Shown here: positions 1 to 64,000 of the stretch, piece by piece
Numbering within the stretch: position 1 is the first letter of the stretch
Layout: each line of letters begins with the position of its first letter
Source of the DNA: Oikopleura dioica
Taxonomy: Eukaryota > Animalia > Chordata
Length of the DNA: 64,000 nucleotides
Direction: 5' to 3'
NCBI GenBank assembly: GCA_907165135.1
Contig: OU015569.1
Location: 3,100,001 to 3,164,000 of the forward strand
Made by a program: the position numbers and the translations under genes
Notes under the pieces: model-generated
Databases searched by the model: none
What the model saw: only the letters and a program-made list of their open reading frames with translations
What the model was told of the DNA's origin: nothing

Positions 1-1175
1 AGAACTTCTGGAAGAGCGTAGTGCAAGTGCGTCAAAAAGTCAAGCACAAACGAACTTTCCTCTACTTGGAACAAGTTATTCTAAAATACAACATGTTCGA
101 GAACACTATCCGAATTGGCCCTACTCAGCACGGCCTCGATTTTTCTACGGCCGTCCTCAAGATAGCCGAAAACTTGTCGAATTCCTCCAACAAGTGGTGC
201 CGATTAAGTACAAAACAGCTCAGAAGCTGGTCGGGCACGATACTCATAATGCAACTTATAACTATAAGCAAACTTATCACTGTGAACTGCCAGTAGTTTG
301 CAAAGATGATCTTGTTTGTCTGGATAAAAAATTAGCCGCAAAAATGGGTGAGTAAGCTGTTAATTGAAATCAAGGAAGAGTAACTTCTTATTCAGGAAAT
401 ATGGGACAGTTGTTGATCTGTCTTCGAGTGACTTCAACAATTCAGCTGATTGATCCGGCCACTCTTCAGCTCCGAGAAGTCGACGGGTCCCATTACTGGG
501 CTAATCCTTTTGAACCGATTGCTTCTTCCGCGCGTTTGGTTAAGGTGAGGCTTATTTTGAAAATATCAGATGATTGAACATATTTTTTAGTTTGTAGTGA
601 TGGAGAAAGAACTACTAGGAAAGAATGATAGAAACCACAAGGCGGGCCAGGGTAAACTGAGCTTCAAACACCAGCTGGCAGATCTTTACGTGATTCGCGA
701 AGATGAGCTCGGCACTCACGACGACTACATTCACTGTAGAACACATTTGGGTCAACATCTCGACGTTGGAGATGAAGTCCTAGGTTATGACATGAAGAAT
801 ATGAACTGCAACAGCGATGCCTTGGACGGAATGAATGGTAATCACCCTGACGCGGTGCTAGTGAGAAAGATCTATGGCGACTCTAGAAGACGAGCTCAAT
901 TGCGAAAGTTCAAGCTGCGCCGAGTTATTGAATACAAAACTGATAAGGTACGAGTATTATTGAAAATAGTTGACTAATTCATGTTAAAGGATGACGAAGA
1001 TGTACAGCGAATGGAGGAAGAACTAGAAGAAGATCCAGAAGTGAGAACGAATGTTAATATGTATCACAACCCAGAAGCCAACTTCTCGGATAATGAAGAT
1101 TTGCCAAGAGTGGACCTTGCCGAGTTGTTAGACGCCGTTAATCTGGATGATAAAACTGTTCCAGCTGATTTTTAA
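1..1175 (+). CDS. NMD3: 60S ribosomal export adaptor NMD3, 5'-truncated by the window; exons 1-347, 396-544, 591-947, 990-1175
   Basis: Spliced translation has VQVRQKVKHKRTFLYLEQVILK, GLDF(F)Y, YNYKQTYHCELPVVCKDDLVCL, CRTHLG, GYD and ELEEDPEVRTNVNMY, all NMD3 hallmarks. GT-AG introns of 43-48 bp. One base is missing in the T run at 140-144 (probable homopolymer error). Confidence 0.95.
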
Positions 1176-1228
1176 ATCTAAAATTAACGTGTGCTGGATT
1201 ATCTCAAACAACTTTTTTCCGTTTCAGA

Positions 1229-2485
1229 ATGCGTTTTCTCCGTCGATTCTCGCTTCAAAGCAGAAGCTACAGAAAGCGATACGTAAAGGACTACGATTTT
1301 ATGGAGACGGTTCCGGCGGTCGAGGCGAATTTGAAAGAACACGGCTTCAGAAACATTGGCGGACACTTCGTCGATGCTTCCAAAATAACGAACATGCTCA
1401 TGCTCTCCGCTGATCGAGCACATTATGCGTATGTTCTGCCATTTCAACCCACTCCTATGCAGAAGTTGCTCGCAAGTTCGAGTAGCGAAGAGCTGTTGAA
1501 CACGATCATGGTTGAGTACAACCAACTATCAGACGATGACAGAAGTGAAGTGATAAAATATCTTGGCTTTGGGTCGAATCAGAATCTTCCCACGACGCAT
1601 CCAGCTGTTGCTAGGACCTTCATCGACGTTGCCAATTTACTTCCAAATGTTGATCCAACTGTTCTTCTCCCACTACTCAAGAGAGCCTCTGCTATGGAAT
1701 TCGATTCTTCTTCGAACTGTATCAAACAGATCACGACTTCCATCGAGTACAATATCAACGAGCTGGGGTTGATAGACTGCGCCCTGCTTCACGACACATT
1801 GAACAAGAAATACTCCTCAATGTATTCGAATTCCAGCACCGAAGCGTTGCTCAAAGCACGAGGGAAAGTTCTCTTCTCTCAAATGGAAATTCAAAACTAC
1901 CACGGGCAGGATAACTTCGATCTAGATGACGTGAGAATAGTTTGTCTACTGATGGAGCTTCTCGATTACCCTGCTCAAACGAGTCTACTCTCAACACTGG
2001 AAGGAGCTCTTTATAATTCGGCAATGGATCGAGGCGATTCGGAAATAATGGCACTGATCGAATGCGTTTTAGTCGGCGAAGTTTTACTTAAAGATGCGGA
2101 GCGAAACAAGCGCAGTAAATCATTATCCAAATACAGTAAACACTTCCAAACTTGCGAGATAGCTGCTCTAGTCTCTGCTGTAACGGGTTGTCATTACTTT
2201 TCAACAGATGTGACTGTTCCAGAAATATCAGCTCGAGTGGAATCTCTTACCCTTGGCCTTTCGAATCTTATCTCGTCTTCAGGAGATGTGGAACTGCTGA
2301 CAGAATATGAAGAAAGAATGGAAATCTATACCGACAAATTAGAATCTCTCGATGTCCGAAATTTAGGTGGAATCTACGCTCTTCTGAACAACCAAGACAT
2401 CCAGCAAATGTATCGAATAAAAGACGCGAGTTATTCTGACAGAGCGCCTGTTAAATTATCTTCTGCTTTATTGCCAAGCCTGTAA
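1229..2485 (+). CDS. Intronless 418-aa protein of unknown function, possibly mitochondrial; likely downstream operon gene of NMD3
   Basis: Long ORF. Arg/Ser-rich, acid-free N-terminus (MRFLRRFSLQSRSYRKR). Starts 53 bp after the NMD3 stop with ttttttccgtttcag 1 nt before the ATG. Confidence 0.75.
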   Translation: MRFLRRFSLQSRSYRKRYVKDYDFMETVPAVEANLKEHGFRNIGGHFVDASKITNMLMLSADRAHYAYVLPFQPTPMQKLLASSSSEELLNTIMVEYNQLSDDDRSEVIKYLGFGSNQNLPTTHPAVARTFIDVANLLPNVDPTVLLPLLKRASAMEFDSSSNCIKQITTSIEYNINELGLIDCALLHDTLNKKYSSMYSNSSTEALLKARGKVLFSQMEIQNYHGQDNFDLDDVRIVCLLMELLDYPAQTSLLSTLEGALYNSAMDRGDSEIMALIECVLVGEVLLKDAERNKRSKSLSKYSKHFQTCEIAALVSAVTGCHYFSTDVTVPEISARVESLTLGLSNLISSSGDVELLTEYEERMEIYTDKLESLDVRNLGGIYALLNNQDIQQMYRIKDASYSDRAPVKLSSALLPSL

Positions 2486-2938
2486 ATACATGCTTATATG
2501 TAAATTAAAAGTTTATAACTAGAAATTCCAATTTACATGGGAATTCTTATTCTTTCCTCTTCAATGCAGTGCAAAATATCGATGTCACTAGCAAATCTTG
2601 ATTGCGTGCGATTCAAAAAGCCAGCTTTGCTTTTCTCAACTGAATACAGATTCAATCAGTCAAGCTTTTACTTTCGTAACTGAAATTTTCCGTTTATGTC
2701 TGAAGGTTTCATTTATTTTACTTTATGCATGAAAAAATAACGATATATACAGCGCACAATAGCTTGATATGCGTTAGCTTATGTACAGAATTGAATTAAG
2801 ATGATGAAGTTTATGTGCAATTGGATGCATTTGTACATTTTTCTGTTGATGGGTGGTTGTCGAGACTGTTTCACAGGTTGTGACTCAATGTTGCTAGTAA
2901 AAGTTTAGTATTTACAAGTTTGAATTGGCATACCTAAA

Positions 2939-3592
2939 TTAGTAAAGTGTAATAACATTCTTCGATTTAAAACGTTTCAAGCAGATCGGGCATCTTTTCA
3001 AGCTCGCCAAACACGAACTTTCAAATCGATGCCCACAGGACGTTATGCACGAGTGTTCATGATTCTCTGTATCGTAAGGACACATGCAAATACAACATTC
3101 GTCAATATTTTTCGCTCGATCGGCGATCGTTTCGTTGAGGGGTTGCTCTTTTAGAAGATTGTCGACTTTGTCACTGAGATTATTGACTTTTTCTTTCGTC
3201 GCTTCAAGAATCTGCTCAGACGCATCGATGTGGTCAATGTGACTTTTACAGAAGTCATCATAATAAAGGAGGTCTTTAGCCAATTTCGAATTAGCCTCTT
3301 CAGTCCAACTTATATAGAATAATCCGCTATTCTGGTAATTGTGCAATTTATCCTCGCCATGTTTTTCCTTGAAATCCACGGAAGCTGATTGATATTCTTT
3401 CAGGCTTTTTAGAATTTGATTTTCCTTTTCAAGCAAATTTCGGGAGTCAAGCGCGAGAATCTCTTCACTTTTGTAGTTCTCTTGGCATTCTTCTAGCTCT
3501 GACAGAAGTGTCTCAATCTCCACGATTTTCTTGTACTGTTTCAGGGATTTGAGGTCTGTTGCATTTTTATTAAAAGAATATCCTAGTCTCAT
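2939..3592 (-). CDS. Intronless coiled-coil + C-terminal RING finger protein, copy 1
   Basis: CCIC...CGHRFESSC...CPIC...VITLY; helical E/K-rich N-terminus; clear paralogue of 4194-4835. Confidence 0.85.
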   Translation of the reverse strand: MRLGYSFNKNATDLKSLKQYKKIVEIETLLSELEECQENYKSEEILALDSRNLLEKENQILKSLKEYQSASVDFKEKHGEDKLHNYQNSGLFYISWTEEANSKLAKDLLYYDDFCKSHIDHIDASEQILEATKEKVNNLSDKVDNLLKEQPLNETIADRAKNIDECCICMCPYDTENHEHSCITSCGHRFESSCLASLKRCPICLKRFKSKNVITLY

Positions 3593-3717
3593 TTTGTTTT
3601 ATGTCGGCAATGACGAGGAAAAACTTTTTGGAAAGCTAAATTTGCCACACAACTCAAGTGCGCCTGAGATTTTATCTGCATCGTTTACGGTTAGGGAAAA
3701 GTGCCCACAGGAAATCT

Positions 3718-3842
3718 GAAAGAAAGATTGGAAATCTTTACAGAAAAATTAGAAAAAGTCGATGTACGAGATTTTGATGGAATCTACGCTCTTCTGAACA
3801 ACCAAGACATCCAGCAAATGTAGCAAATTATCTTCTGCTTTT
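3718..3842 (+). pseudogene. Degenerate duplicated 3' fragment of the 1229-2485 gene
   Basis: Aligns to about 2310-2470, with a TAT>TAG stop and an internal deletion. Confidence 0.85.
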
Positions 3843-4193
3843 TTACTGACTTGGCAGTGCTGACTCTGTTATAAAATGAACAACCATTGAATCTAAAAAC
3901 TGAATCTAGAGGCACTGAAGTTTCAATTTTTTAACCGTTGTTTTAGCCTGCTTTGCCGAAAGATTGAGAATGAGGAAGTTCAATAGTTCATTTACAGAAA
4001 ACTCGAATTTATTTTTTCCTTTTCAAGAAAAAAAAAACGATATATACAGCGTAAGATAGCTTCGCATCTAGTGATTTATGAGCAGATTGTTATTTACAGT
4101 TTGTAGCGGTTCATTCTTTACATCGTTCTGTTCTCGAATCGCTGGCTAAACTTAGAATAAGTAAGCTATAAGTATAAAAGTAATTCACCTCAA

Positions 4194-4835
4194 CTAATAA
4201 AGCGTGATGACTTTATTCGATTTAAAACGTTGAAAGCAGATTGGGCATCTCTTGTTAGACAATCTATTCAAGCAAGAACTTCCGAATCGATGACCACAAG
4301 TTGTTATCGCCGAGTGTTTATGATTTTCTGTATCGTAGGGGCAGAGGCAAATGGCACACTCGTCAACCTTCGGACTTTCCGGAATTGTTTCGTTGAGTGG
4401 CTGGTCTTTGAGTAGATTTTCGACTTTTTCACCCAGAGCATTGACCTTTCCTTTTTTCTCTTCAAGAATCAAATCAGACTTGACAACCTCTTCTCTGTGA
4501 CTCTTATAGTAGCGAGTGTAGTAGATGAGATCCTTTGCAAATTTGCAGTTGTAGTTTGAACTTGATAGGGTATTCTGGTACTCGAGCAACTTATCATCGC
4601 CATTATTAGTCTTGAAGTCGCTAATAGCTGCAGCATATTCTCTCAGGCTATTTATGAATTGCATCTCCTTCTCAAGCAAATTTCGTGAATCGAGTACAAT
4701 TTTCTCTTCGCTTTTAAAATCTTCTTGGCTTTGTTCTAGTTCCGTTAGAAGTGACTGAATCTTCATGATCGTTTTGTACTGTTTGAGGGCTTTAAAGTCT
4801 TTCGCTTTTTTTACAAAAGAATGTCGTCGTCTCAT
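4194..4835 (-). CDS. Intronless coiled-coil + C3HGC3-type (RFWD3-like) RING finger protein, copy 2
   Basis: CAIC...CGHRFGSSC...CPIC...VITLY. Confidence 0.85.
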   Translation of the reverse strand: MRRRHSFVKKAKDFKALKQYKTIMKIQSLLTELEQSQEDFKSEEKIVLDSRNLLEKEMQFINSLREYAAAISDFKTNNGDDKLLEYQNTLSSSNYNCKFAKDLIYYTRYYKSHREEVVKSDLILEEKKGKVNALGEKVENLLKDQPLNETIPESPKVDECAICLCPYDTENHKHSAITTCGHRFGSSCLNRLSNKRCPICFQRFKSNKVITLY

Positions 4836-6069
4836 TTTGTGTCTTTTCTCGGTTCTGACAATGAACTTTTAGAAAAGCTGAATTTGCCACACAACTCAAA
4901 AGCGCCTTAGATTTTATCTGCACTGTTCACGGTTACAGCAACTACTCGCCCGCCAAAAAATCTCCCGCGAAAAAAGTCAAAATCAACAGAAATCCACACT
5001 AACCACTCACTCAATAACCACCTTCACATCAGCAAGAAGTTCTAAACTAACGAACGCCTGCAAAAAAAAGACACAACACAGAGTTAAAAAATATCCAACA
5101 AGTGTGTATTCAACTGAATAAAGAGTGAATGTTGGGAGATTTCCGACAGACTGTCTGAAAGAAATTACCGCTTCGTTAGCAGTGAAAATAACCTCCTTCG
5201 TAGGCAGTATGCAGCAGCCCGATCAGTTGAGTGGAGATCTTAATTGCAATTTAAAAATTAGCCAGAAAGAAAGCAAAATTACCTGATTTATTTGCCGTTT
5301 CGGACCCGACAAGTTCGGGAACTAACTAAAATTAAAAAAAGAGCCCTCACAACAACATGGATTCTAGAGACAAATTCGCAAAAGAGAAGCTAGGTGATCC
5401 AAAGTGAAAGCGATCACTGGTGCGATTAAGGATCCAGCCGCATGAGCTCAATCAAACAATTTCTTCTGTATATGTTTATTTGGGTCCAGCTCTTTTCGCG
5501 ACCGCAAATTTTGACGGGTGATCCTTTGCTTTCGCGAAAATCTTATCGCGCCCTTCTTAGAGTTCGCAGCTAGTCGAGTGTAAACTCGCTTGCTGGAAGT
5601 CCTACTCGAGTCTAAACGGTTTTTCGATGTTCGGATGGTGGGCCCAGCTGGAATGTATCAACCGCGCGATTAGACGAAAACGTGAAAAACTGGCACCTGA
5701 CGAGTGGAATCGCATTCAACCCATCTCTCTTGACAAACTCGGCTTTCAGAAGCGCGCTAGAACGTTGATCTGGGTTTCTTCCGACGCTCTTTAGCGGAAC
5801 TCCGCTAAATCCGCCTCTTTTGAATAAGCAATTATAGGGTTTAAATCGAAAGCCCAGTTTCAAAGAGACTCTGTTTTCTTAAGAAGTTCCGACGAGAATC
5901 GAGTCAACCAAATTACAGAAAATGAAGTTTATGTCTGAGCTTTTTTTAGGCAGAATACAGAGTGCAAAATCACTAGTGATAAAATTTATTCTTGTGGACG
6001 GTCGAAAGGTTAGTCTAACAGTGTTAAAATAGGCAGTGAGCTACGAATTTCTCTAGCAGGATGCTCTTC

Positions 6070-6732
6070 TTAGTCTTCTCGGGGAAGTTCTACGTCTGCA
6101 ATGGGTTGTTCTTGTGAAGCCTCTGCTTCTTCAAGACGCCGAATCTCCGCGAAAGCTCGTTGATCATCTTCGAGAATTCTTCAGAATAAGTTATGGAAAA
6201 TCAGCTAAGTAGCAACTTACTGTTGGGCGCTTCCGAACTCGTCGCTTTGATTATCCCCGAGCGCAAGTTCGTGTTGATAGAATCTTTGCATCATTTCTGG
6301 GGACCGATATGCATCTCCAAGGTCGAGCCAGGGCTGATCGATGTAAGATAGACGAAACTTCATGTAGTCCCTTGCAGTCAGCAGACTCAACAGTCCTGTG
6401 TCGACGAAGATCTTCATCGCGTTCCAATAATCAAAGAGGAGGGTCCGTGTTTTTTCGTGCAGCTGGTCTTCTGTAGAATTTGCGATGAGGTTCTGGATCT
6501 TTCGAACAGATACTTTTCCTTGGTTGTTCAGGAACGTTCTTCGACTCCTACGACCCAGACGAAACCCCCGGTTTGCAATGTTGTACTTTGATTTGACTTC
6601 CCTCACTAAAAATAAACGTTTATTTCTTCTTGGGGAGTACTTTCACTTACTTGTGTTGTTAATGTGAATGGTGAGGAACAACAATTCGTGGTACCGGTTA
6701 CGCCCAGGAAAAACTCGTCCTTGATTTTCCAT
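6070..6732 (-). CDS. Hypothetical protein, 3 exons (6732-6651, 6605-6221, 6178-6070)
   Basis: Two short GT-AG introns join three exons in frame (MENQGRVF...MREVKSKY...ILEDDQ...PRED*). No recognisable domain. Confidence 0.6.
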
Positions 6733-7179
6733 CTCTCGCTGTTGTCTATCTCAAATCAACCGAATAGAACCTTTTGGCGGAATTCCAGTCTAACGAAAAA
6801 GGAGTTGTGTCTAAAATACCGCTTTCTCATTTGCGGAAAACAAATGGTTCGATCTTATAAATCAAGAAATTTCTTCACTAATCAAGATTTCATGTTAATC
6901 TACAGTAGACTACTGATAGCATAAAGGTGCATCTCGATTGAGTTCCTTGCTTCCGAGCGCCGCTAATAATAATCGGCGGTGTTATCGTTTAGCGCCACCT
7001 TGTTCTTCCTCCGCTCTCCTGCCGAGAGCCCCTTATCATTTCAGCCCTTGCACTTTTTGCAGTAACCGGAAAGGAAGAAAATAAGGTAAACGCATAGATG
7101 GCACTTCCTTTCTTTCTAATCAATTCTTCAGAGCTCATTTTTTCGTCGAAGAGTTTTTCACCCAACCCAGTAACGAAAC

Positions 7180-7780
7180 ATGATGCGTACAGTATTTGCC
7201 TTGCTTTCCTTATCATCTTCTCTCCCAGTCTCCGAGGTAATCGAAAAAGAGATATTTGCTGGGCATCGAGCGTGTTTTCAGGATGAATTTATTGGTACAA
7301 CCGCAGCTACTCCTGACCTGCCAGACTTTCTATTCAAGCATTTTGGCGAGCCACCCCTTACGGACTCGCAAATGCTCAATATTCTTATTGGAAGGATGGT
7401 ATCACAGCTGTTAAAAGTGTATTCTAATTTATCTCTTCGAAAACACAGTGTTACCAACAAGCACGAGCACGGCAATCCCAGCTGAACTCCTGACAGAGCA
7501 ACCAGAAAAGTTTGACGAATTAACTACTCCTGCTCCAATGAATCTTGATCTTACCAAGGCCGCGGAGAAGGAAACAGTCGACTTATTGGAGGTTGAAATC
7601 ATAGAAGAAATCGAAAAGACTGATTCGATCCAGGCTGGATCTGACGCGAGCGCCCTCCAGAGGTAAGAGTCTTCATGAAAAGATGAATTTATATTTGATT
7701 TTTTGTTCAAATATTGATATGAATATTTTAATTCTAGCGCGCTCTGGATGGTCCTACCTCTCATTTTCGCCTTGTTTTAA
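7180..7780 (+). CDS. Small secreted Thr/Pro/Glu-rich, probably GPI-anchored protein
   Basis: Signal peptide MMRTVFALLSLSSS; short introns; hydrophobic C-terminus SDASALQSALWMVLPLIFALF*. Confidence 0.7.
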
Positions 7781-8386
7781 AGAGAAACGAAGTCCTCTTT
7801 CCCCTTTTCTTGTAATTACTGTAAATAAAGTCGACCCTTCAAAGTTTCATGTTTGTGTGTTAATTTTTATTCGATTTTCAGCGATATTTTTTGTGAATTT
7901 TTTAATTTGAGAGGAACACACCTATAAACGGGGTTAGTGAGTTCTAGTTTTGTTTTGTTAGAAAAGAGTTACTTCATTTTGCCAAGTTTGCGTATCTCAG
8001 TTACTGTAATAACGTGCTCTATACATATAAATATATTTCACGAGATGCAGCTTTGGAAAATGAGCTTTTTAGTACTTTTTGTGTTAAATTTTTTGATAAT
8101 GGAGGAGGGGCGAAATAGCACTCGGGTAGATTATCAGAAGGCAATAATATAAAATAGAGAAAAAAACAATTAGAAAAAAGATGATCCCTATTTTCAGTTA
8201 GGGTCAGCTGCGACGCGGTCAATTCGAAGCTAAACATTCAAAAAGGAAATTTGAAAAATTCAGCTTAGAGTTGAGTGCGTCTTGAAAAAAAATTACTATT
8301 TTTTGAGCGGGATTTGAGCGGTTTCACAGAGCTTGAGTGTAAACAATATTAATATAAAGTTAAGAAAGAGCAAAGAATAAAAACTG

Positions 8387-10548
8387 CTATTGGAAAAGTG
8401 CTAGAATAAAAACGACGAGCGCACTGAGCATCACTTGGCTCGCCGAAGAATCTGCCGGAGTTGTGGCCGATTCCGCCGGAGTGGTCGTGTCCGGTCGGGG
8501 AGTGCTTGCACTCGTCGTATTACTCGCTGGAGTGGAGTCTGTTGATGCTGCTGAACTGGTTATTTTTTGAGAAGGAGCGGTTGTGTTGGTTGATTCTGTT
8601 GCTGGAATTTCATCTGTGTTTGTTTCTGTCGATTTTGAGGTATTTGATTGAGTGGTTGAGATGCTTTCTGCTGCAGCTTCTGTCACGGCCGCTTCTTCTG
8701 TACTGACGACTGGTTTTTCTGTTGCTGGCGACTCTGCTTCTGTCTGAGCAGATGTAGACGAGGATTCAGTGGAAGCGATGGTTGATGAAGATGTTCCCAC
8801 CGATGAAGCGGTATCCTTCAATAAAATTGTTAAATTATTGAATGAAGAAGCCTCAACTGAATCTTAAAATGGGATACTACGAACATTTGAAGGAAAATAT
8901 AATCTATTGATAGTAAATGTACCTCAGCGGTCAGTAATCCTGACTGTGTAGTTGTGGTTGACCTAGCAGTAGTGCTGGGTGCGGTATCGTTTTCTGTTAC
9001 GCCGCTTGGTGAAACCGAAGTCGACGCTGTGACGGGAACGGTGCTCTCGACTTCAATCAGCGTATCGGCTGTTGTGGCGGCGGGAAGCTCGATATTCTCT
9101 GGAACGGTGAACAAGTCAATTATCGGGCTTTCCGTTGTCTGGAAAAGTAGATCGAGAAGATCTGCGGGAAGCTCGGTCGGACCGAGAATGTCAAAAGGAG
9201 AGTCCGTCGACAACTCAGCAAGCAGCTCATCGATCTTAATTGAAGCGTAAAAATATGTTCTATTTCCTTGAAATTATGAAATACATTTCAAAATTATCAA
9301 CCCAAATTATGTTCGAATTTTTCTGATGTGGCAAATTTTGGCCTCCACAGGAACTTTATTATCGATTAACTAACTTAACGTTGTCACTATGTCATCATTA
9401 CGGAAGAATGCCGATTTAGGATGTCAACCCTCTGGAATTCAAGAAGTTAGCCTTCCAAATACCAACTAGACTGAACAACTATGACCGCTAAAACATGAGC
9501 AGTTTAACAAACACAAACAAGGCATCCATGAAGTTTTATTTAGGCAACGCACTTTGACGTATACAAAACAATCACACCCGAAAAAAGAAAACATAATTTT
9601 AAAACTCACGGAGCTCTGAGTGGGGCCAGGGCTGAGAAGCTCCTGCGCCTGGGCGACGGCGGCGATGGCGAAGAGTTTCATTTCGCTCTGTTCAGGCAGG
9701 CGCAACTGCTCTCGGGAAAACGTACAGTTTACAGTTTTTTAAGTAGCCCCCGCAATCTGTCAAATCTCGAAACTGGCGGTGGTGGGGGCAAGGGAAGTAG
9801 CAGAGGGATGAATCACCAGTGGCGAGGCCAAACACCGCACTCCATTGTACGATTCGCACGCCCACAGGCGCAGACATCGATTCGCACCACCACCACCTGC
9901 GCCAAGTCTCATTAAAAACATAGTGAGGCCCCGGACGGTGTGGACACACCAGCGCACCGCATCGATCAGCCGATCATGTCATTGATAACCCACGGAATTC
10001 AACGACGGAATTTAATTTTAAACCCCGGAAAACTCTTGATGTTTCACATCAAAAAAAAAAGTATTCGGTTAGAGATCTTACACCTCAAATCTCTTTGAAT
10101 TTTGACAATTTTAGAGACAAATTTATTTAAAAAAAAATATTTTATTTTTGATTCGAATATAATGACGGAAACTTACTGAAGAGCTAACTGTTGTTGCTGG
10201 AAGTTCTGGCCAAGGAGTATTTGCCAAAATAGCATTTGAAATGTCCGTCGTAAAATCGACAAAATCCAACGTGTTTTCTGTTGTAGAAGGAATTATAAAT
10301 GATGGAGCTGTTGTTGGAATCAAAAAAGAGTCAAAAGATTCAGTCGTATCTGGAAACAAGCCTTGAAAGAAATCGCCCGTGGTTTCAATGTTGAGAATGT
10401 CAAACCAACTTTGAGTCGTTGTGTCGAGAAAAAGATCGATGTTTTCTGTAAAAAGTGGGCTGGGATTCTCTGTTGGCGATTGTCGTTTTTCTCTTGAGAC
10501 TGTACTTTTGCTTGATGATACTGTAACAAGCGAAAAAAAAGCTTTCAT
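8387..10548 (-). CDS. Ser/Thr-rich mucin-like GPI-anchored protein with two candidate first exons (10548-10177 and 9681-9610); shared exons 9234-8923 and 8815-8387
   Basis: Both upstream exons encode signal peptides and end in phase-0 GT donors. Very Thr/Ser-rich body; C-terminal GPI-type signal DSSASQVMLSALVVFILALFQ*. Confidence 0.75.
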
Positions 10549-10984
10549 TTCAGACTCAATCCGATGGAAAAAAAAAAGTTAATTTTGTTCTCTATATTTT
10601 TCTTTATTTGACTAAGTCTTGGGCTGCGTGTGAGGTGCTGGTGCTGGGCTAAAATGAGAGCGATAATGGGAGGAGGATGATTCAACCGATCGAGGACTGA
10701 GTTGGTGGAGGAGCACCTCGCCGCACACAATCACGTAAAAGCATACTCAGCGTTTTAAATGCCCTCATGACGCAATTTTTAATATTCGTCATTCCAAGAA
10801 ATTTTTCTGAGAGTTTCTTTTTGAACAATTAAATTTTAGAAACTTTGATAAAATTAAATAAATTTATTGAATATATTTTTTGGCAATTTTTAATTGGCAG
10901 CAGCTTGATAAACAACAGAATAGATACAGGAACACGTTGTTAACGTTATTCTTATTAAATTGAAGTAATTGTAACTGATGATGC

Positions 10985-12386
10985 TCATTTGCATAAGTCA
11001 GCATAAAACGACATGGAATGTCCGACGATGTCACAGAGCTGTCGATTGAATGGAGTGAAGAATTCCTTCAGCGCTTCGATTTGATCTTTTCCAAGCTCCA
11101 AATAAGAAGGATCGGCCAAATTCCTGAAAATACAAATTTGAAATTTAGAAATTCGATTCCGTAAATGTCATTTTACCCTGTTCGTCCCTTTGATTTCGGA
11201 AGGCAGAAAGTTTTCTTCATATTTTCGGGCCTCTTGGCGCAGTAATAACCAGTCTCCTCGTTGATGAAAAAGTGCTCATTCGTGAGCACGTGATCCAAGT
11301 TCAAGAAATCCTGCGCCTTGTCCATCGTCTTGTACGGTGCGTTTAGGGTTTCTTCTCCGTCGAGAAACAGAATCTGATCGCGCGGAAAGTAATCCAGCCA
11401 GTGATTGAGATAGTGCGAGTAGATACTATTAGTTTTAATTAGGCGAGGGAGCTTTGACAGGCGGAGGAAACCATTTTTCAATAAAAGATTAAGGATCCGA
11501 AAGATAATTTCCAAAAAAGGCTTTATTTCAAAATTTTTAAACTAAAAGTATTTTCTGGTTGTAATTACCTGTTTGTGAAAATGCTCGCTGTAATGTCATG
11601 GTAGTAGACGTCTGTAAGATACTCCTCTCCCTGCTCTAGAATGTTTCGTTTCACTCTTGGCAGCCATTCGTCGACGAAGGAAGAGATGTTTTTGTATCCC
11701 TTGATTTCCTGCGCGTGGGGCTCGGTCGTCAACGTCGTGTGGATAAAATCCGAGCGCATGCGTTTGATCGGGTCGCAAAGAGTAATGATGATCTTCATGT
11801 CCTTGCTGATCGCCTTGGCTCTAGCAGGGACAGAAGACTCAACTAGGTAGCGAGGAGTGCCTTCGTAGGTGATCTGGCCGGGCTCGCTTGTCGGTAATTT
11901 TCGCTTGTAAGACTGGAATCCGCCTTTCCATTGCGAATCCTTGTACAGCCAGTGTCCTTCTGTATAGCTCGTTCTTCTGAAGTCAGGATTCAGGCTGAGG
12001 AAATAGGCAAAGGCGATCGTTCCGCATTTCTTGGCACCAGCTCCGATTGCATCTGGCGGCCGGATGTCGTCGTTTTCCCCCGCGTTCATTTCAAAAACCT
12101 CTTTTGTTTGTCGCTTGCCCCATCTTGACTATGAAAATTGGCATAAAAGGTCCCTTGAAGCTTGCACTTTGTACCTTGTCGACAGGAGCAGGAGTATACC
12201 AATCCGACTCCATAAAAAAAGTAAGCTTGAAGTTTCTATATGCTCGTTCATTTTTAAAAACCAGGATCAATGAGCCGACTAGAAGGTGTATAATTAACAT
12301 TCGCTAAGCTGGATTAACTTCATGAATCTGAAGTACTTACGACAGAGTAGAACAAGTAATATTCGACGAACTCGTAGCATATCCAT
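10985..12386 (-). CDS. Heparan sulfate glucosamine 3-O-sulfotransferase-like Golgi type II membrane protein
   Basis: N-terminal TM (RILLVLLCLGSLILVF); 5'-PSB motif GAKKCGT; EGTPRY; KIIITLCDPIKRMRSDF; WLDYFPRDQILFLDGE; CLPKSKGR; LKEFFTPFNRQL. Confidence 0.9.
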
Positions 12387-14038
12387 GCGGAAGGTCCGCG
12401 GAATTGACCTTAAGAAAATTAAAGAACTGAACTTAATTTCCTTTCCATTTAAATCAAGTGTGAAGTAATTAATTTAACGAAATTTCCGATTTCTGGTGTA
12501 CTATATATTCAACATGAAAAAGTTACCTATTGAATCGCCTTATTATATTTCCGATCATGCATTAGGAACACTAAGAGTCTCTTTATTTGGTTATTTTTCG
12601 AAGACAAAGGATATTCATGATACCACAAATGACGGTCAAATTTTACGATGTAATTACGACGTATTGGCGTCTATGACTTTTTTCACCTTCAACAGACTTA
12701 GCCTCATCAAAGTGCGCTTTAGGAATAACGCTATTGAAAGCAATCAATCACTGTTTTTCGCTTACCGTTATTGTTTCTCTCTCAGCGGTACCTCACAGCG
12801 AAATCATGAGTATGTTGCACTAGAATCGGCGCCTGTGCCCTAAAGCCCTTCCACCTACTCTGACATTTACAAAAATGCAGCACCGGTAATCCGTCCCGAT
12901 TCTTTCCATGCAGCAAAGTGAAAATGTTGCATTCCATCTTTCCGTTGCTCCAAAAGTCACCTTTTAAGTTGGAACGGATTGTTTTTATTATAAATTTTTT
13001 TCTAAAGATATATTCGAACACGTGCATAAGCGATTTGAACTTAGGGCATTTAGAAAATGGGCGAAAATGTTCAGAACAAGCTAATCCCTCCCTAAATCTA
13101 ATAAGCAAAGTTATTTTACATTATCACTCATCTTTTTACAGGGCAACTGTGAAAATATCTATATACGAGACGGCGTCACTAAGAAACTTAAGGGGATCAA
13201 GCGCGGTAAACTCATTTTTTCAAAATATGCTCATCTTTGTCGTAACGCTGAGAGAGCCCTAAGTCTGGTCAATATCCTTATTCTTCATTATTGCTGTTTC
13301 TCGCTTTCTCGAATGTCGAGATTTTTATTTTCGTTTCTAGGTCTAGGTCTCTTTAGATATCATCTGCGAAGAAAAGAATTAGAATTTGCCCGGACGGGCC
13401 TCGTAACATTTCTGCGCAATGTTCCGAGTCACGAAAATGCTTAGGTAAGGCGATTAGATTTCGATTATTCTGCTGTATTTCTTCATAATGTGGGTTTAAC
13501 ATGAAAATAACTGAAAATATTGCTTGAAAAAGGCCGGATTTATTTTCTTAAAACTGTGACCATTCTAGCAATGAAGGTTTATCGGATTTAACAAGTGTTT
13601 CAGGCGCAAACTTTCAGAAGTAGTTATGAAGAAAAATATGTAGAAAAACAAGCAAGACCATCAAAAGAAGTATTTTATTATTATCTCAAGTTGCCAATGC
13701 AGGACTTATTTTCGTCTCCAAATTTAGAGGGAGGTTCTTTGAGTTTGACCCAGTTGTTGAGCTTTATCTGTCAATTAATACTGTAATAGAAGGGGCGCGT
13801 GGTCCAACGTACTACCGAAAAAAAGAAAAAGGTAAAAAGTCCGATTTCCGATTTGCAAACTCGGGAGTCGAGACAGTAAATAAAAGAGAAAAAGCCAAAA
13901 AGTGGTAATTGTTCACCTCAAAAGTTGACGGGTGGAAGCGCGATTCGCTTATTGAAGCTGACAACGACGCAGTGCTCCGAAAGCTAAAAGAGCGACTTGT
14001 CTACTGCTGTTTCGAAATGCAGCCGGAATTCTTCTGAA

Positions 14039-14842
14039 ATGGGCAGGAGTGTATCAGAGAGCGTTCTTTCCATGCTACAGACAGTTTTCTTCTTTTGCCC
14101 GGTGAAGCGGCGATTCAGAGAGGGGATAAAATAAATCCGTTTTTATTCCTTGTTGATTTCAATCGTGACAATCCTCGAAAAAAGAAGGCGTAAAAGCTTG
14201 CCGCCAGATTTTAAAAAATCGTTGAATGAAAAAAAATGCACGCACTCAAGCCTCGTTTTCATAAATTCAGTAGCCAGTATTACTTGTCCATCATAATGAT
14301 TTCAAGATAAGGGAGGGAATAAGATAGAAAATCCAAAGTTTTCGGTTCCAATCCCTGATGAAAAACGATTGACAGCTTTACTTCTCGCCAAGACTCAAAA
14401 CTTGTAGAAGACGAGATTTGCGACGAGTTCCAAGTCCTCTACGAAGCAAGTCTTCTGGGTCGCCAGAGCTCGCAGAAGAGCGACAAGTCCTCTAGGAGCT
14501 ACACGAAGCGATCAAGTTATGAAATCGCAGCAGAAAACCGCATTGCTTCGAGTGCTTCATGCAATGGCAATTTGGGAACTCTGGACCGCGAAGAGCTTGG
14601 ACAAGGAAGTTTGTATTTTCTCGCATTTTTTCATTAAAAAAAATAAGTTACGCTAAAACGATCTCTCTCTAATCGCTCTCACAATGCAAGAATAATTCGT
14701 GCCAACTCACCTCACAAATGTAAGTAAACCTTTCTTCAGAACTGATAATTCTTGACTATTTGCGTTTTCAGTGAGCGTTACGAAGTCGTTTAACAAAAGT
14801 GTGAATTCGGTACAAGATGCAATCAACTGGATGGTTAAATAA
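14039..14842 (+). CDS. Hypothetical Ser/Arg-rich protein, about 4 exons
   Basis: Open exons flanked by splice sites (FTSRQDSKLVEDEICDEF..., VTLKRSLSNRS..., SVQDAINWMVK*). Requires non-canonical donors; start uncertain. Confidence 0.45.
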
Positions 14843-14882
14843 ATTGATATTCATCATTTCGAAAGAAATAAAGCTGAAGAGA

Positions 14883-15179
14883 TCATATCATTAAGATGAT
14901 GTTGTGTTCTTTAGGGACCAATGCGTTTCTTCTTTTGTCGAATCGCTCGTATGTCGCAACGGGGCACACCATTTCTTTTAAAATAGTAATTAAAAAGTGA
15001 CTCCTTACTGAGTAAAATTTACCATAGTTCAAATAAGAAGTAATAAAGCCATAAAACAGGAAAATAGAGCAGCTTGTCCACCAAAGAAACCAAATAGCTA
15101 GAGTGAGCGCGCCAGACAAATAAAATCCTTTAACAAAATTTAGGATAATGACTAAAAGGACTGATTGATGGATTCTCAA
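14883..15179 (-). CDS. Hypothetical small multi-pass membrane protein (3' part)
   Basis: Hydrophobic ORF (LAIWFLWWTSCSIFLFYGF); 5' exons unresolved. Confidence 0.35.
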   Translation of the reverse strand: MRIHQSVLLVIILNFVKGFYLSGALTLAIWFLWWTSCSIFLFYGFITSYLNYGKFYSVRSHFLITILKEMVCPVATYERFDKRRNALVPKEHNIILMI

Positions 15180-15197
15180 AAGACTATCGATAAAAGG

Positions 15198-15285
15198 GGG
15201 TGTATGGCGCCCAGGTTATGCATGCATAGGAAAATGCAGGAAAATGCATAACCTGGTTATGGCATAACCTCGGCGCCCGACACCC
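15198..15285. mobile_element. 88-bp MITE (A) with about 24-bp TIRs and 8-bp TSD
   Basis: gggtgtatggcgcccaggttatgc ... gcataacctcggcgcccgacaccc; TSD ataaaagg at 15190-15197 and 15286-15293. Confidence 0.85.
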
Positions 15286-15877
15286 ATAAAAGGGCGTGCT
15301 TTGCGCCTCAAAGGTATAAATTATTCTCTGGAAATATGTTCTAAGTGCGTTAGTGAGATCCCATTGTCGAAAATCCAGCACCATATTGAAGTGTGATTCG
15401 CCTGGCCGTTTGGAATTTCTCTTTATTTGGTATAAAATTTGGGTAATTGCGAATTGAGACTAAAAATTTTAGATACCATTTTTTTCTGAAATATTTTTTG
15501 ATCATTTAGAAAGAAAAAAATTGGCAACGATGAGACTTGACTGCGTCTCATCTTGAGCATCCCTGGTTACTGATAGCAGCTCTGTGATATCGAAAAAGGA
15601 CTCCTTTAACTTATTAGGCTATCAGCTTGTTAGAAAAAATCTTGTTTTGGAAACAACGAGAAAGATAGTTTTTTTATAATTTATTGGTCTAATTCTAGTT
15701 TTTGACTGTGACAGGAAGAGTTGAAATAATTTGGATTCGAAATGAGGTAAGAAAAAGTAAAAAATGCTGCATCTTCCAAGCCAATATTCGCGGAAGCCAT
15801 TGTCGATCTTCGTGAGTCGTTGTTGAGTCCAAGCCAAGGTCGTAGTCCAAAAAACGTTACTCTTTTTTTTGTTTGTT

Positions 15878-16474
15878 TCACTTCGAGCTGGTGGTTGAAA
15901 TCTCCATTTTCTGTCGCTTTGCAGCACTGTCATCACCATCCACATCGTCATCTAGTTTTCTCTTTCGCTGGGCTCGAAGGATATCGTTCAGCGGAATATC
16001 CGCATATCGCCAGTTTCCGTAGCTGATGACATACTTTCTTCCTGTCTTTGGGTAGTACTTGACGAGGTTAGCTAAAATATCATTTCAAACAGTTGATCGA
16101 ATATATTCAATTACCGTTTTCCCAGTTCATGTAGAAAATATAGCCATTTCCGTTCTTGAATTCAGCATGAGTGCCAATATTGCCCTTAGAGTTCTGGAAC
16201 CATTCGATCTGATTTTCGTCGTATAATTCTTTCAGAACATCTTAATGTAGAAAATAAGTTAACCAACAAATAAAATAGTATTCAGACCTAAGACGTGCAC
16301 CGGATTCACATCCTTGTCAAGCAACTCCTGCTCTGGGACTTCTCGGTGGAGATAGTCCTCATTTTCATCCATTGCGTCTATTTCCTCATCGTCCTGCGCC
16401 CAAACGTGGTCGATAACGTCTTCACTCCAGTCGAAATCGACAGGAATCGCCTCTTCAAAGTCCGAAATCGTCAT
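15878..16474 (-). CDS. Hypothetical nuclear protein (acidic N-terminus, bipartite NLS), 3 exons
   Basis: In-frame exons; C-terminal KRKLDDVDGDDSAAKRQK. Confidence 0.6.
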
Positions 16475-16881
16475 GTTCACGCGCCAGGTATTTGTTTATT
16501 GTTTGGGGTTTGTCGCGTGCGTACCACGAAGCAGCGGTACTCAGCTGAGTAGGTTCCGCTTTTTAATCCCCCAATCAGCGCTAGAAAACCCCTAGAAAGC
16601 CCTCCGGCGTTTCGACCTCCATACTGACCTTTAAGGTAGAAGCTACGCCGTAAACTGTGAATGTTCCTCCTTGATTGCAATCGAGCAAGGTCAAGGTACA
16701 TGTATTGAAAGATAACTTGATTTCGTCAATGGATGATTCGAAAATGAACAGCCTGTAGCCCGTATGACAGTTTTGTCAACGGTAATCTACCCATATAAAG
16801 TCACCCCGCATAATCCACGTAAGATAATCACGCGAAACCAGAAAGCCAGCGACACCAATTATATTTTTTTTTCAAAAAGAG

Positions 16882-17761
16882 ATGAAGTTTTTTGTCGCCT
16901 TCGCTTTTGGATATTTTCTAGTCTCTGCGACCACGTTTCACCCCTGGAGATTGTAAGTGATTGACAACCTTAGAAGTCTATTTAATTGCTGACGCAATTG
17001 AAATTTATTTTTAATAATGCTTTCTAAAGTCGATCAGTCAAAGAACGAAAGTACTGGCGTTTTAATAATTAAAGCCATGTTCATTTTCTTCGATTATATA
17101 AATACACTTCTGCAATCCGGTTTCAATAATGAATTAACATTAAGCTGAAATAAAGCCCCTCAGCGATTTTTCACGCGGTTACCTACTTTTGAGAAAAAAA
17201 GGGAGGGAAAAACCCGAAAGAGAATGATTATAAAAAGTTTATTGCTTTATGGGACTCTCGTCGCTGGTTTCAGTGGTCATTTTAACCCCTTTGACTAGTA
17301 AGAACATAGGAAAAATTATTGTCGGGAACAATTATTTATAATTTTTATTTACTATTTTCATTATTTTTTCAATAAAAAAACTTTTAAACGAAAGCTGCTA
17401 AATTGTAACAGAACTCGATAAATATTATAAATTCATCGACGTTGCAGAACCATCTTTATGGACATCTTATTGGCAAATAAAGCAAGCTTTCGTTTTATTC
17501 TTAAATAAGACAGCTAAATATATATTTTTAGTGTTGATTATGATTACGAGGAAGATTCCACACCCCCACCAGCATCAATTTATGACAACCTGAACAAAAA
17601 TCCAAAAGCGATGAAAGATCTTATGCGACTAAAAGTAATGATTTAAACTAAAGCAGAACACAGCGGACAGACTATTTTAGAGCGCATTTACGATGTACAA
17701 CTTGCTGGAGAAAAATAGTAAGCGCTCGTCTCCGTATCTAAGTTCTTCTAATTATGAGTGA
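16882..17761 (+). CDS. Small secreted peptide precursor with two candidate signal-peptide first exons
   Basis: Exons 16882-16952 (plus microexon 17030-17050) or 17224-17297, both phase 2, then 17532-17634 and 17681-17761. AATAAA about 40 bp after the stop. Confidence 0.6.
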
Positions 17762-18173
17762 TGAGAACGAGTTTGTATTTGAGACCCTCTTATCGTAATC
17801 AAAATAAAGTGTTGACTGCACCTGCTTGCATGTCTTTGATTGCACGTGACTGACACTGTGAGCGACAAGTGAAAATTGCATGAAAAAGAGAAATCAAGGA
17901 AGTTTTGTTTTATGATCTTTAGATAAAGCAGCCGTTAGATTCTGGAAACCAGTCAGAACGGAACCTGCATATTACAGTTTGTACGAGATCTAATTGAAAA
18001 TTCTGTCGTGCTAAAATATACAGTGCCCTCTTATCTCATCATACAGCCGTAGAGCAGAAATGTTTATTGAGCAAAAAATGGGTAGATTACGTGGCAAAAC
18101 GAATCGCCGACAAATCGAAGAGCTTAATGTGGTGTGATTGAGATGAAACCATTAGAAGCCGATCTAAATTATG

Positions 18174-20696
18174 TCAGTCGTAATAGCGGATGAGCAGATT
18201 TGCCTTGGTTACAGTCTCCCCAGACTTATAATTAACTCATGTTATAGTAGAAAGCATATAATATATCCCATATATTATATATATATGATACAGCCACTTA
18301 CGGTAAGTGACTTACCTTCGTTTATGACGAGGACTCGGGGTGCGATAATACCGTCTACTTCTACAAGAATATGATTTCGAAACTTTCCTTCTGCCGTATA
18401 AAAATCGATCTAAAATCAAACTTGGACCGTTGCTATAAATGACAAAATGCTCACTCTGTTATTTCCTTCATCGGCGACGAGCAATCCATTCGCCCAATCC
18501 AAGAAGACGATTCCCTCCGGAAAACTGAGCTCCCCATCTCCTCTCCCTTTTCTTCCGAATCTCGACAAGAACTCGCCCTTGTCGCTGAAAATCTTGACAC
18601 AGTGATTGTGATGGTCAGAAACGTAGATTCGATTGTCTGGTCCTGTTGTGACATAACTTGGCGACTTGAACTGATCATTTTTGGGCCCAAAGCTGCCGAA
18701 AGAAAACAGCTTCCCCGTCGCTCCAAAAACTGTGACGGAGTTTTTCTCCAAGTCTGTGAGAACGTAGCGGCCCTCCCTATCGATGCAGACGCCGTGCAGG
18801 TCTTTAAAATCTGGATGGGTGAATGTCGAAGTTAGCGTGCCACTGGCAGTCCACAGCGTAACAGTCCGCTTGCAAACCATCGCGATCGACTTGTCCGGGG
18901 TTACTTAAAATTGCAAGGATTTTAAATCATAATCATAGCGACTCTTATACCCGTCAGACAAGTAGGCTTGGCGGCAGCATTGATTTTGATGGGTTCTGTT
19001 GCTTCCCAACTAGAATTGAAGACAACGACTCTTCCTTTGTCGACAGCCCAGCATCCACCGCCAGGAATCTGGATATACCATTCGATTTATTTGAATTATT
19101 TTTCACTTACCAAAGTGATACCCTTAGGAGGTCGTAAAAAGGCGCCGTTCCCCTTCCCCTTTGCCCCTAGAACTCTAATCGGTTGCAAATTAAACGGAGA
19201 CTCGTGAACAATGGGCCGATTTTCAAACTGAGGCGTTTTCGCTCTTGGAATTGTCGAGTTCTCCTTAGGTTTTGATGGTGGTGGAGGCGCTCGGCGCTTG
19301 AGACTTCCTGTTGAAAAAGTTCTTCCGATCGAGGGTGGAGAGGACTTCTTTGGCGAGGGAAGTTTCTTTTGATAAAAAGGTCTGATGCCAGTAAGAGTGG
19401 AAACATTGCTGTCCCATCGAGTAACACCAATTTTATTCGAGCGTGAGAAGTTAGCGGATAAATTTTCGCTCGGGTCAAAATCGTCGTCCTCCTTGATTTT
19501 CCGTTAGTAGGATTTTGGTTTCTGTATATCAGTACCTCTGACATGTAAGAAGACATTGCCTCGCTGCCGATAGAAGATGTTGATCCAGCTCGTAAATTTT
19601 CAATTTCATATTTGATCTTGCTCGAGGAGGACTTCGTCGATCGATTGTGCTCGACAACATCGCCGGGGACATCTGGCATGTCCGAAATGTCAAAGTCAGA
19701 TGCGTTAGAATCCGTAGAGCTCGATGGATCCGGCGCTTCCAGAAAGTTAACTTTCTTGACGACTTTGATTTCTGCCGTCATCGGGAGATTTTGGACGAGA
19801 GTGTGGACACGGACGCTTTCGATGGTTGCTATTTTCTCGCGGCAGAGTTTTGAGACGTTTTTGTCTCTTATATTGGTTGATAAAGTGTCAAATCAATAAA
19901 AAACTTATGGAAGAATTCAAAACCAACATCTGAGCTCTTCAATATTCTCGTCGATTTTTCTGAGTTCCTCGAGTTTTTTCTCCAAATTATTTTGAACCTC
20001 GACAATGATCCTATCTTGCTCCTCTCGTAGCTGTTTGAAAAGCTTTTCATAATGATTTGAAATCGTGACTAAACTGCACGTTACAAGCTCCTCATGCTCT
20101 TCTCGAATTTTTTGGATAGCATTTGAGTTCTGGACGTCTTTTTCGAATATCCGGTCGATCAGCTCATTAAGAACTTGTTTCGCCACTTCTGCAGCTGTCT
20201 TCTCTGAAGCCATCTAATGGAAAGAAGTTGAATAAGGAAAAAACAGCGCGCTTACCGTCATGTAAGTCATATCTGAGACAAGCCCGGGCCGGTGGAGGAG
20301 CGGTTACGTAGAGCTACCGCCGTGCAAATTGATCAAGCATTTTACACCAATTGAAGAGCTTATTTAGCGATTTAAGATTGAAGCTCTATTATTTTTTAAG
20401 TTTTAGCCCCGGGCTTTGGAATGAACACTGACTCAGCCTCACTGTCTGTTTGTTACAGTCTACTGCAGTCGAAAAGTGAGATAGTAGCTAACAATTACAA
20501 TCAAGAATTGTTGCTTGGACACTGGATAGAACTCAGACTGGAGCAAGCAATCCAGAAGTAAGCTCACCGAAATGGAAAGACTGATGCGCTGTAAATCTCT
20601 ATCTCGATATTCAATTTGCGTTGAAATCCATATTTCGCGGGGAGCGTTTCCTCCAATTAGCCCTGGTGACAGTCCTTCAATCTTTTCCATCCTCAT
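18174..20696 (-). CDS. Coiled-coil + NHL-repeat beta-propeller protein (TRIM2/3-like C-terminal part; no RING/B-box seen)
   Basis: NHL repeats FKSPSYVTTGPDNRIYVSDHHNHCVKIF, LSFPEGIV...LLVADEGNNR and FLRPPKGI; coiled-coil exon about 19930-20213; candidate first exons at 20270 and 20696-20568. 3' end approximate. Confidence 0.8.
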
Positions 20697-21649
20697 TCTA
20701 CACAGGTCGTCGTAGATTTGTTGGCTCAACTAGAGAGGAAGAATACCAATTAGAGCTTTCTTTTTGAGTGCAGTAGACCGCAGCAGCAGGATTTAGGAAA
20801 ATAACGCGACCGGAAAACCGAGTATTTTTGGAATTCTAGCATTTAAAAGTAAAGGAACGTGGAGAGTCCAGCGCTATCACTGCTTTAATAATAATAATGA
20901 TAAGCGAGACAGGTGTCACTTTGATGCTACTAAACGCTCGCTAATGGCGCTTTCTAGTAATTACTCAGGCGCCCTTTTCCGTTTAACAACTTTTGGACTC
21001 TGAAGCTGGTTTAGATTGATCGTTTTGACGAACAGGCCACGATTTTGAAGCTTAACGCCTCCTGCTGATTGAAAAACATCCGCAGAGCAAGCCACAGCCG
21101 CCTAAATAGAGTCATTACAATCACAAGAGAAACCGCCACGAAGAAATCTACTGTAAGAAAAATCGCGTTTTTTCTTGCGTTCTTGAAGGTTCAGTAACAG
21201 GTGTGTGTTTATTGCGCTAAGCTTCAGTTTTGTCACCACTTTCGGGAAACTTATCCATTTTTCTATTTTTGCACTTTTTGTAGCTATAATTTGAACTCTA
21301 AAACAAGCTCTTAACATTTCTTAAAATTCAACAAAAGAATTGAAAAAGAAAGTGTAAGGCGATGAATTAGAAATAAGAAGCCTTCCTGTGGTTTATATTC
21401 AAATAAAAACACGCTCTACGGGCAAATGACGCGAGTTTTAAACTTATTAAAGTTTCCAAGTTAAATTCAAAAGAATTTTTATTTGAATTTAGGCGTCGGC
21501 GAGTGTGGTGTTGGATCACCGGACGTCTCATTAAGGATATCAAGTGCGCTGGCTCGGATCAGCCGCAGTTTTATTAATGAAGAGCCGCCTGTCTTTAGAG
21601 AGCTTCGACTTTTACTGAAAACGAAATTGTTGCTCGCCACAAACTTAGA

Positions 21650-24307
21650 ATGGCACTGACAGAATGCAAGGAAGAGAGAACCAACTCCGCAGGTTTTGTC
21701 ATTTCGTCAATTAAGGATCTCCACGGTCGATTTTTCCCCGAGAATCTTTTGCTTCGAGCTCCAATGAATTACTGTGAAAGAGATCCTTAAAGTAGAGCAA
21801 GTTTGTTGACTCTCGGAAAGAAAGCAATCTCACCCTTACCGACACAATCATCCAGAAGTATTGCGACCTGCACGTATTATTCAGTGAGGGCGAAGATCTG
21901 ATCCCGACTCCTCCTGAGGATCTTTTTTACTCCGTTTTGTACATTGTACTCTTCATTGTTGGCTTCTTGGCGAATATAATCGTTATTGTAACTCTAGGAT
22001 CGTTCTTAACTTGCGCTAAAAAGGTGAAATCAGCGACAGTTACAGAGCTTTTACAGTGAATCACCGCCATGTTCTTATTACTTCCGCTCATCTCTACGTT
22101 CTTCATCTTTCAATAGCCGATTTTATTTTCCTTCTGAATATACCCCTAGCCACGTTTTCTCTCAGTTAAACTCTCAAAACTGGCGTAATAAGAGGGGTTG
22201 AAAACGCATTCAAGTTATCCACTCCAGCCGCCTCCATCCCGAACAGTGGCCTTTTCGAGGAATTATAGGGGAAGTGCTTTGCTACGTTCATCGCTCCGCT
22301 GCCACCATCAATTTCATCGTTTCAATTGGCTTGCTCACAACTCTCGCTGTTGATCGATACTTAGGTTGGTTAAAACGACGATAAACCGCAATGCCCAACA
22401 TTTTGATAATTTTTTAATTAGTGCTCGTGAAGAATGCGTGGAAAACGGTCAGGATAAGAGTTGGAGATGTTCACTGCTTCGGTAAATTACTTGTGCGAAA
22501 CCAATACCGCTATTTATACCTGTATTCTGGTATTTGAGTTTGATAGATTTCTGATGTCATAAATCTATTCGCTACATATCCGATATGTTATTTTGAAAGG
22601 GTGTTCGTAGTAAACAAAAACGTTAAAAAAAACTAATACTCTCAGCTTGTGACAGAACGAAGTCCCGTCCACCAATGCTCGCCCATCTCTATGTTGCGGG
22701 AATTTGGCTCTTTAGGTCTTGGTTCACACTTTTCAACAGATAAACTCCTTTGAAAAGGCACACAAAGTGACCCACAATCAGTTTGCTTCTGGCCACCCCC
22801 AACATGATGGCAACTAGCTACAGTGAAACAAACGATACCGCCAAGTGCTCCGTAAATTGGACTCTTATGGACGCATGGCTCCCTGAGTATCCAAAGAACT
22901 CAGAGCTCGCGCTTGAAACTCAAGGAAATGTCTCCTTCTACGTCTACGATGATGAAAGTCTTTACCTGCAGAATCTCACTCACGAGGATCCACTTTACTT
23001 TGGATTTTCCGATTTGGGGTCTTTCGGCAACGAAAGTGATCTTCTTGAAATGTTCGGTGGAACGACAGAGGAAGAGAACGAACTGCTCGAAGAGGCTGGC
23101 TGGATAAATAACACTGATAGGTGTCGGGAATTCATCAAACAAGCGAATGAGCAATACGAGGTACTAGAACTGTTATCAGATCCGGGGCGGAAAAGGTTAA
23201 TAACTCAGGGACTCGTTAATGAAGAAAGGTTAAGAAGCGAATATACATCGGAATGACCTTTTAAAAACTAAAGCATAAAAACATCATAAACTAGTAATAC
23301 TTAGTACTTAGAAATTCTAAAAAAATCAAATAAAAATGCATAAACTCGATATTTAGAATTCAATATCCGACGCTCAAATGTACCACCTCGAGCAAACTTA
23401 CAGCTACTGCTCAGTGCCAGAGCCACGATCAAGAAAAATTGTAAGTAAAAAAATGCTACTTTCCATCATAACAATCTCCTGTCTGCAGTGGCTGTGGGTA
23501 CTCTTTATCAGCTGCTGCGTAATTCCTGCATTCGTGATGATCTTCTGCTACACGCGATTCTGGTTCCGCGTGAAAAAAGTAACACGGGATGTGCAAAACT
23601 TTCAAAATTCGAAGCGACGAAACAAGATGGATTCAACGAGGAGACTCGCTATTCTAGTGGCAGTGTTGTGCAGTTCATTTTTCCTGTGCTGGGAATGGAT
23701 TTCGGAATTCTAAGAACCAATCAATTAAAAATTTTATTTTCAAATCGAAATCCATCAGACTCCATTTCACGTGTTTCACATTTTTCGAGCAACTGGAATC
23801 AGCGTCAACAGTACAACTTGCGCAACTCTTCGCGATGTCCTCTCAACGATGGCCTACGTAAACGCCTGCCTCAATCCTATTCTTTACTCTGTAAGAAATT
23901 TTCTCGTTGACTGGCCAAATTTTGAGCCTTTTAGTTTATCGGAGCTCGTTTCCGCGACCGCGCAAGATCCGTTCTGTTGGAAAAACCACTCCAGCTCAAG
24001 AGAAAGATGAGCACGAACATTTCTGAGGGCAACACGCAACTAACTCGCTTTTCATCAAATCGAGCATCTTTTGCCTACAACTCAAGCAGGCTTTCAGACT
24101 CCTCGAGGGCTTCGGTCAGTGATTTTTGCAAACCTTTTTTCTATAAATTATTTTTAGAGCGAGTCTTCAAACAGTAAAGCTTTTCAAAAAGGGTCGAAAT
24201 CGACGGCTTTCCGTTCAAAATCCGTTCCGATTCCCGAAGAAACATCCCTTCTCGGAGAAATTTATGAGAATTCCTCGGCTGGCAATCTTCCTCGTTCTTC
24301 TCAATAA
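21650..24307 (+). CDS. Rhodopsin-family peptide GPCR (somatostatin/galanin/opioid-like) with very long ECL2
   Basis: GFLANIIV (TM1), LSIADF (TM2), LAVDRY (TM3), CW|TPFH (TM6), NACLNPILY (TM7). Confidence 0.9.
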
Positions 24308-24368
24308 AAATGAACACTTCTCAAAATAAAATATTCAAAGCAAAATCAGATCAATGATATCAGTTTAT

Positions 24369-25588
24369 TCAAGACTCTGGAAGAAAGAGATTAGATAGTT
24401 GGTCGTGTATGTCAGGGGAAATGGAACCTTTGGCGGAGTCAGACTGAGGGACCGGTTCCCGATCCAGCTGATTTTCAGGGAAATTCGAAAAAGTGGGGAC
24501 TTCGGGAAGTAGAAATCTCGGAGGCTCTCTCTCTGGTATGTTTGTACCCTTGTTATGCTTTTGGAACTTGGTTTGAGTTTGTGCATCCTTTTTATTCTTT
24601 GGTATCTTGTAGTTCTTTGTTCTTATCAAGACTTCTTTGAAGCTGTCGATATCGTCGAACTTGATGATTTGCAGCAATATCGTCGAAAGTTGATCCCTGG
24701 TGATGTTCAATCGGTCGTAAAAGTACTCTGTCAGGGTCAAGAGAAATTCGATCAAGTCGGGCTTGTATAGAAGGTCCAAGTTTTCTTCTTCCGATCCAAG
24801 AATTTCGATAATTTCATCGTCAACATCGCACGCGCCGACGTACATCCAAGTTAGGAGAGAGATCATCTGCGGGAATGCCTTGTCGAAAAATAACGAGAAA
24901 TGTTTTCTGCTAATTCGACTTGTACCGAGAGTATTCTTCCTGTAGTTTTCGTCACATTGGAGGGAGTGGGCAATGAAGTTCCGCATGAATCTGACGAAAT
25001 CCACGAGTGAATGCTCATCTAAGTGAGCTGTATCATTCTAAAGGCGTAAGTAAAGAATAGGGAAGAAGAACGAATGCAACTAACCTTGTGTTCTTCCATG
25101 TAACCCCTAAGCTGAGGATGGTCCTTCCAACTGGTTGTTGGTTCAGGCCAGGCCAAAGGAGGATGATCTGGTATTGGAATAAGACTTGTTGATTCCCGTA
25201 TAATGAGCTCCGTGAATCTGGGCGACGTAAGAATTGCACGTAGAATTTGGAACTTTTGTTTTCGCGAGTCTCCCTCAAACACTTGGTTCAGCTTGGCTCT
25301 CTGCAGTTCATTGTTGAAGTTGTCCATGCACATCATCTTTATCGACGGGTAAACAGCATTAAAAACTTTATCAGGATTGCGCTCGTGGGTCATCTGGGGC
25401 AAAATTAGTTACCATCCATGTTCTAGGATAATTACCTGTAACTTGTGCCTGAGCAAATCTTTTGCTCTCAAACTGCTCAAGGAGGGAGTTCTTTGTGGTG
25501 GTAGATGAATATCTTCAGCGATTTCCATCCCATTGAAGAGATTATCATTGATATCTTCCAGCAGGTTATTATCATTGTTGTCTTCCAT
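24369..25588 (-). CDS. Stand-alone KEN (IRE1/RNase L-type ribonuclease) domain protein, about 376 aa; exons 25588-25436, 25393-25085, 25037-24369
   Basis: SWKDH...SLVDFVRFMRNFIAH...TLG...FSLFFDKAFPQMI matches the KEN core (IRE1 SVRDLLRAMRNKKHH...TLG...FVCYFTSRFPHL; RNase L GDLLKFIRNLGEH...YFQKTFPDL). No kinase motifs in the gene. Confidence 0.7.
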
Positions 25589-26082
25589 TATTCTCTTGTA
25601 TCAGCTACTGTTTGCCTGATGGAAATATATCAAAAAGTGACGAATGTGTTGTTTGACTTTTCCCACGAATAGTAATTTTGCTCACAATGACTCGTGCGCG
25701 CAAAAAAGATAAAAACGAACGTACGTATGTTTTTCTTGTTCTGAAAATTTTTTCAGTAAAACGGAAGTGGTGACTAAAAATGAATAGCGCTGCTCTTTAT
25801 GCAATCGACGATGTCGCCCTTCCAAAAAAAAACACCGACAAGTAAGTTGTTTTCTCAGGTGAAACACTGTCAGAATTTAGGGCAGCGTTGATTTATGATC
25901 GCAATCGCAAAACCAGCCGAGCACGAAACTATCCCTATTTGGGAACCCTCAAGAAGTGTATTCTCAGCAAACATTCGCTAGACACGGTGCATGCACAAAT
26001 CGTGAGATAATCTTATTTATTTCCTTCCACCAGGGAAAATGTAGTTACTCTTTGTACAACAAAGGTGTTTGAAAGCACATCT

Positions 26083-27224
26083 TCATATTCTTCTGGACCT
26101 GCCATAGATGCACTTGTCGATTTCTTGACTAACAGCCTCTTCGTGCAGCCCCGAGAAGGCGTTGATGCAGCGGCCGTCTTGGAAGATCCTGAACGTCGGA
26201 GTGCCGCGCACGTCCTCATCCCACAAGATCCTTCCGAGTCCCTTATTGAGTTGAGTTACGAGCACGTTCTAAAGTTCAACCCTTTCCTACCCTCTCGTCA
26301 CAGTCGATTAACACCATGTCAAGCTTGTCATAGTAGCGCGTGTTGAGTTGCTCGAGCTCGGGGAGAATCCGCTGACTGATCAAAGCAGATCCAAAAGATC
26401 AATTCAAAGATACGGTTCATAAAGCGCTAATGACGCCCTAAATCAACCTTGATTACTTACTCAAGTTGATTTAGTACGTTAATCTTTTTGGACCTGTAAC
26501 AGAACAGACACTGTTTTGAGAAAAAAACTGCCACGGAAAGTCGACCCATTTGGACCATTTCGGTAAACTCGTCTTCGGTTTTTATTCTTCGGATCTTTTT
26601 CGTGGCGATTTCGCCTCCGTTGACCGTGGGTTTGTACTGTTATTTGCTCTATAAAATGGAAAATCAGGGATTTTACCGCTTGCTTTGAGCAATGTCCTGT
26701 TGAACGAAATGTCGGAGTCTTGTCTCGTTTGTTCCGATGATTGAAACAAGCTAAAAAGTAAAATTTACCTGGAAAGTTCTTTTATACTTTTTTCTTACTT
26801 CTAGTCCGCTTTGGTAAAAAGAAACAGTTGGATAAGTTCGGACTTCTTCGTTCAACGCAACTTTTCTCAGCGCGTAATCGTCTGTGTCGACTCTTTTAGA
26901 ATATTATTTCGAGATTGAATCTTTGAAAAGTAAAAACCTGATGAAGCGCGCGTGACCGCGAAATTCAAGCGCGACGGATTTGAAGATGCTCTCGTAATAT
27001 CTGCACGGATTGAACATCGAATCCGTAAAGAAGCAAACTGTCAAACCGCCGCTTGTGATTCTCTCTCTGAAATGCTCTGCATTTTCGATGTTTTCAACGG
27101 CCGAGACGGGCTTCTGGAAGCTCTCCGCGCTGGGAAATTGATTGAGGGACAAGGACGCCTTGGCATTAGCCTTCTCGAAGCGTGCGAGGTAAGATGGGTT
27201 TATGTACGGCCCGCGTACTACCAT
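26083..27224 (-). CDS. Two-domain thioredoxin-like protein
   Basis: Domain 1 LTVCFFTDSMFNPC...EVRTYPTVSFYQSG; domain 2 LSVAVFFSKQCLFC...EDVRGTPTFRIFQDG (cis-Pro motif). Needs one GA-AG intron. Confidence 0.8.
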
Positions 27225-27674
27225 GCTAAAGCGAAAAATGATGTTTATGGGAGGATTTTCAAAAGAAAATTTCTCGTCATCGAGTTCTAAGTAAGTAAAT
27301 GCTCTTTCTCTCGGCGAATTTTCGACTTTCAAAAAGAGAAATGAATGAACTTTAAATAATTTCAACCACCCGCGAACACGAGCGCGTGTGACGCGGAAAC
27401 ACAGACACTGCTCGTTGTCGAATGCCAAGAACAGTATGAAATATGTGGAGCTCGTTACTCTATTACTGCATCTGTCAACTATCAGATCAGACCACCGTGA
27501 CAAGAGATCAACTCACGCTCAGTACTTTCTCAGGAATTTCAAAAGACTGAACTCACACTCGTTTGTCATTAATCATACGGTATGATTCATACCTTACTTG
27601 AATCTCAACGCAAGAATAACAAGACACATTTTTTAGTTTTAAATAGAGCGATTACAATAATCGCTGATTACGAT

Positions 27675-30600
27675 TTATTTTCTGACACAATAATCAGCAG
27701 GTGCTTCCAAAAGAACGGGAATTTCATTTATAACGGCGTGGCTGATTACTGTTGCTTGTATCAACTCGTCTCCATGAAAATCGAGTCGTTCAATAGAATG
27801 TGGACTTTCGTAGCCAGAAACGATGAAGATTGAATTGTTAATCATTATTACAGATCCTGAATCATTCGCCTAAATTTTAATTAGCCTTATAATCAGCTAA
27901 TTTTTGAAACTCACGTTTTCAAGATTGCCAATCTGAGTCCACAGGTCATTTTTAAGAAGCCAGATTGCAGTTTGTGGAACATCATCTTTATCTAGTCCCC
28001 CAGCAAGCAAAAGGCTTCCACTTGGAAGGCCGATCAAAAAGTGATGGGCGATTTCACTGAGAAAAAAAAAATTCAAAAAAGAACAAAAATGTTTAATTAC
28101 CTTGGAAAATCGCCTAAAAACGACCAGCCAGAAGAACTGAGTGTCTCAACTTTATTCTGCCCTTCCCAGGAGTAACTTCCAACTGTCGTTGGTTGTCCTT
28201 TGTACAGCCCTAGCTTTCCACCGTCATGTTGAAAATTGGCTTCATGCGCCGAGACTGTTGATGTTCCATCGAAAAGTTCACATTTTTTATTCGACTTCAT
28301 GTCAAAACAAATCAATGCTTCTTCGCCACCGGCCGTCGAAAGTGCTGCAGACCAAGGGTAAATTTCATTGATCAACCTTGTGGGTTCTTCTTTCCATTCA
28401 CAATTTTCTAATTTGGCGATCTGAACATTAAAAATTAGTTTCATAGAAGATTGAATAAAATAACCTTCGATACGTCCGGCCATCCACCAAAAATAAAAAC
28501 TACTCCGTTGACAAGAGCATGAGTAGGTGTAATGGTAGAAAAATCGACCCCGTGATCGCCTTTTCTAAACTTCTTTTTTGATGCAGAATAAGAATCGTTA
28601 GGTCGCGGCGATCATTTCGATACCAAATCCATGAAAATCCGACTTGGTTTTCGGCATAAAGGTACCATTTGAAGTCCAAAAATGAGCACTAGAAATCTTC
28701 TACCGCCCGGAAAGGGATGAATACTCCAGCCTATCAGTACATGCCTAGTTCCAGATTGTAGAGCATATTCAATTCTATCAGAATCTATTCTCAGATGTTG
28801 TGAACAGAGGCTCTTGTGAGAACCATCGCCCGAAGAAGCTCGAAAAACGATGCAAAATTGAGGCGAAATCGTTAGTCTGAGTTCACGGGAGCCAAATTTG
28901 GCTTTGATTTTGCCCAATTTTTTGACCTTCTTCGGGCGCTGGTTCTCACTAGAGCCCCTGTTCACAACTTCTGATGACAGATTCTGGTAGAATGGAGCCT
29001 GCTCTACAATCTTGAATTAGGAACGTACTGATAAGCTGGAGTATTCATCCCTTTCCGGGCGCTAGAAAATTTCTAGTGCTCTTTTTTGGACTTCAAATGG
29101 TACTTCTATGCCGAAAACCAAGTTTTTGATGAATTTGGTATCAAAATGATCGTCACGACCCAGAGATTCTTATTCTGCATCAAAAAAGATGTTTAGAAGA
29201 GGTGATCGTGGGGTTGATTTTTCTATCATTACACCTAAGCATGAGGAGCAAATTGAACATAGTCGTCTGATGGTGCACTGATTACTGATGCTGCTTTGGT
29301 TGCTCCGTCAAATGAAATTGAGAATGCTTCGCTCAATTTTTCGCCCATTATCAAAATCACTAAATAAAATGGTTGAATATCGTTAATTTTGAATTGCAAT
29401 CTACCTCTTTCTTCTGAAGCTTCCTCTTGGGCACGGACGGACAAGTTGGGTTCGGTGACCGGTCGGACTCCGGTCCAAGGTCTGCGCCGCTCCGATCCAT
29501 CGCATGGAACGCTTTGTGTTTCGGAATTCGTTGAACATTCTTCGTGTCGAGTTCTTGATTTGAAACCGTCAATGCATTCACTCCAGGAGGACCTAAAAGA
29601 TTAGATATTCGCAATAAAAAGATCATAATTTGCTTACCATACTCCAATCTCACTAATAAAAGCAAGGGTCACAAAGTTGTTGCACTCTTCTTCCTCAACG
29701 TCTTCTTCGTCGCAGTTAGTTCTTCGCCTGTACTTCTTGGCATTACCGCAGCTGCTACTACAAGGAGTCCATTCCGACCAGTCAGTGAAGATGCCGTTAT
29801 TGCCGACGTTACAAGATTCGCGTTCACTGTTGCTTCCAAAAAGATTCAAGCACTCATCTGGAGATCCCTCGCACTGGCGGAATCGTTCGCGGAATCCGAT
29901 GCCACAAGAGGTAGAACAAGATCCCCAATCGGTCCATTGCGACCAATACGCGATGCAATAAGGTGCTATGCAAGGTCTTTGTTGCTTGTCTACGCGGTGA
30001 GTACAGATTTCAGAGCGTTGGCGGGATGATAGAACTGGCTCATCATTTTGATTATAGCAGCTGAAATAATTCTTTAAAATCTTACTTCAAACGATAATTT
30101 ACCTTGGGCAGGCGGACCAGTGGGACCATGACGAGTAATTTATAGGATTTATGCAGCTATCAGTCTCGATGTCAACGTGTCCGCCGCAGATTCGTCTCCG
30201 TTCTCGACTTCTTGAACCGTAGCCACAAGATGCCGAGCATTCCGACCAAGCGGTCCAATAAGTGTATCCAGGATCGATTGCTGTGCAGCGAGAGAATTCA
30301 TATGGTAAACCAGGGCAAGAATGGCCATACTGACAATCGCGCCGTCGAGATCGGTTTCCCTGGCCGCAGCTTGCATCACAGGCTGACCAGGTTGACCAGG
30401 TTGTCCATTCAGGACAGCTCCCAAAATTGCAACTCTTAATTTTCAAAGTAGGTTTAAAGATGAGAAACCCTTTTTACTTGCTCGTAGATGCTTTCGCCAA
30501 AACATTCATATTCGCGGTAATAGTCTTCTCCGATGCATTCTCGTTGTTTTTGGCGAAATCCAGGGCCACAGGTTGTTGAGCAAGGGCTCAACGGAGACCA

Positions 30601-30951
30601 TTCAGACCAGTAGCCGGGGCAACTAAAGATATTTTCATCTTCGGATTCTTTTAAATTTTGTTCTATTTGTCTGAAATAAGATCGGACTTACTTGCCCCAC
30701 CAGCCACAATTTGGCCGCGGAGGTAATATCGTCGGCTCATCAGGAACTACAAAAACAGCGGCAACCACGTCCAATTCGTCACTAGTATATCAATCAATTA
30801 CTCTCATTTTCCTGGAATTTACTTACGAATTACTATCATCATTTGAAAAATAGTCATCTCTTGGATAATATTCAATATAATCGACAGATTCAGGAACCCG
30901 AAAGCCCAGGCATTTCGTCAGAAAAAGAAGAGAAAAAATAAAAAAATACAT
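27675..30951 (-). CDS. Secreted thrombospondin type-1 repeat protein with C-terminal kelch-like propeller; interrupted by a MITE
   Basis: Signal peptide [17 protein letters not shown]; several WSxWSxCSxxCGxGxRxRxR repeats; VFIFGG, LLLAGG and IFIVSG kelch-like blades. Confidence 0.85.
28524..29237. mobile_element. 714-bp foldback MITE (B), hAT-like, with 8-bp TSD
   Basis: Ends taggtgtaatggtagaaaaa / ttttttctatcattacaccta; inverted homology extends about 320 bp on each side; TSD agcatgag at 28516-28523 and 29238-29245. Confidence 0.92.
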
Positions 30952-31196
30952 TTTGCATTTATTTTAATGACGAGCTACAATAAAGCGTCCTTAGGAACAG
31001 GTGCGCTTCCGCGAAAATTTGCATCTTTTTGAAAACATATCCAAATAAGGACAGAAAGACTTTTTTTGATAAAAATCTTCAAGAACTTTAAGGGCTACGC
31101 AATGTATAACTCTTTAAAAAACAAGACAATGTTTTGTTGTTATGAAAAAGAGAGACTTTATTATGAAAATAATCGAAAATAAAAAGTTTCACAGCT

Positions 31197-31602
31197 TCAA
31201 TTTTCAGCATCTTCAGCACTTTCCTCCTCCTTTTCTTCTCCAGCTTCTTCTTCTTCTTCTTCCTGGTCAACTTCCATGTCGTCCCAGAAATTGAGCTCCA
31301 CAAGACTTTTTGCAATCGTCTCAAAGAGCTCCTCCTTGTTTTGGCGAAGGACGAAAATCAGAGTGATGTGGAAGTTGCACTTGCCACAGATCATCCAGTT
31401 CTTGACAGTGTCTGGGTCGACGTTGCCCATGATCGTGAATTCGCGCTTGCAGTGCTCACACGTAGCTTTAAAAATAACTTAGTTTGCCTTTCAATAAAGG
31501 GTTACCTCGGGTATAAGTATAATAAGGATAGTCCTGGACAAAGAGAAAGAGTTCACCGACAACCTCTTGTTTAACAGCTCCAGTAGAATCGCGGATAATC
31601 AT
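31197..31602 (-). CDS. Small zinc-ribbon-like protein with acidic tail
   Basis: CEHC...CGKC and a poly-Glu C-terminus; one GT-AG intron. Confidence 0.6.
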
Positions 31603-32041
31603 TATCGCAAAATTAATTTCTGAAAATATTGACCTGCTATTAATCAATCATTAATACTAAAATTGAACGGCTCAGAAAAAAGTAAAACACAAATCGCTGG
31701 AGAGAAAAGCGCAACTGATTGATCTTTTCCGACCAAGACAACAAAATGCCAGTTCATCTAGAGAATTTTCTCAATTTTGTTCGAAATTCGAAATCGCCTT
31801 CCCCTTGCACCATGGAAATCCTTCCCAATGAACTTAGATGAAGAATAAATTCTTCGTCGTAAATACGACAAATTCGACACTCAACTTGACCATATAACAT
31901 GTTGCTAATAAGCAATAAAACTCTAATTTCGCGAGGATGCCATAAAACCCTTAAATTTGGGAATTTTTATGGCTTTCTTATAAAACTAATTTCTATCGCG
32001 GAAAATTTTCTTTCGCAAAGAGAGTAGAAGAGAGATTGATC

Positions 32042-34147
32042 ATGTTCTTACTTCTATTTCCTTTACTGGAGATAGTCGGGGCATCGAGAAAATTGGCTGT
32101 CCATAAGACTTGGACTTCGGCAAAGTCTGGCAGTCAGTTCTTTGCTGAGATTGACGGTTATCCAGAGTACAAAAGAGGCGTCGTTAGCCCGAGATGCGAT
32201 GTTGATGTACTAGTCGCGGTAGAAACCGGCTGCTGCTTGCAAGAAGCCAAACTTAGACAGATTAAAAATGTTCTCAAAGAGTAAGAATGTGGTATCTTCT
32301 TTCGTTTTTATCGTATTTTTAGCTTCGCGACAAGTTTACACGAATCAATCGACGGAGAAGATCATGGGCTTAGACTTTCAATGATCAGCTTCGGAGACCA
32401 CACGAAATCACACCTTTCTTTCAACGACTCCTCAGAGCGAGCTTTCAAAGCGGCCGTAGACGAGCTGGACCTCTTCGGCGAACCGGTGCAGTTCAACCAA
32501 CTATTCAATGATCTTCCAAATCACACGAAAAACTACAGACAAAGTGCTCGAAAAACAATTGTTCTCTTTACAGATGGAAACGGAGTCGACGCTCCTAACT
32601 TTGAAATTCTCGAAGGTAATCTTCCTTGTTCTCAAAATTCATTTTCATCGGTAAATTAAGATCATGAACGCGAAGTCGACTTTGACCTCCTCGGCGTCAC
32701 ATTCTCGAAAATGTGCGATGGAGAGCGAACGCTTCCGAAGAACCTCGATCGTCATTGTCCGAATAGAGAGTTTTTCGAAAACATCGGCACTTTTTATGAA
32801 CTCACTGGACACGAAGTGGCGATGCAACTTCGAGAGCAACTTTGCGCTCCGGTAATTGTGACGGATATGAAAATTGACACTGGTTTTCCAATTCAATTTC
32901 ACGAAATTGCGCAAGAGGGATTGCCTGGTCTCGATGGTCCACCTGGTAAAGATGGAAAAGACGGTCGGCCAGGGCGTCAAGGACAGCCCGGCAAAGACGG
33001 GAGAGATGGTCTTCCTGGGCCAATGGGATTTCCTGGTAAACAAGGCGACAGAGGAAATCCTGGTAAGCATGGTGCTCGTGGCGCTACTGGAGAACAAGGG
33101 CCCAGAGGAAAGGTTGGCGAACGAGGACCGCCAGGACAAGCGGGAAATTCTGGGACTGACAAAGTTGGACCCAGAGGTGAAGAAGGACCAGAAGGACCCC
33201 CTGGTACGCCGGGAGAAAGGGGCTTCCGCGGAAATCCAGGCAAAGACGGAAAAGCAGGCGAGCCAGGCGAAGATGGAAAAACTGGTCCTTCTGGAAAACA
33301 AGGACCTCAGGGACCCGTCGGAGACGCTGGCGAAGATGGTGAGCCAGGATTTTGCCCAGAAGGTATTTCCCTTCAGCATGGAGCGCCCGGAGCTCCAGGT
33401 ATTCCAGGGCAAAGAGGAATCGATGGCTTCGACGGTCAAGATGGCACAGATGGAGAGAACGGCGAAGCTGGTGCAGAAGGTCCTCGAGGCTCCCCAGGTG
33501 CGCCTGGCCCAGTGGGTCTTGATGGCGAAGCAGGCAAAGATGGTGAACCTGGTCATGATGGTCTTGATGGAGCTCGTGGGAAAGAAGGACCCTCTGGTGG
33601 AGAAGGCGAAGTTGGACCTGTTGGTCGACCCGGACCAGTTGGTCTTCCAGGTTTGGGATAAAATTAGACAGCAGTTTTCAAGTCTTTTTAGGCGATGCAG
33701 GAGCAGTTGGCGACGAAGGATCCCCTGGACAAGCTGGTCTACAAGGCGAACAAGGACACTCCGGAGAAGACGGTCAAAGAGGTGTCCCCGGAAAATGCGG
33801 ATTGCATGGATCACCTGGGATCAAGGGGCCGCCTGGTAGGCAGGGATCCGACGGCGAAATAGGAGCTCAGGGTGCACAGGGTTGCCCGGGACCACGAGGA
33901 CCCATCGGAAATCCCGGAAATCCAGGTGTCATTAATCACGAAGAAGTTCAAGTTTTAGGCAAGGGATAAACTCAAAAACTGAAAAACAAATCGATGAAAG
34001 ATCAGTTTAAAAAATCCCTTTCAAGTCTTCCAAGCGATTCTGGAGATTTTCAAAGAATGCGATAATCCACCCCCAACTACTGAAGACGTTAAAAACGACG
34101 ATATCTTTCCGGCCGTTGCTCGCGGAGACATCGTTGAACTTGTTTAA
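32042..34147 (+). CDS. Secreted vWA-domain short-chain collagen
   Basis: Signal peptide; vWA-like DVLVAVETG...ISFG...TIVLFTDG; about 300 aa of Gly-X-Y (about 32910-33925); short C-terminal tail. Confidence 0.9.
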
Positions 34148-35802
34148 ACAAATCATTAAATAGAATCGAGCTTTTTTCTTCTTTATTCGACGAAATGCAC
34201 AATTTGTTTGACTACTGCAATAAAAAATGGAAAGCAACCACTTCGACTTGGGGAAATTTCCGAATTGTCAATTATGATTGTGGTTCACCAAAAGCCAAAC
34301 GCTCGCCGAAAATTTGGGGATTGGAACACGTTAAGACAAACACGTTTGTAAATAGCTGACTCCGCAAATCACCATAAGCCGCTGCGGCGCCTTTTACGAA
34401 AGCCCTTCGCCAAAAGACCAAAAAACGTGATAAACATGAGTTTAAGTAATCCCAAAGATTAAGTTTTTTTGTTATACTATCAGCGGCGGCTTTTTTAAGA
34501 AGATTTATTTTTGGAAGTCGAAAAACAGATGTTTTCTCCAAAAAAGATGGAAACTTTTAAAAGACAATTTTGAAGAATAAAATACTTTGGGTATCTTTTA
34601 TCCTGGAAAAAATCTTCTTACTCTTTTTTGTAAAAAAATAGGTTACCCAATAACTGTGTTGTCTAAGGAGCATCTACGTGAAAAGAGATCAGATCTGGTA
34701 TTTTTGCTGGCTTAACGCCTGCCAGAATTGGTGGATGGTGGTGACTTGGCATTCTTAATTCACCGGATCAAAATTACAAATCGCCGCTATGATGATAACT
34801 GCCGTTTAGGAACCCCTCAAGACGTGTCCAGCTACTTTTGACAGCTGCTAATCAAGCACGCAAGTCACTTATATCCGCGTACAAGTCCCGTAATTTCTCG
34901 CCCAGACGGTTTATTCATTAGAAAATCAAACGAAAAATTGTTAATTAAAAACTTCTCTTATAAAATCATCAACAATTTAAAATATAACTTTATTCCAATA
35001 ATAAGCTATCAATAATCAAGATCAAATCTTTTGCATAAAAAGCTGTGCGTGATCAGAGATAAAAGCCTATTATTAATAGGGAGCATCTGTTAGACAAGAT
35101 GCTGGCTAAACAGCTGTAGAATTTGGTTAAATTGAGGCTTTACTGGCTATTTTCTATGAGAATTCGAAAATGAAGCAAATATAAAAAGAATTTTTCTTTG
35201 TATGAATTGATTATTTATGCAGAGAAAGATACTTTTCCTGCAGACTAGATCATAATCAAGCAAACAAAGTTAAATATCAACACGCTAGGATAAGTTTTTC
35301 AATAGCTATTTGTACCCGAAGTTTCAAGAAGCTAAAACGAACATATGATATTCGGATTATGATATTCCGCATAGGAAAATAAATTCTTTCCTAGATTTGA
35401 TTTTAAGCAAATAAATAATTGAAGAATAAAATGATTTCTATTTCTTTAAATTATTAAAAGTAATTGAGGATATGAGGATGTTTTGATACATTCTCTGATT
35501 TATTTTTGAATCACTACTCTTGGTTATTTATTAGTATAGTTGTGGAAATTCGAGTTCATCGTTTGTTACTCAATAAGCTTAAATCGGTATAATCAGAACT
35601 CCTTTTTGTTTGATTATTTCATTATGAACGCTCAGGGGGCGCTCGCAACTCTCGGCGCGCGCTGTGCGAGATCGAGGCCAGGCGGCGACCTCGTCTGTTC
35701 TCCGTATTTTTTGCTTAGTGTTGGAAATAAAAAAATAGTAATTAAAAAGAATCAGAATCAAAAAGTGATACCAGTGGAAGAGAGTTGCGAAGCGCGAAGT
35801 GA

Positions 35803-38800
35803 ATGAAGAAGCTCAACTGGTTACTGTTGCCTGTTATCGTCACAGCGATAGAAGTAGAGTGTAAGTTTGACTTAGAAAGCCTTGACTCTAGAATAGAGAT
35901 CTTTTTCATCTGAAGATATTTTCACTTTTTGGAAGAAATAATATTTATTGCTCATCAACTTATAACTACTACAGATAGTTAGGTTAGGATAAAAATCATC
36001 GACTATATTGTCCCTAAATTGTCGGTAAAGCGGTAGAAAAATTCGCCTAAATTGTCGTTTAGAACTGCCCTTAAAATACCCAAATGTTGTTACAGTCATT
36101 CCCTTACTGAAAATGACAGTATTTATACACAGCCCTGAAACCAACTTTGTCTAAGAAAATTTCATAAAGATTTTCAACCGTCAGATTTTTTTTTCCTTTC
36201 TAAATTGCCCCTTCGAAATTAAATCAAAAGTGCCCTACCTGGTTCTTCTTATCACATTATTTTTTTTTTCTTACAAAAGAGCACCACACGTGGCACGTGA
36301 TGTAAATCAATACTAATTTTCAGAAACCTCTGAAATCTTATTACGCCCGTTTTTATGAAGATTAGAGGCATCAAGGTGTTTAATCCCTAAAGAAGGTGAT
36401 GAGGAGTCTAATTATAAGCACTCGTTATTTCTATTTTGAATCATGGAATTTTTTCAAACACTGAAAATTCAACAATCATTTTAGACAATCGTCGACATTA
36501 GCATCTTAGAACGTAAATTGCATTTTATAAGATGAGTTCCAAGTGCGCATTTGTCCGAAAGTCAACGCTGTCAATTTCTCAAATGGGTTAAATTTAATCA
36601 AACGTGGCTTTATTTTCATTTCATGAGTAAAGATATCCTTTTTTGGAGTCGTTTTTGACAGGCGCTCTTGAATGAAACTCTTCCTTGTTTTCCTTAATTT
36701 GACAACCCTTTCTATAGTGCTCGTTTTTTCGAAAAGGGAGGCGATAATTCTATAAGATACGGTGAAAAGGAACAACCAACGGTTGCAATTTAGAAAGCGG
36801 ATAATTATAGCAGATGTTAGAAATATTTACGCGCGTCGGCGGAATATTAGCGTTTCTTTCTTTGGGAAGCTTTACACAGTTGGCGATTTTTATAAACACT
36901 TGGGTAAAAATCAGAAGAGATTTTTTATTCTTTTCGCAGGGTCATGTGATCGGTCACTTGTGACTTGATTTTAGGGTAGACATTATGAATCGAGATTCTT
37001 CTCCCAAACATAACAAAGTGACTCCCTTATTTTTATATGAAAAGAAAGCGAAAGCCTTTATCAAGTTCCTCTGAAGGGCAAAATTTTTAATTGAGAAAAG
37101 TTTCTAGGCCCTTATCATCATTATCATTGAGCAGTCACACTAGAATAACAACTTAAGCCTACCCGTAATTCACTTACTGTAGTATTTCAATCAAGGAGCA
37201 TTCAATGGGAATCATTACGGAAGCCGCCCGCACGACCTTTTGTCGATATCGGCTTTTGCTTCTCTAATCCAGTGACTATAACGGATGGATTTGAACATTT
37301 TCCTTTCCCAAACCGATTTGACATTTCGAATAAGGCCTTCCTTCGCTTTCCTTAATTTTATAAATTTAGAAAAAAGTGTTTTTTGGAACTCCTTATTTCA
37401 GCTACTTGTAAATCAACTTGTTATTTCAGCATGCTACCAAGAAACGATTCAACTCCAGCCCTACGATTCGATGGAATTGACGACAAGGGGGTATCCGGGA
37501 GACCTAGAAGAAACTGTTTCGTGCTTGTATAAGTTTGTTGCACCTTTAGGAAAATGGTTCAATTTTGAAAAAATATGAATAAGGGCATATTTTAGTTATA
37601 AATGAAAAGTTAACAGATAGGGCTTAAAAATTCTATTGACAAAATTTATTAAGGGTATCACTATGCTAATTTTCTGAGAAAAATCTCTTTGAATAACCAC
37701 GAATCATCAAGTCTAGTCTTAATTTTTTAGATCCATTTCGATGTAGAGAATGCTTCTAATTTTATTCAAGAAAAAGAACCTTTGCACAGGATATCGGCCC
37801 GCAATTCAATTTATGGAATGGTCGATTCCTAACTGCGCGCTCTCCAAATTCAACGTCTACGATTCAAAGGGCCAAAACAGCTACAGTTCGTTCTGTGGTG
37901 TTGGAACTCCAGGCACTTGTTTGAGAATTATAGTGAAACAGAGAGCTTTCTTTGGAGGATAATTTTGAAAACAAGAAAAGCTCCGCTGACGGCGAAAGGG
38001 AGATTTTTAGACATCGACTTTTCCTTCCTCGGCCGGATCGGTTCTGCTTGGGGAGGCGGCACAGGAGTACGAGTCAGGATTCACGTGGCTCTTGTCAGAA
38101 GAGCGGGATGGAAGCCGGAGAGAAACTCTCAGCCTGAATTTAGATCTACAGCAGTGTAAGTAGAGGGAAAATGGATTTGACTGGTTTTACTTCGGAAATA
38201 CAACCAATATCGGCCGAAAAGTCCAATTTTTTATTAAAATATCTAAAAAACTATCTACAAACTGAAGAAAAACTTCTGAATTTTCCGTTATCAAATTGTC
38301 AATTTTGCCAGTAAAATGGGAATTCAACATAAGGAACCAAAATCTCAGTTTTGAAAGATTTCATTTTTCTCTCAGGAAAGCGACTTCTTACAAGCGGACT
38401 TCAACGCAAAACGACTGGAGCTGGACGAAAGAAGACAGTCTTCGATTGGCAGTTGTTGGCTCACTGGTGTTTTTGGTCATTCTCGGAGGATTGCTTTTCC
38501 ACTTCAATATGAAAAAAGAGGAACAAATGGTAGTAAATCGGATTTTAGCTGGAAATAACCGTGATTCTTTCAGGCAACGAACGGGGAAGGCCCGATGAAG
38601 GGGCACCCGCGGCCCACTGGATACCGTGCCTATCTGGAAAAGGTCAAGATCACGCCGAATGACCAAACGAGCTCGACTGATGCGGGCGAATCGACCGACA
38701 GAAGTTCTAACACCGAGAGCAGCCAAGTTAACGGATCTCTAACCTTTAAATTCCCAAATCCATCACGTTTTTCAATTATGTAAGAGCGCCCTAATCTGCC

Positions 38801-39506
38801 CTCCTTATTTCTGCATGAGAGGAGATTCACTCCAAACCACATCATCAAAAATGTCTTTTGGAAGCAAATTTTTGCTCTAATGAGAGGACAACTTTGAACT
38901 CTGTAGAAATCCATATAGCAGGTAGTGACAAGCAAATCATCAAAGAAAAGAAGTTCACCAGACGACCCCAGCGAAAACAACGAAGACCAAGGAAGGAGTC
39001 ATTTAGATCGCCAATGGAGCGCTTTCAGTTCGACATCTCCCAAGCCTTCCGAAGAAGTGGATACGACTTGGAAAGCCAAATCTCCAACTCTTCAGGTGGG
39101 AAACGCTTCAAGGAACTAGGCTTGATTCTGTCCTCTAGATTATTCGCAAGAAGAAACGACGCAAACTGGTCGAGATCCTTCGATGCCTTCAGCCGTACCT
39201 GAGAATCCAATGAACAGCAGCCACGGAGCGCCAGCCGGCCGCCAAACGCGTTACAAAGACGAGCATTACGAGCGTTGGAGTCACCGAAACAAACCTAAAC
39301 GCAGCGAAACAATGCGCGAGAAGGTAATTCTAGACGCGCGAAAAGCAGTCAACAGAGCGCAAAACAACAAGTTCAACTACTATTACGAACGCACTAATTC
39401 AATTAACTCAAACTTAAACAGCTACAAAAGCAACGCCATTTACATACCTACCTCCGTAGACTTAGGCTATCGTGCGCATTACGATAACCACTTCACTCAG
39501 AAGTAG
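35803..39506 (+). CDS. Single-pass CUB-domain membrane protein with long cytoplasmic tail
   Basis: Signal exon MKKLNWLLLPVIVTA; CUB C...GYPG...CLYKFVAP...C...FCG; TM LAVVGSLVFLVILGGLLF. Confidence 0.75.
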
Positions 39507-41177
39507 GGACGATAACAAAAATATGAAACGACTGGTTGATCGCCGTCAAAACAATACTACATTATTCTAGCGCAATTTATTTATTTCGGTTGTAAATAGG
39601 GCTACTGTGTGTAATCCTATCTTGTGCAGGGCACGCCAAATCCTATTTCTTGGTAAGCGAACGCTGTTTAATAGAGGAAAACATACAGTAATTCTTTAGA
39701 AAGCCGATACATCATCGTCGTTATACCCACTTTTTTGTTATAAAGTCCCTAAGGCGAGTGTAATATCCGATAAACCTCAAATTTAATATTAAAAAAAGTG
39801 TTGCCAATGTGAATGGAGGAATATATAATTTCAGCGTGAGAAATATATATTCAGATTAAACGAGCATTTTCCATCAAATCCGTCAAAGAAACATTTGGGG
39901 CCGTAAATCGGGAAAAATCCCGGCTTTACGGGCCGCATGCGCGTCCCGCTATGAGACAGCGAAAGGCTGAAAACAACGGTTAGTCGAATTAGGAAGAAAA
40001 ATCGTTGCTAAGTGTTATTTTTAGAATCCTAAAGAACCTCGTCAAAAACCTTAAAAAAGAAGCTGAACTGTACATATACATTCTCATCCACTGTAAATAA
40101 AGAAGATTTACAGACCCTCGATAATCAATCACTGTATTTGTTAGTTACAGATCTCCGAAATCTCCGAATTACACCCCTAAAACCGCCGAGCAAGAAAATG
40201 TTTTTGAATAATTGAATAAGCGCGGAATATAAAGTAAAGCGCAACTCGTTACCCAATTGCTACCCAAAAAAATAAGAAATGAGAACGATAAGGAAGGTTG
40301 TTCGAGAAGCATTTTAAGTGAGAGAATCGTTAGATTTAAAAAGAAATAGATTCGAAAACCTAAAAAGCTGCTTTGTTACTATTTTTTCAATGATTCTTTT
40401 GGTCAACTGCGCAGGCAAAGCTCAAATTAAGAAGAATTATCGAATATCTTAAGAAGTTAAGAAACCGTGCTACAGTTATGGTCCTCCTCTTTTATTAAAA
40501 AACTTGTTTGTCCATCTTTAATTTTCCGAAATTTATATTCTTGAGAGATAATTTCGTTCTGAGCTTCATCTTTTGCCCTTTCTTCAATGCGTTTTTTCGA
40601 CCGCAGATCGCAGGATTCATACAACAACTATATTGGCACGTGTTCTAAGAGAGAATAATTACAACTGTAATTAAAACACTTGTTACTTGACGTTTAAGAA
40701 TCAAGGTTGAACACGGCGAAGAATACTTGAAGCATGCGATCAACGAAGACGTCCGCGGCACAGGCGAAAATCATGTTGGAAAATCGCATTTGGAAGATCC
40801 CAATGAGCTCGGAATCATGAACGAGTTTATGCTTTGACAAATAAATGACTACAGTAAATGAGAATTATTCGAACAATTTATCGAGAAAAAATAGACAGCT
40901 ATTCTATTCTATATTTCAAATGCAGCATTTCATACATATTCTTTACTAAAGATAGACAGAGATTGACTAAAATGCTTCTCAAATTCGATGTCAAAATCAC
41001 TTCTTTTATCGTTCTTTTTGATCAACCAAGGGCGCTCCCGGTCGTTTGCTGCCGGCATAAACGACATCGAGCCAAATATAAGCGACTGCTGGGGCCTTTG
41101 CCGCTCACTTTTGAGTTTCCTTTTAAGTTTCCCTTTTTAAGTTATTTTTTTGTTTCCTTTTTTTTAAGTTTCTTGAG

Positions 41178-42988
41178 ATGAGATTTTTCGCTATTCTAGC
41201 GACTCTTGGAGTTGTTGCTAGTCAAGGAGTAGGTTGCGCTTCGCAGCCTTGTCAGAATGGGTGTACTTGTCAGGTAAGCGAGAGATAAAAACCAAGAATA
41301 ACAGAGAAACTAACGGCTTTTGTAGCCATCGTGTAGGGATGAAAATGACTACGTGTGCGTTCCACCAGCAGGACAGCCTTTCGTGGGCAAGAATTGCGAG
41401 TGGCGAGCACAGGTCTTTTGCCGGGCTGATTCGACTATCTCCATCCGCGTGCCAGAACAAGCAGTTGCTCAGTATGCACAGGGTATTGACTCCGTCATGG
41501 TGCAGGTTAGTTCGATCCCGATAAGTTGCGCTAGATATTTCTTTTTCACTTTCTGAGGCGAAATGGTTACGAAATTTCCTTTCAGGGTTGCCAAGATCCG
41601 CTCTTTTTGTGCAACGGCAACGGTAATCGACAGCAATCTTGCGGCCCTGCGACGCAATCTAACAACGGTTTCTTCGATCTGACGTGTCCCAACCGGCCTT
41701 CGCAGCTGAACGCGGCCACCGGCGAAATCGTCTTCTCCGAGACATTTGTTTTCGATCGTCTCTCAGATATCATCTCAATGCCACGACCCATCATCAAGGT
41801 CAACCAAGTCCTTAAAAATCAGTAATTAATCAAAACTACAGGTCGATTGTGCAGTTCGAACGGAACCTGCCATCGGACGAATCACTCCTGAATTCCGCGA
41901 GGAGAATGTCGTTAACCAGATGATTGTCTGGCAGCCAATCTTCAACTTCTACAAGACCGCCTGGGGAGTAACACCCGCTATCTCAGGTACTGTCTGAGAG
42001 ACGTAATCCTCCATCGAAAATCTCTATTTTAGCTACACGAGTTCCCAACTCTCTCAGCGTCAACTACGTCATTGGTGAACGCATTCACGTCCAGTTGACC
42101 GCTGGGGCGAACATGGCCACAGGAGTGCACAGCATGGCTCTTGGTGATTGCTTCGTTCAACCAGTCCAGAACGGCGTCGCCAGCAGCTCTCCCTCTATCC
42201 AAATTATCACAAACGGTGCTGTCGTCCCCGGCGTCGATTTCCCCGTCTCCGTCGCACAGGCGACCGGCCAGATCGGAAATGGAATTCCAGCCACTGCCCA
42301 AGGTGTGGCCTTCAGTTTCCAGGTCTTCACATTCGGCGCTGGTCTTGAATTTCAGCTCACGTAAGCTTTCTTTTCCATCGGTAAGGGATTCTTACATTCG
42401 TATCTTCAGCTGCACGGCTTCGATCGATGGCGTGTCTGGCAGGCGACGTAGATCCGAAGACAACAACTACAACTTCTCCCAGATGATTGTGTTCATTCCG
42501 ATCGCAGCTGATGTCGACCCAGATTTACCTGTTGTGCGAATGGCAGTTGAAGAGACTGAGGACGAAATCATCGACGAAATCATCGATGACGTGATTGACA
42601 TCATCGACACTCTGCGCAACTTCTCCCAGACTGTTCTCGACAACATGACCACCACGGAAATCACTGAAATGAAGCAGGAGCTCTCCCCCCGACTCGGCAA
42701 CATTCTCAACTACTACGACGAGTACGAAGATGAAGAGGCAGAAAATGTTTGGGAAATTGAGATTGCAGAAGGCGAACTCATCTACCAGACGATTCCGGCA
42801 TGGGCCAAGTTCACCTCTCTCGCCTTGATCTTCTGCATCACGATCATGGTAAGTCACGGAGCCATCCGCAGAGATCATAAAAAACGTTTTAGATCATCAT
42901 CATCCTCCGCCAGCGACGGCTAATGCTCATGAAGAAACTCATCGACGAACAGTACCAACCATTTGACAACAAAAGCCTACTCGACTAG
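41178..42988 (+). CDS. EGF + zona pellucida (ZP) domain transmembrane protein
   Basis: Signal peptide; CASQPCQNG...GKNCE EGF; ZP-like Cys pattern with FSFQVFTF; furin site GRRRRS; C-terminal TM. Confidence 0.8.
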
Positions 42989-44165
42989 TTCTTCCACTGC
43001 CAAAAATCTATCTTTTTTTTAAGTTCAAGCATTATTATGTTTATATTTGCTATAAATAAATGTTTTTATTCTGTTTATTTCTGAGCCGTTCTTATTTTCT
43101 TTTAGTTTTGTAGCAGGTGAAATATGAATGAATATAGTAACCCCGGGTTTGTTCAACCCTCAGCTCAGCGACCTGTGTAAAAACCTGAGTCAGAGTTTTA
43201 ATATATAACTGTCACAACTCCACTGGAGCTTCCAGGGCCCTGATTAAGGTTTCCACACAGTTCGGCGAGCCCTAGAAGAGCCTAAGTAGAGCCTCTAACC
43301 CCAAATAGCTCAATCTAAGATTACATCATCTTGCGAGTACAGTTTTCCGCTTGATATGATTTCTTCAGAAAAACAAGAATATCCAGTGGCGATTCACGTG
43401 GTTCCAGTGTTTTTATGAGGGCTGTATTTCCACGGGTTGTATTTTGATGCCGTTGTGATAATCTCGATCCCAGCGAAATTAAATTTACTCGATTGCGCGT
43501 GGGTGTCCGAGAACCCGCCTCATCATCAAGCAGACTCCGAGGGTATTCATCAAGCCACAGATTTGTTTTCGTAAGACAGGAGGAAAGAAACAGGCCGGGA
43601 GAACAAGCTTCCTGGAAAATATCGCCCGAGGGATGGAACATCAAAATGAGCAGCAACATGAATCGGACCTCAGCTTCCATAATTTCAAAAAGACAAAGTA
43701 AGCAAACTTAACATTATTTGGTAAATAAATAAATCAAATATACATTTTTCTTACTTTCAAATACAAATTATTTTTCTACATAAAAATTCATTTGATTCAA
43801 AACATTCTCTCTCATAATGAGATTTCACGATTATCTTCTTTTTAGTTTTCCCTTTTTGGGTATTTTTCCCTCGCGGGCGTGACTCATTTTTCCCAGAGCG
43901 CGTTCCCATTCAAAAAATGAATCAATAATTTCAAATTGAAACGAAAAAAATCGACTTTCATGTTGTTTCAGAACAATAGAGAAGTGTATACAGTTGGAAT
44001 ACTTCATCTGGACACAGAACTGCCGAATAATGCCACAATTGACGCGTTTTGTCGAAAACTACGAGCGTGATCGGCTGGATTATGTGCGAAAACTGCGTAT
44101 TTTTGATGAAACAGGTTCGATTTCGTCTTTGTTTCTACAAAACTTATGAGAATGGCTTTTTTTAG

Positions 44166-45896
44166 TGCCCATGCCACACAACACGCTTCCTCCATCGTCG
44201 CTAGAAGTACGAAACAAAGAAGTAATTGAAGAATCGCGCTCAGATTTGGCGAAACGAAAGCGCCAGTTCTTCGAGGAAGACAGCAATGCCGTAATTGACT
44301 ATATCGCAGAAGCCACGTACGTCGACAGTAGTGCATGCTTCTCGCTTCAAGGCTAAGTTAATTTCAGTTCAGACGCAAATATGGCTTCCGGGAGCAGCGG
44401 GCCCTGGTGCAGTGCGCCAGGGATGAGCGCGAAGCGGAGCTGTCGCAGAACCTCTCCGAACAACTCGCCAGCACCGTCGAAGAAGCGCTAGCTGACTCGC
44501 TCGAGACGCAACTTCGCTGCGACATTACCCTCTCTAGGTAACACAAGCAGTCATTTGGTGAAATCATTCGTGTTCTTTCAAAATTCTAATTGGTGTCTGT
44601 ACATTCTCCTGCTGCTGAAAATTAAAGGACTAGACATCGTCAATCGTTATTTTTCATTAGGCTTTTCTCCAACAAGATTGCCTACTCCCTTAATATTTAG
44701 TAGACTGGTTTCCTTCCTTTCTATTTCACTGTCTTTACCTCTCCAGTTCCAGTTCGAATAAAGTTCCAACTTCCAAGAGCAATGACTCTTCATTCTCTTC
44801 ACGCTGCTATTTGACAGTGACTAGTAATTATTAATCTAATCAGGAACCAATAGATGGTGTTACCGGGCGTTTGCGGCATTTTCGCCGTGTTTCTTGATTT
44901 CTTTCGCAGGTTCATGGGTCAAATTTCATCGTTATATCGATTCTAGGTTCGTTTTCTTATTACAATAACTCTTACATATAAAAGCATGAATTGACCCAAG
45001 AATCAGATGCGCAAAAGGATGGATTCAAGCACCGCAAAAGTATTCAAGCTCATGATCAATTGTTTTAACATTCTAGTGATCCCATTCCAGAATACGACGA
45101 TGAAATGGATAGTTTTGTCCGAGCAGCTTTGGTTGGAAAGAACTCGAATGACATTGTTGCGGAGATTTCGCCATTGTTCATTACCAAGGATCATCTGAGT
45201 AGCTTGAACGGAACGAGATGGGTCGATGGAGAGGTAAGCAAAAGAGTCAAATCTTTCTTCAATGAGTTCACTTCTTATTCAGGTGATCAACTTGTACGCA
45301 AAGTTGATCGAGCAGCGGTCTCTCCAGAATCCGGCCATGCTTCGGGTGCATTCCTTCAACAGCTTTTTGTACCCGAAGCTTCAAGAAGCAGGCCATGCTG
45401 CAGTCAAACGATGGACGCGGAAATGCAACATTTTCAAGACAGACATCATCTTGTTCCCGATCCACATTGGCGGGACTCATTGGACGCTGGCGTTTGCTGA
45501 CACGAGGAAAAAGGTGCTCCGCTATTGCGATTCAATGGGTGGACATAACCCGAAATGCTTGTCGATTCTTCTTGAGTACTTGAAGGTAATTTTGATTGAT
45601 CTCAGATGTTTCAAACTGATAATTGTAGACCGAGCACGAGGTGAAGCAAAACTGTCCACTGGGCGATGACTGGAAGACCGAATCGATCTCGGGAAAAGTT
45701 CCCCAGCAAAAGAATACTAATGGTAAAAAAGAAGAGAAAATAATGTTGAAAGATTTGTTCAGACTGCGGAGTATTCGTGATGACCTTCTCGGAATATGTT
45801 TCCCGCGATGCTGCCTTCGACTTCAGCCAAGATGACATGCCCAATTTGAGGAAGTTGATAAAGTTCGAGCTTCTCCAAGAAAAACTCCTCCGTTAA
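44166..45896 (+). CDS. SUMO-specific protease (Ulp1/SENP, peptidase C48); 5' exons approximate
   Basis: WVDGE|VINLY, FNSFLY, VKRWTRK, PIHIGGTHW, YCDSM, PQQKNTN|DCGVF; His-Asp-Cys triad and oxyanion Gln intact. Confidence 0.9.
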
Positions 45897-46030
45897 GCAA
45901 ATTCCTTTTTTAGAAATCTTCGAATTCTGCCCGTATCTCACCTGCCAGTTCTTTCTTTATCATTACACGCTTCTAATATTAATATAATTCTCGATTAAAA
46001 ATATCCACTTCTACTTATTAGATCGTTGCG

Positions 46031-49000
46031 ATGTCGTCAGATGAAGATGCCGAAATGGAAATGCTGAACGAGTTCAATTTTGCTAACTCGCGCCCGCGAA
46101 GACAAACGAAGAATCAACAGGTAGGAATGAATACCAAAGGCGAAAAAGGAACTTACCATTGATTTTCAGATCTATGGAGTCTTTGGAGATGACGATGATG
46201 ATGATGAAGGCCAGTTTACTTACAATAGGTTGTAGAAAACCTCAATTTTCAAGCTTTATAAAGCTTTTTTTAGACAGAGCAGAGGGAGAAAGGGCAAAGT
46301 GGACTACACATCTGGAGTTGCGTTCGTCTCGGGAGGCGTGAAAGAAGGCTCAGCCGGAAAGAAATCAGAAGAAAAAGACGATGAAAAAGATTTGAAGGAG
46401 ACGATTGAAGACATCAAAAGCTCAGATGACGAGGACGATGACCAAGAAGTTCTCGATCCAAACGACGAAGAATACGAAAAAGAGTACCTGGGGAATAAAC
46501 GGCCGCGAGAGCCGTCTGCAGAGCCAACTCCGACATCGGAACCAGAACCAAAGCAGCCGCAAAAACTGCAGACGCGAATAGACCCAACTAGTGGGTTGAA
46601 AGTCGGCGGAGCCACCTCTGCCAAGGGTGGATACTCGATGACAACGCTTTTTGGAATGAAGGAGAAGAAAGACAAGGACTTCGGTAAATTCGCGAAGAAG
46701 GGTTCTTTCGCTGAGCGAATGATGGCGAAGATGGGTTATAAAGAAGGCCGTGGTCTGGGAAAATACGATCAAGGAATGATCAATCCTGTCGAAGCTGTCA
46801 ACAGAAAAAAGGGAACTGGACTCGGTGCGGCTGGAACTGAGAGGACTAAACAAAGGTAAACTCGTAATCCTACTTTTTTATTAAATTAAATTTTCAGTTT
46901 ACTGCATTTTCCTACCGAAGAAATAAAGAAAAAAGCGATGGAGAAGCAGGAAAAGAAAGAAGCCAAAGGTCCGCAATGGAAAATCCGCCCTCAGCAGAAT
47001 CAGTCATCAGGGAAGAAGAGAAAGCCGCAATATCAATACAAGACAGTCGATCAGCTGCTGAGTGGAAGTGGCTATGCGATGAGAGATACAGATTCTGAGG
47101 ACGAGATTCCGCAACAAAAGACAGCCGGAGTGAAAATCATCGACATGACAGGAAAGAACCAGCGGATAATCACGGACACGCGGTACATTCCCTCTCAAAA
47201 GGGAAAGAAAAGGTCGAAATCAGAGGGATCTTCGGACAGCTCTTCGGACAGTTCCTCGGAAGAAGAAGTCGAAAAAGTGTGGAGCTGCCCAGAACTCGAG
47301 TATAACCTCAACGAGCTGGTAAAGAACACTGAAAGGGAGCTGCTGAAACGAGCGAGGGAGAAAACTCAACGAGAAGAACATGTTCTTCACAGAAATCACG
47401 AGAAAGACACAATGATGAAACAGATAAAGCGAGATACTGTTGCGATGGTTCAATTGACTAAATGCATCGATATTGTGAAGACAGAGGTAATTCACTATTA
47501 ATATCACCTGATTATTGTCAAGAAAATTCTAATAATTGAAATAAAGAAGAGTCGGTTGATAATTTCTTTAGATTGCGGACCTAGATGAAGCAAAGGAACT
47601 CATAGCTTTACTGAAACTGGACCATCACAATATCTGGATTGAGTTCGAGTAAGTTCTCGAAAGCTGAATTTCAGTAATAACTCTTTAAATTAGCCTTCCA
47701 TCATTCTACACGGTGAAAGTGACCAATCTACTCTGTATTCATCTGAACAATTGGGACCCTCTTGAAGAGCCGGAGCAAATGGTGGAAACAGTGAAATTCT
47801 GGGGTGGCATCCTAGAAGAGCATTATTCCGAGATTCTATGGAAAGCGTGGCTTCCTCCGGTTCGTGCAGCGATTCTCAAATGGGACGCGCGATTTCCCGT
47901 CAAAATGTTGCACTTCATCGCTGTTTGGAAACCTGAGGTAATTACAGTAAATCCCTGGCGATCTATTTAAAATGTTTTACTTAGATCCCGGAAGCGATTT
48001 GGTCGAACATGGTTCTCCAGCTCATCTTCCCAAAAATCAACAACACCGTTCAAAACTGGAACCCTTACACTGATCCTGTCCGTATCGACACCTGGATTAC
48101 GCCATGGATTCCAATCCTTGGCAAATCGAACATGTCTCTGATGATCACTCAGATTCGCCAGATGCTTAAGACTTCCCTAAACGAGTGGCAAGCTGGAGAC
48201 AGCTCTGCGTTCATCATGATCGAGCCGTGGAAAGCCGTCTGGTCTGGGGCAGAGTGGGATCAATTCGTCATGCAAGCAGTTGTGCCCAAACTTGCGCAGT
48301 ACCTGAAGAACCTAACGATACCAACAGATTCTGTTTCGCCAAAAACTCTTGAGCCCTTTCAAAACTGGGTCAATCACGTGCCCATGGGAGCGGTAAACAA
48401 AATGCTCGTCGATTTCTTCTTTCCAAATATGCTTCAAATTGTCAGAGGATGGGTCAGGTCTCCAACTGTAAGTCCATATTTCTGTTGAGTAATATTTATT
48501 AATTAATTAATAAATAAAATATTTAATTATTAATGATTTTCTACTCTAGTGTGTTTTGAAAAATGTTGCCACTTGGTATCGCCTCTGGTATGATCAGTTC
48601 GTGCCAGAACTCAAGAAATCCTCTGTTGTCCGAGACTGCTTGACGAAGATTCTGCAAGTGATGGCCCAAGCCTGCGACGATCATGCGAAAAAGATGCCTG
48701 AAAGTTACGTCCCGCCGCCTCCTCCTCCACCAATGCCGGATAGCAACTGGCAAGACGATGAAGATGAAGACGACGATGAAAGCGCTTCCTCGACTAACGA
48801 CTTTGAGTTTGGTCACAGAGGCTCAGATGACGACGGGCCAGACGCTGAACTTGAGACCTTCAAGGATTTGGTCTCTTACGGCGCGCAGAAAAGAAATATC
48901 GGTATCTCTATCAATAAGTCGATAATCAATAATCTTGGCTTTCAGTTTTTATGCCGAAGGGACGACAAGAGGATGGAAACGATCTATTCACCCTGGGCAA

Positions 49001-49100
49001 GTTGACGCTATATGTGAATCAGGGCGTCTGCTTCGTTTCCGACGGTGCTGGTGACTGGCTTCCTACTTCACTCAACACTATTTATGACAAAGCACTCTAG
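46031..49100 (+). CDS. TFIP11: Tuftelin-interacting protein 11 (spliceosome disassembly factor)
   Basis: RRQTKNQQ|IYGVF, DYTSGVAFVSGG, G-patch FAERMMAKMGYKEGRGLGK..QG, CPELEYNL, GCFC domain WNPYTDPVRIDTWITPWIP. Confidence 0.95.
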
Positions 49101-49390
49101 TAAACTTTAACTTTATGCCACTATCAAGCAACTGCCATTATTCTTTCATATTAAAATTGATTATTATCAAACTCATTTTTCTTTGATTCCAACTTGACCC
49201 GCTTCGCCGAGACTTATACATTCGAATAGAATCGGCACTACAAAGTCTTTCAAAGAATCTACTTTTGTCTCTTTCAGTTTGCATTTTTACAACGGCAATA
49301 TATAAAAGTTTCATTACTTTGTTTCGTTTTTATTGCAAAAATTGAATGTAAAAAATGAAAAGAGGAATTTACTCGGCTTTTGAAGTTGAT

Positions 49391-51662
49391 TTACTTCGCT
49401 GGGGCACCTTTGGCAGTCCTACATTCTCCAAATAACAGTTGCTGACGTTTCCATGGCTTCTGAAAATCGGGTCATCGCGACTACAGGTTTGAGTCTAGTA
49501 CCTGTACTTGGCGACGATATGGGCTCTGTTTTCATTGTCGTACTGGATAGCGAAGCCGAACTCGTACGATTGGCGCCACACGAGCTGGGTGAAGCAGCAC
49601 CACGAATTGAACTTTGATCTATCTGGGTACTTTTTCGCATCGAGCGATTTGAGGTAGTTTTGAAGTTGGCTTTTACCGAGAATGAATATATTCGAAGTGA
49701 AAGAAATCAGCTTTATCGCCAAAAATAAAATTTTCAAACTCGTGCCTGTACCATTCGAAAATAGTCTCGCGTGTAAGAATTTTCAGCTTTGATTCTTCTG
49801 GATCTTCTTCCTTGTCATCTGGATCTGGGATGGCACACACTCTATAATTCGTCCCGTCGGAACTGCTTATCGATTCTTCGAAGGGTAGGTTCTCCGGACT
49901 CGAGCTGGAAAGGCTTTGTATTCGAGAAGTAGCTTCCTGCTGTGCTTCTTGGCTATGAATTTAGTAAATTACTAATTACTATTCAATTATGGAAGGAGCG
50001 TTTTGTAGAGCGGTACTTACCAAAGACGACGCGATAGCTCTAAATTGTACGTATCACAGTGCCTCTGTCTTAGCGCGTTGTGCCGCGAAAGAGCATCCAG
50101 CTGGTAGCCCTCGAACTGCTCTAAAATCGCGGATGACTACTGTTACCTTCAAATATCAAGCCATAAACTATACGCACCGTCCTTATTGAGCTCTTTTACA
50201 CGCTCGCGCCGAGCGCTCGTTTTTTTCTCGTTCATTTTGATCTCCTCTTCTTTGATTTCCTTCCATGGCCGCTCTGGAAGCATAACTTTGAGGTCGTACT
50301 GATTCTCGCTGTTTCCTTGAGGTAGGTACTTAGCGACAACGACGATTCCCTTGTCCGAGTCATGCGCAACTCCAAAGCCGACTTCTTTGGTTTCGCTCCA
50401 GACTAGCTATTTTAGGCTCTTTCGATCTTAGGTTTCATAATTATCGCAATTTTTATATGGTGGATTTAGTATTAATTATTGCCCTGCCTGACTAAAATCG
50501 CACCATTCAGCAAACTTGGCTTGATTCGGCTGAAAATCTTCTCGGTCCAAACCTTCTAAGTAAGCGACGATTTGGTCGTACCATCTGTGGCAAGCAAGAA
50601 CAGCACAATCTTGTTTATCCTCTTCAAGTTCTGTTTCTGAAACTCGTCTCGCGAAGAATGCCACGCTTTGGCCTGTCTGGTAGTCGGCCGTTCGATCGCT
50701 GAAAATCAGAGTCAGGAAGCGATTGGAAAGGAAGAGCACTTGAAAGTCGTCTCTGTTAGACTACCGTCGTCCGTTGCCTGTTTGAGCTGCGTCAACAATT
50801 TGACAGCAGTCCCGACGGCTTCATGAAATCATGAAGGCTTGTGACGGGAACATCAATTCTACAAAAAACTGTATAGTATTTCACTTACTTGCAATACTTT
50901 CTTGCAGACTTCTCCGCGGATATACAGAGCTCTTTGGAAAGTGCTAGCGCGGGTGTATCGCGGTGGTTTTCGCGGAGGAAGTTTTGTCGTTTCAGAGCTT
51001 CGTGGTGATAGTTTTTGAAGACCTCCTCGTCCGTAAGTTCATCCTCAAGTATCTCCGGCACTGTGTTTTCATCTTTGCAGAAATGAGAACGGCGAAGACT
51101 CTCAATGACAACTTTTTATGTACTGATTTATATTAAAATTCAAGCTAAAATATTCAAACAACTCTGAACGAAGTGACTGTTCTATTCAGAAGATAATCCT
51201 AGTAACAAAACGTCAGCTAATTGTTTGGAATGGGTGTCTAAGTGAATGATGTGGGGTCCGCAAAATCAAAGCGAAGACATTTCGCTTTATCCAATGTACA
51301 CAAGTTTAAACATTTAATCTTTGCCCATTTTAATGGTTCCTGTTCCAAGCATCCAGGCTTGCAATAGTGTGAAAAAACGATTGATTCACAAAGTGTGATG
51401 GTGGGTTGAGGGCTGAAAATGGCGCGCTTTTCCTTTAATTACTGAAGCTGCTCGATATTTTTAATTATGGGCTCATTAAGAAATGATATTGGGGTGCACT
51501 GGGAGGGCTATCCGAGTGGCACAGGTTGGAACATTATCGGATTTTGTAATATTTGAAGGACAGAGAGTCTTCACTGTCTACCCCTAGGGGATTTTGATTT
51601 TGCATTTTCATTCCCGTCCCTAGATCTGCAGGCGGTGCTATCTTCGACTCCTTACAGCCCAT
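49391..51662 (-). CDS. Tandem CAP/SCP-domain protein (GAPR-1/GLIPR2-like), predicted N-myristoylated
   Basis: First exon MGCKESK; LVWSETKEVGFGVA...VVAKYLPQGN and FTQLVWRQSYEFGFA...IVAKY. Ends approximate. Confidence 0.75.
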
Positions 51663-52563
51663 GGCTCTACTCTCTCATTGTTTCTGGTGCTTGTGCCTTT
51701 TTTCCGAAAATTGTTTCCCAATTTCTATCTGAAACTGTATCGAAAAAATGATATAAAGCTGGGCAAAGTTTTGCGACTGTGGATGGGCTTGGGCACACTC
51801 TTCTGTGATTGTCAGGGTAACTGTGCCTGTTAACATTAGATAAACATGGGACGAAGCTGCCTCTGCACACGTCCAGGGCCGCAGAAAATCGCTCAGCGGA
51901 CAAACAATTGAGGACTTTTGTTTGATCAAAGCACCTGTTACTGTCCCAGCACCGACACAAACGATCACAGTGAAATCACTTCTAAAAGGGGCAGCCGCAA
52001 AGTACAGCAGTGACTGAGTTCCGTTCCTACTCGGCTACGATTCTTCGTAGCATCGCGCAAGTACCATCATGCATCAAGATCCCATGCATCATAAAACTGT
52101 CACGAAAAGATACAAATGCTTGAGCATGCTCGGTGACGTTTATGGACTTTGTTGTTGCATGAAGTCTCATGCAATTGACGAACTAAAACAAACAGACCAT
52201 AGAAAATTGAACCATCATCAAAACTGCACTAGAATAAATCTAATCAAGTCAAAATGTTGATTCATAAATGAAAAACCACTGCAAGAATTTTGATCAGTCT
52301 TGAATTTTTACCTTCAGATTTATATTTAGCTCGGTAATTGGCTCTTTATATTAAGGAAAGTAACAGTTAACTTGGTTAAGTAGAATTTAATTAGGCACAC
52401 ATGGGTGGCGTGATGGGGCGCGTCTGGTGTCTTACTCCTAACTGAACGGATCAAACTGTGCCCAAGTTCGATACAAATTACATCCCTTACTTAGTGGAGT
52501 AAAAGAAGAACACCGAATTGCATGCCCGCCCAGACATTGTCAATCTTTTTAATTTGATGCCGA

Positions 52564-54910
52564 ATGACAGAGAATATATCCAACTATGTGAGCGAGGGAG
52601 AAGATAGTACACTTTTGCTACTAAACAGCGATGAAAGCATACTTTCGCGGGCGCTTGTTTGCGTCCTCTCGACAGGAAAAGGTTTCCAACAAGTTAAATT
52701 TAAGCTCACTGTTATCTTATGTTAAATCTACACAGAACTACATGACATTTAGCCGTAAACCATGAATCAATGATAGACTATAATTGATAGTCCGTCGTAC
52801 TGAATTTAACAGAAAGTAATATCATGATGATATTATCATCAAGTTAAAAAAGAACATCTAAAAGAAGCGGGCAGAATAAACTACAATAACCTTTCGACCT
52901 AAAGTCGATGAGAATAAATAAAATCCAGATCAGCGCCAAAAAGAACCCCGAATGCTAATCCCAAAGTTATTATAAGTCGTATGATAATGAAGAAGGCTGG
53001 CCCGCAGCCTGCTTATTAACTTTGAATTAACCTTCAAAGGCCTACTTGTCGTCGCCTGTCTTGGTTGTGTGCTCAATACTATTGCATTTACGACGCTTAT
53101 CAGGTATAGTTTCCATTGCTGTATAAATTATCAATAAGCGAAGACATCCTGCGCGTGTAAAAAGAAGAACCTCGGAGATATATTTGATCCACATCTCACT
53201 GAATGACTGGCTCTTTAGTCTTGGACTTTTTCCACAGGTGCGCAAGGGAAAGAGCGAAATTCTTGTGAAATCAAAGCTCTTTAGGCTTTTGCAATGATCG
53301 CTAAATTTGATCTTGGAGATACTGGCTGCAAAATTGTTCTTGGAATGACAAACATCAACCTAACTGCTTCAGTTTTATTCGTCACAGGAAGAGTTTCATG
53401 CTCAGTTTATGGCATTAGTAAAATAAACAAGCACTTTTTGCAACTCAACATAAGTGATGACGATAGATCGATATTTAGCAGTACTTTACGGGCCCCAAAA
53501 GACATCTTTTCGCAAGTGGCGAGCAAAGTCTTCCGTTCAACTACAGGTCTCATTTTCAAGTGATCAAGTAAAGTCCGCAATCTCAAATTCAGGCCTGCTG
53601 TATTTGGATCGTCTCGGGTATTTTGTCCCTGCCCGTTTGGCTGTACTCCGTGGGACGGCTGCATTCAACAGACGATGGACACTTTTCGGAACACCCGCTT
53701 TGCGGCTTCAAATAGTAAGAATAGCAGAGACTAGTGTTTGTGTTTATTTATAACTTAATTGTTCAGCACCTCGCACGCTGTGGCATTGTTCCATTGTATA
53801 ATGCGCCTGCTATGTTGCTGGCTAATCCCCTCTTTCATCATTCTAGCCTCCAACATCGGTCTTCTATGTTTCCTACGCAGACGGCCAGGGGTCGCCTCAA
53901 AGAACGCACTCAACAGGGGTTTACTCCCCATGTGAAATGTACCACTAACCGGGCAATTCTGTTAGTAATCTCGATTTAAAGTAAAACGTAAATCTGCGCT
54001 ACGAATCCCTCGCCATTGCAACACAACTAGAATCGTCTCAACTGGCCGCCGCATTCTCACTAAGATCAGTGCATTCGTGACAGTCATCGTTCTAATCTGC
54101 TGGATGCCGGACCAGATTCTTTCCTTCTATGTCGGAGTCGCTCATGAAATAGGCAAAGTTCATCACCTTATACTAATAATAACTAAATACTAACTATAGA
54201 GAGTCCAATCAACTACTATCGGTGGCAAAATGACCACAAGTATCGACTAGTAATAGCTTGGTACTGATTAACCAGAAAGCAATTTCACCCAAGAGATTGA
54301 TTTTTGAACTCTTTGAAGAAAATGAAGACCCTGAACATATTCCGCACTCGCTCCCACTGGCTATCCTCATCACCAAATACGTGTTCAAAGGAATGTGATA
54401 TAAATAAAATTATTTTTTTTCTATAAACATAAGTAACAAAAATTATATCGAATACTAGTGCTTCTATACTGCACGGCTGTGATAAACCCGATAATTTATT
54501 GCTTCATGATCCGGTCATTTCAGGTGATTGAAGCTTTCAAAAAAATTTTTTTTGGATTAAAAAATCAATCAGACTCGCCTCCATCGAGTAATGAAGTCCA
54601 GAAACCACCGAGCGAAGCAGATGCTCATCGAGCGCAGAGTGATTCTCTCATCCTTCATGGGTATTTTCAAAACAATCACAGCACAGTTTCATAAAACGGA
54701 AAATTTCAGAAACGAGTCTCGCGCCCGTGTCCTGCACTGCTACCTGCCACTACATTCGACAGCACCAAAGTGAAATTTCAATTCCGTTCATAAGTCACAA
54801 CTAGAAAAGACAACTTCGAAGAAAATGAGTCCCTCTCTTCACTGTGCCTTTATTGTATTATAGAAAGAACGGACAAGCCAACAGTTTCGCGTATGAAAAT
54901 ACAGTCGTAG
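52564..54910 (+). CDS. Rhodopsin-family peptide GPCR
   Basis: GCVLN (TM1), ISLND (TM2), MTIDRY, ICWMP, INPIIY. Confidence 0.88.
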
Positions 54911-54933
54911 AATCTTTAAAAAGATAGGTAGAT

Positions 54934-56803
54934 TCAAAAGAGTCGATTCAATATCTCGTGATCCTCTTTTTCCTCGAGAAATATGCTTTTCAAGGCAGCC
55001 TAGAAAAAAAGATTCAAGCTAAAGTTTCTCTAGATTTTAAAGCAGTACCTGTTCTTTCAGAAGCGAGGCCTTGATTCTCAATTTGTTATTTGTGTTGAGC
55101 AGGAATTTCACGGTTTCCAGAAGCTCAGGACCAACGATCTGAATTATTCAATGCGATGGAAAATAATTATAATCCGCACGTGTGCTTACACTCGGGTCGA
55201 CAGCTAAGCTGCCGTTTTTCACATTTTCCGCTACATTCAGGCCGTACGGTTGGAGCCCAGTGAATACATACAGGAAAAGGCATCCCACCAAAAACATGTC
55301 AGAGGATTTATCAGCATTCTGAGGCTAGGGGATATCTCAACTTGGATGAAGCTGCACAATATGATTCTCAACAAGTCACTCTCCTAGACTGTCCTTGGAA
55401 CTTCCGTTGACTATTTCCGGCACAGGCCATTCATCGTTTGCACCACGGGAAAAGAGCCTTTCTAGGCCGTAGTCACTGAGTTGAATTTTGAACTCGCCAG
55501 GAGTGTGAGTGGATTTGTACAGCACATTTGACGGGCGTAAGTTACCATGCGTCAGGCCTTGCCCATGAAGATAGGCGATACCGGAGGAGATCTGTTGGCA
55601 GACTTCGAGGCGTGCTGTATCGGAATCATTGTATTCGCTGGATACCCAATCCGTAAGATTTCCATCGTACCACTCGGTTGCCACGAAGATTGATAGCCCT
55701 TCTGTCCAAGAATCAAGAATTGGTGACACATAAATATGATCTGAGCGGATAAAGATACCAGCTTGTGCTGATCAGTGTTTGAAAAAATGGTCAAAGCTCT
55801 TGTGAGTGAGCGAGCGCGAGCAGACACTCTTCAATTTTTTTCTTAAGTGAGTGAGCGTGAGCGCAGACCCGAAATATTTTTAATGAGTGAGCGAGCAAGA
55901 GCGCTCGCTCGCTCGCTCGCGCTCGCTCGCAGCTTTTCGGGGGCCTTTCTAGCGAGAATTTCCTTGAGAATTATCATAATTGTAATTTTTAACGCATAAT
56001 TTAATATAGAAAGACAATGACGGGCATTATAACGCGATTAAAAGAGAAATTTCTCAAATATCGTAATACTCTGTCTCCAGGGTGTATTAATTAATAATGA
56101 CTGTTGGCAAGCGCGAGTGAGCGGGAGCGGCGGCCCGGAATTTTATGGTGAGCGAGTGAGCATGAGCGCTCGCTCACTCGCTCGCGCTCGCTCGTGGCTC
56201 GCGCTCACCATTTTTTCAAACTCTGGTGCTGATTTAGATTCTTGATGTCTAGTTTTTATGGAAAGTTTGTATCCAGGCCTAAGTTTTTAGAAAGAAGACG
56301 TTGAATACCGTGTTGAACTACAGTAACATCGGCGTCGTCTCGGAGCTTATATTTCTTATACTTCGGGTAGAAAGTCTGTCTGAAAATTTTGCCTGAAACG
56401 GTAGACTAGGAGATGCTATGTCTGACGAAAGGAAAGTAGTTTATACTGTATAATTTATACAGTATAAATTACACAGTAGTTCTAAATTATATACACTCTC
56501 AATCTCATATTTTCCATGACTGGTGAGCGCTACAGCTCCTCGAGTCAGGAGGTTTTGTAATAACAGTTTATATAAACGATATTGATCGAGGCTGGTTCTA
56601 ATTAGAATGTATTTGCAAATTTATGTTTATTTATGTGACTAACTAGAAGTTCCGATTGCATTAATCATAAATTCTTGACTACCCTCTTCCTTGACAGCTG
56701 TGCAAGTTCTACGCGGTCCCCTTGTCGTCTGATAAATTGCACCCCAGATGCCGGCCTTGAGAGGGTTCTTTGAAAGGTTGTCTCTATCTACGACGACTGC
56801 CAT
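54934..56803 (-). CDS. IRE1-like pseudokinase without KEN domain, interrupted by a MITE; 5' end uncertain
   Basis: DDADVTVVQH, RSDHIYV, QQISSGIAYLH, HGNLRPSNVL, IQLSDYGL, WPVPE, DMFLVGCLFLYVFTG.QPYG. Stop follows about 20 aa after the kinase fold. Confidence 0.7.
55773..56225. mobile_element. 453-bp hAT-like MITE (C) with 19-bp TIRs and 8-bp TSD
   Basis: cagtgtttgaaaaaatggt ... accattttttcaaactctg; TSD gtgctgat at 55765-55772 and 56226-56233; subterminal gagtgagcgagc repeats. Confidence 0.95.
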
Positions 56804-57057
56804 TTCAAGCAAAAAATTTAAATCAAAGTCTCATTCACCAAGTTGTTGAGATGCAAAGTGCAAACATTATTTAGATGGCCATTCTACACGAGTGGTTTTG
56901 ACAGCTCGTTGTGGGAATTCGAAAGTGGACACGCGACTTCGTAATGCTTCAAGGACATTTTTATAAAATCGTATTATATTTTGGAAAACGGGTCATGGGA
57001 AGTAAATAGCTCAGAAACATTCAAGGGCTTGGAAACAGTCAGGGAGTACAATTTGGC

Positions 57058-57243
57058 TCAGACACGAACCAAACGTTGCAAATTGCTTATTCTTATTCGT
57101 CTTCTGTATTCAGCAATGCTGATATCCCGAGCAGATGGCTTTTGGGGACCTTTGTGGTGGCGGATGAATGATGACTTTGCGAATGCGGATCGAGCATCGG
57201 CGACGGCGGAAAGAGCCAAGAAGAAGATGACAAGAACATTCAT
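57058..57243 (-). CDS. 61-aa secreted cationic peptide
   Basis: Signal MNVLVIFFLALSAVADA; mature 44 aa with 9 Arg + 3 Lys versus 2 acidic residues; TATA box upstream. Confidence 0.7.
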   Translation of the reverse strand: MNVLVIFFLALSAVADARSAFAKSSFIRHHKGPQKPSARDISIAEYRRRIRISNLQRLVRV

Positions 57244-57301
57244 TGCTTGGAGAATTGGGAGATTTTTGTTTAACTCTGAGATGGTCAGTCAATCGCCTCT
57301 G

Positions 57302-57307
57302 TTTATA
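57302..57307 (-). promoter_or_regulatory. TATA box of the secreted peptide gene
   Basis: TATAAA about 59 bp upstream of the ATG at 57243. Confidence 0.55.
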
Positions 57308-57922
57308 AATGACACAGAGGGAAGGACAAGCGACAGAGAGCGAAATAGAGGGAGTTAGAGATGTCGATTTTAGGAGGGATTTCGAGGGCGGACACTCCCC
57401 CTGTATCATGAATATCTTCTCCAGCGCGCGCTATGGAAAGTTTTTCAACAGGTCTCATTCATTGCTCGCCTATTTTTCTGCTCCCTGCATTAAGATTACT
57501 CGAAGACTTTTGCTTGATGATCAAGCCTTGATCGAGCTATTATTGCTCTGATAAAAGCTCTTTGATGGATGGTTTATATATATTTTGTTTATTATATTAG
57601 GAAAGAATACTGGTTTGAATTTTTTTTTGTGTTTTTTAGTCTTTTAAAGTTTTTGTGGGTTTTTTTGGTTTTTTAGAATGTAAGAATATCTCCTATGTCA
57701 CCTGATGGCCTTTTATGAGAATGAAAAAAGGACCATAGGTTTCAGTAGGAGATGGTTTTGGATTATAGCGGCAGTAAATGGAATGTGGAATAGTAAAGGA
57801 ATGTGAGAGGTACTGAGGGAAGGAATGTAAAGAAGATCTCGGTCGACAATGACCGAGAGGCACCATCTTTTTCAAATTGCTAATTCTGGGAGTTTTGGTT
57901 GTTGGCTGCAATGTTGACAATG

Positions 57923-58729
57923 TTAAGGTTGGCAACAGCGAGGGGAGCTTTCTTGCGGATTTTCATCTCCTCTCCTAAAATGGGAATCAGTGAATTTCAG
58001 TCGAGAAGATGACGAATTACCTTTCTTTTCGAAGCATCCTCGGCAAGCAGCGAGGTAAGTATCAGCTCCACCGATAAGCTCGAGTCGGTGGTCATTCTGC
58101 TGGATGCGCTTTGTGAAGGCAGCGTCGTCGCCGCAAATCATGCACACAGCACTGAGTTTGATAACTAAAATCCAACTAATGCGCTCGCTAACTAATCAAA
58201 TATCTTACCAGATTCAGCGAGTGGAACCAAGTCAGTGATCTTGTTGAATCCTTGGCGTCGATAATCGCCGTCGAGAGCAGCGATGATGACGATCTTGCCC
58301 TTTCCTGCCATGTCCTCGGCGAATTGGATGCAATCTGGGTAGAACTGTCCCTCGTCAATTCCAATGACTGAACAAAAGGTCGAAAACTCTATTCGTACGC
58401 ATTTAATTTTGTCTTACCGTCGACGTCGTCGAGATTTTTTCCACGAAGCGCTCCCAGATTCATAACAGAGAGCGCTTCTATTGTCCGTTGATCGTGTGTA
58501 GCCATGGCGCTATCATGGTACCGGGTATCCTTGAATTCATTTGAGTATAGGCTTAATAAATGCTTCTTACCCGGGCGTATTTGACAGCGAGGCATTTCTT
58601 GTTAGCATACTGATAACGAACGATACGCCGCATAAGCTCACTCGACTTTCCGGAGAACATAGGGCCAAAGATCAGCTGGATTTGACCATTTCTAGTGCGA
58701 GGAAGCGCGTTGCACAAGATGGTATCCAT
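57923..58729 (-). CDS. TK1: Thymidine kinase 1
   Basis: [54 protein letters not shown]. Confidence 0.97.
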
Positions 58730-59006
58730 GGTTCAAATGGAAAGATTCTAAAACCAAATTTGGTTAAATTATGAGGATTTACAGCTCAGGTTTATCAGTA
58801 AAATGGCAGGAACTTTGCAGGCAGTCGGAAATGGCAGGATTCGCAACTAAAAACTATTGTTAGATTACTCATTATTTATCGCATTCATTGAAATTGGTTC
58901 GAACCCGAATTGGCGGGGGATCTCGATGGCGCAGTTGATAAAGGATAAAAAATCAATGATCCGAATTGTGAAAAATTGCAAATCTGAGCTGGAAAAGTCT
59001 TAGAGA

Positions 59007-60893
59007 ATGCCGAAGATCAAACCTAATAGTGAAGCTGATGAGTACACCAAAAAAATGACCGAGTTTCTAAAAGAGAACCCTTATCCTTCTGATGCTCAAC
59101 TGAAGGACATTTCAGAGCGCATGGGTAAATCCAAGATGCAGATTTATATGTGGTTCGCGAATAACCGACGTAAACATGGCATAAATGTAAGTATTGAAAG
59201 TTTCAACTTGAAACAATGCCCTAACGGATTGTTCTGATAGAAGAAAAATAATGAACACTATGAAGAAATGAACGAGCTTTTCGTGAAAAATCCTTACCCG
59301 TCTGATAGTCAAATGAAAAAAATTGCAGAAAAATTGGGTAAATCAGAGGAACAAATTCAAACTTGGTTCGCCAATAATCGACATAAACATGGCATCCGCG
59401 TGAGTGCTCACAAATTCAAATTCCCTCTAACTAAGAAATAAATATAGAAAGAGTCGAAAACAGATGAGTACACTGAAAAAATGAACGAGTTATTTAAGAA
59501 GAACCCTTATCCATCAGCAAGCGAAGTCAAGAAAATTTCAAAAAAGATGGGTAAATCTGAGAAGCAGATTTATTCGTGGTTTAGTAACAATCGGCAGAAA
59601 CATGGCATCCGCGTAAGTATTGAAACATTTGAATTCCCTTTGACAGAATGACAAAGAAATCGAAAATCGAAAAAGACGAGTTCAATGAAAAAATGACTGA
59701 GCTACTTATGAAGAACCCTTATCCATCTGCAAGTGAAATGAAGAAAATTGCAAAAACAGTGAATAAATCACAGAAACAGATTTACATTTGGTTTGTCAAC
59801 AACCGCCATAAGCATTGCATTCATGTAAGGAAAAAACTACTTCAATTGCATCTAAGTAAAAGGCTTCAACTCATTGAAATAATAGAAGAAAACGATAAGT
59901 AACAAGAAGCTATTAAATGCCTGGCGAAAAAACAAACACCCGTCGCCTCGACTTTGTAAGCAGCTGGCTTCTGAAATCGGACGCTCCGAAAGATATGTTT
60001 CTTATTGGTTTTGGAAAAAACGCAGAGAGGTAAAAATTATTTCTATAATTTCAGTTGTATATACTTTCTGCTAAGGGAATGAATAATCCAAGTGAAACTA
60101 CTGATGAGGAGGAAGAGTTTACCGTGGGAATAAAAAAAGAACTACTCACGCCAGAAAAAAAAGTAATTTTTACCTTTATGAAGATTGTCGGAAAAATCCT
60201 AAGAATCGCCCATGACAACAAGAGAGAAAACGGAGATGGAGATTCTAGAAAGTCGATCTTCAAAATGGCGAGAATCTTCCTTGACGCTTCATCGAATATC
60301 ACTAAAACTAAATTTTAGGTGAGAGGCCTTCGAAAAGAGTCGAGTGAAAATTCATCCGAGGAGGATGACCTGAAACGAGAAAGAAAACCCCCCCTAAAGG
60401 AGCCTGAGCTCGAGACCCAAAACGTCTCCTCTGGGAAGAATGACGACTGGACGAGCGCACAGAACTTGGGCGGAGTAGCTAAGTCGTCAGATGACCTGGC
60501 TGACGTTGAGGAGGAAAATATCGCTCATGGTCGCTCAGGGACGGTAGAAAATTCCTTTAGACATGAGTCTACAACTTCGTACTCGAAGTATTACTTTTTC
60601 ACCAAAATATAAAGAAAAAGCAAAGGCTAAAAAAGGAGCAATGAAATATATAACTATTTCGGCGTTTAGTAAGAAACCAAATCGATAAAACCTGGCCTAA
60701 CTAAATCTTTTCAGCTGAATCTCAAGATGATGATGAAGAATTCAGCGACTCTGAGGACGAATACGAATTCATCTGCACCGAATTGACGAAAATAGAATTG
60801 CCGGACGACTTTACCCATCCCGTGCTATCTCCCTGTGGTGAGCACGTTTTAACTGTCACAGAACACGAGATAAAAGAAATGGAAAATAAATAA
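59007..60893 (+). CDS. Divergent five-homeodomain protein, one homeodomain per exon
   Basis: Four NPYPS...QI..WF.NNR.KH repeats plus a fifth, NKHPS...VSYWFWKKR; phase-0 introns at 59187, 59400, 59613, 59825 and 60030. Confidence 0.85.
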
Positions 60894-61252
60894 ATTAAGA
60901 GTTAATTACTATTATGATTTTTGAAGTTTCGTGCAGTTGCAATGCAGGAATTTAAAGGAAACACCTTCATAGCATCAGCTAAAATGTTAGTTCTACATAA
61001 TTTCATGCAGAAATAACTTGGAGACACTAAAATGTCACTGTTTGGTTATGTAGTTCCTAGGTTTAGCCTGGCCGTTTTACAAGTGGGGAAAGAGGCCGAT
61101 TATGAACGCCACCATGTTCTCAGCCTTGGCGTGTATGCGCGACCGTAGAGACAAACGAACGTGAAAAACCATAAGGTACATTTTTAATGGCTTTTTAAAT
61201 TTCCGATCATAAAATCGGGAGAGCGGAAATGGACTGGCATTTTTCGGGCCAG

Positions 61253-61288
61253 CCAATAGTAATCAGCCACTGAGCCCATCTACCCAAT
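61253..61288 (+). promoter_or_regulatory. Two CCAAT boxes 31 bp apart, upstream of the second homeobox gene
   Basis: agCCAATag and acCCAATca, about 150-180 bp before the ATG at 61434. Confidence 0.45.
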
Positions 61289-61433
61289 CAGCGGAACGCT
61301 ACTACCCCTAGCCTTGGGAATTCTTCGCTCCATAAAGCGAGGCTTTCCCGACAAATATTTGTTTTTAATTTGACAAAGAAAAAAACTATCAGCTTTTAAA
61401 AGATTCTTTGATCTTAGTTCAAAGACAATTTAG

Positions 61434-63445
61434 ATGGAAAATTCTACAGGGATCGGGAATGAACCGCTGCTGGTGGAGAAAAAAGTAAGTTGGCTTACCT
61501 GGATTGGCGATTATTCTTAAATTGAGAGAATTACCGATATCAATGAAAAATCATCGCGTAATCTAGAAATCGGAAAATTTTAAAAATGAGTTTTCCAATT
61601 CCGGTAACAGTCGATTGCCTCCATCAGAAAAAAATGTAACTTTCAGCGACAGTACTAATCAGTAGTTCGGATAGTGATTGAGCTTGAAAAGCTGCATTCT
61701 TCTGTTTCCAATTGCCATAAAACCAGATTTCGGCGAGAATCCTCCTTGACTTATCGTGTCCAGCTTTCGTTGTCCGGGGAAGTTTCGAATAACACTAAAA
61801 ATATGATTTTAGCGCGGGAAATGGAATAAAGTGTTCGATAAAGAAGACAAGGATTATCTAGAACGCGCATTCGCAGTCAACCCGTACCCATCAAAAGAAG
61901 ATGTCGAACATTTCACAAAAACGACTGAAAAAACTTGTGCGCAGATCCGAACTTGGTTCAGTTTCAGAAGACAGACCGAAAAGAAGGTGAATCCTGAATT
62001 TGCACAATTGAAAGAATCGAAGGTGAAGATGCATCCTGCTGAAATGTTCACTGAGGACGATTTCAATTTTTTGAAACGAGCCTTTGATGAGAATTCGTAT
62101 CCTTCCAAGGAGGATATCGACAGTTTCAGTAAGAAACTTGGCAAAAGTCATACACATATCGGTCAATGGTTCGGTAACAGAAGATATAAGGAAGAAAAAA
62201 AATTCAGCGATACCCAAAGAAAGCGACTGAACGAGGAGTTCCAAAGAAGTGACGGAAAGCCATCGATAGAGAGCACGTACAATCTTTCCATGGAACTAAA
62301 TTTGACCTGTTTGCAGATCTCTGACTGGCTAGGGTCGGCAACCCAACAAAAAAACTCTTGTTGGGTAGTGGTTTTTGTTTTGTTGGGTTTTTGTTCGTTT
62401 TTTTCTGTTGGGTTTTTGTTGGGTTAGGTTTTTGTTGGGTTACTTTTTGTTGGGTTTTGTTTGGTTTTTGTTTGGTAAATTTTTGATTTCGGCAAAATAT
62501 GACATGTCTTGAGAACAAATGATCCCGGATAATGAATACTTTTTAAATTCTTTGTTATTTCCCCATAATGAACCAAAAAAATGACCATGCAACTCATCAA
62601 AAACATAACAGAAAACACAACAATAACCCGAAAAAAAAACCAAACAAAAACCCTACAAGAAAATTTCTTGTTGGGTAGTGGTTTTTATTTTGTTTGGTTT
62701 TTGTTGGGTCATTTTTGTTGGGTTTTGTTGGGTATTTTTTGTTGGGTTGCCGACCCTAGCTGACTGGTTCAAGAGGAAGAATCGATCGTTAGCATTCAGA
62801 GCTGAGAAGATTGAGCAAAAAAAGCCGCTGTACATGGAGTACGAAAAAAGTGACGGGTATCCATCGAGAGAGAGCATCAACAGGCTCTGCGTGGAGTTAA
62901 ACTTAACGTTTAACCAAGTCTACGAGTGGTTCAATACGAGGAGAAAAAATACCAGGAGGCAAGAGGCAATCAGAGCTGTCCAGTTGGAAAAGCCGAGCTC
63001 TCGCCAAAACGATGCGAATGGCAGTGAAAAAAACATTGGAGTAGTTATCAAATCATCGGAAAATGCTCTTTACGCTCAAGGGACGGCGGAAATTTCCTTA
63101 AGACTTCAGTAAATTAGAATCTAATAGCTTTTTACTCTATCAATAGTGATTTTCCATGAAAAGATAAAAATTCAAAAGCTGCAGAAGGAAATCAAAGCCT
63201 TAAACAAGCCGTCAGAGATAGTGAAGGTAAATTTAATAATTTGATAGCTGAAAAAAATGATTAATTAAGCAGGCCAAGAAGATAAAGACAACAACGACTA
63301 CGAAAGCGACGATTCGGACTACGAAATAATCCAGACACGCTTAACACAAGTGACCTTCCACCCCGACTATAAACAAGTTTACAAAACACCCGAAGGAGAA
63401 TTTTTGCATGTTAAAGAACGCGATCTCGTTTTCGAAGATAAATAA
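61434..63445 (+). CDS. Divergent four-homeodomain protein, paralogue of 59007-60893; HD3 split by a MITE
   Basis: Exon 61434-61484 joins exon 61813 onward in phase 0; QIRTWFSFRR, IGQWFGNRR, QISDW|FKRK, QVYEWFNTRR. Confidence 0.8.
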
Positions 63446-64000
63446 ACCTAACTATAAATTTACCTTTGTGAGTGGCAGTGTAATAATCTGGCTTGATCGG
63501 GCAGCAGTTCTGATCCAAAAATACCCAGCTCGCCAGTCGAGTTAAACTTCTGAAACGTCACAGGAGCGCGCAGGTTTTTCAACGTTTTCAAACAATCTGG
63601 ATATTCCTTCGTCATGCATGTCTCGTCGTAGAGGTTGATCAATCCTGAGGTCGAACCGATCGAGAAAATTGTCTCCTGGTCGTTGACTCCTACAAAACAA
63701 GCTCTAGAAAGACGAAAGCAGGAATATAAATTTTACCTAGAGACGTGCATCCCGCCATATCTTGAAAACTGTGAACTGGCTCCATTTTTCGCAGATCGAA
63801 AGTCATCACTTGGCCGCATTCTGACAGCGTCCACATTCTATTCCCGTCTTTTGACATTTTTACATCAACATTCTGTTCTGTGGCGCTTTGCAGCACTCCC
63901 ACGACTTCCTTGTTCTTCTCTGAAAAGGATTTGTAAGTTCACTGATGACCTCTTGCTGAAATCAAGGAAGAGGAGAAGTACTTACTCGAAACGATGTGAA
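61659..64000 (-). CDS. UTP18: U3 snoRNA-associated WD40 protein UTP18, 3' part; last exon 61794-61659 after a 1669-bp intron
   Basis: GSTSGLINLY...LKTLKNL...FNSTGE...ARLLH..S|VIRNFP...FSPKSGFMAIGN...FKLNHYPNY* follows the UTP18 C-terminus (TVFSNFP...FSPRSGYFALGN...RLHHY). Confidence 0.88.
62329..62759. mobile_element. 431-bp MITE (D) with perfect 25-bp TIRs and 8-bp TSD
   Basis: ctagggtcggcaacccaacaaaaaa ... ttttttgttgggttgccgaccctag; TSD ctgactgg at 62321-62328 and 62760-62767; many ttttgttggg subterminal repeats. Confidence 0.96.

What the first reader, a model, noticed from the sequence alone, without database searches (positions are those of the whole stretch)
24369..25588. Stand-alone KEN (IRE1/RNase L-type) ribonuclease with an intact RNxxxH motif
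Seen: a 3-exon, about 376-aa gene containing SLVDFVRFMRNFIAH (RNFIAH at 24966-24983), followed by TLG and F..FF...FPQM, with no kinase, TM, luminal or ankyrin sequence. Known: KEN domains of IRE1 and RNase L use this R-N-x3-H (HEPN-like) site and are normally fused to a (pseudo)kinase that drives dimerisation. Inference: a kinase-free endoribonuclease activated some other way, for example through its unique C-terminal helical extension or a partner, possibly in RNA decay or antiviral defence.
Basis: partly seen in the sequence, partly recalled or inferred. Interest (0 to 1): 0.8.

Follow-up and report, generated by a model that had tools for sequence, protein, structure and literature searches.

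The report
Kinase-less KEN ribonuclease gene, Oikopleura
This is a real three-exon gene of the tunicate Oikopleura dioica for a 376-residue protein built around the RNA-cutting (KEN) domain of IRE1/RNase L without any kinase, but such stand-alone KEN genes were already reported in this animal in 2013, so it is a further member of a known, still untested, family.

Summary
It encodes 376 aa, identical to the public Oikopleura dioica protein P0001. RNFIAH lies at 24983-24966.

The KEN reading also holds:
- Pfam Ribonuc_2-5A scores just under the cut-off (21.9 vs 23.3 bits). The closest relative, P0002, passes at 42.7 bits.
- An AlphaFold model matches the KEN domains of yeast Ire1 (Z 9.3) and RNase L (Z 6.4) above every other solved chain.
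- There is no kinase, transmembrane or ankyrin sequence. All three frames are closed just upstream of the ATG.
- Wild marine-metagenome copies differ from the KEN core by 16 synonymous changes and 1 conservative replacement, so the gene is under purifying selection.

It is not new as a kind. Anantharaman et al. 2013 reported "solo" KEN genes expanded in Oikopleura. This scan has also met the family four times on other DNA of this genome.

New details found here:
- This copy alone has lost the catalytic tyrosine (Leu160 at the place of yeast Y1043).
- The subfamily shares a conserved C-terminal two-helix plus hairpin module of about 55 residues.
- Relatives exist only as 12 short marine sequences among 1.84 billion representatives.

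The parts
25436..25588 (-). Exon 1 (codons 1-51): acidic, predicted disordered N-terminus, then the start of a helix
   Evidence: Translation, identical to P0001. pLDDT is below 50 for residues 1-36. The intron position is shared with the Bergen-lineage relative, where P0005 reads through that intron.
25394..25435 (-). Intron 1, 42 nt, GT..AG
   Evidence: Read from the sequence. Removing it keeps the frame and gives P0001.
25085..25393 (-). Exon 2 (codons 52-154): N-terminal helices and the first half of the KEN-like fold
   Evidence: Translation. Four synonymous and no replacement differences against the Tara metagenome contigs L013/L014.
25038..25084 (-). Intron 2, 47 nt, GT..AG
   Evidence: Read from the sequence. 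7 of 47 positions differ in L013/L014, against about 3% in the flanking exons.
24369..25037 (-). Exon 3 (codons 155-376 plus TGA): catalytic helix, rest of the KEN fold, C-terminal module, disordered tail
   Evidence: Translation. Pfam PF06479 matches residues 155-214 of P0001.
24792..25438 (-). Residues 51-236: the part of the model that superposes on the KEN domains of Ire1 and RNase L (intron 2 lies inside this span)
   Evidence: VIA-align: 3fbv_A Z 9.3, 140 residues aligned, model 51-236 on chain 974-1115. 4o1o_A Z 6.4, model 41-237 on chain 571-729. The first 49 Foldseek rows shown are all IRE1.
24966..24983 (-). R173-N174-F-I-A-H178: the R-N-x3-H (HEPN Rx4-6H) catalytic motif
   Evidence: Sequence. 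Aligned to RNKYHH of yeast Ire1. R, N and H are invariant in alignment A1.
25020..25022 (-). Codon of Leu160, at the position of the catalytic tyrosine of Ire1 (yeast Y1043)
   Evidence: The profile-to-PDB alignment puts yeast Y1043 on this column. Alignment A2 shows Y in P0002, P0003, L004, L005, P0008, P0012, P0013, the O. dioica IRE1 (L001) and L002, but not here. No replacement at this codon in L013/L014.
24615..24779 (-). Residues 241-295: subfamily-conserved C-terminal module (two helices plus a beta-hairpin)
   Evidence: Conserved in A1, A2 and A3. Modelled with pLDDT about 90 in the full model and 79.5 alone. No convincing structural match: best Z 4.4.
24372..24599 (-). Residues 301-376: lysine-rich then proline/acidic tail, predicted disordered, absent from the relatives
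   Evidence: pLDDT 32-41. Relatives end near column 450 of A2.
24364..24369 (-). AATAAA overlapping the last base of the stop codon: likely polyadenylation signal
   Evidence: Read from the sequence. Inference only.
25589..25618 (-). Short leader: a possible 3' splice or trans-splice acceptor (pyrimidine run then CAG at 25618-25616), followed by stops in all three frames before the ATG
   Evidence: Read from the sequence: TGA at 25603-25601 in the frame of the ATG, and TAA and TAG in the other two frames. The acceptor is inference.

Best explanation
The gene encodes a soluble, kinase-free protein whose core (residues about 51-236) is a divergent KEN domain, the HEPN-type metal-independent endoribonuclease domain of IRE1 and RNase L. 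It belongs to the lineage-specific expansion of 'solo' KEN genes of Oikopleura dioica.

Inferred mechanism:
- The protein probably dimerises, as KEN and other HEPN domains do, to form its RNA-cleaving site from R173, N174 and H178. Cleavage would leave a 2',3'-cyclic phosphate.
- With no kinase to drive self-association, that role would fall to the KEN-KEN surface, the subfamily-specific N-terminal helices (37-88) and the conserved C-terminal two-helix plus hairpin module (241-295).
- This copy has replaced the tyrosine that partners the histidine in Ire1. Its catalysis is therefore expected to be weaker or altered compared with its paralogues.

Shown here: the gene structure, the KEN fold, the motif, the absence of a kinase, purifying selection, and family membership.

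Inferred only: RNase activity, dimerisation, and a role in RNA decay or in defence or genetic conflict.
For: - Gene model and identity with P0001.
- Pfam PF06479: 21.9 bits, E 2e-4 for P0001; 42.7 bits, E 7e-11 for the nearest relative P0002. Paralogue ORFs score 24.3 and 21.7 bits.
- The family profile finds only Ire1 chains in the PDB (E 0.004), with R-N-x3-H aligned.
- AlphaFold model: core mostly at pLDDT above 80.
- VIA-align against 48,161 chains: Ire1 Z 9.3 and RNase L Z 6.4, then a drop to 4.7.
- The first 49 Foldseek rows shown are all IRE1, with probabilities of 0.80-1.00.
- The ESM Atlas top cluster is kinase/Ribonuc_2-5A.
- No kinase. Pfam finds none in the protein or in neighbouring ORFs. 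A tblastx of the genome's own IRE1 loci against the window hits only 55520-55627, 30 kb away. Frames are closed upstream of the ATG.
- Purifying selection. In exon 2 plus the covered part of exon 3, wild contigs L013/L014 differ by 16 synonymous changes and 1 replacement (E232D). Intron 2 differs at 7 of 47 positions.
- Prior literature: solo KEN expansion in O. dioica (PMC3710099).
Against: - P0001 itself is below Pfam's gathering score (21.9 vs 23.3). Foldseek E-values are only about 0.05.
- The catalytic Tyr is missing, replaced by L160. In yeast Ire1, Y1043F lowers k2 about tenfold and weakens RNA binding (PMC3149027).
- No assay, no dimer model and no partner is known.
- In IRE1 and RNase L the nuclease is switched on by kinase-domain-driven dimerisation, and the kinase domain is absent here.
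Confidence: 0.72

Rival explanations
1. It is a catalytically dead or strongly attenuated KEN protein. It would act by binding RNA, or by pairing with active KEN proteins (the solo paralogues, the kinase-KEN protein or IRE1) as a regulator or decoy.
For: It is the only family member without the tyrosine equivalent to yeast Y1043. It has the weakest Pfam score of the subfamily together with L005. It is nevertheless under strong purifying selection, so it does something. HEPN families are known to include non-catalytic RNA binders (PMC3710099).
Against: R173, N174 and H178 are all kept. In yeast Ire1 the histidine contributes more than 10^5-fold, whereas Y1043F costs only about tenfold (PMC3149027). 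Loss of Tyr alone therefore does not predict an inactive enzyme.
Confidence: 0.25
2. It is the 3' end of a longer kinase-KEN gene whose upstream exons were missed.
For: IRE1 and at least one other gene of this genome (L002) do join a kinase to KEN. A kinase-like ORF lies on the same strand at 55376-55729.
Against: - The kinase-like ORF is 30 kb away, with other ORFs on both strands in between.
- All three frames carry stops between the only plausible upstream acceptor and the ATG.
- The public annotation starts at the same ATG.
- The relatives P0002 and P0003 are complete 276-278-aa proteins, and the paralogues are single ORFs without a kinase.
- No kinase similarity was found within the neighbouring 30 kb.
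Confidence: 0.02
3. It is a decaying or non-functional duplicate (pseudogene in the making), or a chance resemblance to KEN.
For: Sub-threshold Pfam score. Only 41-46% identity to the nearest relative, with no nucleotide-level match to it. Lost Tyr.
Against: The 376-codon frame is intact with canonical splice sites. The 16:1 ratio of synonymous to replacement differences in the KEN core against wild contigs is not what a pseudogene shows. Fold, profile and motif agree with one another.
Confidence: 0.02

Closest known systems
Solo KEN ('solo RNase L') lineage-specific expansion of Oikopleura dioica (Anantharaman, Makarova, Burroughs, Koonin, Aravind 2013, Biol Direct 8:15)
   Same: Same organism and same architecture: a KEN domain without the N-terminal kinase, present in several paralogous copies. 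This genome has seven KEN matches, and at least this gene and the C1 tandem pair have no kinase. The nearest relative, P0002, is already labelled 'KEN domain-containing protein'.
   Different: The paper was based on the North Atlantic assembly and gives no per-gene description. This Okinawa-lineage copy is not labelled with any domain in the database. It lacks the catalytic Tyr, carries an extra disordered tail of about 75 residues, and lies on the X-specific contig rather than where P0002's neighbours map.
IRE1 (kinase/endoribonuclease of the unfolded-protein response), KEN domain
   Same: Best structural match (Z 9.3, 140 residues). The R-N-x3-H helix and the following F..YF...FP.L helix align.
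   Different: No luminal sensor, transmembrane segment or kinase. About 15-18% identity in structural alignments. The equivalent of Tyr Y1043 is Leu. There are added N-terminal helices and a C-terminal module. The genome has a separate bona fide IRE1-type KEN (L001, 100 bits).
RNase L (2-5A-dependent ribonuclease)
   Same: Second-best structural match, on its KEN domain (Z 6.4, 135 residues). It is soluble and cytosolic, like this protein.
   Different: No ankyrin repeats and no pseudokinase, so there is no 2-5A sensing module.
Solo KEN expansion of monocot plants (same 2013 paper)
   Same: An independent case of KEN genes separated from the kinase and multiplied.
   Different: Unrelated lineage. 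Not examined here.

Membership tests
KEN domain (Pfam PF06479 Ribonuc_2-5A) | Profile match at or above Pfam's gathering score (23.3 bits) | tested here: not met
   P0001 scores 21.9 bits, E 2e-4, profile positions 52-107 of 127. Its nearest relative P0002 scores 42.7 bits and paralogue L004 scores 24.3 bits. The family passes; this member falls 1.4 bits short.
KEN domain (Pfam PF06479 Ribonuc_2-5A) | All-helical KEN fold | tested here: met
   The predicted model superposes on yeast Ire1 KEN (974-1115) at Z 9.3, rmsd 3.2, 140 residues, and on RNase L KEN at Z 6.4. The next chain scores 4.7. The Foldseek and Atlas top hits are IRE1/KEN. This is a prediction, not a solved structure.
KEN domain (Pfam PF06479 Ribonuc_2-5A) | Catalytic R-N-x3-H on the central helix | tested here: met
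   R173, N174 and H178 are aligned to RNKYHH of yeast Ire1 and invariant in A1.
KEN domain (Pfam PF06479 Ribonuc_2-5A) | Catalytic tyrosine 12-13 residues before the Arg (yeast Y1043, partner of H1061) | tested here: not met
   Leu160 and Asp161 occupy these positions, and there is no Tyr between residues 150 and 172. All ten other sequences covering the site have Tyr.
KEN domain (Pfam PF06479 Ribonuc_2-5A) | Placed directly after a protein kinase or pseudokinase domain (the 'kinase-extension' of the name) | tested here: not met
   No kinase in the protein, in neighbouring ORFs or by tblastx. This is the defining difference of the 'solo KEN' group.
KEN domain (Pfam PF06479 Ribonuc_2-5A) | Metal-independent endoribonuclease activity dependent on the His | not testable with these tools
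   Needs purified protein and an H178 mutant control.
HEPN superfamily | Rx4-6H motif on a helix of a four-helix core | tested here: met
   R173-x4-H178 lies in helix 165-179 of the model. KEN was placed in HEPN by PMC3710099.
Oikopleura solo-KEN subfamily (this gene, P0002, C1 tandem pair, P0003 cluster) | Colinear similarity over about 230 residues, including the A-C-D-x2-D-E stretch after the KEN core and the C-terminal F-D..G-N-F hairpin | tested here: met
   A1 has 39 invariant columns from D44 to F287. The genome search with P0001 finds the C1 pair at E 1e-20 over residues 57-289. The exhaustive profile search finds only 12 relatives.

The most novel reading that the evidence does not exclude
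The solo-KEN subfamily may be a self-contained ribonuclease system. In it, the conserved C-terminal two-helix plus hairpin module (with the N-terminal helices) would replace the kinase as the dimerisation or activation switch. This X-linked, Tyr-less, fast-diverging copy would be a specialised partner, either a modulator or an altered-specificity subunit, that heterodimerises with Tyr-bearing paralogues. The system would act in an RNA-level defence or genetic-conflict pathway peculiar to appendicularians.
Probability: 0.12. Interest if true: 0.6.

Novelty: new member of a known kind. Interest (0 to 1): 0.3.

Why it matters
Every KEN nuclease studied so far is switched on by a fused kinase or pseudokinase, so a naturally kinase-free KEN protein under purifying selection is a simple test case. 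It could show whether the domain can work alone and, if so, what replaces the kinase. That question has been open since the solo KEN genes were noticed in 2013, and none has been tested at the bench.

This copy adds three concrete handles:
- a natural Tyr-to-Leu variant of the active site;
- a conserved C-terminal module that is a candidate switch;
- evidence of selection from wild populations.

It does not change the picture of what exists. The kind is published, and this scan has already met it four times in this genome.

Tried and rejected
- **PDB by sequence.** Single-sequence searches with exon 3, exon 2 and P0001 found nothing useful. Only the family profile reached Ire1.
- **Profile-profile comparison.** Comparing the family (A1) with the genome's own IRE1 and kinase-KEN ORFs (A4) aligned only the 54 columns around the catalytic helices (E 4e-4, probability 35%). 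This gave no support for my idea that residues 37-88 are a remnant of a kinase C-lobe, and I dropped it.
- **C-terminal module.** In the whole-model search it looked winged-helix-like (Z 3.3-3.9). Modelled alone, its best match was Z 4.4 to a 72-residue ribosome-bound chain, barely above the background of 3.0-3.8. The fold assignment is inconclusive, and I do not call it a winged helix.
- **ESM Atlas feature search.** It gave no usable hit, and the Atlas's own model of this protein is poor (pLDDT 0.36).
- **Look-up of P0001 on other contigs.** Nothing was on record.
- **'Split kinase-RNase' idea.** Its PDB matches are generic kinases, with IRE1 no better than TYK2, EGFR or CDPK. It lies 30 kb away and nothing links it to this gene. 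This is not supported, though not excluded.
- **Bacterial promoter/terminator scan.** Irrelevant for a eukaryote; I ignored it.
- **Strict orthology of P0002.** It is the reciprocal best hit, but its neighbours map to contig C4 and not C2. I therefore call it the closest relative only.

Full report
**1. What is in the sequence**

The region holds a minus-strand gene with these parts:
- The ATG is at 25588.
- Exon 1 is 25588-25436 (51 codons).
- Intron 1 is a 42-nt GT..AG intron at 25435-25394.
- Exon 2 is 25393-25085 (103 codons).
- Intron 2 is a 47-nt GT..AG intron at 25084-25038.
- Exon 3 is 25037-24369 (222 codons plus TGA).

AATAAA overlaps the last base of the stop codon (24369-24364).

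I searched the model exon by exon, by reference. The word search with exon 3 returned the public 376-aa protein P0001. This is Oikopleura dioica, assembly OKI2018_I69, 'XSR', g14115.t1, and it is letter for letter the sum of the three exon translations. All later whole-protein work used that database record. I did not type or submit a joined exon model to any search tool. In one search a script indexed the coding positions of window.fa, only to classify differences as synonymous or not.

SLVDFVRFM precedes it. TLG and the F..FF...FPQM stretch follow it.

**2. Is it a KEN domain?**

Four independent lines agree.

Profile evidence:
- Pfam Ribonuc_2-5A (PF06479) matches residues 155-214 at 21.9 bits, E 2e-4. 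That is 1.4 bits under the curated cut-off.
- The nearest relative, P0002 (278 aa, O. dioica, named 'KEN domain-containing protein' by UniProt), passes at 42.7 bits, E 7e-11.
- A profile of four family members finds only Ire1 chains in the PDB (E 0.004). R-N-x3-H and the following FP helix are aligned.

Structural evidence:
- An AlphaFold2 model built on a 26-row family alignment has a confident core. Most of residues 60-295 are above pLDDT 80, and residues 1-36 and 305-376 are disordered.
- In an all-against-representatives structural search, the two best of 48,161 chains are yeast Ire1 and RNase L. Ire1 scores Z 9.3 (rmsd 3.2, 140 residues, model 51-236 on chain 974-1115, the KEN domain). 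RNase L scores Z 6.4, also on its KEN domain. The next chain scores 4.7.
- The first 49 Foldseek rows shown are all IRE1 structures (E about 0.05, probability 0.80-1.00).
- The ESM Atlas shape search puts a kinase/Ribonuc_2-5A cluster first.

The domain assignment is therefore sound, although this member is very divergent (about 15-18% identity to Ire1 in structural alignments).

**3. Is a kinase attached?**

No.
- Pfam finds no kinase, ankyrin or other domain in P0001.
- The highest 19-residue hydropathy mean is 1.08, so there is no membrane segment.
- Upstream of the ATG, a pyrimidine run ending in CAG (25618-25616) could be a splice or trans-splice acceptor. TGA, TAA and TAG close all three frames between it and the ATG, so no upstream coding exon can be read into this ORF through it.
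- ORFs on both strands in the next 5 kb have no kinase match.
- A tblastx of this genome's own IRE1 and kinase-KEN loci against the whole window hits only 55520-55627, 30 kb away.
- The relatives P0002 and P0003 are complete proteins of 276-278 aa. The two paralogues on contig C1 are single ORFs of about 300 aa without a kinase.

Direct transcript evidence could not be obtained.

**4. The family**

The genome has seven PF06479 matches:
- a bona fide IRE1-type KEN (L001, 100 bits);
- a KEN preceded by a kinase C-lobe in the same ORF (L002);
- two exon-sized matches (L003, L006);
- a tandem pair on C1 (L004/L005);
- this gene.

All keep R-N-x3-H.

This gene, P0002, the C1 pair and the P0003 cluster form a subfamily that is colinear over about 230 residues (39 invariant columns in A1). 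Shared features include an A-C-D-x2-D-E stretch just after the KEN core and a C-terminal module of about 55 residues.

An exhaustive HMMER search of 1.84 billion representatives with the subfamily profile found only 12 proteins at E <= 1e-3. All are 70-278 aa. Those looked up come from marine metagenome or sequencing-run assemblies, and several are exon fragments called on genomic contigs. The subfamily is therefore narrow and fast-evolving.

P0002 is the reciprocal best hit of this gene at 41-46% identity. Its neighbours in the Bergen assembly match contig C4 of this genome at 67-78% nucleotide identity, while the KEN gene itself has no nucleotide match. So it is either a relocated, very fast-evolving orthologue or a paralogue with reciprocal loss. 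The Okinawa lineage split from the others about 25 Mya (PMC11067885).

**5. Is the gene functional?**

Two Tara Oceans metagenome contigs (L013, L014) carry a wild copy 97% identical over 25583-24720.
- In exon 2 plus the covered part of exon 3 (627 nt, the KEN core) there are 16 synonymous differences and one conservative replacement (E232D).
- Intron 2 differs at 7 of 47 positions.
- The disordered exon 1 has two replacements.

This pattern confirms the frame and the intron boundaries. It shows strong purifying selection, with dN/dS roughly 0.02 by a simple site count of mine.

**6. The active site is not quite intact**

Yeast Ire1 uses H1061 with Y1043 as an acid-base pair, and R1056 and N1057 to hold the phosphate. 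H1061 contributes more than 10^5-fold. Y1043F costs about tenfold in k2 and weakens RNA binding (PMC3149027).

In the profile alignment, Y1043 falls on Leu160 of this protein. There is no Tyr between residues 150 and 172. All ten other sequences that cover the site keep the tyrosine: P0002, P0003, L004, L005, P0008, P0012, P0013, and the genome's own IRE1 (L001) and L002. The wild contigs show no replacement there.

The enzyme may therefore be slower or altered, or the protein may have become a binder or regulator. Because R, N and H are kept and the core is constrained, I still rate an active though modified RNase as somewhat more likely than a dead one.

**7. The extensions**

- Residues 37-88 are two long helices before the KEN core. 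I found no support that they are a kinase remnant.
- Residues 241-295 form two helices plus a hairpin, conserved across the subfamily and confidently modelled. Their structural matches are weak and mixed (Z <= 4.4), so the fold is unassigned.
- Residues 301-376 are a lysine-rich then proline/acidic tail. It is disordered and absent from the relatives, which end in short basic tails.

Since IRE1 and RNase L need kinase-driven dimerisation to switch on the nuclease (established knowledge), the N-terminal helices and the C-terminal module are the obvious candidates for that role here. This is inference.

**8. Comparison with what is known, and novelty**

Anantharaman et al. 2013 placed KEN in the HEPN superfamily. 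[quoted passage not shown] I found no later paper on these genes.

This scan has already met the family four times on other DNA of this genome: the C1 tandem pair, two further solo genes, and a kinase-KEN gene. Those follow-ups gave the same verdict.

The present gene is thus a new member of a known kind. It has some features of its own: loss of the Tyr, the extra tail, and its location on the X-specific contig C2 together with IRE1 and L002.

**9. Verdict**

- Observation: confirmed.
- Interpretation: partly supported. The solo KEN reading is right. 'Intact' is overstated and the novelty is not upheld.
- Interest: modest (0.3). The biological question of how a KEN nuclease works without a kinase is real and testable with this protein, but it is not a new discovery.

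Noticed in passing
G000 contig C2: window 24369-25588; L001 (C2:7261587-7261949); L002 (C2:7601309-7601605): The IRE1-type gene, a kinase-KEN gene and this solo KEN gene all lie on the same 12.96-Mb contig. The public name of P0001 calls that contig XSR (X-specific region).
   Followed up: no
L012 (Bergen assembly FN654276.1) versus G000 contig C4: The genes flanking the closest relative P0002 (a 505-aa gene, CKS, NAAA-like, carbohydrate kinase) match contig C4 of this genome at 67-78% nucleotide identity. The KEN gene has no nucleotide match, and its only protein-level counterpart is on C2. The KEN gene has therefore moved, or been duplicated and lost, between lineages.
   Followed up: partly
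window 55376-55729 (-): A kinase-like ORF with HGNLRPSN in place of the HRDLKPxN catalytic loop, so a likely pseudokinase. Its PDB matches are generic kinases (TYK2, EGFR, CDPK and IRE1 at E from 1.5e-8 to about 1e-6), so 'IRE1-like' is not established.
   Followed up: partly
window about 55810-55930 and 56100-56220: GAGCGAGC-rich self-complementary repeats next to the kinase-like ORF. They look like a hairpin-forming repeat or a small transposon insertion.
   Followed up: no
window 23378-24010 (+): Terminal exons of a rhodopsin-family GPCR (Pfam 7tm_1, with an NPxxY-like NPILY). They converge on the 3' end of the KEN gene, and the two polyadenylation signals are only about 60 bp apart.
   Followed up: partly
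window 29634-30446 (-): ORFs with thrombospondin type-1 repeat signatures (WSxW..C..SCG). This looks like the next minus-strand gene upstream.
   Followed up: no
P0012, P0013, P0025 (marine metagenome and run assemblies): More distant relatives of the solo-KEN subfamily that carry R-D-x3-H instead of R-N-x3-H while keeping the tyrosine. They are probably from other appendicularians.
   Followed up: no
window 25780-26343 (+): A divergently oriented ORF series starts with an ATG 190 bp upstream of the KEN gene's ATG. It has no Pfam match, and its gene model was not worked out.
   Followed up: partly
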